Origin: Fistulifera solaris
Taxonomy: Eukaryota
Direction: 5' to 3'
Assembly (NCBI GenBank): GCA_030295235.1
Contig: AP026162.1
Coordinates: 1,488,001-1,552,000 of the forward strand
DNA: 64,000 nt
A program made the translations under genes and the position numbers. This document shows, piece after piece, positions 1 through 64,000 of this stretch. Numbering within the stretch: the first letter of the stretch is position 1; every line of letters starts with the position of its first letter. Below the pieces are notes generated by a model. It made no database searches, was not told where the DNA came from, and saw only the letters and a list, made by a program, of their open reading frames with translations.

Positions 1-484
1 CTTCAATCAAAGAGGCTGAACCGGAGGTGGATGCGATAGCGGGGTCGAGTGTTGAGATTCCGGTTGGTATAGAGTCAGCTGTGATGCCAACTTTGGATGA
101 TCTGGTTGATATGAAGGAGGATGCGATGCCGAGTTGGGATCATGCGATGTCAAAGAAAAAGAAAAAGTTCTGTTTCTTGCCTCCGCACCCGTCCTTACCT
201 GGAGCGGAAGTGCAAGGTTGTTGTTTGCTCGCGCATGCGCCCGTACTTGCATCGGCAGTGCAAAAGAATGTTCGAGTTTTGGTAGTTCAATAAATTGATT
301 TATTGATCTTGGTGCCAGAAAAGCGGAGGATGAGAGAATGTCATGAGGAGGTGCTGGCATCCCGGTTGCGTTGAACTCGACGATAGAATAACTGGCAGGG
401 ACCGTGACAAGGTACGATCACTCTTGAATCCAAAATCTTTTCTGTGTTTTTCTTTCAAAACCCAATCAATTGGCCAGGCGTGGC

Positions 485-875
485 GAGCCAACTCTCGCGT
501 TGCGATGAAGGTAGGGCCCCATTCTCTCGTTAAGACGCCAGATGCGTCGTCTGCGAGTGTGATTTATGTGTTGAATCACTCGTAGTTCGGTGACTTGGTG
601 CAGTGAGACTCAAAATGGTGTTCTTTCTTCTAGCTCCGCGTGCAAGAGTTGAGCTCCTTTTGATTTTGGGATCTAGGCGAGGGCAAGCCAACTCTCCCAC
701 TGCGATGAAGTTAGGACCCCATATCTCTCGTTAAGACGCCAGATGTGCCGTCTGCGGGTGCGACTCATGTGTTGAATCACCCGTAGCTCGGTATCTTGGT
801 GCAGTGAGACTCAAATTGGTGGTCTTTCTTCATGCTCCTCGTGTAAAGAGTTGGGCTCCTTTTGGTTTCGGGACC
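485..875. repeat. Two diverged ~200-bp tandem copies (485-673 and 686-875)
   Basis: Both copies read GCCAACTCTC..TGCGATGAAG.TAGG.CCCCAT..TCTCGTTAAGACGCCAGATG..GTCTGCG.GTG.GA.T.ATGTGTTGAATCAC.CGTAG.TCGGT..CTTGGTGCAGTGAGACTCAAA. Confidence 0.9.
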
Positions 876-1151
876 GGCGTTCTATCTATTTTGTCTAAAA
901 AATGAGAAGTAGTAGACTGGATTTTTTATTAAAATCTTTCTAGTTTTGTAGTTTGCTCTATGTTTGATCCTGGTATACACAGATCGCAGCGTTGGTGACT
1001 ATCGAGTCTTCCGATTGATCGAATACAATTCACGTCGAACCCGGTAATCCCTGATTCGGGAGCACTGGCAATCGACCCTGCTCGACTTGATTTCCACTCA
1101 ATAATTATGCTTTCTTCTTTTCCGAAAAGTTAGTCACCAATAGATCATCTT

Positions 1152-1483
1152 CGGAGAACTATGTCAGCACTTGCTCATTGCAGGTAGCCATAGGGATTAA
1201 ATACAGTATGCCCGTATTCAAGTTACGACCAAGCGCAAGCATAATACGTCCATGATCTCTCCCATTTCGTACTGACGCGGGAGCGTTTGGACTTATTCTC
1301 GATTCCCGTTCATATCTCTTTTTTTCGTCTTTTGATGTTTTATTACAGCTCATATCATGGACAAGCTGTCTAGAGAAGGTGCAGTGACTAGATTTGCACG
1401 CCGCAACCCTCTTCTCGAGAACAAGTACCAAGCGCGCTATATCTTTACATTGTTACGAAGCTGTCATGCAACCTTGGTGAACA
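1152..1483. mobile_element. Possible LTR-like segment (TG...CA bounded) at the end of a repeat-derived region
   Basis: Begins TGTCAG and ends TGAACA, next to a gene-free region with tandem repeats. No clear PBS or PPT and no partner LTR in the window. Confidence 0.2.
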
Positions 1484-1599
1484 TGTACACTTTCTTTTTT
1501 CAATCACAGTCTTGATTCGAGCGCCTTTTCTTCGTCGGCTATCTTTACCCCAGTGGATCGATTGTACTCCACCTTATCCGTAGAATAGCCGCAAGGAAT

Positions 1600-2060
1600 G
1601 AATATCCCCCAACAGACCCTCTTTAGCCGCAAGCTCACATACCTGCCGTTGGAAAGATAGGTTGGTCGAAAATCCCACGTTTCGACTTGATATGCCTCAC
1701 AACATCTAGTACAGGAGTCCTTTCCAACATGATCATAGCAGCTGCTACAATGATCATAGCAGCTGCTACAATCAGAACAAAACGATTTTGTCCTCCGAGG
1801 CAATGAAGTAGAATTGTCCCACCACTTTCTTTGGCTTCCTGTAGGAAGTTCCTGCATTCTTCTCGGTGCAAACCAAGCATATCGTAATGTTCTTCGTCGA
1901 CGCCCTTGAGATAGAAATGTTGAATGATTTCACTGGCCAGTATCCTGGAATCGACTGTAGCTTTTCGTCCAGCATGTAATTTTTAGTCACGACGTGTGTA
2001 ATGTCGGCTACCCAGGTCAGATCTCGTTCACGGGCACTTTTGACTTTCAGGATTGTCAAC
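1600..2060 (-). pseudogene. Degenerate dual-specificity protein phosphatase
   Basis: Pieces in different frames: ITHVV..., YDMLGLHREECRNFLQEAKESGGTILLHCLGGQNRF (HCxxGxxR loop, following Ser replaced by Phe), VLDVVRHIKSKRG. Frameshifts plus a 21-bp tandem duplication at 1729-1770. Confidence 0.7.
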
Positions 2061-2295
2061 GCATCGGAGAGGAAAAGCCATGGTCGCTCTGGTAAGCCTC
2101 ACGTGTTACTATGTTGTTCATTCACCGCTCGAACCCATGCTCACGGAATTTCATCCTCTTCCGAATTTATTCAAGTCTTTTTGAAGGTTCCTTTGATCGT
2201 TATACTTTGTCAAATATGTAATGGAAGGGGTTTGTTGTGTGTTGTTGATGGTGCGTTTTTTTTTTTTTCTTGTTTTCTTTTCGATCGTTCATCTC

Positions 2296-2322
2296 TCACT
2301 CATCACTCATCACTCATCACTC
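2296..2322. repeat. (TCACTCA)n microsatellite, ~4 units
   Basis: tcactcatcactcatcactcatcactc. Confidence 0.85.
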
Positions 2323-2660
2323 TAGTCTATGACGGATGGGTGGACAGCTTTTCCAGTCCCGGCATGTCTCAAATTCTCTGGTTCCGTATATTGCGTTTTA
2401 TTTTATTTTATTTTTATTATTTAAATATTTAATTCCTAATTATCCTAAAATGCGGATGCATTTTTGACATTCAAGTGAATTTTCCACTGGTTTTTCTCTT
2501 TTGTCACAAATCACTTTTTTCTTTCTTTATTTTTATTTTTGCCAGTCATCATTCATCATTCACCATCATTGCTTGAAGATGATTCTTCATTATAACTTCT
2601 AATTTTAGGCACCCAACAAAGTATACGTGACAATCAATCAATAAAGGAGTTCCGCAAACA

Positions 2661-4024
2661 ATGAAACTATTTCCGAACTCTCTGCATACATGGATATCAT
2701 CCGTCTTCACGTTTTTCCGAGATATCCCCAAGCAAGGAGAAATGGGCATGCTCTGGTTAGGGATGCAGGCTCGTGAAGCACGTTCTTTGGAGGGTCCGGG
2801 AGAAAAAGTGCGTGTTGCATTTCGAAATGAATGTGATGAGACACTGATTCTTTGCTGGGTTGATTGTCAGGGTAATCCGCATCACTTTTATGCGCTTGAA
2901 CCCAAGATTGTGACCTCCGACGAAGATATTGTCACGCATGAGGATCACATTGAAACGACACAAATGGGACACGCTTTCTTGATTCTAGCGTCTTCCGATG
3001 TTCCAGAAATACAAAAACAAAGTCGCTAGAAGGGACTACCTTTGTGGGAGCCTATCGACCTTCTTCGACTGTTACCGAAATAAAAGCGAGATCAAATAAG
3101 CGAACTAAAACGTCTACCTCAGAGTGTGTTCATCTCGTGTCAATTCAAAAACAACAATCAAAAGAGCATGTAGATTGTTTTTCACTTTGCACCGAGGGCA
3201 ACTCCCTTCGGAAGAGGCGTATTGAAATGCGGGAAAATGATAACGACAAGGGCTTCCAATCGTTGAATGAAGAAACAGGTGCGGCCTGGTCCATGACCGT
3301 CCGGCAGGCATTCGTAGACTCCAAACCCATGGACTCAACTTGCAAGCGATATTTCAAACTAAAGATGCACGACGATATGCCAGTCTACGCGGAAGAGAAC
3401 TGGCATGGCGGGGATGAAGAACTAGAGAAAATCTTCTGTGAGGACCTTCACAAGGCATTGCAATGCTTCCCCGAAAAAGCAAGGGAAAGGTTAACGCAAG
3501 GGACCGCTTTCTGGCTCAATTGCAGTTTAAAATATGGCCCTGCAGCCTGTCCTATTGAAGGGAGGGGAATGTGTTTTCATCCCGAATCGGATTGGTTGGT
3601 TCAAAATGGTTGCCATAAAGAGAAAACGCACGGCATTGAACTTTACAAGTCGGAGGAATATTTGCGACTGCGAAAGCATTGGGGACCTGGAGGCGTACTG
3701 GTTCATGAACTTTCCCACGCGTACCACTGCCTGTGCATAAAAGACGGCTATGAAAACGCGGACGTTTTGGCGTGCTATCAGAAAGCAATGGATGAAGAGA
3801 GCTACGAGTCTGTCGCGGTGCATGGCAGTCAAGGACCCAAGGCAAAAGCATACGCATGCACGAATGCTATGGAATATTTTGCTGAACTGTCGACAGCGTT
3901 TCTTGGTGGAACCGATGAAGGCGTTGAGTTTAACAAATGGTATCCTTTTAATCGCAAACAAGTTCGAGAACACGACCCTCGTGCATTTGAGTTGCTACAA
4001 AAGCTGTGGCACGTTTCTGCTTGA
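2661..4024 (+). CDS. VHL-beta-like domain fused to an HExxH zinc metallopeptidase; one homopolymer frameshift near 3015
   Basis: N-terminal VRVAFRNECDETLILCWVDCQGNPHHFYAL...HIETTQMGHAFL; C-terminal VLVHELSHAYH...YACTNAMEYFAE...YPFNR..DP. Restoring one base in the A-run gives ...KSLEGTTFVGAYRP and joins the two ORFs. Confidence 0.75.
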
Positions 4025-4078
4025 GCCGTTGGCTCGGAACAATGTACAAAACAGAGTGACGTGAGGTTAACTATATCA

Positions 4079-7022
4079 TTAATTTGATGTTTGACTACGC
4101 ATTAACTGTTGCTCGCGAATCATTTTTCGCTCGTAGTCGTCAAGTTCTTCGTCGTAATCTGCTCCTCCGTATTCTAATGCATCCATCAATTTAGCTAAAG
4201 CGATTATACTGCCCGTCTGTTGCAAGTAAAGTACAAAATCAATCTGATTTTGCGGATCCTCCTCATCCTCCTCATCTTCCACTGAAACAGACGAAGCAGT
4301 CTTAGTTTCTTTATTATCCACAATTGGGGAACCGGGTCCCTTGCGGATGTTTTTGCTGTTCTTTGTAGTGTCGCTGACAGCTGCAACTTCAGACGACATG
4401 TTGTCTTCCTCTGTATGCTCTTCTCTCAAAGCAACTTCGGGATCATTTGTTTGCTTCGCCTTTTTCTGCTTGAACTTTTCTTTCTTCTTCTTATTCTTAC
4501 TTTTCTTGGAATTCTTCTTCTGAGCTGTCTGTTCTTCGCTGGCCGCCCAAAGCTCTTCTTGATAGTCTAGATGATAAACACGACAATTGCAATTACTGCA
4601 CACGTGACATTTGCATTCTTCGCAGAAAGAAGCGTCGAAAGTCCGGTGTTTCGAAAAGGACATCTTACAGAGAGCGCATGATACAAAGTGTTGCTTCCAA
4701 ATACGTTCCGCTCGTTTCGTGACCGCACTACTGTTGTGAGAATCTCGAGCGTTCTCGATCAAAGATGCACTCACTAGCGTTGGTGTACGGTTATCTTCGT
4801 CATCATCAATTTCTCCTCTTTCAATCTGTTCTTTTCTCACAACTTCTCTCGCTTCTTCGACTTGCAGAACGCGTTCTAGACCTTCGAGTGCCATCATTAC
4901 CATCGACGCTTCAGACAACAGCACCCCAAGAACAGCAACACAGCCTTCGTCGACCAATACTTCAATTTGAGAGTCGCTTCCACAACTGGTTGCATTCAGA
5001 ACAACCCAGCAAGCTTCGCTGCGGACTTCTTGATCGGTCTTTTTGTTTTGTACAATCTCAACAAGCGGGCGGATCGCCCCAGAGTCTATGACAGCTTGTA
5101 TTTGTTCAACGGTACCGGCAGCAATATTTGAAAGCGTCCAGCATGCCTCTTTTGAATTTCTCTGTTGCTGTGGGTCACAAGTTCCTTTAATCGGGGAACT
5201 GCCCCACAATCCAGAATAACTTCGGTGTAGTCCGTCGTCCCTCCATGAGAATCGTCGCTGCATTCCGCACACACTATGTTTCCGATGGTTCGCAGGGCGG
5301 GCTTTGTCACACGCCAGCTGGGATGAGTGAGTAACTCCACGAGGCGCGGTACTAAACCTCAGGCGGGGCCTTGGTGGTGTCGCGGGTGGTCACTACCGCC
5401 GCGATGTGAGAAGAGGGACCGTCGCACAAGTGCGACAGCGTCCAGCACGTATAGCTTAACGTTTCCGAGTCTGTAGTGTGCAAAAGTCGTTTCAAAACGG
5501 GAAGCAAAATGGACATATCAATTTCATCTGAGCTCGAATAATCATTCGACTTGCTTCCTGTCTTACTGTGAGATGACTGCTGAAATATGCCATCAACCAA
5601 ATTAGAAAGAGTCCAACTTCCAATTCGCTGTAACGCGATGTTCTTGGGATGTAACTCCAAGCATCTCAGTAACTGATTAATAACTCCAGCCGCCAAGATG
5701 ACATCCCGAGCAGAAACAGATTTGTCCCTAGTATCTAGTGCATTGTTGCTCGATGAACCACCGCTCGACGACCCACCTGGTGAGTCCCCTGCCGCAATAC
5801 TTCCGAGAATCCACATGGCCTGTTCGTAGACTTCCTTACTCGGACTTGAAAGAAGCGAAATCAGGGTAGGGATTGCGTCTGCGTGTCGGAGCAGCAAGTG
5901 CTGCGAGCTGGCCGATAAGTGTTGCGGAAAAGAAGGCCCTCCAGAGGAACTGCTTACTGGTGTCGGAGGAGGAAGAAAAGCGTTGCTCGGGACACTGCTA
6001 TGCGCTCCTCCTGGCGGCGGGGCAAGCGATGTAAAGTTTATGGCACCCGTTGACGCAAGTCCATTCGCATTGGACCCGTTCGGAAACAAAGGAGCCGGAG
6101 GCATTGGCGGAAGCGACCAAGAATGTGACTTGCTCGCCTTGCTATTATCACCGCTGACTGACGTGCTCTTTTTCTGGCTGTTTGCCTTTGCATTGCTGGA
6201 AAGATCCCAATTGTTTTGCTGTGTAGAATTTTGAAAGGCACTCTGAATGGTGGACGTCAAACTAGCATCAAACGCTGCAACAGCTTCAGGCGACAAAGTC
6301 TGAGAGAAAGAAAGGGGTGGAAATGGAACAGAACCAGGAGCAGGAGCAATGAGGCCCGGGTAAGAGTATTTGGATGGTGCAAACTTGTTCGCCGCCTCGA
6401 GTGCTTCCTGAATGGTCGGAGTGTTTCCGCCGCCAATACCACCATTTTTGACGGCCGACACTGCAGCCTGTGCCGCCGCTGCGACTGCTGACGATTGCTG
6501 TGCCGTATGCTGGAAATAAGACTGTTGCGCGCACAATTCAGCGATATTTGCCAAAGCTAATAACGATTCCACCTGGACTGCAGGCCGATCGTGCAAATTA
6601 AGCCACGATAGAATAAGAGGAATCCAATTCTTTTGTTGCGCAACATACAGCAGCTCTTTATTCGAAGGAAGTAACTGGAAGAACAGGGTACAGTCAGACT
6701 TTGCGATGCCATAATGGTGAACGATTCAACACCCCAATCGTACCTCGCGCAGTTTACGGCAGGTCGCCATTTGTAAATCGACTATGTTTTCTTCAGACGA
6801 CAGCGACAAGTTTCCATATTGCATATCCAATGAAAGGTTCGACGAGTCTCCCGTTTTCTCTTTTTGCGCAATAATAAATTCCCGAAGTTCCTTTGCTAAA
6901 CGTCGGGCCCCCGAGGCAATCTCTTCGGAAGAAGTAATGCTTTCTTTCGCTGTGTCGGCATCGCCGTCTACTGCCAACTTCTTTCTCGCGGGCGGGCCTG
7001 TGCTCTCTTTACCGTCCGTCAT
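4079..7022 (-). CDS. Importin-alpha-like ARM-repeat protein with a low-complexity insert and C-terminal Cys-rich finger; intron 6675-6743; indels near 5357 and 5150
   Basis: Importin-alpha ARM motifs EQAMWILGSIAA, WTLSNL, CWTLSHLCDG, PALRTIGNIV, KEACWTLSNIAAGT, EACWVVLNATSCG; canonical GT-AG intron. Confidence 0.8.
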
Positions 7023-7422
7023 GATAACTTTGCGGAATAAGGAGATTATTGTTCCAGAAACAAGCTGGTGATTGCTAACGGAGTAATTGCTGTTTTGTTC
7101 GTAAAAAGAAACAGCGGAACACCGCGTCGCAATCCACATCGATCGCCGTCCGCGTGCCTGCTGGAAGTGCAATACCGCTAAGATGGCCTGCGTGAGTATG
7201 CCTATAACAAAAAACACAAAAGAAGTGCCGTTACGACGGCTACTAATTTTGGCTCGCTCATTTTGATCGCGATGAGGGTTCGTCGCCCGCCACAATCCTG
7301 CTATTAACACGCAATAAAACAGCTTTGTCGCGGAAACACTCAAAGGTTTTCACCAACAAGATAAATAGAATCTGGACAAAGAAACTTACTATCTACATTG
7401 AAACGAAGAGGTAGCATCAATA

Positions 7423-8952
7423 ATGTCGGACGAAGAAGATTACGAATACGAGTACGACGAAGATGAAGACGCCATGGAAGAGCAGCCCGATTTCGAATAC
7501 ACGGATGAAGAAGAGGAACAAGACGATGGCCAAGTTGCGCTAGAAAATCTCTACTACAACGCCAAGGGTATGAGAGATACAGATGCTGCTGAGGCTAAAC
7601 GAGCGTTTGAGGATGTAATCGTTCAAGAACGCAAACAGAGTGGTGACGATGCGTTTGGTCCCTGGTCTTTCAAAGCGATCAAGCAACTGGTGAAACTGCA
7701 TTTACGTTCAAATGAAGACGTTGAAAATACACGCAAACTCTATTCGCGACTTCTGGAGTGCATTTCAACAGGAAAGGATATCAGCCCGAACGCTGTGGAA
7801 AAAGGAATCAACGGTATGCTGGAGCGAGTAGCTTCTCTGTATCAAACCAGCAAATCCGCGACGGGTTCTTCCACGGCTCAAACGCTGGCAGTTGCTGTTT
7901 ACGACGATACACTACAAGTGTTTCATCCGGTTACAGGGTCCTGTAAAAACGAGCGATTGTGGTTCAAAGCTAATCTTAAGTACGGGCAACTTTTGTACGA
8001 AATGAACGAAACGGGAAAGCTTCAGAAAGTGTTGAAGGATGTCATGCTTCATCAACAAGGAAACGAAACTTCGGCTACCAGCAGCTCTTCAACGCAGACT
8101 ATGGAGATCTACGCACTCCAGATTCAGCTCTATTCTCGTCAGAAAGATCATAAACGCCTTCGCGAAACCTTCCGCAAGGCCATGGCCGTTCGCGGTGGGA
8201 TTCCTCATCCTCGTACTTTGGCTCTCATGCAAGAGCTTGGTGGAAAGATGCACATGGCAGCGCGGGAGTATGAAGCCGCAGGCAAAACATTCTTTCAAGC
8301 ATTTAAATCGTACGACGAGGCCGGCGACCCGAGTCGCTTGCGCTGTTTGAAATATTTGGTCATGGCGAGCATGTTACATGCCAGCTCGATCAATCCGTTC
8401 GACTCGCAAGAGGCTCGTCCGTATCGTGATGATCCCGAAATTCTTGCCATGACCAACTTAGTACAAGCATTCCATAATAATGAAATTCAAACATTTGAGA
8501 AGATTTTGCGACAGAACCAGGGGCGCATCATGGAAGACGAATTCATTCGAGAACACATTGAGGACTTACTTCGAACGATTCGTACGCAGGTGCTTCGTCG
8601 AGTGATTCAGCCTTACAAACGGATTACTTTGAAAGCCATTGCGCACGAACTTAATGACATTCCAGTTTCGGACGTGGAGAGTCTGCTCGTTGGACTTATT
8701 CTTGACGGTCTACTCGATGGTCGTATCGACAAAGTCGATGGCATACTAATTAAAAACGCGAATGCTGGGTCCACCGGTTTGGGCTCGACCGTAGTGTCAC
8801 CGCGGTCGGGCGATGGAGCTGCGGATGGCAATAGTGAGGAGGCGTGCTGCGCCAATATGCAGACTATGATCGATTCGCTCGAACGCTTGTCGGCCCATAT
8901 TACGAGTATCAAAACTAAAGACGGACGGCAGATGCGAAGCGTCGTTGCATAA
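7423..8952 (+). CDS. CSN2: COP9 signalosome subunit 2
   Basis: LENLYYNAKG, NERLWFKANLKYG, EIYALQIQLY, FFQAFKSYDEAG, INPFDSQEARPY; C-terminal PCI domain. Confidence 0.95.
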   Translation: MSDEEDYEYEYDEDEDAMEEQPDFEYTDEEEEQDDGQVALENLYYNAKGMRDTDAAEAKRAFEDVIVQERKQSGDDAFGPWSFKAIKQLVKLHLRSNEDVENTRKLYSRLLECISTGKDISPNAVEKGINGMLERVASLYQTSKSATGSSTAQTLAVAVYDDTLQVFHPVTGSCKNERLWFKANLKYGQLLYEMNETGKLQKVLKDVMLHQQGNETSATSSSSTQTMEIYALQIQLYSRQKDHKRLRETFRKAMAVRGGIPHPRTLALMQELGGKMHMAAREYEAAGKTFFQAFKSYDEAGDPSRLRCLKYLVMASMLHASSINPFDSQEARPYRDDPEILAMTNLVQAFHNNEIQTFEKILRQNQGRIMEDEFIREHIEDLLRTIRTQVLRRVIQPYKRITLKAIAHELNDIPVSDVESLLVGLILDGLLDGRIDKVDGILIKNANAGSTGLGSTVVSPRSGDGAADGNSEEACCANMQTMIDSLERLSAHITSIKTKDGRQMRSVVA

Positions 8953-9358
8953 CCTGAGGCAATACCACTGTTTGCACCGATGTTTACTAAATACTAGGTT
9001 TTGGTCATTGTGCGTACTCTTATTGGTAGCATCTTTGAAGAGAAAAAAGAATGAGGATCTTTATGCGAGCCTCAGTACCGATACCAGAACTTTCCCTACG
9101 AGCGCTACATCAAATTCTACGTAGACATTCGAAGCGTTGCATTTTTCGATCTTTGTACGTTTTGAAGTCAATTTGATGTCGGTTACCATTTACTGGCTCT
9201 TAATCTTCATGACGAGAAAGCGATGGCATCGGTGCAAAATAGACCTGAAAATGGTGACCTCCGGTATCCTTTCTGTCGATTGATTGGTTTCCTTACGAGA
9301 GGTACGTGAAATTTACGTCGACATTCGAAGCGTTCCGCTGCTTTATAAGGACGATTTA

Positions 9359-10330
9359 AAGGACGACATCCGTGCGCATGGGCTTTTGTTTCTAGATTAT
9401 GATAAAATATTCATGACTGAAACGCAGTCGTGGTTTCCTGAAACCAACATTTTGGCCTATAGTAAATATGCGAGAAGCGATCCGCAAACATCTTTAACGA
9501 ATGACTACGAACTCTGCAATGCAAATGCTTTTTTACATTCATGAATTTCCGAGTGAGGACTAGACTACAAAGCTAATATAAAGGACGACATCCGTGCGCA
9601 TGGGCTTTTGTTTCTAGATTATGATAAAATGTTCATGACTGAAACACAGTCGTGGTTTCCTGAAACCAACATTTTGGCCTATAGTAAATATGCGAGAAGC
9701 GATCCGCAAACATCTTTAACGAATGACTACGAACTCTGCAATGCAAATGCTTTTTTACATTCATGAATTTCCGTGTGAGGACTAGACTACAAAGCTAATA
9801 CAGTGTAAAGGACGACATCCGTGCGCATGGACTTTTGTTTCTAGATTATGATAAAATGTTCAAGACAGAAACGCAGTCGTGGTTTCCTGAAACCAACATT
9901 TTGGCCTATAGTAAATATGCGAGAAGCGATCCGCAAACATATTTAACGAATGACTACTAACTCTGCAATGCAAATGCTTTTTTACATTCATGAGCTTCCG
10001 AGTGAGGACTAGACTACAAAGCTAATACAGTATAAAGGACGACATCCGTGCGCATGAACTTTTGTTTCTAGATTATGATAAAATGTTCATGACTGAAACG
10101 CAGTCGTGGTTTCCTCAAACCAACATTTTGGCCTATAGTAAATATGCGAGAAGCGATCCGTAAACATCTATAACGAATGATTACGAACTCTGCAATGCAA
10201 ATGCTGCTTCACATTAAATTGATACTCTAGTTGAGGCCTGCGAAGCTAACAAAAGGACGAAATCCGTGCGCATGGGCTTTTGTCATTAGATTATGATGAA
10301 ATGTTCATGACTGAAACGCAGTCGTGGTTG
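9359..10330. repeat. Tandem satellite, ~218-227-bp unit, four full copies plus one partial
   Basis: AAGGACGACATCCGTGCGCAT starts at ~9359, 9581, 9808, 10035 and (variant) 10253; units near-identical. Confidence 0.97.
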
Positions 10331-10508
10331 CTTAATATCTACTATAGGCGAAAGTGTTGTCATGATGAAACCATGAACATAGGAGTTCTACTTACTCCTA
10401 TGCCATGAAAACGCGACGTTGCAAAAAAATATAAACTCGTGGCAACACCTTACAACTTACAAAACAGAATAGTACCATGGCATACCTGCTATTAATACTA
10501 TTGATTGA

Positions 10509-11372
10509 ATGAAGCATACACTATTACGTCCGGTTCAAGTGAGTGAGCGCCTCGTTGTCATTGCGGGATGGCTTGGATCTCAGCCGAAGCAGTTGCGGCG
10601 TTACGAAGAACTTTACGAACAGATGGGTTTTCAAACGCACAGCCGAATTGCAACCCCGTCGATGATAGTCAAAACATGTTTGGATTCTTCTTCAAAGATT
10701 CATATGCCAACAAACTGGCCGCCTTCGCGCAATTCGCTCACTTCTGTGGAAGATTTGGCCTGGGATATACTGGCACGCGTTCATGAAACGCAATCGAAGT
10801 GCGTTATTTTTCATGTTCTGTCGAACGGCGGATGTTTTGTATGGGAGCACATTCGCCTCATCCTGGGAGGCATCCACAATGATCCTAACAGTGACTCGGT
10901 ACAACCAATTCTGACCAGCATTCAAAAGTCACTCCGCGGCGTTGTATTTGACTCTTGTCCTGCTACCGATGTCGCCTGTATCGACCGAGCTTTGGAGTAC
11001 TGTTCCGAAACAGAGCAAGCCGATGTTTTGCGTGAGTTGAAACAAGATTCTTTGTCGTTTTTAAGAAGCGATAGCAGCCAACAGCTTCTAAATGCCCGCT
11101 CGACGGTCTATGTGGATCGGTTGGGGAGCGATGATTGGGCCCTCCCCCAGCTGTATCTGTACAGTGAAAGTGATCACTTGGCTACGGCACCTGGTATAGA
11201 TGCACTGGTTGACCGTAGAAGAGACTTGCTTGGAAAACGTATGATCTGGAGACGACGATGGAAGAATTCTCCCCACGTCTCTCATATTCGTGAGCATCCA
11301 TCGGATTATAAGAATGCCGTAGACAGTTTTGTTGAATTTTGTTTAAAAGATGATCTCAAATCTTCGCTCTAA
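10509..11372 (+). CDS. DUF829/TMEM53-family alpha/beta-hydrolase-fold protein
   Basis: VVIAGWLGS..L.RY..LY, FHVLSNGG, GVVFDSCP, PQLYLYSESD, SPHVSHIREHP..Y. Confidence 0.85.
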   Translation: MKHTLLRPVQVSERLVVIAGWLGSQPKQLRRYEELYEQMGFQTHSRIATPSMIVKTCLDSSSKIHMPTNWPPSRNSLTSVEDLAWDILARVHETQSKCVIFHVLSNGGCFVWEHIRLILGGIHNDPNSDSVQPILTSIQKSLRGVVFDSCPATDVACIDRALEYCSETEQADVLRELKQDSLSFLRSDSSQQLLNARSTVYVDRLGSDDWALPQLYLYSESDHLATAPGIDALVDRRRDLLGKRMIWRRRWKNSPHVSHIREHPSDYKNAVDSFVEFCLKDDLKSSL

Positions 11373-11454
11373 AATAGTCGATGTATAATGCCTGTTTACT
11401 TTCAAAAGAATTAATTCTATATATTACGTAAGGCTCGCAGTATTGTGTTATTAT

Positions 11455-12427
11455 CTAGATCGCAAACTTGAAGTGATCGTCCATGCCTGTCGTGTAAATT
11501 GTACCATCACCGGAAAGTTGATCAATGACTTGACGGATTTCGTGTTCCTGGAATCGACCCCGAAAATGTGCTTGAATTTGCGCGACACTGATTCCATTTT
11601 CAAACTTTTCACTCTCAATTTGCATGTAATCTTCAATGGCTTTGCTGACGGGGTTTCCGGCCGAACCCATTCCAGCTGCCGACAACGCAGGTCCTCTCAT
11701 CATGGGTCCGCCCTGGAACCCAATGCCGCTCATCATGGCTTGCGGCGCTCCATATTGGGACTTGCGTTTCGCTGATTCAGCCGTATAGACGACGTCCAGC
11801 ATGTGATGAGTCAATTCATTGCCGTTCGAAAAGGGCGAATACTTTCCGCGAGGATCATGAACTGACCCTCGTAGTCCTTCACTTGCCCCACAACTTTGAC
11901 ATAAATGTGATCGCGTTTTGTTTGTTCACGGAGCTCGGCCATGGCCGAGCATTCGTCCTGGTTGATCCATTGCTTGACGGTGAGAAGGCCAGTCCCATCT
12001 TCCACTTGATACATCATGTTGACACTGGACTCTTCGACACTGCGAACCGCAGCCACCAGCTTGACGTGATAGAGTTTTCTTCCGTCTTCTAGTTGCAGTC
12101 CTCCTCCGTCGCCATTTGGGTCGGGTTTGGAAGTTAAAATCATACGGATGGTCACCGGCTGACAACTTTGCTCATCGTAGCTACGTCTCGCTTTCCCTCC
12201 TCCTCCTCCTCCTCCGCCGCCTCCCGAGTTGGGAGGCGAGTAATTGTCTCCGAATCCTCCTCCGCTTGATCCACCAAACCCTCCGCCGAAACCTCCACCA
12301 AAGCCGCCGCCTCCTTGATAATCCATTCCTTATAACAGAAGAAAGCATCATTTGCGACAGATGAGAACGACTGCAGCATTGACGAAAGTATCTAGTCGTA
12401 CGATGCCTCTTGCTTACCGTAATTCAT
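11455..12427 (-). CDS. RPA2: Replication protein A 32-kDa subunit; micro-exon 12418-12427, intron 12329-12417, indel near 11830
   Basis: Gly-rich N-terminus, PVTIRMI, OB fold YQVEDGTG...YVKVVGQVK, NELTHHML, winged helix ending GDGTIYTTGMDDHFK. Confidence 0.92.
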
Positions 12428-12889
12428 TCTGCTGTGATTATAAGTGTGTGATTTGACGGGAAATACTAGTTGTTGATGTCAATAGCACAAGCAAAAGGAC
12501 CCTGTTCGTTCGAATGATTTCATTGCGATGCCATTGCTGAATTTGCCACCCACGCGCGAGGCGCGACAGTGTTGGATACCGTGATCGAACGCCGGGCATC
12601 CTCTTCGCGCTCCTTCTCGACTGTACTCTTGAGTATAGGATGGATTCAAATATCCCACCGTTGAGTGTTGCAACGGAAATTAACATGGTTTAACACATAC
12701 CTGCTTGACTCACTGCGACATTACAATGGAGGGAGGGACGAGAAATTTCTCACTGCGCGGAGGAGGAATTCTTTTCGTGCTTCTGTGGAGTGGGAGCGAG
12801 CGAGACCGCAGATCCCATTCGTTGCCATCTCGTGCACCTAAAGGACATTGCATCAAGCCTATTTGTTAGCTACAAGCCATTACAGTACC

Positions 12890-13672
12890 ATGGATATCGT
12901 TCAAAAGCAACTCAAAGTCGTCAGAACACGTCTTGACAAGTATCCCGTCTTTCAAGAAGTCGAGGTAAGAAACGAATGACGAAGTCGTCTCTACGCGCTA
13001 AAGTTTGCGGCGTTCCCATTCTCGAATATGCCTCTGGTTCGTTCGCGACAACGTTTGAACTGCGAATTGCTTCGTGAATTTCTTTGCGTTCGTCTGCTAG
13101 CTTTTTCGGCGCTTCAAGATGCTGACGTTGAACATCATCGTGCACATCACTCACTGATTTATGATCACCGCTTCGTACAGGATAAAACCGGTGCACCCAA
13201 AGAAATCGTCGCACTCGGTTTGGCGGTAGTCCTCGGCGTGGCCATCATTTTCGGTATGGGTGTCGGCTCCTTGTCGAGCCTGGTTGGATTCTGCTACCCC
13301 GCCTTCAAGTCGTTTCAAGCGATCGAAACGAAACACAAAGGAGACGACACACAATGGTTGGTATACTGGGTCATCTTCGCCTTCTTCTCCATCATGGAGA
13401 CCTTTGTTGATCTTTTGTTGTACTGGATTCCCTTCTATTATGCCTTCAAGTTGGCGTTCCTTCTCTGGGCGATGATGCCGCAAACTAAGGGTGCCAAGTA
13501 TCTCTACGATACATTCTTGAAGGATCTGCTCAAGAAGAATGAGTCGAAGATTGATGCGGCTTTGGCGGAAGCGAAAAAGCATGCAGGAGCCATGGGATCG
13601 GAATTCGCGAGCGCTACATCGGAGGTCGCCACTGCTGTATCCGCAGCTGTCAAAGGAGACAAGAAGGAGTAA
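12890..13672 (+). CDS. TB2/DP1/HVA22 (REEP5/YOP1-like) ER-shaping protein; intron 12965-13180
   Basis: GFCYPAFKSFQAIE..DDTQWLVYWV; WIPFYYAFKLAFLLWAMMPQTKGA. Exon 1 MDIVQKQLKVVRTRLDKYPVFQEVE joins in frame. Confidence 0.9.
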
Positions 13673-14492
13673 TGTTTGGTGAAGGGCGAATCTAGTCGAT
13701 GTTTGCATAGCTTTTTTGTGATGCTTCCTAAAACTGTTTGAGCTGGATGACTGATTATTGGTGCATAGGAAGCCTCACGTAATGGATGAATTTGTAAGAC
13801 CGTTTCACACGTCACCCTTCTCTAAGATCGTTTCTTTACAACTTTTGCTGGAAGTGACTTAGAGTTGACATAAAAGCGAGTGACTTGCGTGATAGGTGGT
13901 CCCATTCGCCCGTCTTATTCATAGGAACGATCAGTGTGATCTCGACTACCTCTTCGATAGTGCATTTTGTCTTTAGAGTGTTGTGGTCCTCTATGGTTGA
14001 GCACTAACTAGGACGTCCTACCTTTTTATTTGAAGTACTGTAGTCGTTCAACATCGAATGCAGTCGTTCGACCTAGTCTTTCCAGTCTCTAGCTAAGGGA
14101 TTTTCCTGGTCTTCTCATCGTTCCGCAAAGGTGAAAAAATCATCGTTAGGTTCACGTACGGAGTAGAAAGTACATTGTTGACCACAGTATCCTCGTGAAA
14201 AACTGTACTAAAACGAGTCCCAGAACGATAGAATGTGGTACCTTTTGTTAGCAGCTACGACAAGGAAAATTTGTCATGTGGGATTGGATTTGACCGTTGT
14301 AATTATTAGTCACTCCAACGCAGTTCAGTATCGCCGTAGGACTTGTACGAGAAGCTACGGTCGCGTTGGCACTACGCGTCGTTTGAGGACCAAAATCAAC
14401 CGATCCCATGATAAAAGCGCAATCAAAAGGCATCGTCGTCAATGGTGCCTTGCGTAGTAATTAATTAATCTTATTCAAGCAAAGCAACAATC

Positions 14493-15697
14493 ATGTCTTC
14501 TGGAGGACCTTACGGTCGTCAAGGCTATCAATCGAATCCCAGCGGGTATGGTGCTGGTGGAGGTTACGGAGCTCCGACCGGCGGGGGTTACATGGCGCCG
14601 CAGTATGGCGCAGGCTACGGAGGCGGTGCTTCGTATGCCGCTCCCACATCTCAGGGCTCTTATGGAGGCGATTTTGGGGCGTATAATGCTCAAGAATCGA
14701 ATGTGAGTATTGAATGATTGGAAAATGTGAACGTTAGCCGCTGAAATTGTCGGAGTAGCGCTGATGTGATGGGTTGCGCTGAATAAATTCTCACTCTTGC
14801 TGCTTCTTATTATTTCACAAGGACGGAGGTGATGAAAAAGCAAAGACCGGTAAAAAGAGCTTCGCAATTCACGCACTTAATAAGAATGTCTACATGTGGG
14901 CAGGTTTCTTCACGGCGTCACTATTCGTTTACTTTTTACTTTCGGGAGGAGACTTTTCCTTCTTGATGACCTACGGTGCCATGGCTCGAATGTTTGGATT
15001 TGGGATTCTCATTGTAAAGACATATAAAAGTCAGCGAGCCACAGGGGTGTCGGTCAAGTCATTGCAGCTTTATTGCTTAGTGTTCTTCTTTCGCTTAACG
15101 TCAATTATCCGACACGAGGGATATTTGCCTTACGATAAATCGGGGGATTGGTTGTATCATCTCATTGAAATCATGTCACTGATTTTCACGTCGGCGGCTC
15201 TTTACGGATGCATGGTTCCTTTCAAGGGAACGTACCAGGCTGACATGGACCGGTTCGGCGAATTCAATGTTCCACCAGGAGCTGGTGCAGTCTACATCGC
15301 TCTGCCGGTACTGATCATCTCGATTTTCATTCACCCCAATCTCAATGCCGATTTCCTCAGTGATACAGCGTGGACCTATGCTATGTACTTGGAGTCAATG
15401 GCGCTGATCCCTCAGCTTTACATGTTTCAGAAGCAAACTTCGGGCGTTGTCGAATTGCTTACGGCTCACTTTGTTGCCGCCCTGGGTTTTGGTCGATTAA
15501 TGGAATTTCTATTCTGGATCTACAGCTATCATGAATTGGCGAGTAGCTCCGGTTCACGTCTGCCCGGTTATCTAGCTCTCTTTTCGCAATTCGTACAGCT
15601 CGTTTTGATGATCGACTTCTTCTGGTACTACTATATGGCGGTGAAGAACGCCACCCCATTGGTTCTTCCACAACATTCTGGGATGGGTATGGTTTAG
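14493..15697 (+). CDS. ER lumen protein-retaining receptor (ERD2/KDEL receptor family); intron 14703-14821
   Basis: GVSVKSLQLY, EGYLPYDKSGD, AWTYAMYLESMALIPQLYMFQK, DFFWYY; Gly/Tyr-rich exon 1 splices in frame. Confidence 0.88.
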
Positions 15698-16354
15698 ATA
15701 AAACTGTAATTGGCAATCTTCTGAACTCTATAGTCAATCTCAATTTAGTTCAAAGTTGTTCTGTCGAAACGCACGGACCCTTGTCAAGATTTTATTCGGG
15801 CGGCCACTGTGGCCGGCAAAGCGTCCCGCAAGCTCATCATACGCAGTCACGAGAACGATGCGCTGGATTTGGCGAAAGACTATCACGCCATTTACTCGAC
15901 ACCAAGTACCTTGCAAGACGAGACGCAATAGACCTTGCAAGCGACCGTCCTGGAGTCCGTACAACAAGGTGTAACAAGATATGCCAGACATTATTCGTGC
16001 GGTTCAGTCCGAGACGTTCCATGACACCGAGCAGGGAGCAAATTTCTGAACGACAACCAAATCACCTAGTAAGTTAAGGCCTAGCTGGTTACATACTTTA
16101 AAAAAATCGCTCCAAATCATCTTCGTCAACATTCTCTCTGTGGATTCGCTTGCTATTTTTGCTACTTAGACACAATCTTTGTGAATCAATATTCACGCAT
16201 AAGCTGTGCAAAACCAAACTCGTTAAGTACAACGATCATACACTATTTCAGTGTACTAATAAATGCGTGCCGGTATCGATGCCTCAAAAAGAAGCGACCT
16301 TACTATAAGCTCGATTGCTTTCGCGGATTGCGGCCTTTTCCTTGGATCAAGCTA

Positions 16355-16935
16355 TCGATTTCGTCGTTTGAAAAATGAGCAAGAGAAGGCGATTGTCGCG
16401 TCAAGAGGCGTAGTCAAAACAGACGCGAAAACGGACATGCGATCTCTATTTTCAAAGTTGTTCTCACTAATGCTTGTTCGTCTTTGGTCATAGAACATCA
16501 AACATTTTATCTTTCGATGCTTGTTCGTTTTTGGTCATCGAACATCAAACGTTTTATGTTTTTATTTCGTCGTTTGAAAAATGAACAGGAGAAGGCGATT
16601 GTCGCGTCAAGGTCAAAATATAGACGTGAAAGCGGACATGTGCTCTCTAAATTAAAAGTTGTTCTCACTAATGCTTGTTCGTCAATGGTCTTCGAACATC
16701 AAACATTTTATCTTTCGATGCGTGTTCCTCTTTGGTCTTCGAACATCAAACATTTTTCTTCATCTTCGAACATCAAACGTTTTATGTTTTTATTTCGTCG
16801 TTTGAAAAATGAACAGGAAAAGGCGATTGTCGCGTCAAGGTCAAAATAGACGCGAAAGCGGACACGTGCTCTCTATTTTCGAAATTGTTCTCAACAATGC
16901 TTGTTCGTCAATGGTCTTCGAACATCAAACATTTT
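16355..16935. repeat. Three ~205-230-bp tandem units with nested ~40-bp hairpin subrepeats; a diverged copy lies near 19180-19247
   Basis: TTTCGTCGTTTGAAAAATGA.CA.GA.AAGGCGATTGTCGCGTCAAG at ~16359, 16565 and 16794; subrepeat ATGCTTGTTCGT...TCGAACATCAAAC. Confidence 0.92.
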
Positions 16936-17165
16936 TTCTTTTCTTCGAGCGATCGTCGATCTTCAAACATATTTTCATTGTCAGCGCTCAAAATCGTTCT
17001 TTCATCTTGTGTACAGGAATGGAACTGGGGCGACAGTGCGTGTCCTCGTCATTAGCAAATCGGTCAGCGTCTGGATAGTTTCAAGCGTTACATTTGCACG
17101 AGGCATTTACAAATACCTTCTCTTTTGATCCTTTGCATCATCGAATTGCCCAAGACAAGCGTCTC

Positions 17166-17376
17166 TTCCAGTCGCCTCATGTCGGATACCTCTCGCTGTC
17201 AGAAGAACAAGCTCATCCAAGGTGACATCCTTTGGTGATTCGGGCATGATCATCCTTTGGAGACAATAACAGAGTCTCACGGACCATCTCGGCGCCATGC
17301 AAAGCCGTTCCTGAAAACGCACTTTCAGCAGCCTGCAATGCTTCATCGAATGTCACGCCGCCTTCTTCGTCGTCGT
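17166..17376 (-). pseudogene. Duplicated internal fragment of the COG1-like gene (matches 21668-21889)
   Basis: Encodes DDDEEGGVTFDEALQAAESAFSGTALHGAEMVRETLLLSPKDD / MPESPKDVTLDELVLLTARGIRHEATG, with an 11-bp deletion relative to the intact gene. Confidence 0.95.
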
Positions 17377-17659
17377 TATCAAAGCAGCTTGCGACCAAAC
17401 AATCGTACAATTAATGCGTTTTGGCGAAAAACGGAAAACGCAAGAAGCGTAAAGATACGCTTAGTCCGTCCGGTTTTGAACATTATCATGACCAATTGAA
17501 TGGGATGTCTGCCCGGTACATTATTGGGCTAAAAGTGCGAGAAAAAATCAGCATCGCGCAAAAGAAAAAGCGAGAAGCGATCAGAATATTTGCATTGCGT
17601 TCCAAGAGCTCATTATTTCTTATTATTTGCGCATCATCAACTGCAGAACTTATTCGATC

Positions 17660-18706
17660 ATGACAAAATTTACTCCTCGGAAAGACAAGAAACTCAGCCA
17701 AGCGTTTGCTAGCGTTTGGAATGATAATGAGTCTAAGGGTGTTCAACAGACAAACGAAGAATTCTATGGGCGGGTGCACGAAAAGTTTCACGAGCTACTT
17801 CCTAATGCTGGGAAACAATTCGATCGAACCAGCCTTATGAACCGCTTCACCAAATACTTGAACAAAGCGACGCCTGCTTTCACAAAAGCACTCGAACAGA
17901 CAAAGCGTAAAGATGGTGAAAGTAAAAGGACTACTTGGAACGAATTTTGACTCAATACCGAATCAATGAGAACATCGGCAAGAAGACAAAGCTGGACTGG
18001 GTCTTGCCGTGCTGGAAAAGTTCTCCGTAAGCTGTCTAAATATGAAAGTTTGGAAGATGCAGCTCATGGTGATGGTTCGTCGGACAGTACTCGTAGTGCA
18101 AAGCGGGCTGCTGAACAGGGGTCCAATGAGCGCCTCGTCCGCCGTAAGACGAAAGGGGTGATGGTCGCAGATAAGAATAAGAAGATCGAAAAGCTCATGA
18201 CCCAGATAAAGCAGTGGTCCGAGGAAGCTGTTGATGGCATCAATTACGGGTTGCGTCGCATTGCTGCCATAACGAATGCACATGAAAAAGCCTAAGACCT
18301 GTTGCTTGCAGCGAGCGCTTACGACGATGAAGATACGATCCAGCGCGACGAGGATTATAGCGAGTTTGCCATCGACAGTGAAAATGAGAAGGAGGAGGAC
18401 GCTGGTGAAGATGAGGAAACTGATGAAGATGAATTTTCGACCCAGCGCGACGTGGACGCCTTTAGCGAGTATGGCAGCGACAACGAAGATGACAAAGAAA
18501 ATGATAAGAAATCTTCGGTAAGCAGCCATCGGCGTCATCAAAGCCCGTCGCCTCTATTGACCCGTCGCAGCTTAAACGAAAGCGATCATCGTAGCAAGAG
18601 CGAAGACAAGTCTACGAAAGCCCGTCGTGTCTCTTTGGAAAGTGATCGTCGTCGAACAAGCTCGGAGTCTTTGATGGTTGCTCAGTCCCGCAAGAAAAGC
18701 GAGTGA
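17660..18706 (+). pseudogene. Myb/SANT-like (NAM-associated, PIF/Harbinger ORF1-type) protein, disrupted
   Basis: KFTPRKDKKLSQAFASVWND...GVQQTNEEFYGRVHEKF...RTSLMNRF; after frame repair, CWKVLRKLSKY; acidic tail; indels near 17925 and 18018; in-frame TAA at 18293. Confidence 0.6.
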
Positions 18707-19895
18707 GTATAGCTCGGATAGTTCGGATGAGGAATGAGGAAGCTTCTACCTAGATAAGAATGTTCCCTAAGGATGCCCCCGTCTTCACTTGTGCTCCTGC
18801 TTTTTTCTCAATAACGACGGAAGAAAAGCGCTCGAGGTTGAGTGTCATGATGAGAATGACTGTAGACTCCATAGAGCCTTAAATTAGTAGTTGTTTGCTT
18901 ACTATCATTTGGTTTCTACAGCCAGATATGCCATGAAACTCTCCAGTAGCGATGGTAAATAGAATTGCACTTGGTTTTCGTTCAAGTGCATGAAGCAAAC
19001 CGCCCGCGAAGCTCGTCATGAGACGCAAATTGTCAAATACACCTAATATAATTCACTTCTCCCGTGTATCTGTAGATGCGTAACGGAATCAATGGCTGTC
19101 TCTAAAGAAGCGACTTTGCGATTAACTCCATCGATGATTCCATGGATTTGACCACGCTCTTGGATCTTTCAATTTGGCCTTTCGAAAAATGAGCAGGAGC
19201 AATAATCAACGCGTCGTCATCAAAATAGACGTTAGAGCGGGCATGCCACGTTGAATTCACCACCGACTGCCTTTAAAAGAAGATTTCCGGTAATCGTGTT
19301 GTAATTACTATGCATGTGTGTTGAAGATGTTGGGTTGCAGAATCTGGACGGCGACCTGCAGCAATGCGACGATCTAAGGCTTGTCATATTTGATGAATTA
19401 GTTCGGTTTGGTGATAAGATAGGAGAGCCCGACATGTCATTTTCTTATGCTTTGAGTTACAGTTCTAAATCTTCTGCCATTCAAGAAGTTTTTGCATCAA
19501 GCATCACTATACATCATTCATAAGAAAAATGAACCAGACGTTATTTGCATCGTCCCGTGTTTTGTGTTTTCGTCCTTTTTGTGGTTCACGTTTCACGGAT
19601 CATAAGTATCAATATTTTGTTGTTCACTATATAGTGGGTATTAACCGCTACAAATACTATTCAGTATGTTGTGGCTATACAATGAATGTAAATTTGTACC
19701 GGTGTGATTTAGCTGGGATGCGGTGCAGTTTCGTTCGGAAGTTTTGAGCATTTTTTGACACTTGATGACAACATGTTGTAACTTTCGGCTCGACGACCTT
19801 GTAACCACGTAACTATGCAATAGAATCATGACTTTCTATATTACGTTGAGCCTTAAGTCAAAAGGACCCCCTTCCGCGTGGATTAACGGAGCTGC

Positions 19896-20490
19896 ATGAA
19901 GGTTTTCACTGAATTATCGAAGATGTTTGCGGCGTTTTCTTCGGTTATAGGGAAAAATCCTCTCCTCGTCAATAGTTTTACAGGTGGTTCCCTTTGTCTC
20001 GCATCGGATGCTATTGCCCAACGAATGGAGCAGCGTGAATTTGTTGACTCGAGTTTTTCTACGTCCAGGATGCTTTCGGCTGGTTTAATTGGTTCGTTTT
20101 TTGGCGGTGTTGTGTATCCGCGAGCATACGCTCGTCTCGATACGATCTGGCACGGAAAAGATCTCGCTTCTCTCTTCAAGAAGTCTCTGGTGGAAATTTT
20201 AACTGTAGGAGTGTTCGTCAACAGCGTCAGCATATCGAGTCGGGGTGTCTTTTGCGGGCCGGAAGCCAAACTCGGTTGTGCGTCACGTGGCCAGAGAAAT
20301 GCCTCATGTGATGCTCAACGATGCTAGAGTATGGCTGCCTTACAACATGATCGCGTTTTCTTTCATCCCTGCGTATATCCGACCGACTGCTACTGCTTTC
20401 ATGGAAGCCAGTTGGCAGACCTACATTAGTTTACGGTCTCATGATTATGAAACTCATGTTGATTCGGAAAAGGCCGCACTCGTTCTTTGA
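19896..20490 (+). CDS. Mpv17/PMP22 family membrane protein; indel near 20250
   Basis: NPLLVNSFTGGSLCLASDAIAQ, RML..G, VWLPYNMIAFSFIP..IRP, WQTYIS. Confidence 0.85.
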
Positions 20491-20642
20491 AGCTTGTATC
20501 GGTCTATTGGTTTTTAACCTAACGCTATAACTGCTAATGCTTAATTTTAATAAATATTAGAGAGGAGCATTTAATCATAACCGAGTGACAAGAGAGACAT
20601 CGAATAATCATCGTTTTGCGTCGCAAATAACACATTTCCTTA

Positions 20643-23600
20643 CTACCTGTTCTTGAGCATCGATGAGAGAAAGCCAAAACCGCTACTGACTACGTTTGTT
20701 TTGTTCGCATCTTGTGCCTTTTCGGCTTGTTCTCGGTCTTTTGCGTATTTGCCGCGAAGCTGTATTTCGTTGAGTGTTCGATCCGCAGGAACCGGAAGAA
20801 GCGCGTATCGACATGAAGACTCGAGCGGCATGTAGATGAGTGGGTCGGACCGCGTTGACGAGGTTGTGACGATCTCTCCCATGGAAGACACTCTAGCATC
20901 CGTTTGACCGAACAAAGATGCAAAGAAGATGTCGCTTGAATCGAGCACGCGACTGTGCTCCGCTTCGATCTTCGTAGTCAATGCGCGGACAAAGTCTGGT
21001 CGGCAGACCTTTCCGATCACCACGTCGATGGCTTGGCGGAAATGTTCAAGTTGTTTATGTGCTGGTAAGTCTTTTCGTGCAGCAGTGGATGCCGGAGCTG
21101 GGGTGATATCCGTCTGATGATTGTAACAAAGACAAACGAAGCCGACATCAACACGGAGCTGCACGATAGAGGATGAGCAAAAGTCGTCCAAAGTTTTACC
21201 CTCTTTCTTGTTGTACTCAAAACCCATGCGCATACTGTGAATAAAAACATTCATGGATTCATTCAGTATTGCCGACCTTAACGTTTGTAAAAGCATTGGA
21301 ATCGAGCTGGCGCTTGTCGTCGGCAATCCGAGCTTTGTAGCGTACTCAACGGTGGGTGCTGGTTCAAAAGAATCAGCGGGACATGTGTTGCAGTTCAACA
21401 AAGATGAAGCTGCCATGAATAATCCGACGAGATGGGGCGATACGCTATGGGGAAAAATGTTCGCACTTTCTTGTGTTTCTCCATCGGCGGATCCGTAAAT
21501 CCTTTTCCACTCCTCTTCCTTCATACCGGGCCCCGTACGAAAGACTTCATCTGTTTTCTGTCGGAAGTAGCTAGTTTCGGATTGCAGTGATGCACTAGCC
21601 CAATTCGCAAAACATACATTGATGATCTTGTCCAAAGATCTTTGAAATGCGCCCAGTGCGCTCTCGGTTCCAGTCGCCTCATGCCGGATACCTCTCGCTG
21701 TTAGCAGAACCAGCTCATCCAAGGTGACATCCTTTGGTGATTCGGGCATGTCGACTACCTGATCATCCTTAGGAGACAATAACAGAGTCTCACGGACCAT
21801 TTCCGCGCCATGGAAAGCCGTTCCTGAGAACGCACTTTCAACTGCCTGCAATGCTTCGTCGAATGTTACGACGCCGTCTTCGTCGTCGTCACTAACGTCA
21901 AAGGCAGTTTGCATATCCACGTAAGATATCATACCAATCGTACTCTGCATTGCGGCAGGAGATGAATTCGGGTCCAATAGCTTAGGGAGCGCTGACAATC
22001 GATACTTGAGCAAATAGCAAAGTCTTCCGACAATAAACTCTTTCGTGCAGCTACTCGCGTCGTCACTTGTACTCTGAACCAAGCGACGAAGCTCCGAGAC
22101 CAACCGTCCCAAGATTTCGCACGTTTGCACGTACAAAGACTCTCGAAGACGACGTTCGCTTTCGACTCTTTCCTCGGCGTGCACCAAAAGCTCATGAGCA
22201 TCATCGCTCACTTTCATCAAAGACTGATTTAGATCCGTTGTAAGCTGTAAAGTGTTCCGGTAAGCTTCATGAGGTAAAATAGACGAAGCGGGAGGAGCAC
22301 TCGCCAAGGATTTGGTGAGCGTTGCCACAACTAGAGAGTGGACGGATTGGAAGGATGTGGTCAACAACGAATGAACAAGCGACGAAAAGGTGTGGGAAAA
22401 CAGTGCATTCCAGAGTGAAAATCGCTGGTTGCTGATGTCAGCGGCGTTGCCAAAAACAGTGTGAACATCAACCATGTTTTCCACTGCCTCTTCCCAAGTG
22501 CAGACCCCATCTGAGGCTAGGCGTTCCATCGAATGAAGTCCATCTGTCTTATCGTAAAGGCTCTGACGGATGTGTCCCAAGGCACTAGCCGAAGTACCCG
22601 CAATCGAAACTAACACAGTCTTGACTTTCTTGCGGATTAGTGGAAGATGAGTCGCCATAAATGCCGAGCACTTGGACTTTACCGCAGCCTTATCGAAAAC
22701 CGGCAATGAATGGGCGACTCGTTCGACGACGCTTTGGTCAACCGAGTGAAACTTCTTCAAAATGAACATCTGATAAGGGTGCAGCAAAGCATCGTATTGC
22801 AAAACAAGTACAATTTTCGCCAGAATGTGTTCTGGCTCGGCTTCAGCTTCTTCGCTTTTCTCCTTTTGGGGTGTTTGCAGCTTATTCAACAGTGAGACTA
22901 GTAGTTTCGCCTTGGAATCAAAATAGATATCGAGAAGACGAGACGACCGATCTTGACCCTTTCCATATCCAGCAAATCGAGAGAAACGAGCGATGCGGCA
23001 GATTCGTAGACACCGTAGGCTGGGTCGCCACCGCGCTTGCCGAACGACGCGGCGCTCAGAAGGTTCTTGGTCGCCGTGCGTTTGATCTTTTGTGGCAGCG
23101 ATTGCACTTGAAGAAACACCATCTGTGCTTGGTCGATGAGCGAAGAGTCCATATTGTTGAACACCTGGCGCTTTTTAGGATCAGCGAGAGAGTTGGCCAG
23201 AGGATATGACTCCGAGCACGACGCAATCAAGCTAAACAAATCAATCAATGTGGTTGTGGCCTTAAGAGCATCGTTCTTATCCAAAGCGCGGTGAACCATC
23301 CGTGAAAGTTTCGATAAGTTACGCTTCGCATCGAAAAGGATCATTTCGTCGTCCTGAGTTTGGTCTTTTTGTTCCTCGACAGTTTCGTTAGCGCTGGCAT
23401 TTGCAATCGTCACAAGTTTATCAAAGAGGGACGGCAAGCCATGCACCAAGTCGTAAAGTTCTTGAGCGCGTTCATTCATAATAATAACTTCATCGCTACT
23501 TCCCACGAGCTCTCGGTACCGCGAAGCGAGAACCAAACGCAGTTCCGTCCGTTTGGCTTCGGCTTCACGAAGGGCGCGGTCATGAAGCATTCGCATCTCA

Positions 23601-23812
23601 TCGATCGTCATGGTTTTCGCAATGGCTTGAGAGTACTGCGGATTTTGCGTTGCGAGGGCAGGAGGAGGAGGTAGCGATTGTCCGGGCCGGCTGATGCCGC
23701 GAAGGCCGCCCGAAGGGGAACCTCGAATTGACAGAGCAGAGGTACGCGTAGATCGCGGCGACGAGGAAGACCCTGCGGAGTCGACACTAGTCGTCCTGTT
23801 GGTGTTTATCAT
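20643..23812 (-). CDS. COG1: COG1/Vps51-like vesicle tethering subunit; indel near 22960
   Basis: N-terminal EAEAKRTELRLVLASRYRELVGSSDEVIIM resembles the Vps51/COG1 motif. Adding one base gives ...GQDRSSRLLDIYFDSKAKLLVSLLNK and joins the ORFs. Confidence 0.7.
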
Positions 23813-24344
23813 GCTTTATCTTTTCTCAATAGGCTTATTCTGGAAAGTGGAGAGTAATTGAATGATTACTCTATCAACAGTGGCGACAACTTAAGGCGAG
23901 CGCGTCTTCATAGAGCCCGTTGCATGTAAATGCGATGCGCGGTCATGGTGATGATGCGTTTTATGCGGCAATGCTTGTACCGAATCTCCATTATGGATCA
24001 AGGTCGATCGACTGTATCTCAAAGTGTAGACGACATTTATCACGACTGCTTTCAGTCATGAACAAAAATGTTTTATCGCGTATCGCGTTTGCCTCGCGTT
24101 ATCGCTATAGACAGGCCATGACAATAGAAGTACCAGCTATGATAACCTCTTGCAATTCAGCCCTCCACCAAAATAATCTTATCATCTCCTCTCCATTCGT
24201 TGCAAACACGCCCACCCGCGTCATTGACCATCCATGTAAGCTCGTTGTTCAATGAGGTGAACTGGTCTTAGGCGTGAGTCGAGGAATAGAAAACTCGGCG
24301 AATCAAGCAGGTAACAAGTTCCTATAGTACTAATTCTACAAAAC

Positions 24345-25719
24345 TTAAATTCTTCGCAAATCATCAAAAGAAATACCTCCGGGCTCGTTGAAGCTTGTAT
24401 TGCTGGACTGCGTTCGGTGAATAAGTGTATCAAAATCAATGTGCGGTTCGTAGTGATCTACCGCAACGGCGACACGATTCGTATCCTGAATATTCAGTTT
24501 GGGGGTGAACGAATGAATCTTGCTCATGACATCGTGAGTGGACATGTCTACCGTCATGACCGGAGCACCGTCGAGACCGGTAAGCATGTTGCTGACTTCT
24601 TTCGAGAGTTGATACTTTCCTCGACGACCGCACACAATGAGCGCCGCTTCAAACGGGTCACTCTCTTTTCCCAGACGGCGCTGAAATTCTCCGAGGAACC
24701 CGACGATAAGATCGTCTCGAGTAACGTGGCAAATGTACAAAGTCCGACTCGGTTTCTCATGCAAATTCTCAAGAAATCGGTTGAGATTGGTGGTAACAAG
24801 GTTGATATCAGCAGGACTATAATGCCAAAGTCGGTGCTTCTTGCCGCTAATCAATTGGGTTTTGAAAAGAGTCTCCAGGTCGGCCAGAGCGGGGCATCCC
24901 AAGAAAGGTCGATCGGGAATGCAGCCAATCAGCGGTACACCCCACGCATTCATCATGGCTTTCGCCATGTATTTCTTGGTCTGTTCTAACTTCTCCGGGA
25001 TGACTTTATTGATAATAACTCCCGCAATACGGACATTATAGTGCTGGCAAAGGATTCGATTCAGCTCAAGTTCATCAAAGGCACTCCCCAGTCCACCATT
25101 GGCCACTAACACCATATCAGCCCCAATGAGTGAAGCCACTTTGGCGTTATTGATTCCCACAATACTCCCAACCGCGCAGTGACCGGTCCCCTCACATAGG
25201 ACAACATCACTCGCCTTACTGACGTTCGTCATGGCTTTTTGAATATCATGAATTTGTGAAGCGAAGGAAATTTCGCCGTCCACGTACTTTTTGGTGTAAC
25301 CCGACGGAATGATGACGGGGCTCATGTCTTCGTAGTCAATGTGATTGAGATGAAAGTGTTCGCGTACCAAGCACACATCCTTGTCGACGCGAATCTCGGC
25401 ATTGCGATTGTCCGAGTGAACGGGGACGTGTTGCTGACCGACAGGTTTGATAAAGCCCACTTTATCGAAACGTTTTTGCAGTCCTGACATGATCGCTAAA
25501 CTCGTGGTCGTCTTTCCCACATGCTGTCGTGTCGCCGCCACAAAAATGGGGCGTTGCAGCTTTCCTCCTCCCACGCTTTTCCAAAAGCGAGAGCCGTCCG
25601 GAAACTTATTCCATACGGGGGGACTTTTTTTCCTTGAGGTTCGAGGAAGTCGGAGAATAGGCGCGGGCTCCGGACGTTTGTAGTGCCGAGCGGCTCAATG
25701 AGCCCTTTCCTTTCATCAT
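24345..25719 (-). CDS. BioD-like P-loop (AAA_26) plus DRTGG protein, i.e. the phosphotransacetylase N-terminal region without the catalytic domain; probable transit peptide; indel near 25620
   Basis: IFVAATRQHVGKTT, VGFIKPVGQ, VLCEGTGH, NNAKVASLIGADMVLVANGGLGSAFD, GVIINKV, TRDDLI. Start position approximate. Confidence 0.8.
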
Positions 25720-26124
25720 GATGGTCTTGTTGTTGGCGAGTAGTAAAGGCAAGGAACGCGGCGTTGACTTTCCAAAGTTCGTCGGCTTTGTGTCAACAAA
25801 AAGTTCCGACGAAGATCAGCCTTTTGGCATCGCATCGCGTTCCCTTTTGCAGACTGGGACGAAGGTGCGTCGTTGAGAACTCTGAAGTCTGAAGTAGTCT
25901 TGTGGCTCGTAACGGCATTAAACGCTTTATGTAAGTCGTTTTCGTCTGTCTGAGGTCGGTATGGGGAGAAGGTGAGAAGTGAGAAAAGGCTTGCGCGACG
26001 ACGACCATGATGACGACTCGAAAGTTGAGCGTGTTGCAGGGAAGTAATAACTAGCACTCGTTCTTACTTTTGAGCTAAGATTGATTATTGTCAGTACAGT
26101 GTGTTGGTGTTAAAAGGCAACATC

Positions 26125-26717
26125 ATGCTGCGAAATTCCTTGCTACGATCGGTTGCAATGAACCCTCACTGCCGATGGGCTCACACGGTGCGTGTGATTG
26201 CGATACAAGATATCCCTCACAAGGCTCAAGTGGGTCAGATGACTGCCGTAAAAGCTGGATATGCTCGTAACTTTTTGATTCCGGAGAAATATGCCGTCTA
26301 TGCGACACCGGATAATATGAAAAATACAACATTTCGGACGAACCCGAACAACAAAGAGCACAGAAAATCAATGATCCGGAGAAGCAAGCAGCAGAGATGT
26401 TGCAGTATTATTTACGCAACAAAGTTCTTAAAATCTGGCGGCAAGTGGATCCAGTCACCGAGTCGACAGCACCGGGTCTCGTGAATGCACGCAATGTCAA
26501 ATCGAAGTTATCCAAACAACTCAAAATTGATCTCGAGCCGCACGAGAAAATTCACCTAATGGCAATGTCGACTGCTGAACTACCACCGGATGAAGCTTTC
26601 GGCTCAGCGGAGGAAGACTGTAAGACCGAAATCCGGCAGTTGGGTTCCTATTGGGCGCGCATTACGCTGGCCGGAGGACATGCTGCGTACTTCCGAACAG
26701 TTGTATTGAAACGATAG
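26125..26717 (+). CDS. RPL9: Organellar (probably mitochondrial) ribosomal protein bL9; indel near 26322
   Basis: VRVIAIQDIPHKAQVGQMTAVKAGYARNFLIPEKYAVYAT; C-terminal EIRQLGSY; Arg-rich presequence. Confidence 0.85.
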
Positions 26718-26765
26718 GCCATAAACTAACATTAAATCGCAAAACATCGAAATTTAAATTGAAAA

Positions 26766-28901
26766 TTACAATGAGGACTCTGGAGCATAAACGTGCATGA
26801 CGCGGTCTTCGCCGACGAACTCGATTAGCTCGTCATATGATTTCTCAAACTTACAGACCAATTCATCGTCACTGTGTCTTCCATCCATTAAAGTCGCCAC
26901 TTGCTGCTTCAATTTCCAATCTTCATCCTGCAATGAATCTGTTTTCATCGAAGGCCGATATGAGAGGTCGCGTGTCGGTGAGGTTGGGATAGTTGCACCG
27001 TGTAGTAAGCTCCTGCCGAAACTCTCGTTGACATCGTGCGTTCCGCCGTCCACCAGAATAGGATAGTCATGCACTCTGTACAAAAGTCCATGAACAACAC
27101 CAAAAGAAACAAACCGACGGTGATCGATAAGATGAAAGATCTTTTTCCAGTTGACAACACCCGTTGGCATTCCGGGTGGTAAGTTCCCTGCTACTAGGGA
27201 GGCCAACAGGTCCCCCAGATCGCACCCCCTGTGACAAGCAGCGTAGAGTTCTGCAATGGCACCTTTCACTTCATGATGCTCTAGTCGACGTTGACTGGAC
27301 ATCGAGTACCCCTGTTCGCTGTACGAGCCCTGGGATACGGAACTGTTGATACGAAAATTCCCGCTGTGCGCAAAGAAACTTCGAGCGTTTGCAGCTTCGT
27401 TTCGTGCCATGGGCGTGTCGAGAGAACGGCTAACACTAATAGGTGAACCGCTTATCGGGCTGTTCTCGCTCTGAGGCGGCGGGGGAGGGCGTCGAATGAT
27501 AAAGTCCACTGCGTTCTGTAAAAGCTTGTTTTCGTGACCCAGCAGCAACGAGCCGGCCTTTTCAGTTGACTCATAGCGATTTGAATAAAAGAACATGTCG
27601 ATGAGGGCAATCACTCTATGGTGAAGTAAAACTCTAAGACAAGCCTGAACCATTTCCATGTCTACTTCAGCTTTCTGTGAAATTTGGCGGGCGCATGTTA
27701 CTCCGTCAATATGCATTGACACCCAATTTATAGAAAGATCCCATTCGTACTATCAAACAGTAGAAGTGTGAGAAAACTCGTAGGTCATTTACATCCAATG
27801 AAGATCACTTACATTTTGAAGTTGCCAGTCTCTTCTCAAAAAGATGGGTACTGCATGATCAGGGACGGGTCGAGGTGGACGCCTTGGTGGATGAAATAGT
27901 TTCAGATTCAGCAAATTTGCCGAGTTGACGTATAAATTGCACTCCCATGTTTGTGAGTTAAGTGAAATGAGAGTCCACTCTAGTAGACCTTGCAAAACCG
28001 AATGATTCTCTTTCACGGCTGACAAAAATTGCGATTCTACCTCCATGTCGCGAATGGTATCTGCCAGCTTACAAAGAACCGGCTTGAAAGGGCGGGGATC
28101 CTCCGTCCGACGGAGAACAAATCCGACGCAAAAAGAATGTGAATTGCGTTCATACCGCTGGTTCGCGATAATGGTCGGCCGCGTGAGTATGTGAATACTG
28201 TGGGTAGAAAGATTGACGATTTTCCCGGTTAATTCACTTCCTGTGATCACGTATTCACTGCAGGATTCAAAAATGGAGGAATTCCCTTCTCGGGTGGCAA
28301 ATGGTTCAAAGGCGTCTTCCTCGCGTGTCAGGGAGGCCAGAGAATGAAAGAAGTCGCTCGAATAGGAGTTCCCTGATTCCATGCGTCGATGAGGTGTATT
28401 GCTGGCAGTAGTAGCTGGTAACACCGTCGATAAGGCTAAATTCGATGATGGGGTGAGCGATGGCGGCGCTTTTTGAAACCGTTCAAAAAAGTCTTCCAAT
28501 ATCTCATGCACAGTTTCCACAGGAAGTTGAATGTCGCGACTCATAAAGTTGCGAGGCGCCTGGTACGATACTTTTGGGCCAACTTTAATATCGAACTCGG
28601 CGTAAAAACAACAAAAGAGTGGACATCGTGAAGGATGCTTCGGAGTTGGAACAGTTCTCTTTTGCAAATGAGGGAAATGGTTCTCTGGAACAGGTAAGGT
28701 TCTAGTAGTTTCTGTCGAGTCATTCTTCGTCGAGGGCCGTTTTGTGAACGGCGTTGCAACCTTTCTCCCTCCCTGCCGAGGTGTCGAAGCTTCGGATCGA
28801 ATACTCAAGAGCGAAGGGCTCGCCGCATCCTTTGTTTTTGGCTCTGCTTCTTGACTACTGTCCGGTGAGCATGACAAAGGTGTTGTTGTATCCTCGTTCA
28901 T
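26766..28901 (-). CDS. NPRL2: Nitrogen permease regulator 2-like (GATOR1 subunit); intron 27750-27812
   Basis: FYAEFDIKVGPKVSYQAP, YERNSHSFCVGFV, MEVESQFLS, LNLKLF, WDLSINWVSMHIDG, IDMFFYSNRY, IDHRRFVSFGVVHGLLYRVHDYP, MDGRHSDDEL. Confidence 0.92.
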
Positions 28902-29049
28902 TGTTGCGGGTTGTTATGAATCGTAATGATCTTCAGATCCGCATAGCAGCAAACTTCCACATTTTTTAGGCAATGCGTGCTCGTGTGTCGTTTTCACTTG
29001 CACAGAAAATGTGGTATTGTTGCCAGAAATTCTTGTAGAGTGGTGTCTT

Positions 29050-30010
29050 CGCGTCCCCAGAAAATCTGGGATATGCCATTTTCATACCGCCAGAAAATCT
29101 GTGTGATCACTGTCTTTTCACGTTTCCACTTGGTCCAGACAATCTGCACCAGTTGTATTTTTTAAAACTTTAACAGAAAATCTGGGGTGTTGTCTTTAAA
29201 CGTGGTCCAGAAAATCTGGACCAGTTGTATTATCACGTTCCCAGGAAATCTGGGGGTGATTTTTACACGTTGTCCAGAAAATCTGGACCAGTTGTATTAT
29301 TTTTAAAACGTTAAAAGGAAATCTGGTGAGTGGTGCTTACACGTGGTCCAGAAAATCTGGACCAGGTGTATTTTCACGTTCACGTTCCCAGGAAATCTGG
29401 ATGAGTGGTGTTTACACGTGGCCCAGAAAATCTGGACCAGTTGTATTTTATTAAAAAAACTTTAATTAACAGGAAAATCTGGGAGTTTGGTGTTTACACG
29501 TGGTCCAGAAAATCTGGACCGGTTGTATTTTCACGTTCACGTTCCCAGGAAATCTGGGTGAGTGGTCTTTACACGTGGTCCAGAAAATCTGGACCAGTTG
29601 TATTATCACGTTCCCAGGAAATCTGGGGGTGATTTTTACACGTGGTCCAGAAAATCTGGACCAGTTGTATTTTCATGTTTCGCGTTCCCAGGAAATCTGG
29701 GGGGATGTCGATTACACGTGGTCCAGAGAATCTGGACCAGTTGTATTTTCACGTTTCCAGAAAATCAGGGTGAGACCCCAGTTGTATTTCACGTTCACGT
29801 TTCCAGAAAATCAGGGTGAGTGGTCTTTAGACGTGGTCCAGAAAATCTGGACCAGTTGACCAGTTGTATTTCACGTTCACGTTCCCAGGAAATCTGGGGG
29901 AGTGGTGTTGACACGTGGTCCAGAAAATCTGGACCAGTTGTATTATTTAAAACGTTAACAGGAAATCTGGGAGTTTGGTGTTTACACGTGGTCCCGAAAA
30001 TCTGGGTTGC
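29050..30010. repeat. Minisatellite array of ~12 palindromic ACACGTGGTCCAGAAAATCTGGACCAGTTGTATT units, period mostly ~65-85 bp
   Basis: Core at ~29131, 29202, 29268, 29342, 29417, 29499, 29574, 29641, 29717, 29833, 29914 and 29987. Spacers contain a related CCAGGAAATCTGG. Confidence 0.97.
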
Positions 30011-30264
30011 GAGGTGTGTGTGTCAGACTGGCTCCAACGGGCGATGCCAAACCAGAGATATCAACCCTGACACGGGACGTCTGCAATCTGACAACATAGA
30101 TCCATCTAGTCTCTTTACTACTAAATTGATTATACTACATTACTACGGAATCCGAACGCCCATCTCCCAGCAGAAAGCAGATTCTCAACCCAGTAGAAGC
30201 GTTGTGTAAACGGCGGAAATTAAAGCAGAACACCACATTTGCCACGTGTGATGGTGGTGGCGAG

Positions 30265-30578
30265 TAGACATGTGACTTTTCAAAATTTTCGTGAAAGTCA
30301 AGTGAAAGTAAAGTCACTGGCCTTCAAGTGAAGTTTGCAGTTTAAAGTGTACTAAGCGGTAATGATTGACTATAGTGTTTTGTGTACAAAAGAGTGTCGC
30401 ACAGAGCTTGTGAAAGTTAGCCCTTTCCCTCTCATCCCTAATCTACGCAGTCCTACGTACATTTACGTAGGTTTGGTACTTCAAGTGAACTCACCGAAGT
30501 CTCAAGTAAAGTGAAAGTAAAGTAAACTTCAGGTGCTCAAGTGAAGTTGCAAGTTACAGTGAAAAAGCCACATGTCTA
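30265..30578. mobile_element. Non-autonomous hAT-type element (MITE), 314 bp
   Basis: Left TIR TAGACATGTGACTTTT, right TIR AAAAGCCACATGTCTA (15/16 match); identical 8-bp flanks GTGGCGAG at 30257-30264 and 30579-30586; internal AAGTGAA(A)GT repeats. Confidence 0.9.
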
Positions 30579-30881
30579 GTGGCGAGGTGTAAAAAGCCGA
30601 CTCACTTTTTTCAGTCCCGGTGATTGTCGCCCAAAGTGCCTCCGAGCTGCTCCAAGTGAAAATTCCACATTCCCCTCGGCAACTTTCCCGCCACAATGGC
30701 AGAGTGAGTATAGCGGAATGTGCCCCAATCTTTCACCGTTCATTACAGTTTACAGTACGGTACCGGGCACGGCTCTCATCTCTTTCGCAAAATGTTTACC
30801 CGCACCTCGAAATTTGTTTTGCACCTTTCATCAGCAATCATTCTGTCGATCATCATATGCTAAACAAAGACTGAGAATACT

Positions 30882-33800
30882 ATGGCAGAGCTTGATGTCG
30901 AACGTTTTTTTAAGCGACTTGGGAAGTTACATTCTAATTTCTTGAAAAATAAGTGAGTACGGTGCTTGCTTGCATTCGTCGCATTGCTGGTGAATCACCG
31001 TGTCTTATTTACTGCTGGATATCATTGCTTACGTGTTTATCATCCTCTTGTTTAGCTCAACGGTATGGAATGGCGCCGATTGTCTATTACTTCATCGTGG
31101 TCCCCTGAATGATGACGATCCCTATCAGAAGTCGGGTCTCTTGCATCAATGGCTGTTTGGATACGAACTACCCGATACGATCATTTTGCTGCGCAAAGAT
31201 GGGAACATGTGGGTTTTGGCGACAAAGAAGAAGTGCGATTTTCTCAAGCCGGCTGCCGATGCAGTCCCCCAAAAGTCACCCATTCGTAGTATTACCTTTC
31301 TGCTCCGTAGCAAGGACGACGCCAACGCGAAAAACTACGACATTCTCTGGAAAGAGCTTTCTGACGCACGCATCAATGGAGACAAACGTAAAATTGGTGC
31401 ATTCGTGAAAGAAAGAGAAGGGAATATAGAAGGCGGGGGTCTTCTCGGACCGTGGGAGAAGAAACTTTCCGAGATGATCGAATCGGACCCCAGTGATCTT
31501 GTTGATATCAGCGCCGGGGTTGCCTACAGTATGATTGTCAAAGATCCGGATGAGCTAGACTTGATGAAGAAAGCTAGTGTTTTAGCCAATAAGGTGATGA
31601 AGCATGGCTATGTGAAAAGGATGGAAGAAATCATCGACCGTGAAGAGACCATCACGCACGAGACTCTCGCTTCGTATGTCGAGGAAATCATCGAAGATCC
31701 TTCAAAAATTTCGCTGAAAGTTTCAAAAGACGATTTTCAGTCTTGTTATTACCCTATTGTGCAGTCGGGTGGTGCTTATGATATCCGAGTGTCTGCTCAA
31801 TCGACCAGTGCCAATCTCTCACCAGATGTCATTATGGTTTCGCTCGGGGCCCGCTTCTGCAACTATTGCAGCAACATTTCGCGCACCTTTTTGGTAGACG
31901 CACCCAAGAAGGTTTCGGACACTTACAAAATTCTTTTGGAAATGCAAGATGCGTGTCTAGCTGCCATGACACCAGGAAATCCTCTTAAAGCAGTCTACAA
32001 GGCAGCGGTCCGATATCTTCAGGAGCACGGCCACGAACATCTTGTAGAGCGCCTACCGAAGAACCTCGGTTTTGCATCAGGCTTGGATTTTCGCGAAAGT
32101 AGCATGTTGTTGACGCCGAAGAATACAGCCGTTTTCAAACAGGGAATGGTGTTTTGCTTGGCAGTTGGGTTTCAGGACTTGGAGCTATCTGAGGCCGACC
32201 GTTCGGCGGTCAATGACAAGAGCCCGGTACGTGTTCTCAGTTGAAACATGTACTTCCACTTCGACGTGCTAACATTTATTTTCTGCAATATCCTTAGATC
32301 AAGAAACTGTCTAGCTTTGCGCTTCTTGTATCAGACATGGTAGCCATCACTGCCGATACTCCTGATGTCATGACAAAGATGGGGAAGGATCTCACAGATG
32401 TGTCCTATAATATTAACGAGGAAGGGGAAGGTAGCGAAGACGACGACGAAGATGATGATGAGGACGAAAGCGTCGAAGCTCCTGATGCCCCCGAAGGCGA
32501 CGAGAAGTATGCACGAAGCCTTGCTAATCAGAGAGGGGGCGTTCGTCAATCATCCCGACTTGCCAAGGACGCGGCTGCCATGCAAGATGCACAAGAAGGT
32601 GTTGCTGAACGAGAAAGACGCCAAATCAAACTCATGGAACGACGCAACGAAGAGAGGCTTAGAGAGCTTGCCAGGGCTAATCGCAAGAAAGGAGATGAAG
32701 ACAGTAAAGATCAAGCCGAGGAACTTGAAGCCTACAAGCGGACTCGAGATTACCCGGATAACATCCTGCCGAATCAAGTAAAAGTGGACATGGCGAATCA
32801 GTGCGTCTTTCTACCAATCTATGGGAATCCTATACCCTTTCATATCAGTACAATTAAGAATGTTGTCATGCCGGAGGGTGATAGCGCAACGTTGCTGCGC
32901 ATTAACTTTTACACAGCTGGTATGGCAGTCGGCAAAGACGCCCCTGCAAATATGGTGAAGCTTGTGCAGAAGTATGCACCGTATGCTTCCTTTATTCGCG
33001 AACTGACGTTTCGAAGCTTGGATGGACACAACCTGACTCAGGTGAGTAACTTACTCATTTTTCTTTGCTCTGTGATCAACGCTTGCTTATCTTATTTGTC
33101 ACTGCTTTCTTAGGCTTTTCGTCAGATTTCGGAACTTCGGAAGAGAGTTCGGACTAAGGAACTGCAGCAACAAGAGGAAGCGGATCTGGTTGAACAGGAG
33201 AAGCTTGTTCGAACAAAGAACGAGCGTGTACCCCGTCTTGCTGATGTTACGATGCGCCCAGTCTTCGCTGGTCGCAAGACTCAAGGAAACCTAGAAGCTC
33301 ACAGTAACGGTATGCGCTTCATCTCCACCCGACAGGAAATTGTTGATGTGATGTACAGCAATATCAAGTACGCCATTTATCAGCCCTGCGAGAACGAGAT
33401 CATGGTTCTAATTCATTTCCATTTAAAGAATCCAATTATGATCGGCAAGAAAAAACATAACGATGTGCAATTTTACACTGAAATCGTCGATTCCAGCCAA
33501 GCAGTCGATAACAGTAGAAGAAGTATGTACGATCCAGACGAAATGGACGACGAACAACGTGAACGGCAGATGCGAAAGAAGCTCAATCAAGCCTTTAAGG
33601 ACTTTTTGTAAGAAGGTGGATGCAGTTGCAAAAAAGAACGGTTACGAGCTCGAATTTGATATTCCCTATCGTGATCTTGGTTTCACCGGCAACCCGCACA
33701 AGGAGATGGTTACTATTATGCCTACATTGAACTGCCTTGTGAACTTGACAGAAACGCCTTTCTTCGTCGTCGATTTAGTGGATGTCGATCATGTCCATTT

Positions 33801-34371
33801 TGAACGTGTCACCTACATGAGTAAAGCATTTGATATGGTCTTGGTGAATAAAGACTTTAACAAAGAGCCATGGCGAGTCGATATGATCCCCAATGGGGAT
33901 AAAGACTCTATCCAAGATTGGTTGACCGACATGGAAATCACATACACTGAGGGGCCTATGAATTTGAACTGGAAACAGATCATCGCTACAGTGCGCGCTG
34001 ATGATAGATTCTACATGAACACGGAGGAAGATTCGGTCACTGAGAAGGAAGCAGGATGGGAATTTTTGCGCATGTTTGGGCGAGACGATGACGATGAAGG
34101 CGATGAAGAAGACGATGACTCTGCCTTCAGCCAAGAACAAGAGGAAGATGCCGAAGAAGAAGAGTCGGAGGAAGAAGACTTTGACTCTGATGTGGACGAT
34201 GAAGACGAGGACGACTTCGATGGCGATGAAGATCTAGAAGAGGAAGGATTAGACTGGGATGAGATGGAAGAGAAAGCTGCAGAAGAAGATCGACAAAAGC
34301 GCCGTTTGGGCGACGTAGACCCTGACGAAGGTCGCAAGTCCAGTAACAAGAAGCCGCGGAACGGGGGGTAG
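30882..34371 (+). CDS. SPT16: FACT complex subunit SPT16; introns 30953-31055, 32227-32297, 33042-33113; indel near 33605
   Basis: WLFGYELPDT, CYYPIVQSGG.YD, YCSNISRT, PFHISTIKN, LEAHSNGMRF, QPCENE, EFDIPYRDLGFTG, VHFERV, EGPMNLNWK, acidic tail. Confidence 0.97.
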
Positions 34372-34689
34372 ACGTCGCTAGACTCATATTAATAACACTT
34401 ATGTATGATGTTCTATTGCCTCTGTAGGAAGTATACTAGTGGAACGGATTAAAAGTAGTGCGCCTGGGTGTCTGTACTTGATGAAGAAAGAACAAGTGTT
34501 TCCGTGTTTGCAAGTGCACTAACTAGTAGTCTGTTAATTGGGCTGCTTTTATATCAAACCGCACAAAAAGTGTGGGTACGGATCCGTATCGTTTTATATA
34601 AAAAAAATTTACAATGTGATTTTATAAAGATGAGGCGCGCCAGCTAGATGTAGAACAGCTGCCCTTGAAGTGTACAAGTAATTTGCAAA

Positions 34690-35457
34690 CTAATCATCGT
34701 CGTCGAGCATGATCATCAATCCCATCGCTTCTGCCTCGGCAAACTTGCGATTTACGATGTCTTCTACTGTCCATGTCTCTCCCATAACTACCTCTTCGTC
34801 GCTCGATCCGTCGGCCCCAGGTCCATCGTTCGCATTTGTTCGTATCTCCTGGCCAGGACTTGCTAGATTCTTTGCCCTTTCTCCATCCCTTACATATTTC
34901 CTAATGACTAGCAGCAGAGCTTCTCCAATATTTTGAAATCTTTTCGGTCCCATGCCATATACATTCATCATTTCTGATCGGTTTTTCGGCATTTTGATAG
35001 TCAGATCGTCCAATGTAGTGTTATGGAAGACGCAATATACACGATCGGAGTATCCCAGTCGCTGTGCATATAGTAGGCGAACTTTTCTTAACATCTCTCT
35101 GAGCTTTGCCCTCTCGCGCAAGATCTTTTCCTTCTCTCGAGCTTCCTTGTTATGGTGCTCTAGCTCATCTTCAGCTGTCCTGCCTCCAGGCAATGAAAGT
35201 GTATCTTTGTCAGGAAAGCACTCATCATGATAATACTGCAGGTAGTGATTAAATGGCGGTCTGTCAAAGATAGCCCGTTTTCCCACACGCTTCATCCCTC
35301 TGTAAATCTTTTGTTTGCATTTGCGGCATGTGGCACCATTGGTCGGAGAATACTCGAGCGCGTCGAAGTCGACGTTCCTTGGCGTTCTTGGTGAAGCCCG
35401 ATAATAGGGCGATGCTGTTTCCCAGCTTGAGAAAAATTCTGTTGGTATTCTGGGCAT
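34690..35457 (-). CDS. Small protein with a PARP-type zinc finger and an HRDC domain
   Basis: LEYSPTNGATCRKCKQKI...RVG...YYHDECF (zf-PARP); LREMLRKVRLLYAQRLG...YCVFHNTTLDDL...MP.NRSEMMNVYGMGPKRFQNIG (HRDC). Confidence 0.8.
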   Translation of the reverse strand: MPRIPTEFFSSWETASPYYRASPRTPRNVDFDALEYSPTNGATCRKCKQKIYRGMKRVGKRAIFDRPPFNHYLQYYHDECFPDKDTLSLPGGRTAEDELEHHNKEAREKEKILRERAKLREMLRKVRLLYAQRLGYSDRVYCVFHNTTLDDLTIKMPKNRSEMMNVYGMGPKRFQNIGEALLLVIRKYVRDGERAKNLASPGQEIRTNANDGPGADGSSDEEVVMGETWTVEDIVNRKFAEAEAMGLMIMLDDDD

Positions 35458-36633
35458 GTCAGTTGCTTTTAATGAAAACAATTATCATGGTGTAATCGTA
35501 TCGATGCAAATATTACTAGACAACGTTGCCTCGTTCTTTGAAGCCTTTTTGCGAAGCGAATAACTTTCCCTTGCGAACTGAAAGAACCGACGATTATGGC
35601 TAAAACTACACTTCGCTCGATAGTAAGAAATTTGAAAATTTGAATTTGAACGAAAAGTCCTCGCCCAATCGAGAACAGCGAGCAGCAGCGATGGGCGTTA
35701 ACACCGATGAAACCAAACCATTTATGGAATGTTTAATACTACCTGAAGCATAGGAAAGGTCAGTAACGAAAAATGGATGAATGAATGTGTGCTGAACTAA
35801 TGGTCTGGCGAAGTGTATATTTACCAGGAATGTGTTGCACGTCGTTTTTCTGGTGCGTTTGGTCGCCAATAGTAATTCTTAGTGGACTAGAGAGCTGCTT
35901 TACTTTGCCGGTGTCTACAAGCTGGTTGAGTCTTCCGATCTGGTCTCACATTTCAATTTGCATGGCACGCTTACAATACGTGTTTACAACAGTCGATTGA
36001 AAATGAAACTTCGTCTGTAGTCAATACTGCTATGGACCCTGATCGATAGCAACTCCATGGAGAAACAAACGAACTACTCCGTATCTCGAATACAGCTGAG
36101 TGAGGCTGCTTGAGCTGACGCTAGTGTTTGTTTCGTATGTCTCTCATTCAATCAAGAACTGCGATTGACTGATTTTGACGATCCGGCTTTCTGGGATTCC
36201 GTACAAAAAGATGAAATGAATAATCTAATAGATCGGGGCGATAGAAAAATCATTACAAGCCGCTATGAGCCTTGCAAACTAAATCAGAGAAAGCTTTCAG
36301 CATGACGAATCAGCACGCTAAAAATCGAGCTACCAGTCAAAAGGAGAGGGTGCGTTGCCGCGCTGGTCGCCCCTTTTCGTTGACGAATGGATCCGAACTA
36401 CTAACACTTGGACAGCGACGACAAGACTGCAAAGCATATAAACTAGTTTTGTTGCGGAATTAAAGATATATTTCGACTTTTTGGAAGAAAATGGTTTTTA
36501 TATATCTGTTACTTGAGCTTTGTGTTATGTACGAATTCATTTGAGGATTTTACAGAGCGTCTGTTTCAACTATTTTACGCATTCATGAGTAATGTGCTCA
36601 CACTCGGTCGTAATGGAGGTCGCAATCAGATGT

Positions 36634-37641
36634 TTAGCAACCATATTTCGCCCGCTTGTTGGCACGGTATTGTTCGGTATTCATTTCACGAAGTGTTTGA
36701 CTAGCCTTCTTGCGAGCGACAATGTTTTTCACTCGATACCATTGGTTTGTTTCCTCGTCTAGTTTCAAAAATCGACCGCCCCAGTTTTCTACAATATCGA
36801 CGAGCTCCTGACTAATCCCCGTCTTCGCTTCCTTATCGGCAGCCAAATACCTCGGCTGTATTTTTTCCTTTTCAATCAAATAGCGTTTATTGCCCGCATG
36901 ATGATTGCTACGACCGCCACGACCCAACAACACGTCATCGTCCGTAACTTCGCAAAACTCCATGACTTCGGGATCGTAATTGGGTTTGGTTCGGTTGCGT
37001 TTTCGTCGCTTCTTCTTGGGTGAAGAAGCAGCCGGCTTGGCGTCGTCATCCGTTGTTGTTGATTCCAAGGTAGAGGAAGGAGCCTCGGTACTCGCGGGTA
37101 GCACATGAGTCAAAGACGGCGGCAATTGCGATTCAAACATCTGATCCCAGTCGGTGCTTTTCGGTGCAATGCCGCTGCTGGTACTCGTCGAACGAAAGAA
37201 CATGCTCTGAATCGAACTGTTATCAATGTGCTTCGCAGCATCTTGAGGAAGCCACTCCTTACTGGTAAGCATATCAGAGAACTGCGCCATCATCAAAGAA
37301 CCGGCGTCAATTCGCTTCGGATCGTTCCCGCCGTCGGGTCGTGCACGACTACGACTCTGCAGTATTTGAGCAATCATCGCCGCACTGTCGGAACTGCGGA
37401 ACGCTTGTTGAAACATTTCCGAGCTCTTTCCTATAGATTTCATGAAATCAGAAATGCTCTCGTCGGACTTGAGAAGCTTTGATACAGTGATATCGTCCTC
37501 CAAAGCGGCCATGAGACCGGTCGAATCGCTGCTCCGCAGTAACTGCTGCAGCATATTCGTATTCTCTTGTGAGGCTTCGCTGTTATCGATTAAAGGGTAT
37601 TTTTCGGGAGTAGAGGATGAGAATGACGACATGTCTATCAT
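36634..37641 (-). CDS. DUF6824-domain protein (diatom-expanded family)
   Basis: TDDDVLLGRGGRSNHHAGNKRY...KTGISQELVDIV...GGRFLK...W...ARKKASQTLRE, preceded by a KKKRRKR NLS-like stretch. Confidence 0.85.
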   Translation of the reverse strand: MIDMSSFSSSTPEKYPLIDNSEASQENTNMLQQLLRSSDSTGLMAALEDDITVSKLLKSDESISDFMKSIGKSSEMFQQAFRSSDSAAMIAQILQSRSRARPDGGNDPKRIDAGSLMMAQFSDMLTSKEWLPQDAAKHIDNSSIQSMFFRSTSTSSGIAPKSTDWDQMFESQLPPSLTHVLPASTEAPSSTLESTTTDDDAKPAASSPKKKRRKRNRTKPNYDPEVMEFCEVTDDDVLLGRGGRSNHHAGNKRYLIEKEKIQPRYLAADKEAKTGISQELVDIVENWGGRFLKLDEETNQWYRVKNIVARKKASQTLREMNTEQYRANKRAKYGC

Positions 37642-38093
37642 AGTTGAAGATGCTTTGCTTGTGTGAAACTAATAGTAATGTAAACAAAGTTTGATGTGTC
37701 GATGTCGATGAGCTTTTTTCTTCGAGCGAAAAAATGCCATCGTTTTGTGACGTGTATTTTTCGTGGCGCGGAAGCAAAAATCCAGACCCGCGGCCACTTT
37801 TTTCAACAAAACCAAGACCAAACTCACAGTAGGGATGAACTGTAGAGGGTACCGGTTTGTTCGTGGTGCTAAGGTTCAGGCTTTATCCGGTTGTCGGTCA
37901 GACGGAGTACGTGTTGACAGAAAAAACAAAACTGACAGCAACAAAACTCTTGTCGAGTGAATCATCAGCAAAGCGACAACAAGGATGACAAGAAGTTTGT
38001 TGGAAACAAGCATTAAAGACACATTGAGCCTTTACTTTGATTCTGAGTGGAAGAGCAGATTTCTTTGTCCATCGTGAAAGGATTACATTTCAA

Positions 38094-39271
38094 ATGGGGT
38101 TGAGACATTTCATCCTCGTTTTGTCGTTGACATCGGCATCGGCATTCTGTCGGTCGAGACCAGTTGCGGTCGGATTGCCAACACATACTTTCCAGTTACC
38201 AAAACCACAATCTCGTCTTTCCGCGGTGGAAGGTGATTTTGATCCAGAAGCCATTTCTCGCGCGAAAGAAGAAGCTGCGGCCGGTTCAATGAAAGCGAGA
38301 CTGCGGGCCCTTTACAAATTCACTCGACCGCATACGATCCGTGGAACTATCCTGGGATCTATCGCGGGTACAACGCGCGCTCTACTCGATACACCGGGGT
38401 CGATTGCGTCTGCCAACTGGGGAATTATGTTGCCTCGGGCCTTTATAGGAATGGTAGCATTACTGCTGGGAAATGCGTTTATTGTGGGGATCAATCAAAT
38501 TTACGACGAGGATATTGACAAAATGAACAAACCTTTTCTCCCCTGTCGCGAGTGGAGAGATGAGCAAGCGATTCGCCTGGATTGCCGTTGTTGTTTCTTT
38601 TTGTCGGGTCCTCTCCTCGTGAAAAAGTTCTTCCCACCCTTACTATTTAAGTTGTACTCCTTTGGTATCTTTCTCGGAGCAATTTACTCCATCCCGCCAG
38701 TCCGAACCAAGAAGAATCCTGTTCTCGCTGGTTTAACAATAGCTACAGTGCGCGGATTTCTTTTGAATTTTGGCGTCTACTACGCTGTGAAGGATGCACT
38801 TGGTGCCAGCTTTTCGTGGTCTCCCAAAGTGGCCTTCATTGCGCGTTTCATGACGACTTTTGCCTCTGTCATTGCGATCACTAAAGATTTGCCGGATGTG
38901 GAAGGTGATAAAGTAAGTGCGAAATTACGCAATGCGCTTTCATCTGTTCATTCGGTTTGTACTAACATCGTTGGCGACATCAAGGCGTACCAAATCGAAA
39001 CGTTTGCAACCAAGATTGGTGTAGCTCGAATCGCTAAAGGAGCGACCTTTGCCTACTACTGAATTACATCCATGCGTTGGCGACTGGCTTACTTTTGCCC
39101 GCTGGAGTGTTCAAAATGATCCCAATGATTGGTGGTCATATCGCCCTTGCAACAATTCTAGTTGCTCGATTCCGACAGCTAGAAGCGGACTCTATCCAGT
39201 CGGTCAAGAAGTACTACAAACATATCTGGGATTTGTTTTACCTCGAATACGTGCTCTATACACTAATCTAG
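38094..39271 (+). CDS. HST: Homogentisate solanesyltransferase (UbiA family), plastid-targeted; intron 38913-38984; indels near 38542, 38600 and 39048
   Basis: Signal peptide ending [79 protein letters not shown]. Confidence 0.92.
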
Positions 39272-39380
39272 AATCCAGTTTTAACGGTTTCACCTATAGT
39301 TAACAATTGCCATTCGCCTATTGCGGAAAATTGTACCCTAGAGCATTGCGTTTTACTGCAGATGAATCACAAAATATCAT

Positions 39381-41256
39381 TTAAGCCTTAGCTTTCTTGG
39401 CAGCCGGACCATCCAACTTTGTGTCCGCTTCAAAAGTCTCATCGTAGGCAGAGTCATGCACTCCAGCAGCTCGACCACTGGGATCGGCTCTTGAAGCAAA
39501 GGATGCATCCCATCTCATGGCGCGCTCTGTCGAACATGCGATAGACTTTCCTCCTGGGACTGTCTTCTCGGCAGCTTCACCAGGGAAGAACTCCTCAAAG
39601 ATCATTCGGTAGCGGTACCCTTCCTTCGTCGTCGGAGTGTTGTGCGGAAATCGATTCTTGGCGCTAGCAAACATTTGGTCACTGATTTCTGACTCGGCAA
39701 TCTCCTTCAAGTGATCAACCCAGCCATAGCCGACACCGTCACTGAACTGCTCCTTCTGACGCCACAAGATATCGTGAGGCAAGTAAGGGTCGTCGGGAGT
39801 ATCAAAAGCCTTACGAATGACCCATTTCTCAAAACGCTGATCTTCTTTCTTCACGTTAGGGCCAGTGCGAATCATCTTCTCTTCCGGATCAAGGTTCATA
39901 GCAACGTCCAAGAAGTCGGCATCTAGGAACGGGCAGCGGGGTTCGACGCCCCAAGCACTCATTGCCTTGTTGCAACGAAGGCAATCGTACATGTGGAGTC
40001 GACTCAACTTATCGACGGTCTCATCCATGAACTCTTGAGCGTTGGGAGCTTTGTGAAAGTACAGGTAGCCTCCAAAGACTTCGTCGGCACCTTCTCCACT
40101 CAATACCATCTTGATTCCCATGGCTTTGATCTTGCGAGACATCAGGTACATCGGTGTCGAGGCTCGGATAGTGGTAACATCGTACGTTTCTATGCAGCGA
40201 ATGACATCGCGGACCGCATCCGAACCTTCCTGAATGGTGTAAGTGTACGAATGATGAATCGTTCCCAAAAAGTCGGCAACCTTCTTGGCGGCGACCAGAT
40301 CAGGGGACTTTTCCAACCCGATCGTGAACGAGTGGAGTTTTGGAAACGACGTGGAACGGCGTCCGATATTACGAGCGCAGATAGCGGCAACCAAGGAAGA
40401 ATCCAGACCACCCGAAAGAAGGACACCCCACGGCACATCGGACATCATACGGCGAGTGACAGCGCGTTCAAACGCAAGGCGCAAGTTTGCCTGGAAACGA
40501 AAGAAAAACATGAGAATTAACGTCACTTTAGACACCTAGCATATGGTAGCCAAGTATTCATTCACAAACAACTTACCGCATTGAACTTTTCCTTCGGAAG
40601 AGGCACGCCCGGAAGCATTTCGGGAGCCCAGTTGGGGGTATACCATCGTTGAAACTCGCCGGCCTTGTCACCTTTACTGACGTAAATGTGCCCAGGAGGA
40701 AAGTTGTGAAACTTGGTGCACTTGTCAACCAAACTCTTCATTTCCGAGCCGACGAAAATGGATCCATCGTTACCATATCCCATGTACAACGGCGTCTTAC
40801 CCATGTGATCGCGGGCAATCACAAAGAGATCTTTTTTCTGTCGTACAGAATGAACGAGAACATCCCTCGGAGCTGTTTGCACAGATCCACCGTCGCTCCG
40901 TGCTCTTCGTACAACGGAATGATGACCTCACAGTCGGAACCCGTCTTGGGAGTGTAGGGCTTGGCGAGAGTCTCGTACAGCTCCTTGTAGTTGTAGATTT
41001 CACCGTTGGCGGCTACGATGATCGACTTGTCATGCGATTCTAGCGGCTGAGAGCCCGATTCGGGGTCCATGATGGCGAGACGCTCATGCGCGATACCATG
41101 AGCATGAGTGATGTTCATGGACTCATTCGGCTCGATGACACGATAACCTGACCAGTCAGGACCGCGATGGCGGAGACGCGACGAGCACAGAATAAGCTCA
41201 CGTCGAAGATCGGCTTCCGACGCGCTCGAATGGAAGATTGCGAAGATACCACACAT
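39381..41256 (-). CDS. asnB: Glutamine-dependent asparagine synthetase; intron 40491-40576; indel near 40835
   Basis: [59 protein letters not shown]. Confidence 0.97.
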
Positions 41257-42026
41257 GATTACAAAACTTCCAGCAGAAAATGTTTGCTATTCGAGCTGTT
41301 GACAAATTGGCACACGAGAGGATGCCAAGTGTCGAGTGATGGGTTATTGGAATGCAAACTTCCTGATGAACGGCACGTCTTTCCTGTTGGCCGATGGGAG
41401 ATTTCAACTTGATTGCAACGAGTGGCTTTGAAAGTGTGCGTCGTGCGTCGCGAATGAAAATATCGCGAACCTGTGTTGGTGACAGTTTTGTCGGATCGGG
41501 AATCAAATTTGATGTATGTTCGGCTATGTACAGACACCTATGCGACATACTATGTATCGTTCCGGTACTACCTTGCTGCCAAGTTTTCATTGCTAAACTC
41601 AAATAAATGATGATTCATTAACTAGCAACATCACCATCATGGTCTTTCTAAAGGTATATAATGATAAATTGCGGCTTCATCTCTTCCTCTAGAATTGCCC
41701 TCGGTACATAAGCTTTAGTGCTTTTTTCTGTGCATCCAAAAACTTTACGGGACTGGAGTTGAGTTGAGTCACAATAAACAACACTTTAGGCTATACTACG
41801 CGATTTCGACGTCTGTCCATCGCTCCTTTCTCGGAGGGAACACGTTTCGCCGCAAAAGAAAAAAAAAAAAAAAAAGACGAAACGTCGCAAAACTCGCAAT
41901 CAATCGCAAACATTTCAATGGAAGTGTAAATAATAATGATGTTCAACAGCATTACAAGAACTACGAACTTCATATTTTAGACAAATAAACGTCATCTCAT
42001 ACATTACAATTAACGAGGCATTGATC

Positions 42027-43971
42027 ATGATGTGGTCGGTGCACTTTTTCCTTTTGAACTTGCTTTCCTCCCTTTTGCAACATCGTACTCCACCCTTACA
42101 TTCACGTCGTATGCACCCCATGCTTTCTCCGGCCCACGTAGGAGATTCCGTCACGTTGCAGTATCTCAACAAGATACTACAGAAGATATTATGGATGACG
42201 AAAAATTACTCAAAGAAGTCACAGAAAGTCAACTTGTAGGTCTCTGCAAACAATTTGAGCTTCCGACAGAAGGAAGCAAAGAAATTCTTCTGCGACGTCT
42301 TCGAGAATATGCCGAGCAACAACTTGAGAGGGAGCGAAAAGTACTGAAAGAAAGGGTGGATAAAGTGGAACAGGGCTCTGAGAATGATAAAGAACGTTAC
42401 GAACTTGCCGAAGGTAACCCGATCGATGACAACGACGACGATGAGGATGCTGCTTTCTTCTACTATCATTTACCCGGCGACGACACGTCCGACGTAACGT
42501 CAGCCAAACCTAAAGCTTCCAAGCCCAAGAAAGCAAGAGTCATTGATAGCAGTGTAGTCACGGCCCCACCTCCGCCACTTGAACCGAATGAAGATGGCGA
42601 ACGCGTCGTGACAATTTACTCGACGACCGACACAAACGATTTGACTGGTGTAGCCGCAGCGCAGCCCGGTCAATCGAGCATTGCTGGCGGTGATTTGACG
42701 TCTGTTACACCCAGTATCAAAGGATCGCAACCTTGGGAAATGGAATCGCAGCAAAAGACTACTACAACCAGAGAAATAGAACAAGCAAAAGAGCAGATCA
42801 ACGAGCTTGTTCAGGTTCTCCTTGCCATGACAGGTGCCCCAGCTTTTGCTGCTATGGTGGACGACGATGAGTTGGCGATGAAGATGCCTTCGTATGCGCC
42901 ACGAAATGGATTTGTCGGGTTTGATCCATCGCTTGTCCCGCAACAATTGTTGTCGGCTTCTTCCCAGGCACTTAGAACAAGCCGTGGCGCGGTACTAGCA
43001 GATGTGCTGCGACAATATGAACTTCAGGGAATAGGTCAAGATGGAATGGCTGGGGATGACACGCAGAAAGGAGGTGGTCACTACCGGGAAGTTTCAAAAG
43101 TACGCGCGTTTCTCGAAGGGTTTCGAAGGGCTGAAGTCCGTCGCCTCGCACGAGAAACAACTGTCATGCTGCTGGATAAGCTTGTGTCGGAAGGAGTTGA
43201 TGGACTGGATTTGATGCTGGCTTCCATGACCAAAAGTTCGGACGATGCTTCTGCCTATGCGGGAGAGCTGAATGATTCTTTGCTTGAGTATCTTAATGAC
43301 GCCATCCGTCAACAACAGGCTAAAGTTGACCAGTTGGTCGCTGATAGCCCCAAGATTGAGTTGTTGGAAGAAAAATATCCAAAAAGCGATCAAGTTGATG
43401 CTCTCTGGGAGGTTTCCTACGAGAATGGGGAGAAACTTGAAAGCATCGATCCAAATAATCCAACGGTTCAGAAAACTCTTCGAGAAGCGTACGGCAATGC
43501 AGATACGTCCCTGAGTAACACCAACGAACAGATCCCCGACAGTGCCGCGGAAAAGCTATTACTTCTCCTGACGCTCCTTCGTGAACGAATAAAGGTCGAA
43601 GCGGCTTTTGCGCCTGACGAAAAAGGTCGGAATTTGCGTTTACTCGCATACTGCCTTCGACTACAATCGGACAGGGAACGCGAGCAGCTGATTCTTAACA
43701 GCTTAGGAAGCTCTTTAGATGTAAGTTATTGGGGTGGTGGAAGATCTTTCGCGAGGAATTTGAAGAGACGCTCACCCTCGCTACTTTGCAGGCCTTAGAT
43801 TCTTTCGATGAACTTATTTCGAGTTCCATTGAATACGGCGAGAGCACGTCGTATCAGCTGCAACCAGCGAAAAGAGTAACGCTGAACTTAAAGGAGCTAA
43901 ACCGAATCCTAGAGCTTGTGAACAAAATTCGTCGTCAACAATCTCGAAAGGCTTCTGGATTGCAACCTTGA
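42027..43971 (+). CDS. SAP-domain protein with probable N-terminal targeting peptide; intron 43721-43791; probable indel near 42065
   Basis: LKEVTESQLVGLCKQFELPTEGSKEILLRRL (SAP-like); long open frame; GT-AG intron joins ALDSFDELI. Confidence 0.65.
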
Positions 43972-45149
43972 TAAATCACCGCCTTTTTCTAAGCAAAAGT
44001 ATTGTTGAAACAACTCAATTTCTACATACCCCAAATTAACTGATAGCCATAGTAATAGTCGCCGTAAAACAAGGCCTTTTCCGCCCTACACGTTAAGGAT
44101 TCAATGTCTTTTCGGTCTTGGAAGGAGTTTGTGCTTTCTTTGCAGGTTTATCCGCTTGAACGCTCCCAAGAACAGCAGGGGGAATCTGCGACAGGTCGCG
44201 AGAGTACCATCAACAGTGTTCCTGTGTTGTATTTCATTCCACCTTTCACGCTATCATGAATTACATTCATCAAATCGACCCAGTGTTTTTCATCTTCTCG
44301 TGACATGCGAGCGTATCCTTTATTGGAAATGTAGTTGAATGCCTGCCAAAAAGCGACAGCATCAAGTGCGAGGAGTAAGACAACATGACACAGTTAATGG
44401 TGGTAGAAAGCTGTGTCGGACTTACTTCTTCAAAAAAGTCAAAGTAAACACGGTTTCCTTGTTCCTCTCGAACGAGGAAATCTCCCTTTCGAAACCAGCC
44501 GAGATGGTGGCGATGTTCATTGGCGACGGTTCAGGTTTTAGTTCTGCCATGTTGCACTTTGATTATATCAGCTAACGGGAATGCTATGAATTTATTTTCA
44601 ATAAGGGTCCAACGCTTGTTATCGTTTCAAGATGACGGTCCTTTTGTTCTCGTCTCGTCGTCGCCCATCGCCGGTCATCTCCAAGGTCGTTTTGCGGATG
44701 AAAATTGACGCACTTCGAGTTTATATTCAAATATACAGATTTTAATAAAATCCTACAGAAGCTGACCGAAGGAACGTTCCCCGGACTAATTTGCGTAGAC
44801 GTTGCGGAAACAACGGAAACTGTCTATGGGAATAAAAGTAGTTTTGCGTTTTGCCTTTAGACCATCGATTGCCAAATGATCTTACACGACTGAAACCCAG
44901 TCATGCCAAAACACCAATAAGTGCCTTTAGTTTTTGTAAGAGGTCTATAAGATCGCCTCTAAGGTTTGAATAGCAAGATGCCCTCTTTGACAAATATCTT
45001 ATTACGAAATGATCTGATATGGTCGCCAGCTACAGTAAGCTTTTTTAAAGTTTGGATGCACGCTCGTCTGTGGTGAGAGATGTGAATGTAGACGTTCTTG
45101 GTAAATGCTTCTCTTCTACTTTCCGCTCAATTTCAATGAAATATGAGTT

Positions 45150-45834
45150 CTAGTTTGTGATTTCTCTCGTAAGGGGCAGATCGACTTCGGCGAGGTATGA
45201 ATCAAGGCTAGAAATTGCAGCGTCAAAACTTGCTTTCGCTCCTTTCGTATCTTTCTTTTCAATGATTTGGTCATTCCTTCTACATTGGCGGCAAAAGCTT
45301 TCCATTTCTATAAGAAGAACTTTATTCATTAGAAACGATACATCCATTTGCTAGATCACTAACAAGTTCAGTTCATACCTTAACTGCCGGAAGTGAATCT
45401 GGCGCAGCGCTGGAATTTCGTCGAAAAGCATTGGCCAGCAAGTAGCCTGCGGAGGAAAAATCTTTCCACGAGCCGACATCTTCGCTGGTAAAGAAATTAC
45501 GAAGTGCTTCAATATCTCCGCTATCTAGAGGATTTGTCAGAGATGCAAATGTCTTGACACCTTGTTTGACTCGGTCGTTGTAGCGCTGCTTCGCCGAAAG
45601 AAGATAGGCACCCCCAGCTGTTGCTCCACCCGAGGCCCACGCACTTTCATGGGGAAGTGTCACGGTGCCGATCAAGGCCAAGGTGCAAGCAGACATCTGA
45701 TTCACAACATCCCTCCGAGACAACATGAGGGCTGAACTCTCTTGCAAGGATTCTTTCGCAGGAACGGCGACGAAGCCAAAAACCGTTGCCGCAGGAAGGA
45801 CAATTAGCAGGCTCGGGATTAAATGCAGCTTCAT
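45150..45834 (-). CDS. Thylakoid lumen protein (PsbQ-like helical bundle) with tripartite targeting; intron 45308-45378; indel near 45258
   Basis: Signal peptide ending VFG-F, twin-arginine SRRDVV, hydrophobic stretch, AWA cleavage site; mature SGGATAGGAYLLSAKQRYN...LDSYLAEVDLP. Confidence 0.75.
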
Positions 45835-45984
45835 CGTGGATAGTCAAAATTTGATTTGATGAGAATCTGATGAAGTCTCTCTGTTTTGATTCAAAACGAT
45901 GAAAGTGGTTGAAAGATTTCATGCGAAAAATCTTTTCAACGTGATGGTGTAAAACGGTGTGACACGCTATGACTCCTAAACACG

Positions 45985-46245
45985 ATTTCCAGAAATGCTG
46001 GAATTTTTTAGCAACCCGAAAAACACTCAACACCTTGTCCTGAATTTCTGGTAAGGTTTACTCCGTATTTGTTTCCTTGAAACGGCTCGTTTTTGAACTT
46101 CTATACCAGGTAGGTTTAACTTTCATAGATTTTTTGAAGGCGAAAATCATTTGGTCCAGAATATCTGGACCCACCACAGATTTTCTGTAAGTTTCAAAAA
46201 TCCATGTCCAGAATTTCTGGAACGTAGTCAGAATTTCTGCTTGAT
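45985..46245. repeat. Cluster of degenerate CCAGAA(A/T)(A/T)TCTGG palindromes upstream of the lumen-protein gene
   Basis: TTCCAGAAATGCTGGAA, GGTCCAGAATATCTGGACC, CAGATTTTCTG, TCCAGAATTTCTGGAA, CAGAATTTCTG. Confidence 0.7.
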
Positions 46246-46360
46246 CGAAAACACTCTCACTTCTCACTTAGTTTTAGATTGAAACTTCTTAGAGTTTCAG
46301 ACAGCTAGCGACCCTCTACAAGTGATTAATAACAGCAATAAGATATTTTATTCGAAAGAG

Positions 46361-48442
46361 TTATAGCCAATAAGTAAACAAGGCTAATCCCACCGTGGTC
46401 ATCCATAACATGGTCCTTCTACCAGGAGCGCTAGAGCTTGATCCGGCAGGAGATGGCACTACCGGAGGAACAGGTACCACCGGTGGTACCCCAGAGGGTG
46501 TGGTGGCAGGGTTTGGTGCAGTGGTCATATTCGGACGAACAAAGTTTTGCTCCAATGGCGGACATGACGGAGGGCGCGGTGTGGGAGAGCGTGTCTGTGC
46601 AGAAATTCGACAATCAGCAGACTCGGTGCAATCAGTACAGAGTGGCGATAGTGGACGCGACGAAAAATCTGGATCAGCTGTATTTAAGCAACCGCTGGAT
46701 TCGAACATATTGGAAGCGCTGTCGCCAGCCAGGCGGTCTCCCCAAGCGCATAGACTACTATTGTAAGAGGCTGCTTCAGAGAACATCTGCATGGTGCTGA
46801 CAACATTAGTCACATTCCAAGTGCAGAGGTTTGCCCCGAAACTGCTTGCGCCCTGGAACATGCCACTGGCGCTAGTAAGTTTCTCCACGTTCCAAGTTGA
46901 AAGGTCAGAACTGAAATCTGATGCTCCTGCGAACATGCTTTGCATATCAACGACATTGGATGTATCCCACATTCCAAGATCCTGATTAAATGAGGCAGCG
47001 TCGCCAAACATGAAAGTCTGAAAAAGGGTTCAATGATTGTTCGCGGCACTAAGAACGAGTTCTGGCATCTGGTCTTACCATTTTCTCCACTTTGCTCGTA
47101 ATCCACGTGTCTAGAGGTTGGTCGAAAGCAATGGCGTTCCGAAACATATCGGTCATATCAACAACATTCTCCGTATTCCAGCAAGAAAGATCTTCATTGA
47201 AAGTCTCTTGAAAACGAAACGTATTTGCCATGCTTGTGACCTCGGTTGTACACCAGTTGCCGATGGGATAACCGTACGTTGCAGCGACAGGATTCTGTTG
47301 ATTGTCGGGAGCACGGAAGTAATCTTGAACGGCTCTCTGAAATTCTTCGTCCGAATTAAAGCACTGACATTCTCCCTTCACTGCGTCACACGGAGTAGGT
47401 TGACAGATTCCACATAATGGACCAACATACTGGCTGGTAAACATAGCATCGAGCTGAGATTCGCATGCCGTCTCAATGAACATATCGGAGGTCACCAAAT
47501 CGCGTCCGAGAAGAGAATCTTCCCAGGCACACAAATTTTGGGAGAAGGAAGTTGCTCCCTCAAACATCTCGGAAAAGCTTACACCAGACGACACATCCCA
47601 GCCGGATAGATCCGTGTTGAAGTTTTCGACAAGCTTAAACATGCCATCAAATTCCGTGCCTTTCGAGACACTCCAACTTTTCACTTTCGACAGGTCGAAG
47701 CCACGTGATTCACCGAACATGTAAGCAAATTGTTGATTGTTCGAAACATCCCAGTTGGAAAGATCAAATTGAAAGGATGTCGTGCGAAAGAACATGTAAC
47801 GCATATCGGTCGCGGCTGCGACATTCCACGACGACAAATTTTCGACAGCGCTCGTGGCACTGTGAAACATGGCATTGAAGGTTTGTACTTGACTGACATC
47901 CCATGACGACAAACCTTGTCCCGTAAAATTGGTGGCTCCTCGAAACGCTCGCGCCATATTTTTTACCGAACTGGTGTCCCATGACGATAGATCCTGGTTG
48001 AATGCAACGGCATTGTCAAATGCTGAAATCATGCTGGTGACTTTGGACAGATCTTTCCGTGGTTTGCAATGACAAGAGATAAGATAACAGTACTCGTCAA
48101 CAGAGTATTCTTGGTTAAAAACTTACTCCACCCCGAGATATCTTGATTGAACGCCGCGGCTCTATCAAACATGCCGTCTATTGTTGTTGCATTCGACATG
48201 TCCCATTTTGAAATATCTTCATTAAATGTTTCGGCATTCACAAATAGATCCGTAAAGTCGGTTACTTGTCCGACACACCAGCTACCGATAGGATAACCGT
48301 ACGTTTCTGTGATCGGTGTTCCCTCCACAGGATTATTGAGATACTGCGTGACGGCATCACGCAATTCGGTTCCGTTGGTGAAACAAGTGTTCTGTGCCGA
48401 CGCGAGACGAAGCAAAGCGAGTGCTGCGGCGAACCATTTCAT
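46361..48442 (-). CDS. Secreted, probably GPI-anchored DUF285 (BspA-like) repeat surface protein; introns 48053-48126 and 47018-47078
   Basis: Signal MKWFAAALALLRLASAQ; many FNQDLSSWDTSSVKNM / MF..A..F repeats; two YGYPIG.WC caps; Pro/Thr stalk; hydrophobic C-terminus after SSSSA. Confidence 0.9.
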
Positions 48443-48986
48443 TGTTAACTCTAAGGGCTGTCTCAAGTTGTTTCTCGATAAAGCAGTTCTTAGATTGATC
48501 TGATCGTCGGCTGATGCATGAATGCGAGATCATGGACGATCATCGATGATGCATGATGACAACAAAGCCAAAATGCAAGGAATAAATTTTTCAGAAAAAA
48601 CGAGAGAAAGTCGGTCTTGCTTAAGAGCAGATCAACATTGAAGTCGCATCGATGTGTAAGTCTTAATCATGGTTAATCTTCCAACTGATACGGTACTCAT
48701 AAATACGATCCTTTGCACGATGGATTTTCCACTATATCTTTAAAAGTAGATTACTTTTTCGTTGCGTACCAGTCGTCCTGTAACGGTCCGCTGCGCTCTC
48801 TTTTCTCGCTTTTTTTGTCGCGAAAAAATGGTCACGACGATGACGCAAAACTCGCAATCATTGCGCCCGTTGGTTGCGATTGGAGTAAGCACAGCAGTGT
48901 CTTCACATTCATATCGACTGCTTCCTCTATTATCTTGGTGACACGTGAAGGCTTGTAAAGGCTTGCTACTCGGAAACAACAAGCAA

Positions 48987-51900
48987 ATGAGTAGCACAAA
49001 GATTGCGGAGCTCGAAGATCGATCGGCATGCGCTGCTTGGTCACCCGTCTCAAGCTACGGTTCTCTCATTGCACTCGGCACTAAGGTAAATCGTTTCCGA
49101 TCATCCATACTGACTATAGCTAATGCTGGACTCGTCTGACTTTTGTCATTCCTCTTTTAGGACTCGGGAGGCGTTTCGTTTGATCAAGATACCGGAGGTA
49201 CTTTGGAGCTTTATGACTCGGAAAAGAATGATATTGTGGGAAGCTTAGTAACAGCAGCACGTTTTTCGAGCTTATTGTGGGTGACTGCTACAGTTGCGTA
49301 TCCAGCGGGGCTCATTGTGGGAGGAATGGCGGATGGAACGCTGCAGATATGGGATGCGCACGCCATGCTCGAGGGCACTGACGCATCGGTAGGATCCGTG
49401 TCGCTCGAATCGACCAACCCCGTCACTGCGCTGGCCGCGAGTCCGTTAGATACACTAAACATTTGTGCCGGAACCTCCAGCGGACAAGTCGTTGTTCTGG
49501 ATTTGTCGTCGCAACCGTTTCAGTGCAAAGACCCTGCGCCGGGTCACAAACACAAGTCAGCGGCCGTGACTGCCGTGGCTTGGAACAGTCAAGTAGCTCA
49601 CATCGTGGCGACGGGGAGTGCCGAAGGAACAGTAACCGTCTGGGATCTCGCTTCGGGAAAACCGTGGTGCGAAATTGCTACCGGATCGGCGGTGGCGGAC
49701 GTGCATTGGAATCCGACGCAGGGCTTGTACCTGGTCACTGCCTCGGCGGAAGATCGCAACCCTGTTCTGTTGCTTTGGGATTTGCGCTCGAGTACAAGCA
49801 TGCCACTGGCAACTCTCACGGGTCATCAATCCGGAATACTGAAGACGGCGTGGTGTCCGCACGATGATGCACTTCTCTTGTCTTGCGCTAGGGATCATCG
49901 TACCATTTTGTGGGATCTATACACGTTACAACCTCTCGCGGACCTCCCCGTGGACTCTACGGCTGTCGCACAACCGCAGCAACAGCAGTCGGCGAATCCC
50001 AGTGCGTTGTTCGCCAGCAAATCATTGAACGATCAGCATTTGCTGCGATATTTTGTGCAGTGGTCAACGATCAAGCGCGGCGTAGCACTGACTTGCTCGC
50101 TGGATCGTAAAGTTCAAGTTCATTCGATTTTGGCGCTGGCAAATAAATCGGGACGGCCACCGGCATGGATGAAACCAAAGTCGTTTGTTTCCACTGGATT
50201 TGGTGGCTTGCTCGTTTCTTCGGCACCGAATAATGTTGTTTCAATTTCGTGCGTTTCGGAAGATGTCGCCCTGGTGAAGCGAGCGATCGACATTGAGACG
50301 TCTTTGGCGTACGGTAGTCCAGCCGACTTTTGTGCGTCGAGGACAGGACATCCTTGGGGCTTTTTGAGTGTCATATTTGCCAGCAATGCTAGACAAGAAC
50401 TTTTGCATCACTTGAAACTGGATGCAAATGAGATTGCTGCAGCGGCCGAAAATCTTTGTCAGGATTTGTCGAAATCTTCGGAGCATTCTTTGCCGCTTCC
50501 GCCGGATCGTGCCTCGAAACATCGAGGCATGACACCGCAAGTTACAAATATCGTCCAGAAAGCGATGATGGTCGGAAATTTCGAGGCAGCAGTCGAATGT
50601 TGTTTCCAAGCAGGGAACTTTGTCGATGCACTTCTTCTCGCATCCTGTGGTGGCAGTGAGCTTTGGTCGAAAACTCAGGAGCGTTACTTTGCTCAGGAGA
50701 CGAACAATAAGCCGTACTTGCCAATAGCTCGAGCTATCTTGCAAGCGAACGGGTTGAGTGATTGGGTTTCAGAGTCCGACTTGAAGGATTGGCAGCAAAC
50801 GTTGGCAATTTTAGCGACTTATGGTCAATCAGAGGAATTTCCACTGCTCTGTACTCTGCTCGGAAACCGGCTTTCTCAACAAGGGGAGCTAGAGTCGGCT
50901 ACCGATTGTTTTATCTGTGCATTGAACCTGACAGACGCAGTACCTTACTGGCAACTGCAAATGGAACGAAAGGCAATTAGTCTGGAAGAGTTCTGTTTGA
51001 GAGTATTCATTTTGCAACAAGCGACACCCCAGACTCCTATCCCGGAATCTGTGGCAATTAATTTCTTCGAGTACGCATTCTCTCTGTCTCAGCAAGGGTT
51101 GCTAGCTACGGCGGCCAAGTACTGTGCCATGGGCGGTGATTCTGAGTCGAACCGGCAGCTAAAGGATAGGTTGTATCGAAGCCGAGCTAGTCCCCGCTGC
51201 TTGGCTGCAATGAAGAATGTTCCACCTGAGTTTCCCTATTCTGCTATGAATTTAACAACGAGTGCTGGGCAATACCTAGTAAATCCTCTGCGTGAACAAC
51301 AGGAACAGCAGCACAATGCCGAAGTGTATTCTCAAACAAGCAGCCACCAAAATTTTCCGCAGCAGACGGAGTCTGTGCAGTCTAGCCAACAGCCATACCA
51401 ACAACCATCGACCCAAAATGGCCAGAACTACGGATCAGACGAGCTACCGGATGGCTGGGTTGCCCTTGTTGACCCTTCAAGCGGCATGACTTACTACGCG
51501 AATCAAAACACCGGAGAGACGACCTGGGAAAAGCCACAGCCGCTAATTACTCAACAACCCTCTCAACAACAACCCTACGCGACTAGTAAAGCAGCAGTCA
51601 CGCCATCCAAGCGAGAAGCAGTCGTCGCTAAGTACGGGGATGGGTTTGTCACGTCTGCGTCACATCCGGAACTTGCTTCGCAGTACGGCAACGTTGGCAC
51701 GAGCAATCCGTATAAAGGCACGGAACGCCCAGGAATCGCCGTGGTGGGTGGAGGCCAAAAGCCACCCATTTCTGGGACGCTCAACTTCGACAATTTCGAA
51801 TTGACGGCTGATCACCATGAGATCAAGGATTCTTTGCTGGGATTGGTTGACGCCTTAAGAAACAATGCACAATTGAATCCTGTTGAGAAGCGTCAGTTGG

Positions 51901-52130
51901 CAGAAACTGAGAAAGCGATAGCAATATTAGTAAAGAAAATGGCACGCGGTGAATTGGCGGAAGACACAACAAGCAAGGTGTACTCTATGGTTGGAGCCGT
52001 TAATAATTCGGACCTCGTTTCGGCATCGTTGGTTCAGACTGATTTGGCAAATCACGACTGGAGAGACCACAAGGATTGGCTAAAAGGTATCAAGTTGCTG
52101 ATTCAGCTTGGAGTCAAAAAGTTTACTTAA
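48987..52130 (+). CDS. SEC31: COPII coat protein SEC31 with an internal WW domain; intron 49086-49160
   Basis: GLIVGGMADG, AWNSQVAHIVA, WNPTQGLYLVTAS, WDLRSSTSMP, WCPHD..LLLSC..D, PPAWM, GFGG, ALLLASCGGSELW. Confidence 0.93.
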
Positions 52131-52287
52131 TTGTAGCAATATACTTTTACCGATTTAATGAGACAAGACTAGTAGGTAGAAATCTTTGGTGAAATACTTT
52201 GGGCACTTTACGAATGCGCTCGCTTTTAGACTTGAAATTCTCCAAAGCAGCCTATGAGTAACAGCCGAGGTCGTTCAACTTCACGCA

Positions 52288-55200
52288 TTACATCTTTTTC
52301 CGTTTCGGGATGGAAAATTTGCTTGAATCAGGCGATCCTTTTCGTTTCTTAGGGACGTGAACCGCTTTCATATCATCTTGGCTTTTCAAACGATCGAATA
52401 TTACTAGTTCGCGAGTAAATCGTTGCTTGTCCCACTCCGTCCATTCACGCCAAACAGCCTTGTCGTCTTCGGAGAGTTTCGTCCATCGATCCTTTAGCAT
52501 ACCATTCAAGATAGCTTTGTCCTTCCTGTCTTCGATAGGCAAAGAGTTCTTTACTTCTTTTCGCGTCCTGATGCAAAATTGTGTGAATGGTTTCTTCCAT
52601 TCAAGGGGAGGTTCGCTTCCATCGTATTTGGGAAACTCCACAAATTCGCCTTGCACTACTGCGCCATCTTCATTTTCTTTGGCAGGGTTATTTTCATTTC
52701 TACTTATTGGTCGATGACCCTCCACGTCCTCTTCAACTTTCTGTACCTCCTCACGTTTATCGGGAAGAACTCGAGCAACAGCCGCGCCTTCATTGAGCTC
52801 CTTCAAACGTTTCTGTAAGTTACCGATTTGAGCGCTCAGGTCATCAACTTTTTCTTGAGCTCTTGTTGATGCAGTTCAGCCTCCATGCGCTCTTTTTGGA
52901 TTCTTTGTCGAAGAAGGACTCGGTGCTTAGGTAACTGCACGGGTGCGAGCTCTCCAGATTGATCAGGCTCAGTTGGAAAACCATTGTCTTCGCGATATTT
53001 CCTCTCTAGCTGCTCAACCTCCTTTTCAGCAGCTTTCATCAGCTGTTCACATCTTCTCCCTATCTGCTCCACGGGCAAGCTACGTAAAAGTAGTCAAATC
53101 GAAACAGGGGGTTTCGACGGATCGCCAATTTTATGGCTTGCCACTGACCGTAGCCATACTGAATGACCATTTACGTTAGTGCAGTGCAAAAAAGCACGTC
53201 AAGGTAGGTTAGAGCTTACCTTACGTGCCCAGCAAAGAAGATATCTGTCCTCGTCCACAGTGAACATTTTATCTTTGCAATTGATGTGCGTAAACTCCAA
53301 CTCTTTCCAAGGATTGTCGAAAAGAGAGACAAGAATTTTTGTACCGCGCTCGAGTCCTTTGATTTCCTCTATCTTCTTTTCTCCACGTTCGATGAGCTTC
53401 ACAACTCGGTCGTACTCGTGTTCGGATATGCGTGATTTACCGATATCTCCCCAGAACGCATCAGTAAATTCTTTGACGGCCTGCTCTGATTTCGATAATT
53501 CGAGTGCAATTTTGCTTAAAGCATTTTCTCTACCGAACTTAGCACTTAGTTTGATGAACGTTGCGAAGTCGTGACGTTTCCAATCTGAAAAACCCTCCAA
53601 GAGCAGTTGATCCTTTTCAGCTTGTCTTTCGGTAGAAAGAAGCGGTGGTAACTCAAAAGGAATCTTTTCTTCGTCTCCTATGGGAGCATCCTCTAAAGAA
53701 TCACTTTGTTCCGATTTCGAATGCTCGTTTAAAGCCATTTTTTGCTGCTCTTCTGGAAGACTTTTGAATGCATCCTCTTCTTCTTCCTGAATTTTCAGCA
53801 ATCGCGGCCTGTCATACATCTGCCACTCTTCCATCCTTGGAAGTCGTAGGTGCTTCGGTAACTTTAAGGCCTTCTTCTTCTTTGGCTTTTGCGTGATATT
53901 CCCTTGCATTGCAGCAACTTGCCGCTGGTACAATGAATTTTCGTTGTAATTCGCCTCCTTCCTTTCCCGCTTACCTAAATCAAAAATACCTAGCATTTCT
54001 TTGCGGGCCTGAGCAAGTGAATAATCCACCCCTTCGAAGGTTTGCACGGACGATCCATCGAGCTTGAAGTCGAGAAGATCACCTTTGTCCGCAGCTTTTA
54101 GCTTTTCATTCATTTCCTCAGTCTTTCGCTTCCCCGCTTGAAGAATTAAATCAATGTCGTCATCAGTAATGGATGAGTCTTTACTTTTGAAAATTTTATC
54201 CGCTCCAAAACGAACAGCAGCAAGCAATTCGTCCCTCGACAGTTTGTCTTTCTCTTTTAGCCGCCCTGACTGGACTACCATCGCATCGAGCTTAAGCTTT
54301 TGCTGAGCTCTTTCTACAATCTTTTCCTCGATCGTATGCTCAGTGACGAAACGAAACACTTGAACTGGTTTCTTCTGTCCGATTCGATGCGCACGATCTT
54401 GCGCTTGAAGATCAGCCTGTGGATTCCAGTCGCTGTCGTACAAAATGACAACATCTGCAGTTTGTAAATTGATTCCTAAAGTTGCAAAATGTGAGGATCT
54501 GCAAAATGTCTTATCAGTTTGCAGGCGCGACGCTCGTACCTAATCCACCAGCACGTGTTGAAAGCAGAAAAATAAACTTCTCGGAGTCAGGAGCATTATA
54601 GGCATCAATATATTCCTCACGATCTTCGTGCGACGTATTACCGTCGATTCGGCAATACGGGAACCTTCTCATCACTAAATAATCTTCCATGATATCCAAA
54701 ACTCTGGTCATCTGCGTGAACAACAGAACACGATGTCCCAACTCTCGCATCCGCTTTAAAAGCTTATCTAGAAGAACCATTTTGCCACAATTTTCAACCA
54801 AATGTTCACCTAAAGGCGGCAGCGTCCGATCTTCGACTCCGGGAAAAAGATAGGGATGCCCAGCGCATTTACGAAGTTGCATGACAATGTTGAGGATGGC
54901 AGTCCGACTTCCGGAGGTGCCTTGAATAGCATCGATGTCTCGAATGAGAATGTCGCGATAGAGTTTCTTTTGCATGGCACTCATACCTGTGAAAAGGATA
55001 GTCTCGTGCTTTGGCGGAAGTGACTTCTCTACATCAACTTTCAGTCGGCGAAGCATAAAGGGTCTCAGAATTTTGTGTAGCTGTGATATCAGCTTGTTTT
55101 TCTCGTCATTGTCTTCAATATCCAGATTGAACCATTCGCTTTTGTGCCAGGCGTAAGATAATGATCGAGCAACTTTATCCTTTCAACCTAGGTACTTACT

Positions 55201-56770
55201 CAAATTGTTCGGCACTCTCAAATACATCAGGAACGAGAAAATTCAACAGAGCCCATAGTTCGTGTAAAGAGTTTTGAAGAGGGGTACCCGTCAGAAGAAT
55301 GCGATGTCGTGTCTCAAACATTCTCACAGTCTTTGAGAAGGCCGATGCTTCATTCTTTAATCTATGGGCTTCGTCGATTATCAGATAGCACCAAGCGAAT
55401 TTACCCAGTGTCGTTTTTTCAATATTGCAGACTTCGTATGTCGTGACACAAACGTTCCATTCCCTATTCTCATCTCTCTGGGCAGGTTCTAAATGGGTTT
55501 TAATGATGTCCTCTCGTGTCGCTTTGTCTCCGTGAAACCGAATAGCCGTCAACGTAGGAGCCCACCTTTTGAGCTCGTTCATCCAATTGCTGAGGGTACT
55601 CTTCGGCACGACAATCAAATGGGGCCCAGTCACCAGCTGGCATTCCAGCATGTAAACAAGAATGGATATCGATTGCAGAGTCTTACCAAGTCCCATTTCT
55701 ACCATAACGCCGACTTTGTCAGAACAATTGCTGATGAAGACCAACAACTGGCAGCTAATACGTACCGTCAGCAAGGATTCCGTTAACTCCATTTTCCTGT
55801 AATCGAATCATCCAGTTCAAGCCTTCAAGTTGATACGGTCTCATCTTTCCGTGTCCTAACGTTACGGGTTGGGCTGTTAAACGGGTCGCTTCATGCTCGT
55901 CTGCCTCTTCTAAAGCGTCTGTTGCGTCTTTTCCTTCTCCGTCGTCATCGCCAGCAATTATTCGCCGTGTAGTCGTTTCGCCCTCTTTCCGATCTATTTT
56001 TTTAATACCGTACTTTGCAGTGTCTTCTTTGACACGTCCAAAATGAGAAAAGATGTTTCCGCCCTGCTGCAAGAGGTATTCCAGCCGCTTTTTAGCTTGT
56101 GCCGATCGTTCTTTTCGAAGAACATCTTGTCGACCAATGATGTATTCTTCTTTATCTTGCTTTTCTTGCTTGAGTTTGGCACGATACTCCAGTTGTTTCT
56201 GCGTAGCCTCCCGACTGCGTGATGGCTGCGATTTTTTAGCCTTCTTTACTTTCTTTCTACCACTTCCATCGTCGTCGCCATCGTCGTCCGACGACGACTC
56301 GTCACTCGAATTCCATGATGCCTCCGAAGAATCCTCCGAGTCTCTATCTTGCCGATCCCCCCGACTTTCGTTTTCGTTTCTCTTCTCTCCTTTGCTTTTT
56401 TATCGAGTCGCCCTCGTGTCAATCGTTTTCCGGAATCGTCTATGAGCAGCTCATTTCTTCCCTGCAACAACTTGTCACGACGTTCCAAAGCCGCCACATC
56501 GGCCGCATGAGACTCTTGCGCAAAGCGTGTGACATCCTCACGATGCAAAGCTTCGTAATACTCCTTCTTCTCGTCCGAAAGATTGTTCCATTTCTCTTTG
56601 ACAATTCGTCCATATTCGGCAATATCCACTTTGCCGTATTCGTCACGAATTTGTTGCGCGATGTCTTTCTGAAAGAAATGATACGCCGAAGTTGCTTTCC
56701 GAATTTCGTTTGCTGGCGGAGCAAACTCGGGCTGAACCGCCACCCAATCCGAGCGATCTTCTTTGGGCAT
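52288..56770 (-). CDS. ISWI: ISWI-family SNF2 chromatin remodeller with N- and C-terminal HMG boxes; introns 55699-55765, 55139-55199, 54476-54539, 53159-53219; indels near 56370, 56070 and 52838
   Basis: [26 protein letters not shown] (spliced), [62 protein letters not shown]...[10 protein letters not shown]. Confidence 0.95.
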
Positions 56771-57255
56771 GACTGATAAAGTAGATGAAGATGGACTGGA
56801 CCACTATTTGCACATAAGAAGAGTCGTCCTAATTGCGATGTGAACGAGCGTTGTTGCCCTCGTTTCGTCAATATTTGGTTGGATTTTTTGTGCCCCCGTG
56901 CCATCCAGCATCCAGCATCGCTATTACTGTACAAAAACGAAGTGCGTGCAGCTGGGTGCATTTTTTCGAAGTCATGGATCGTGTTGGCGTTTTGTACTTA
57001 GGTCTTTTATTTCTACTATAGCCGTAAACCTACTGATTACATCTTGTCCGGTACTAAATTGTAATACTACAAAGCGTCTTTGTCCTTGCCGCCGACCGTC
57101 GTCGATTGCCGAAAACTTTCTCCGCCGTACTTTTTTTGCCGCGTCGGGTATTTTTTCTTTTTGTCATTGTTGTTGTCATTCCTTGCGATGATCTAACGCA
57201 TCAGGAAGGTTTTCCCCAAAGAATGCCATTCATTCGATAACAAAAGTCTTTTCAA

Positions 57256-58476
57256 ATGAACGGCGTTTCACCAAGTCGCGTAAAAACTCCACCGGAGGCT
57301 CCTTACTTCTTTGTAACAGCCTCGGGCGCGCAAGCTATCCGGAAATTTCAATACTCGGGGCAAGACAATTCACTGCTCTACAAGTATATTTTATCACCAC
57401 TGGCTCAATATTTCGTAGACAACTGGACTCCTCGAACGGTCGCTCCGAATGCAATCACTGTTCTCGGTCTCGTGCTCATGTTTCTGTCCTACGCGATTCA
57501 ATACTGGTTCGCACCCACCATGGTCGCGACGCAAGAAACACCGGGATGGATCCACTTGTTTCACGGAATTGCGATGCTCATTTATCAGACACTCGATAAT
57601 ATGGACGGAAAACAAGCCCGGCGTACATCTTCGAGCAGCCCAGTGGGACAACTGGTCGATCACGGCTGTGATTCCATCAATAGCATGTTCGGCTCGGCCG
57701 GATGGATTCTCGGAATGGCACTGATTCCGAGTGAAGAGAAGCTCGTCAGCTGGATGGTTGTCTTTATTCCTTTAGCTATCTTCTTCAGCACGACGATGGA
57801 AGAGTATTTTACGGGAAGTTTACGCCTGCCGGCGTTCAATGGTCCCAACGAGGGATTGCTCGGTGGAGCCCTGTTGAGCTTCTCGGCGTGGTATTCGGGG
57901 CCACATATTTGGCAACAACGTCAACCGTGGACCACCATTCTCTTTTCATGGTATCATCCCGAAGGGTTACGGCTACTGGAGTTGCTGTTCTTGGTCGGTG
58001 CACCCGTATTTCTGCTCGAGATTGTTCGAACAACCGTGCGCCTTGGTCAGCAATACGGAACGCGGAAAGTGTTACAGGTATTCTCTCCATTTCTTTGTTT
58101 AGCATCTTGTACTCTGGTGATCGGCTGTATTGATTGCGACGTCTTTTTGCGTGTTCCTCGAACATTGCTGCACTTGATATGTGCCCTCTTTGTTGAGATG
58201 ACGACCCACCTCATGTTCTCGCACATGACCCAGCAGCCGTATTACGGCTTTCGGTGGACCCTATTGCCACTGCTGTTCCTGACCACCGCTGTGGCAATGG
58301 GGAATATGCAAGCCAGTGCGTCGACGGATCTGTTTTTGTTCGCTTACGCGGCAGCGGCGATCACCTGGACGGTGACGAAAATTGCCGTTGTTCTGCACGA
58401 ATTTTGCTACATTTTGCAAATCTGGTGTTTTGACATCACAACACCGCGAATAACGAGCGACACAAAACAACCTTAA
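57256..58476 (+). CDS. Choline/ethanolamine phosphotransferase (CDP-alcohol phosphatidyltransferase)
   Basis: YSGQDNSLLYKYIL, APNAITVLG, YQTLDNMDGKQARRTSSSSPVGQLVDHGCD, NGPNEG. Confidence 0.93.
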   Translation: MNGVSPSRVKTPPEAPYFFVTASGAQAIRKFQYSGQDNSLLYKYILSPLAQYFVDNWTPRTVAPNAITVLGLVLMFLSYAIQYWFAPTMVATQETPGWIHLFHGIAMLIYQTLDNMDGKQARRTSSSSPVGQLVDHGCDSINSMFGSAGWILGMALIPSEEKLVSWMVVFIPLAIFFSTTMEEYFTGSLRLPAFNGPNEGLLGGALLSFSAWYSGPHIWQQRQPWTTILFSWYHPEGLRLLELLFLVGAPVFLLEIVRTTVRLGQQYGTRKVLQVFSPFLCLASCTLVIGCIDCDVFLRVPRTLLHLICALFVEMTTHLMFSHMTQQPYYGFRWTLLPLLFLTTAVAMGNMQASASTDLFLFAYAAAAITWTVTKIAVVLHEFCYILQIWCFDITTPRITSDTKQP

Positions 58477-58582
58477 TAACAAAAAACTATAATTTGTTAC
58501 GTTCTTACTACTAGAAAATATTCTGACTCTTTATATCTCTTCATATTTTTTGTCATTTACCTTCAAAAGGCATGCAAAATAA

Positions 58583-60158
58583 TTAGGTCATGGTGACCAT
58601 TTTCCCTGTGTACACATCCATCTTCTGGACAGCTTGCGATCTACGCTCCATTTCGTCGAAATCAATGTGAGACGGTCGCTTCGTCAGGGCCCCTGTTCCA
58701 TCATCGTGTCCATCCATTTTGTCATGGGGTGCAATTCCAGCCAACCGAAGAATCGTTTTTAAGATATACGTTGTCTCCTGAGGGTTAATGATCCAGATGC
58801 AGGGACTGACATCTCGGGCTGCGTAATCGTTTCCCGTGTTCAGGAACTGATCCCCAATGTGCAAGCTGCGTTCCGGGGTGATTCCCAAATACGACTGTAA
58901 TATTTGCACTCCAACTCGTTTGTTGCCGACATCGACCCACGCATCCGTGCCACCGTTAAACGCACAATACGGTAGTCCGGGACCTTCTCCATTCCGCATT
59001 TTCCTGAGCGCTTCGTGCGATCTCAAAACCGTCTCGTCCAGACTTTCTCGAGAAATTTCCGTTTGCTTTCCTGGTTCGAGTGGCACCAATCCGACGGATC
59101 GCTTCTTTCGAATGGCACGAGCCTTCAAATTCAGCTCAGATATAGTATACTCAACGGTCGCCATGGCTGAATCTAGCAAGTTGGAGATATCCTGCTCGCT
59201 CCAGTTCGCTGGAGAATCTTTCAAGGATTGCGTGGCGGTAAGCCATCCGCTGGGACCCTCCTCGGGGACAGGAACCAATCGATAATCGGGACCCAGTCGA
59301 AGCAAGTAGTTGCATTCTCCGCCAAACAAGTAAAAGCGATTGCACTCTTCCGGAGTCAGCTGTTTGTTTTCGAAGTATCGAAGCAATCCGGAGATGCGGT
59401 ATTCGTACTTTTCGACATTGTACTCGTAGCCGGCCGCCGTCACAATCGCGACAGCCACTCCATGACGGAGTAACGTGTAGAGTTGATGCGCTAATTTTGG
59501 GTTGCTTTCAAAGTTGGCCCCGTCGGAATAGAGAGTTTGATCCCCATCGAAACTGATGAGCTGTGGGCCGTGAAATGTTCCTATCGTCTCGCCATCATTC
59601 CGACCGTCTTGACTGCATTTCTCACTGGATCCCGAAGATTCATCGTCTTGAATGTCACTGAATGCCCGCAAAATCTTCCGACGATCCGAAAAGGCCATGA
59701 TCTGTGCCAAATTGAGAATGTGACGCAGCTCGTTGAACGAGATTTGGATGTGTTTCCGTTTGGTGAGTTTGTGTTTGTCGTTGTAGGCTTCAAAGGCATC
59801 CCGAAGGGGCAAAGGTGTATGGAATGTTCCGATGGTCGGTACGAGCTGCTGTAGACGGGACGGCTGCGGACTATCCTGACGCTCTCGGTGCTCGTCGATG
59901 AGTGTTTCGAAATGTTCAAAGGTATCCGCCCCGGTCGTCTCGAGTGAATCTAAAACAAACGAATGCTGCAACATCGATTTCATCCTGCCATTGATAGCGG
60001 AAAAAGCAGCATTGCAAAAATGATGTATAAGAAAGGTTCAAAATCAAAGTAATATTAAAAATAAAGCCAATTCAGTTGGAAGGACGCTTACCATTCGACG
60101 AGACCGTCGCGCCTGTGAGGCGTCAAAGGTAATTGCGTCTTCGGGACGAAAACGACAT
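58583..60158 (-). CDS. ISN1: IMP-specific 5'-nucleotidase; intron 59985-60091; indel near 60125
   Basis: HRRDGLVEW-MKSML.HSFVL, SFNELRHILNLAQI, FDGDQTLYSDG, VTAAGY, GGECNYL, CAFNGG.DAWVDVGNK, LHIGDQF..GND. Confidence 0.93.
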
Positions 60159-61325
60159 CTTTGCTATTTCCGAAGACTTGTCTTCAACACTTATTGCTTC
60201 TCTTATCAATTCTATTCAGAAATCTACTGATCATTACCAGGTACTTTGAAATAAAGTAGATTGTTTCAACAGGATGTGTTGTCAATTGGCTTATTTTGAC
60301 GTCTTTTTGCAAAAGTTCTTGCCTCGCGGAAGAAGAATCTTCTCGCGGAACCGCTCGGACTCGGAACTGTCATTCAGTCACACGGATGGAAACACGATCA
60401 CTACTATTTATTTCTAATTTCCCGGAGTCAGAATGCACTTTTGACATTCGACTAGTAAATTTTCCATTGTTCTTTTCATTTTTCAGATACTCCGATGATT
60501 ACAGTCCATAAGCAACATCTGCGCGACCTACTTTGTATAGACTCTAGGTCTACCTGGTACGGAGATGCTCACTCCAACTTCGTTGTGAAGCAATCTGAAA
60601 ATTTTTGCATCGTAGTGAAGATAGAATTCAGCTAACGAAGTTTGACCGATCATAGAATAGGTTGTCAGTCTGGCTCATCTAAACGACAACTCATGACTCC
60701 TCATGACAGAATGCAATGAGTAAGAACCTATAAGGAGAAGGAGGTGGCAAGTGTAATACAGTGACCATTGACCATCAGCAGCATCAGTCAGTCTCTTCCG
60801 AAAGTATAGTGCAGAAAAAACTTTCAGTCCTGTGTCTCAGTCCCTATGTCTTCTGGTACAAATATTTACGCAGCCTACGTACAACCCATTTTACGTGGCA
60901 GGCTTTTCGACGTAAAATATACAATGACGTGTAATGCGAGCGCTGCTAACGCCATTCGCATCGCAACAACGACAAAGGTTTTTTTTTCTGCATGAACGAA
61001 TTAGACTATGGGCATCATCGCTTGATCATCGTCGCTCGAAAGAATTTTGATTTATGACTGAATGCAATCATAGAAAAGGTCACATACACTTTTGACGATA
61101 TTGAATACTGAAGTATACGAGACTGAATACCGCATAGAATCACACCGGTAAAGCCGAGCTTTTTTCGTACTACGTAATAATAATCGCGAGAGGGGCGCAT
61201 TATACCTGGTACTATGCGGTACCTTGTATCTTTCGTCTCATCGAAGGAAAAGCACTCACTAATCACTAAATCTTACAAGGTATTTGACGGAAGATTCTTG
61301 CATTACTCGCACACTTACACGACAC

Positions 61326-62734
61326 ATGTCCACGTGGTCCGTTCAGCTAGCCGTGTACGATCTTTCACAAGGCATGGCGCGCGGCCTTTCCGCTCAATTT
61401 CTAGGCCCCGCACACGCCATTGATATTATTCCGCATACGGGCATTGTCGTTTACGGCCGAGAATACTTTTTCGGGGGAGGCATTCAAAGTGAACCTCCGG
61501 ACCTATTTCGCAGAAATACAGGATTGTATCCTATTCAAATCATACCGCTGGGAACGACGACTGTAACGCAAACCGAATTCGAACGATGGTGTGCTACTAC
61601 GATGGCATCGGGACAGTACAGTGCGGCTGCTTATGACTTGCTGTCTCGAAATTGCAACAATTTTAGTCACGACGCTGCTTTACAGGGATTAAGAATGTCT
61701 ACGGGAGTCCCTCAATGGATTTTAGATGTTCCAAGTCGATTTCTTTCGTCACCGATGGGGCAGCTGGTGCGGCCCATGCTACAAAATATGCAACTGACCA
61801 GTGTAGAGGGAGCCCAACCTGTCGGAAATGCAGTACCAATTGCGACGGCTCCTCCTGCATTGAATCCCTGGGTAAATATTTCTCCGCCGACCGAAACAAA
61901 CCTTTCTCGCCTGCTCGAAACTCCTACTCTCGACGCATTTTCCAAGCCGTTATTGGCAAATGACAAAAGCACGGTGCCATTGTGCATCAAGAAAGTTCGA
62001 GCGTGTCTAGGAGAGTTAGAGCAGAATGCGTTAGATCGCTTTTACAGCTTATGGTCTAATGGCGAGCCAATCGATTCGCACCTTTCAAAGGATGTTTGCG
62101 ACTCCATCTGCACTTGCTTCACGACAGATCCATCGGTTTTATCATTCGCACTCATGTTGTTCCGTGTCATTATTTTGACGGCAAAGGCGGAGGATATGCT
62201 GGATTGCCTAAACTGGATTCGATCAAACCTTGGGTCAGTAGAGAGTCCACTTCACACGTCGACAGCGGCACGTGCACTGGCTTGGACTTGTCTTGCTAAT
62301 TGGATGTCTAAAACCTCAAAAGAGTCATCATTTGTAGACGAGTTGATTGATCTGGCTATAGCGGATTTACCACATGCTTCACAACCGCGTCCTGAAGTCA
62401 GGCAAGCCGCGAGTGCCTTCCTTTTAACACTTTCTTGATGAGAATACAAGGTGTTGAATATCTAGATAACGAGATATCCGATGCCGAAGTAACCTTGCTC
62501 TGTAGTGTTTTGGAGAGTATCACAGAAGAGCCGGATGCATTGGTCCAGTTACGCCGTCTAATGATTGCTGGGCGCATCCTCAAGCCTCGAACAGCTGTTA
62601 AAACGTCAACAGTTAGTCTGGTGCAAGATCTAGGACTCGTGGAAGCGATAAGAGCAATTTCTCTGAAGTCACCTGAGTGCAAAATCGACGAGCAGTGTAA
62701 AGCGCTGGCTACTGATCTTATACAAATACTATGA
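61326..62734 (+). CDS. PPPDE/DeSI desumoylating isopeptidase with a C-terminal PUL-like ARM region; indel near 62425
   Basis: VQLAVYDLSQGMA, HTGIVVYGREYFFGGGI, YDLLSRNCNNFS, VPQWILDVP, SPMGQLVRPML. Confidence 0.88.
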
Positions 62735-62979
62735 CACGTGAAATAGCGACTGTGGTATACTCCGTGAAGTCATAAGGACATGTTAGACAGCTTTAGTCTC
62801 ACTAATGAAAAAATCTAATTTTTACTTGTCACGCGATTAAGTTTTCGAAAAGATTGCTGCGCACTTGAAGCCGAAACACAGCAAGCTGGTTGACATTCGC
62901 CATCCAAAACACGCTGAAGGATTGCGGCTCAGAAGATGCAAAATCCATGGTACACCTTGTACGCACTTAATCCAATGAT

Positions 62980-63920
62980 TCATTCTTGCCATCTCATATA
63001 GTCTGGACTGTTGGCCCAAACAATGACGTTCCCATCGTAGCTGGCTGTTATGACTACTGAATTATTGGAACTTTTGGGATGAACAGCGACGGCACACGTT
63101 GGGCGCGTATGTCCCATGAGACTTTGAACACACGTACCATGCACCAGATCATACAAGATACACTGGCCGTCTTCCGATCCTGTTATTATTGTTGAATCAT
63201 CAGCCGTGACGCCACACATCAGTCCATACTGTCCGGCTGCATGATGCTTGTCGTAGGTGTTGACTAGCTCGCCCGAATTCACCTCCATTAAGCGAATGGT
63301 TCCATCCAAGCAAGAAACTACCAAATACTGACCATCGTGCGTCTGTGCCATGCTCGTTATCGGACTTGAGAAATCGTCGCACCGCAAAATCCCTTTCCGA
63401 AGATCGTACGTTCTTACAATGCCGTCAACACTGGCGGTTCGAATCAGTGCTTCATTGTCATTCTGCACCTTATGGACATCCGTCACAGAGTCCTTCGCCT
63501 CCTTCAAGATCTGTATTGGTTCGTAACTCCTACTTCGTCCATCCCATATTCGAACAGTTGCGTCATAAGACGCGGATAGGAAAGTCTCGGAGTCTGTGCT
63601 TATTGCAACCGCATTCACGCGGCCGCTGTGACCTTGTAATCTACGTTTAGCTTGCTTTGTAACAACATCAGAAACGACAACAGTCTTTTCCGAAGCTGAC
63701 GCTATTGTAGTCGATTTCTCGTCGATCGCGAGGGCCGAAATGGGATGAGTGATACCGTCTTCGTACACTTGAATAGGAAGAGCCCTCGGAATGGCATCGA
63801 TGGGGATATCATCCCCGCCGGCCCACGGGCGCGGAGGAAACGCAGGATCCAGTCGACTGGGATTCCATAAACGAACCTTTCGATCAACTCCCCGGTCAAA
63901 CAATATTTTCCATCGTCTGG
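62980..63920 (-). CDS. WDR83: WD-repeat protein WDR83/MORG1; 5' exon lies beyond the window; indel near 63892
   Basis: DGKYCLTG.VDRKVRLWNP, SASYDATVRIWDGRSRSYEPIQILKEAKDSVT, SVDGIVRTYDLRKG, GSEDG. Confidence 0.88.
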
Positions 63921-64000
63921 TTATTTGAACACAGAACAAGAATGTGAGAGCATGTAGCAACAAACAACAAATTTGACGAGTCGTCAATGACAATTATGAC

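Follow-up and report, generated by a model that had tools for sequence, protein, structure and literature searches.

The COG1-like piece at 17166-17376 of the analysed DNA (the window, a stretch of 64,000 nucleotides from Fistulifera solaris) is, judged by its alignments, a real, dead and old partial duplicate. As a correction to an initial annotation, the copy is not a recent capture, since decayed flanks and a decayed ortholog on the L subgenome mark it as old. The left part of the piece, 17166-17290, was most likely refreshed by gene conversion after the split of the H and L lineages that make up this genome. In the proposed course of events at least 300 bp of COG1 exon 2 were duplicated, in the same orientation, into a spacer 4.5 kb away before the H/L split, and the copy is dead and decaying, two steps that we regard as established. 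Non-allelic gene conversion then very probably replaced nested tracts of the H-side copy with sequence of a working COG1, a first time at about the H/L split (17291-17376) and again in the recent past (17166-17290). The recent template may have been the COG1 of T, a third lineage of Fistulifera, or of a lineage related to T, reached via an earlier hybrid or introgression, a step on which our belief is evenly divided; the full scenario of old duplicate, conversion and third-lineage template is one that we would hold equally apt to be right or wrong. Mechanism and sequence feature are both ordinary; what draws attention is that the tract may preserve a trace of a different hybrid in the past.

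A self-BLAST of the window aligned the core of the piece with its same-strand counterpart at 88.3% identity over 222 columns, including 11 gap bases (E 2e-78), which confirmed the copy relation and the 11-bp deletion as first annotated. In the frame of the gene the two differ by 15 substitutions over 211 sites, exactly 11 synonymous and 4 non-synonymous (D298E, V300G, V310A and F319L; residues counted from the ATG of ORF 22769-20643), the very numbers that had been estimated by hand. Against a neutral synonymous share of 0.29, derived from kappa 2.9 (the transition bias at fourfold sites), 11 synonymous changes among 15 give P = 5e-4, so the raw synonymous excess is not chance. The core has no in-frame start codon, and its 11-bp deletion, located after 17246, causes a frameshift with a stop soon after. 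Among 120 homologs the new residues were found at E298 in 1, G300 in 0, A310 in 4 and L319 in 1; conserved residues are affected, and the replacements look like decay rather than a selected protein. The EF-hand-like segment that had been placed inside the fragment is there in the sense that 11 of the 12 loop residues of what we take to be the canonical EF-hand loop pattern lie in the core, yet its Pfam score stays below the cut-off (EF-hand_8, E 0.013).

The first exon of the source gene matches PF08700 (Vps51/Exo84/COG1 N-terminal, E 1.3e-5), its protein is FisN_1Hh632 of Fistulifera solaris, gene-model differences aside, and the UniRef name of the matching database protein is COG subunit 1; by these matches the gene is COG1-like and represents the H copy in the allodiploid Fistulifera solaris. 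An assembly artefact was considered and rejected: short-read contigs of run X1, which may be the source strain, cross both junctions and the deletion with zero differences from the assembly, and in run X2, a wetland metagenome of another study, the fragment occurs with both junctions and with zero differences in the covered parts, none of the X2 contigs spanning the deletion point.

Table 1. Coordinates of the dead COG1 copy, its source gene and the neighbouring elements of the spacer (window positions).
Feature	Position	Strand	Basis or remarks
Dead proteasome subunit RPN5/PSMD12 fragment, three internal deletions, two stops	15785..15983	+	live copies on C5 and C6
Repeats: a tandem triplet (units of about 206-228 bp) plus a 260-bp unit	16182..16980		260-bp unit has a 62% direct copy at 18991-19246
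Decayed left flank, homologous to COG1 21572-21667, orthologous to C2:1416299-1416395	17076..17165	-	alignment against nulls
Core of dead COG1 copy, gene residues 295-367	17166..17376	-	self-BLAST and codon alignment
Tract most likely refreshed	17166..17290	-	0 private substitutions in 125 sites; 0 of 5 H-private bases; 1 difference from T in 99 readable sites
Older tract with EF-hand-like loop	17291..17376	-	86 sites with 8 private substitutions, of which 4 synonymous and 4 non-synonymous
Probable right flank, decayed through many small deletions; COG1 counterpart 21890-21956	17377..17425	-	scoring-dependent
Myb/SANT-like reading frame, interrupted, possible transposon relic	17660..18295	+	280 bp beyond fragment; single copy
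Matching segment of live H-subgenome COG1 gene	21668..21889	-	self-BLAST and codon alignment
Live COG1-like gene, 2 ORFs (23812-22898, 22769-20643) read as two exons	20643..23812	-	PF08700 and protein match

Fistulifera solaris is described as an allodiploid with the subgenomes h and l (PMC5935921). The fragment found three matches in the genome, i.e., itself, the resident gene on contig C1 (H) and C2:1419055-1419276, and no paralog closer to it than the resident gene was among them, in a search that can miss diverged copies. The C2 copy is the L homoeolog, because C2 is collinear with the window and its COG1 protein is 98% identical to FisN_1Lh632; over 13 ORFs the H and L versions differ by dS 0.27 and dN 0.029.

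The first clue to the age of the duplicate comes from its flanks. A low-stringency match to COG1 runs from 17076 to about 17392, so the 210-bp copy of the initial annotation is a real core within a longer homology, from about 17076 to 17393 and perhaps to 17425. The left flank aligns to the gene with 62 identities, 22 mismatches and 18 gap bases, a score that was reached by none of 400 random sites and none of 400 shuffles; for the right flank 0 of 200 nulls reached the score under one scoring and 22 of 400 under another. On C2 the syntenic left flank shows 72 identities and 15 mismatches to that of H (15 in 87), and both are far from the COG1 gene. Directly after it, C2:1416396-1416455 aligns to COG1 starting at the first base of the fragment. 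The remnant was tested on the 66 bases before a dispersed repeat that starts near C2:1416462; against the L gene its score was reached by not one of 1000 random sites and not one of 1000 shuffles, and against the H gene by 1 of 1000 and 0 of 1000, respectively. Of the 36 sites mapped in the remnant, 6 differ from the fragment, and at 17197 the remnant has the base of L; what looked like an L base at aa 347 was discarded, as it belongs to the dispersed repeat. Divergence in the flanks and in the L-side ortholog amounts to 17-26%, and indels are numerous. The duplication predates the H/L split, because the decayed ortholog sits at the same site of the L chromosome. The repeat that truncates the L-side remnant (C2:1416450-1416660) belongs to a dispersed minisatellite-like family with at least 179 genome matches.

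The direction of change was read with the help of the third lineage, T, represented by the proteins P0001 and P0122, which in a protein search were about 90% identical to both H and L COG1. The tree places T just outside H and L with weak support (82/83), and two neighbouring genes display the same three-way split of H, L and T (proteins considered: P0001, P0122, P0123, P0125, P0128 and P0136). The stretch 16950-17700 was compared with four of the eight listed runs (X1, X2, X6 and X7), of which X6 and X7 gave no contig matching this region. Beside the fragment, X2 contains the H gene and a second COG1 with the P0001/P0122 residues at aa 333, 338 and 339. The T bases were read from contig ends and difference tables rather than from a T sequence and cover 178 of 211 sites, the unread ones being 17196-17221 (26 bases) and 17370-17376; as a consistency check, the count of one contig (9 differences) agrees with the table. 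Over the 178 sites the fragment differs from T at 10, from H at 12 and from L at 13, and H differs from L at 7.

The H copy in X2 has a depth of 8.9-9.9 and the T copy of 9.0-9.1, with no L-type contig. Equal depth of H and T COG1 without L suggests a second natural Fistulifera hybrid that shares the H parent, though such depths might also result if two species occurred together or if contigs had been filtered. T-type DNA did not turn up in two metagenome scans, and the literature searched, largely open-access and without supplements, yielded no mention of this locus, nor of a third subgenome in Fistulifera. A fourth lineage, nearer to H, is indicated by P0129, a homolog of the gene near window 26766-28901, which differs from H at 6 of 251 residues, from L at 18 and from T at 19. 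This lineage was rejected as a template: it should carry most of the H-derived bases, and the fragment is without them.

When the differences are assigned to lineages, most of the synonymous excess moves away from the dead copy. Pairwise, fragment and H differ at 15 sites, fragment and L at 16, and H and L at 13; 6 differences are private to H, all synonymous, 7 to L (6 synonymous), and 9 set the fragment against both. All three of the testable H-private sites are H-derived by T, so that fragment and L have no derived base in common there, and at the other three the decayed L-side remnant has the base of the fragment; the live H gene thus accounts for six of the 11 synonymous differences, three of them polarised by T and three by the remnant. 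A seventh lies at aa 323 (17288), where fragment and T agree against H and L. The L-private sites, four of four testable, were confirmed by T as L-derived, and the fragment has none of these bases. What falls on the fragment's own branch is 4 synonymous changes (one at a three-state site) and 4 non-synonymous ones, a mix compatible with neutral decay (P = 0.18 against the expected share of 0.29); on the other side, 6 of these 8 private changes are at third positions (P = 0.02), with few changes in all. A side remark of the initial annotation, that an old copy and synonymous change in the live gene could contribute, thus accounts for most of the signal, T and the remnant together assigning 6 of the 11 synonymous changes to the resident gene and leaving 4 on the branch of the fragment. 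Its main proposal, a second functional version of the gene as donor, survives in part: within this genome no copy is nearer to the fragment than the resident gene, which speaks against a homoeolog or closer paralog (L at 16 differences, H at 15; three genome matches), yet another functional source is possible for 17166-17290, and a third-lineage template still fits this 125-bp tract better.

The case for conversion rests on how the private changes are distributed. The left tract was refreshed after the H/L split, because all 8 private changes fall in 17291-17376 and none in 17166-17290. The contrast of 0 in 125 with 8 in 86 gives Fisher P = 6e-4 with the break chosen post hoc, and the probability of any empty run as long as the left tract is 0.006. 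Had the left tract drifted ever since the split, it should carry 8-17 changes, and it has 0. In a codon model with a neutral dead branch, the right tract was dated to about the H/L split, with its source indistinguishable. The flanks retain old states without crossover, the left one being common to L and remote from the gene. Non-allelic gene conversion from a working gene is a standard process by which a duplicate is refreshed. Under this reading the synonymous excess would follow from two things: each refresh would have reset the copy to functional sequence, and the live H gene would have kept changing at synonymous sites. A single capture before the H/L split with drift since then was rejected, as at t1 = 0.135 it scores 7 log units worse than the T template and cannot account for a left tract devoid of changes; the same model is not worse than the T template when all rates are halved.

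The template of the recent conversion is the more delicate question. The left tract has none of the 5 H-private and none of the 5 L-private bases and shares 17288 with T against H and L, and for this tract a recent T template beats H or L by 4.5-7 log units. Site 17288 is the sole positive join of fragment and T, the remaining signal being the absence of H and L changes. The main competitor keeps the same old duplicate and the conversion but lets the resident H-lineage gene, 4.5 kb away, serve as the template every time; we would grant it a substantial minority of our belief. In that scenario conversion of the left tract came early in the H lineage, after which by chance five synonymous changes accumulated there in the H gene and none in the dead copy. 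It offers the shortest path, with a template in cis, which is a priori likelier than one in trans, and it does without an extra hybrid; moreover, four of the five H changes lie within 10 codons and could be one cluster. Against it stands that about 30 synonymous sites would have had to take five changes with all 125 free sites left unaltered, and the exon's synonymous differences are without overdispersion at the 70-codon scale (8-19 per block). The break had been chosen after seeing the data, and resident-only conversion was therefore simulated with the break free; with T unknown in its unread stretch, the observed advantage was reached in 0-3 of 250 simulations and, with or without rate noise, in 1-8 of 400.

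The template result is nevertheless fragile, and 26 unread T bases could remove its support. If the L base of the remnant at 17197 is ancestral, fragment and H share one derived base, which would favour the resident gene. The depths of two X2 contigs, 7.1 and 12.5 (about 16 and 25 expected if T ran along), hint at differences between T and the fragment within the unread stretch. Should the base of T at 17197 be that of L, the observed value is attained by 0-36 of 400 resident-only simulations, and by 21-36 of 400 when dead DNA is given a slower clock and the T base is unfavourable; with the L base at both 17197 and 17218 the advantage falls to 0.2-1.2 log units, and if T equals the fragment throughout the unread stretch it amounts to 6.7-9.4 log units. 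The models fix branch lengths and omega, and the outcome depends on the neutral rate: in aligned non-ORF DNA the divergence is about half as large as dS (0.13 vs. 0.27), a point in favour of the resident gene, and the dead flank has 15 mismatches in 87.

A capture from the homoeologous L copy of this hybrid, the main reading of the initial annotation, appears very improbable. The genome is reported to be allodiploid (PMC5935921), and at 6 sites fragment and L agree against H, but all six are H-derived (three by T, three by the remnant), and L is no nearer than H, with 16 vs. 15 differences. At 7 sites, moreover, the L base is missing from the fragment, and for 4 of these T shows it to be L-derived; the fragment also occurs in identical form in run X2, where no L-type contig appeared; with the remnant included, the gain of an L donor over the resident model is only -0.8 to 0.6 log units. 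We give equally little credence to the view that the left 125 bp were held by purifying selection on DNA or RNA, as a regulatory element or a source of small RNA, with no conversion. Zero private substitutions in the tract and the identity of the assembly and X2 in the covered parts would agree with it, but the L ortholog of the same bases has decayed, and the tract holds the 11-bp deletion. An RNA that pairs with the COG1 message should track the H gene, which the tract does not do, and X2 is likewise without differences in 17377-17700, with only 2 in the left flank, so the tract is not singled out.

The spacer that holds the fragment is about 4 kb long in H and 1 kb in L, and fragments of unlinked host genes, RPN5 (from C5/C6) and COG1, lie together in it. 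Compared with both live copies, the RPN5/PSMD12 fragment has 12 synonymous and 13 non-synonymous differences (synonymous share, P = 0.03) and is about equally far from each; it fits an old capture, and it had no match on C2. The repeats at 16182-16980 and 18991-19246 bracket the COG1 fragment and the Myb/SANT-like frame, and they were not found elsewhere in the genome. The Myb/SANT assignment came as a lead from the Atlas (scores 0.88-0.91), with no Pfam match, and no homolog of the frame was found. A PIF/Harbinger element would combine a Myb/SANT protein gene with one for a DDE transposase; of the genome's 24 matches to the transposase domain PF13359, none falls within the window. Over window 17660-18703 this frame is followed by an acidic tract, with apparent, mutually compensating frameshifts in A runs near 17932 and 18014, for which decay or assembly error is possible. 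As a whole, the spacer resembles a relic of a Pack-type transposon, of which terminal repeats, target duplication, second copy and transposase were not found. In the search for terminal inverted repeats the best arms, among 167 pairs, were 14-25 nt and imperfect, with no target duplication seen by eye, and no related termini were found elsewhere in the genome by a search that can miss diverged copies.

One Pack-type capture that included the RPN5 fragment, with error-prone synthesis making the clustered changes and with no later conversion, would account for two gene fragments of different loci, repeated units and a Myb/SANT-like frame in one spacer, in a genome with 24 matches to the Harbinger-type transposase domain PF13359, but it is hardly credible as the whole explanation: a single event cannot yield both a decayed L ortholog and an unchanged H tract, terminal repeats or target duplication are not convincing, the right part of the block and 16000-16460 match this locus alone, and no similarity was found to the 6 of the 24 transposase loci that were tested. 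A transposon may have made the first duplication, which leaves the substitution pattern unexplained; a transposon and a repair event are both possible origins of this first step.

Several other features of the window were recorded along the way. Blocks at 9035-10463 and 28937-30659 are absent from C2 and consist of tandem arrays (units of about 222-230 bp, and shorter irregular units); they match window 46127-46234 and other loci weakly. A gene-like stretch at 19887-20490, presumably Mpv17-like, is conserved with C2; its frame ends at 20324 and seems to be continued in another, where a one-base assembly error is possible. At 24345-25490 lies a highly conserved protein with AAA_26 and weak DRTGG matches (dN/dS 0.01 between the subgenomes), the layout of which is, as we assume, similar to the N-terminal part of phosphate acetyltransferase.

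Duplicated (non-processed) pseudogene fragments can stay similar to their parent through non-allelic gene conversion, as reportedly described in work on delta-globin and on plant pseudogenes. The COG1 piece is like them in being a nearby partial duplicate in the same orientation, with an identity step, decayed flanks and a decayed ortholog in the sister lineage; unlike in those cases, its last template does not resemble the neighbouring parent gene and may be from another lineage of the species complex. With the transfer between diverged functional copies in F. solaris it has the organism and the subgenomes in common, whereas here the partner subgenome did not supply the template, and what received it is an ectopic, dead copy instead of the homoeologous gene. 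Pack-MULEs are DNA transposons that carry gene fragments, and the spacer is like them in its fragments of two unlinked host genes side by side, its repeats and its possible transposon frame; it departs from them in that no terminal inverted repeats, target duplication or second copy were found, and in that the COG1 piece lies 4.5 kb from its source. Among diatoms, Nitzschia palea is presented as a reticulate species complex with several close lineages and signs of gene flow (PMC9804273). Several close lineages and signs of gene flow are common to both, but in Fistulifera the trace consists of one 125-bp tract and of H and T copies at equal depth in one metagenome, and is not genome-wide.

For the reading of dead copies in general, these results call for caution, as a pairwise synonymous excess between a dead copy and a gene is no proof of a selected donor until the changes have been assigned to lineages. 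According to a statement in PMC5935921, the progenitors of the F. solaris subgenomes were unavailable to its authors. If the T template holds, one subgenome would have passed through another hybrid, which bears on the origin of the two subgenomes in this oil-producing diatom. One may go further and suppose that the H set was partnered with T first, that the 125-bp COG1 patch went from T into the dead duplicate by ectopic conversion, that H was later paired with L, and that allodiploids of H and T are still found in the wild, a history that we offer tentatively and consider rather doubtful. If it were true, former hybrid partners could be read from dead duplicates, and the genus would consist of subgenomes that exchange partners in a network rather than stem from a single hybrid origin.
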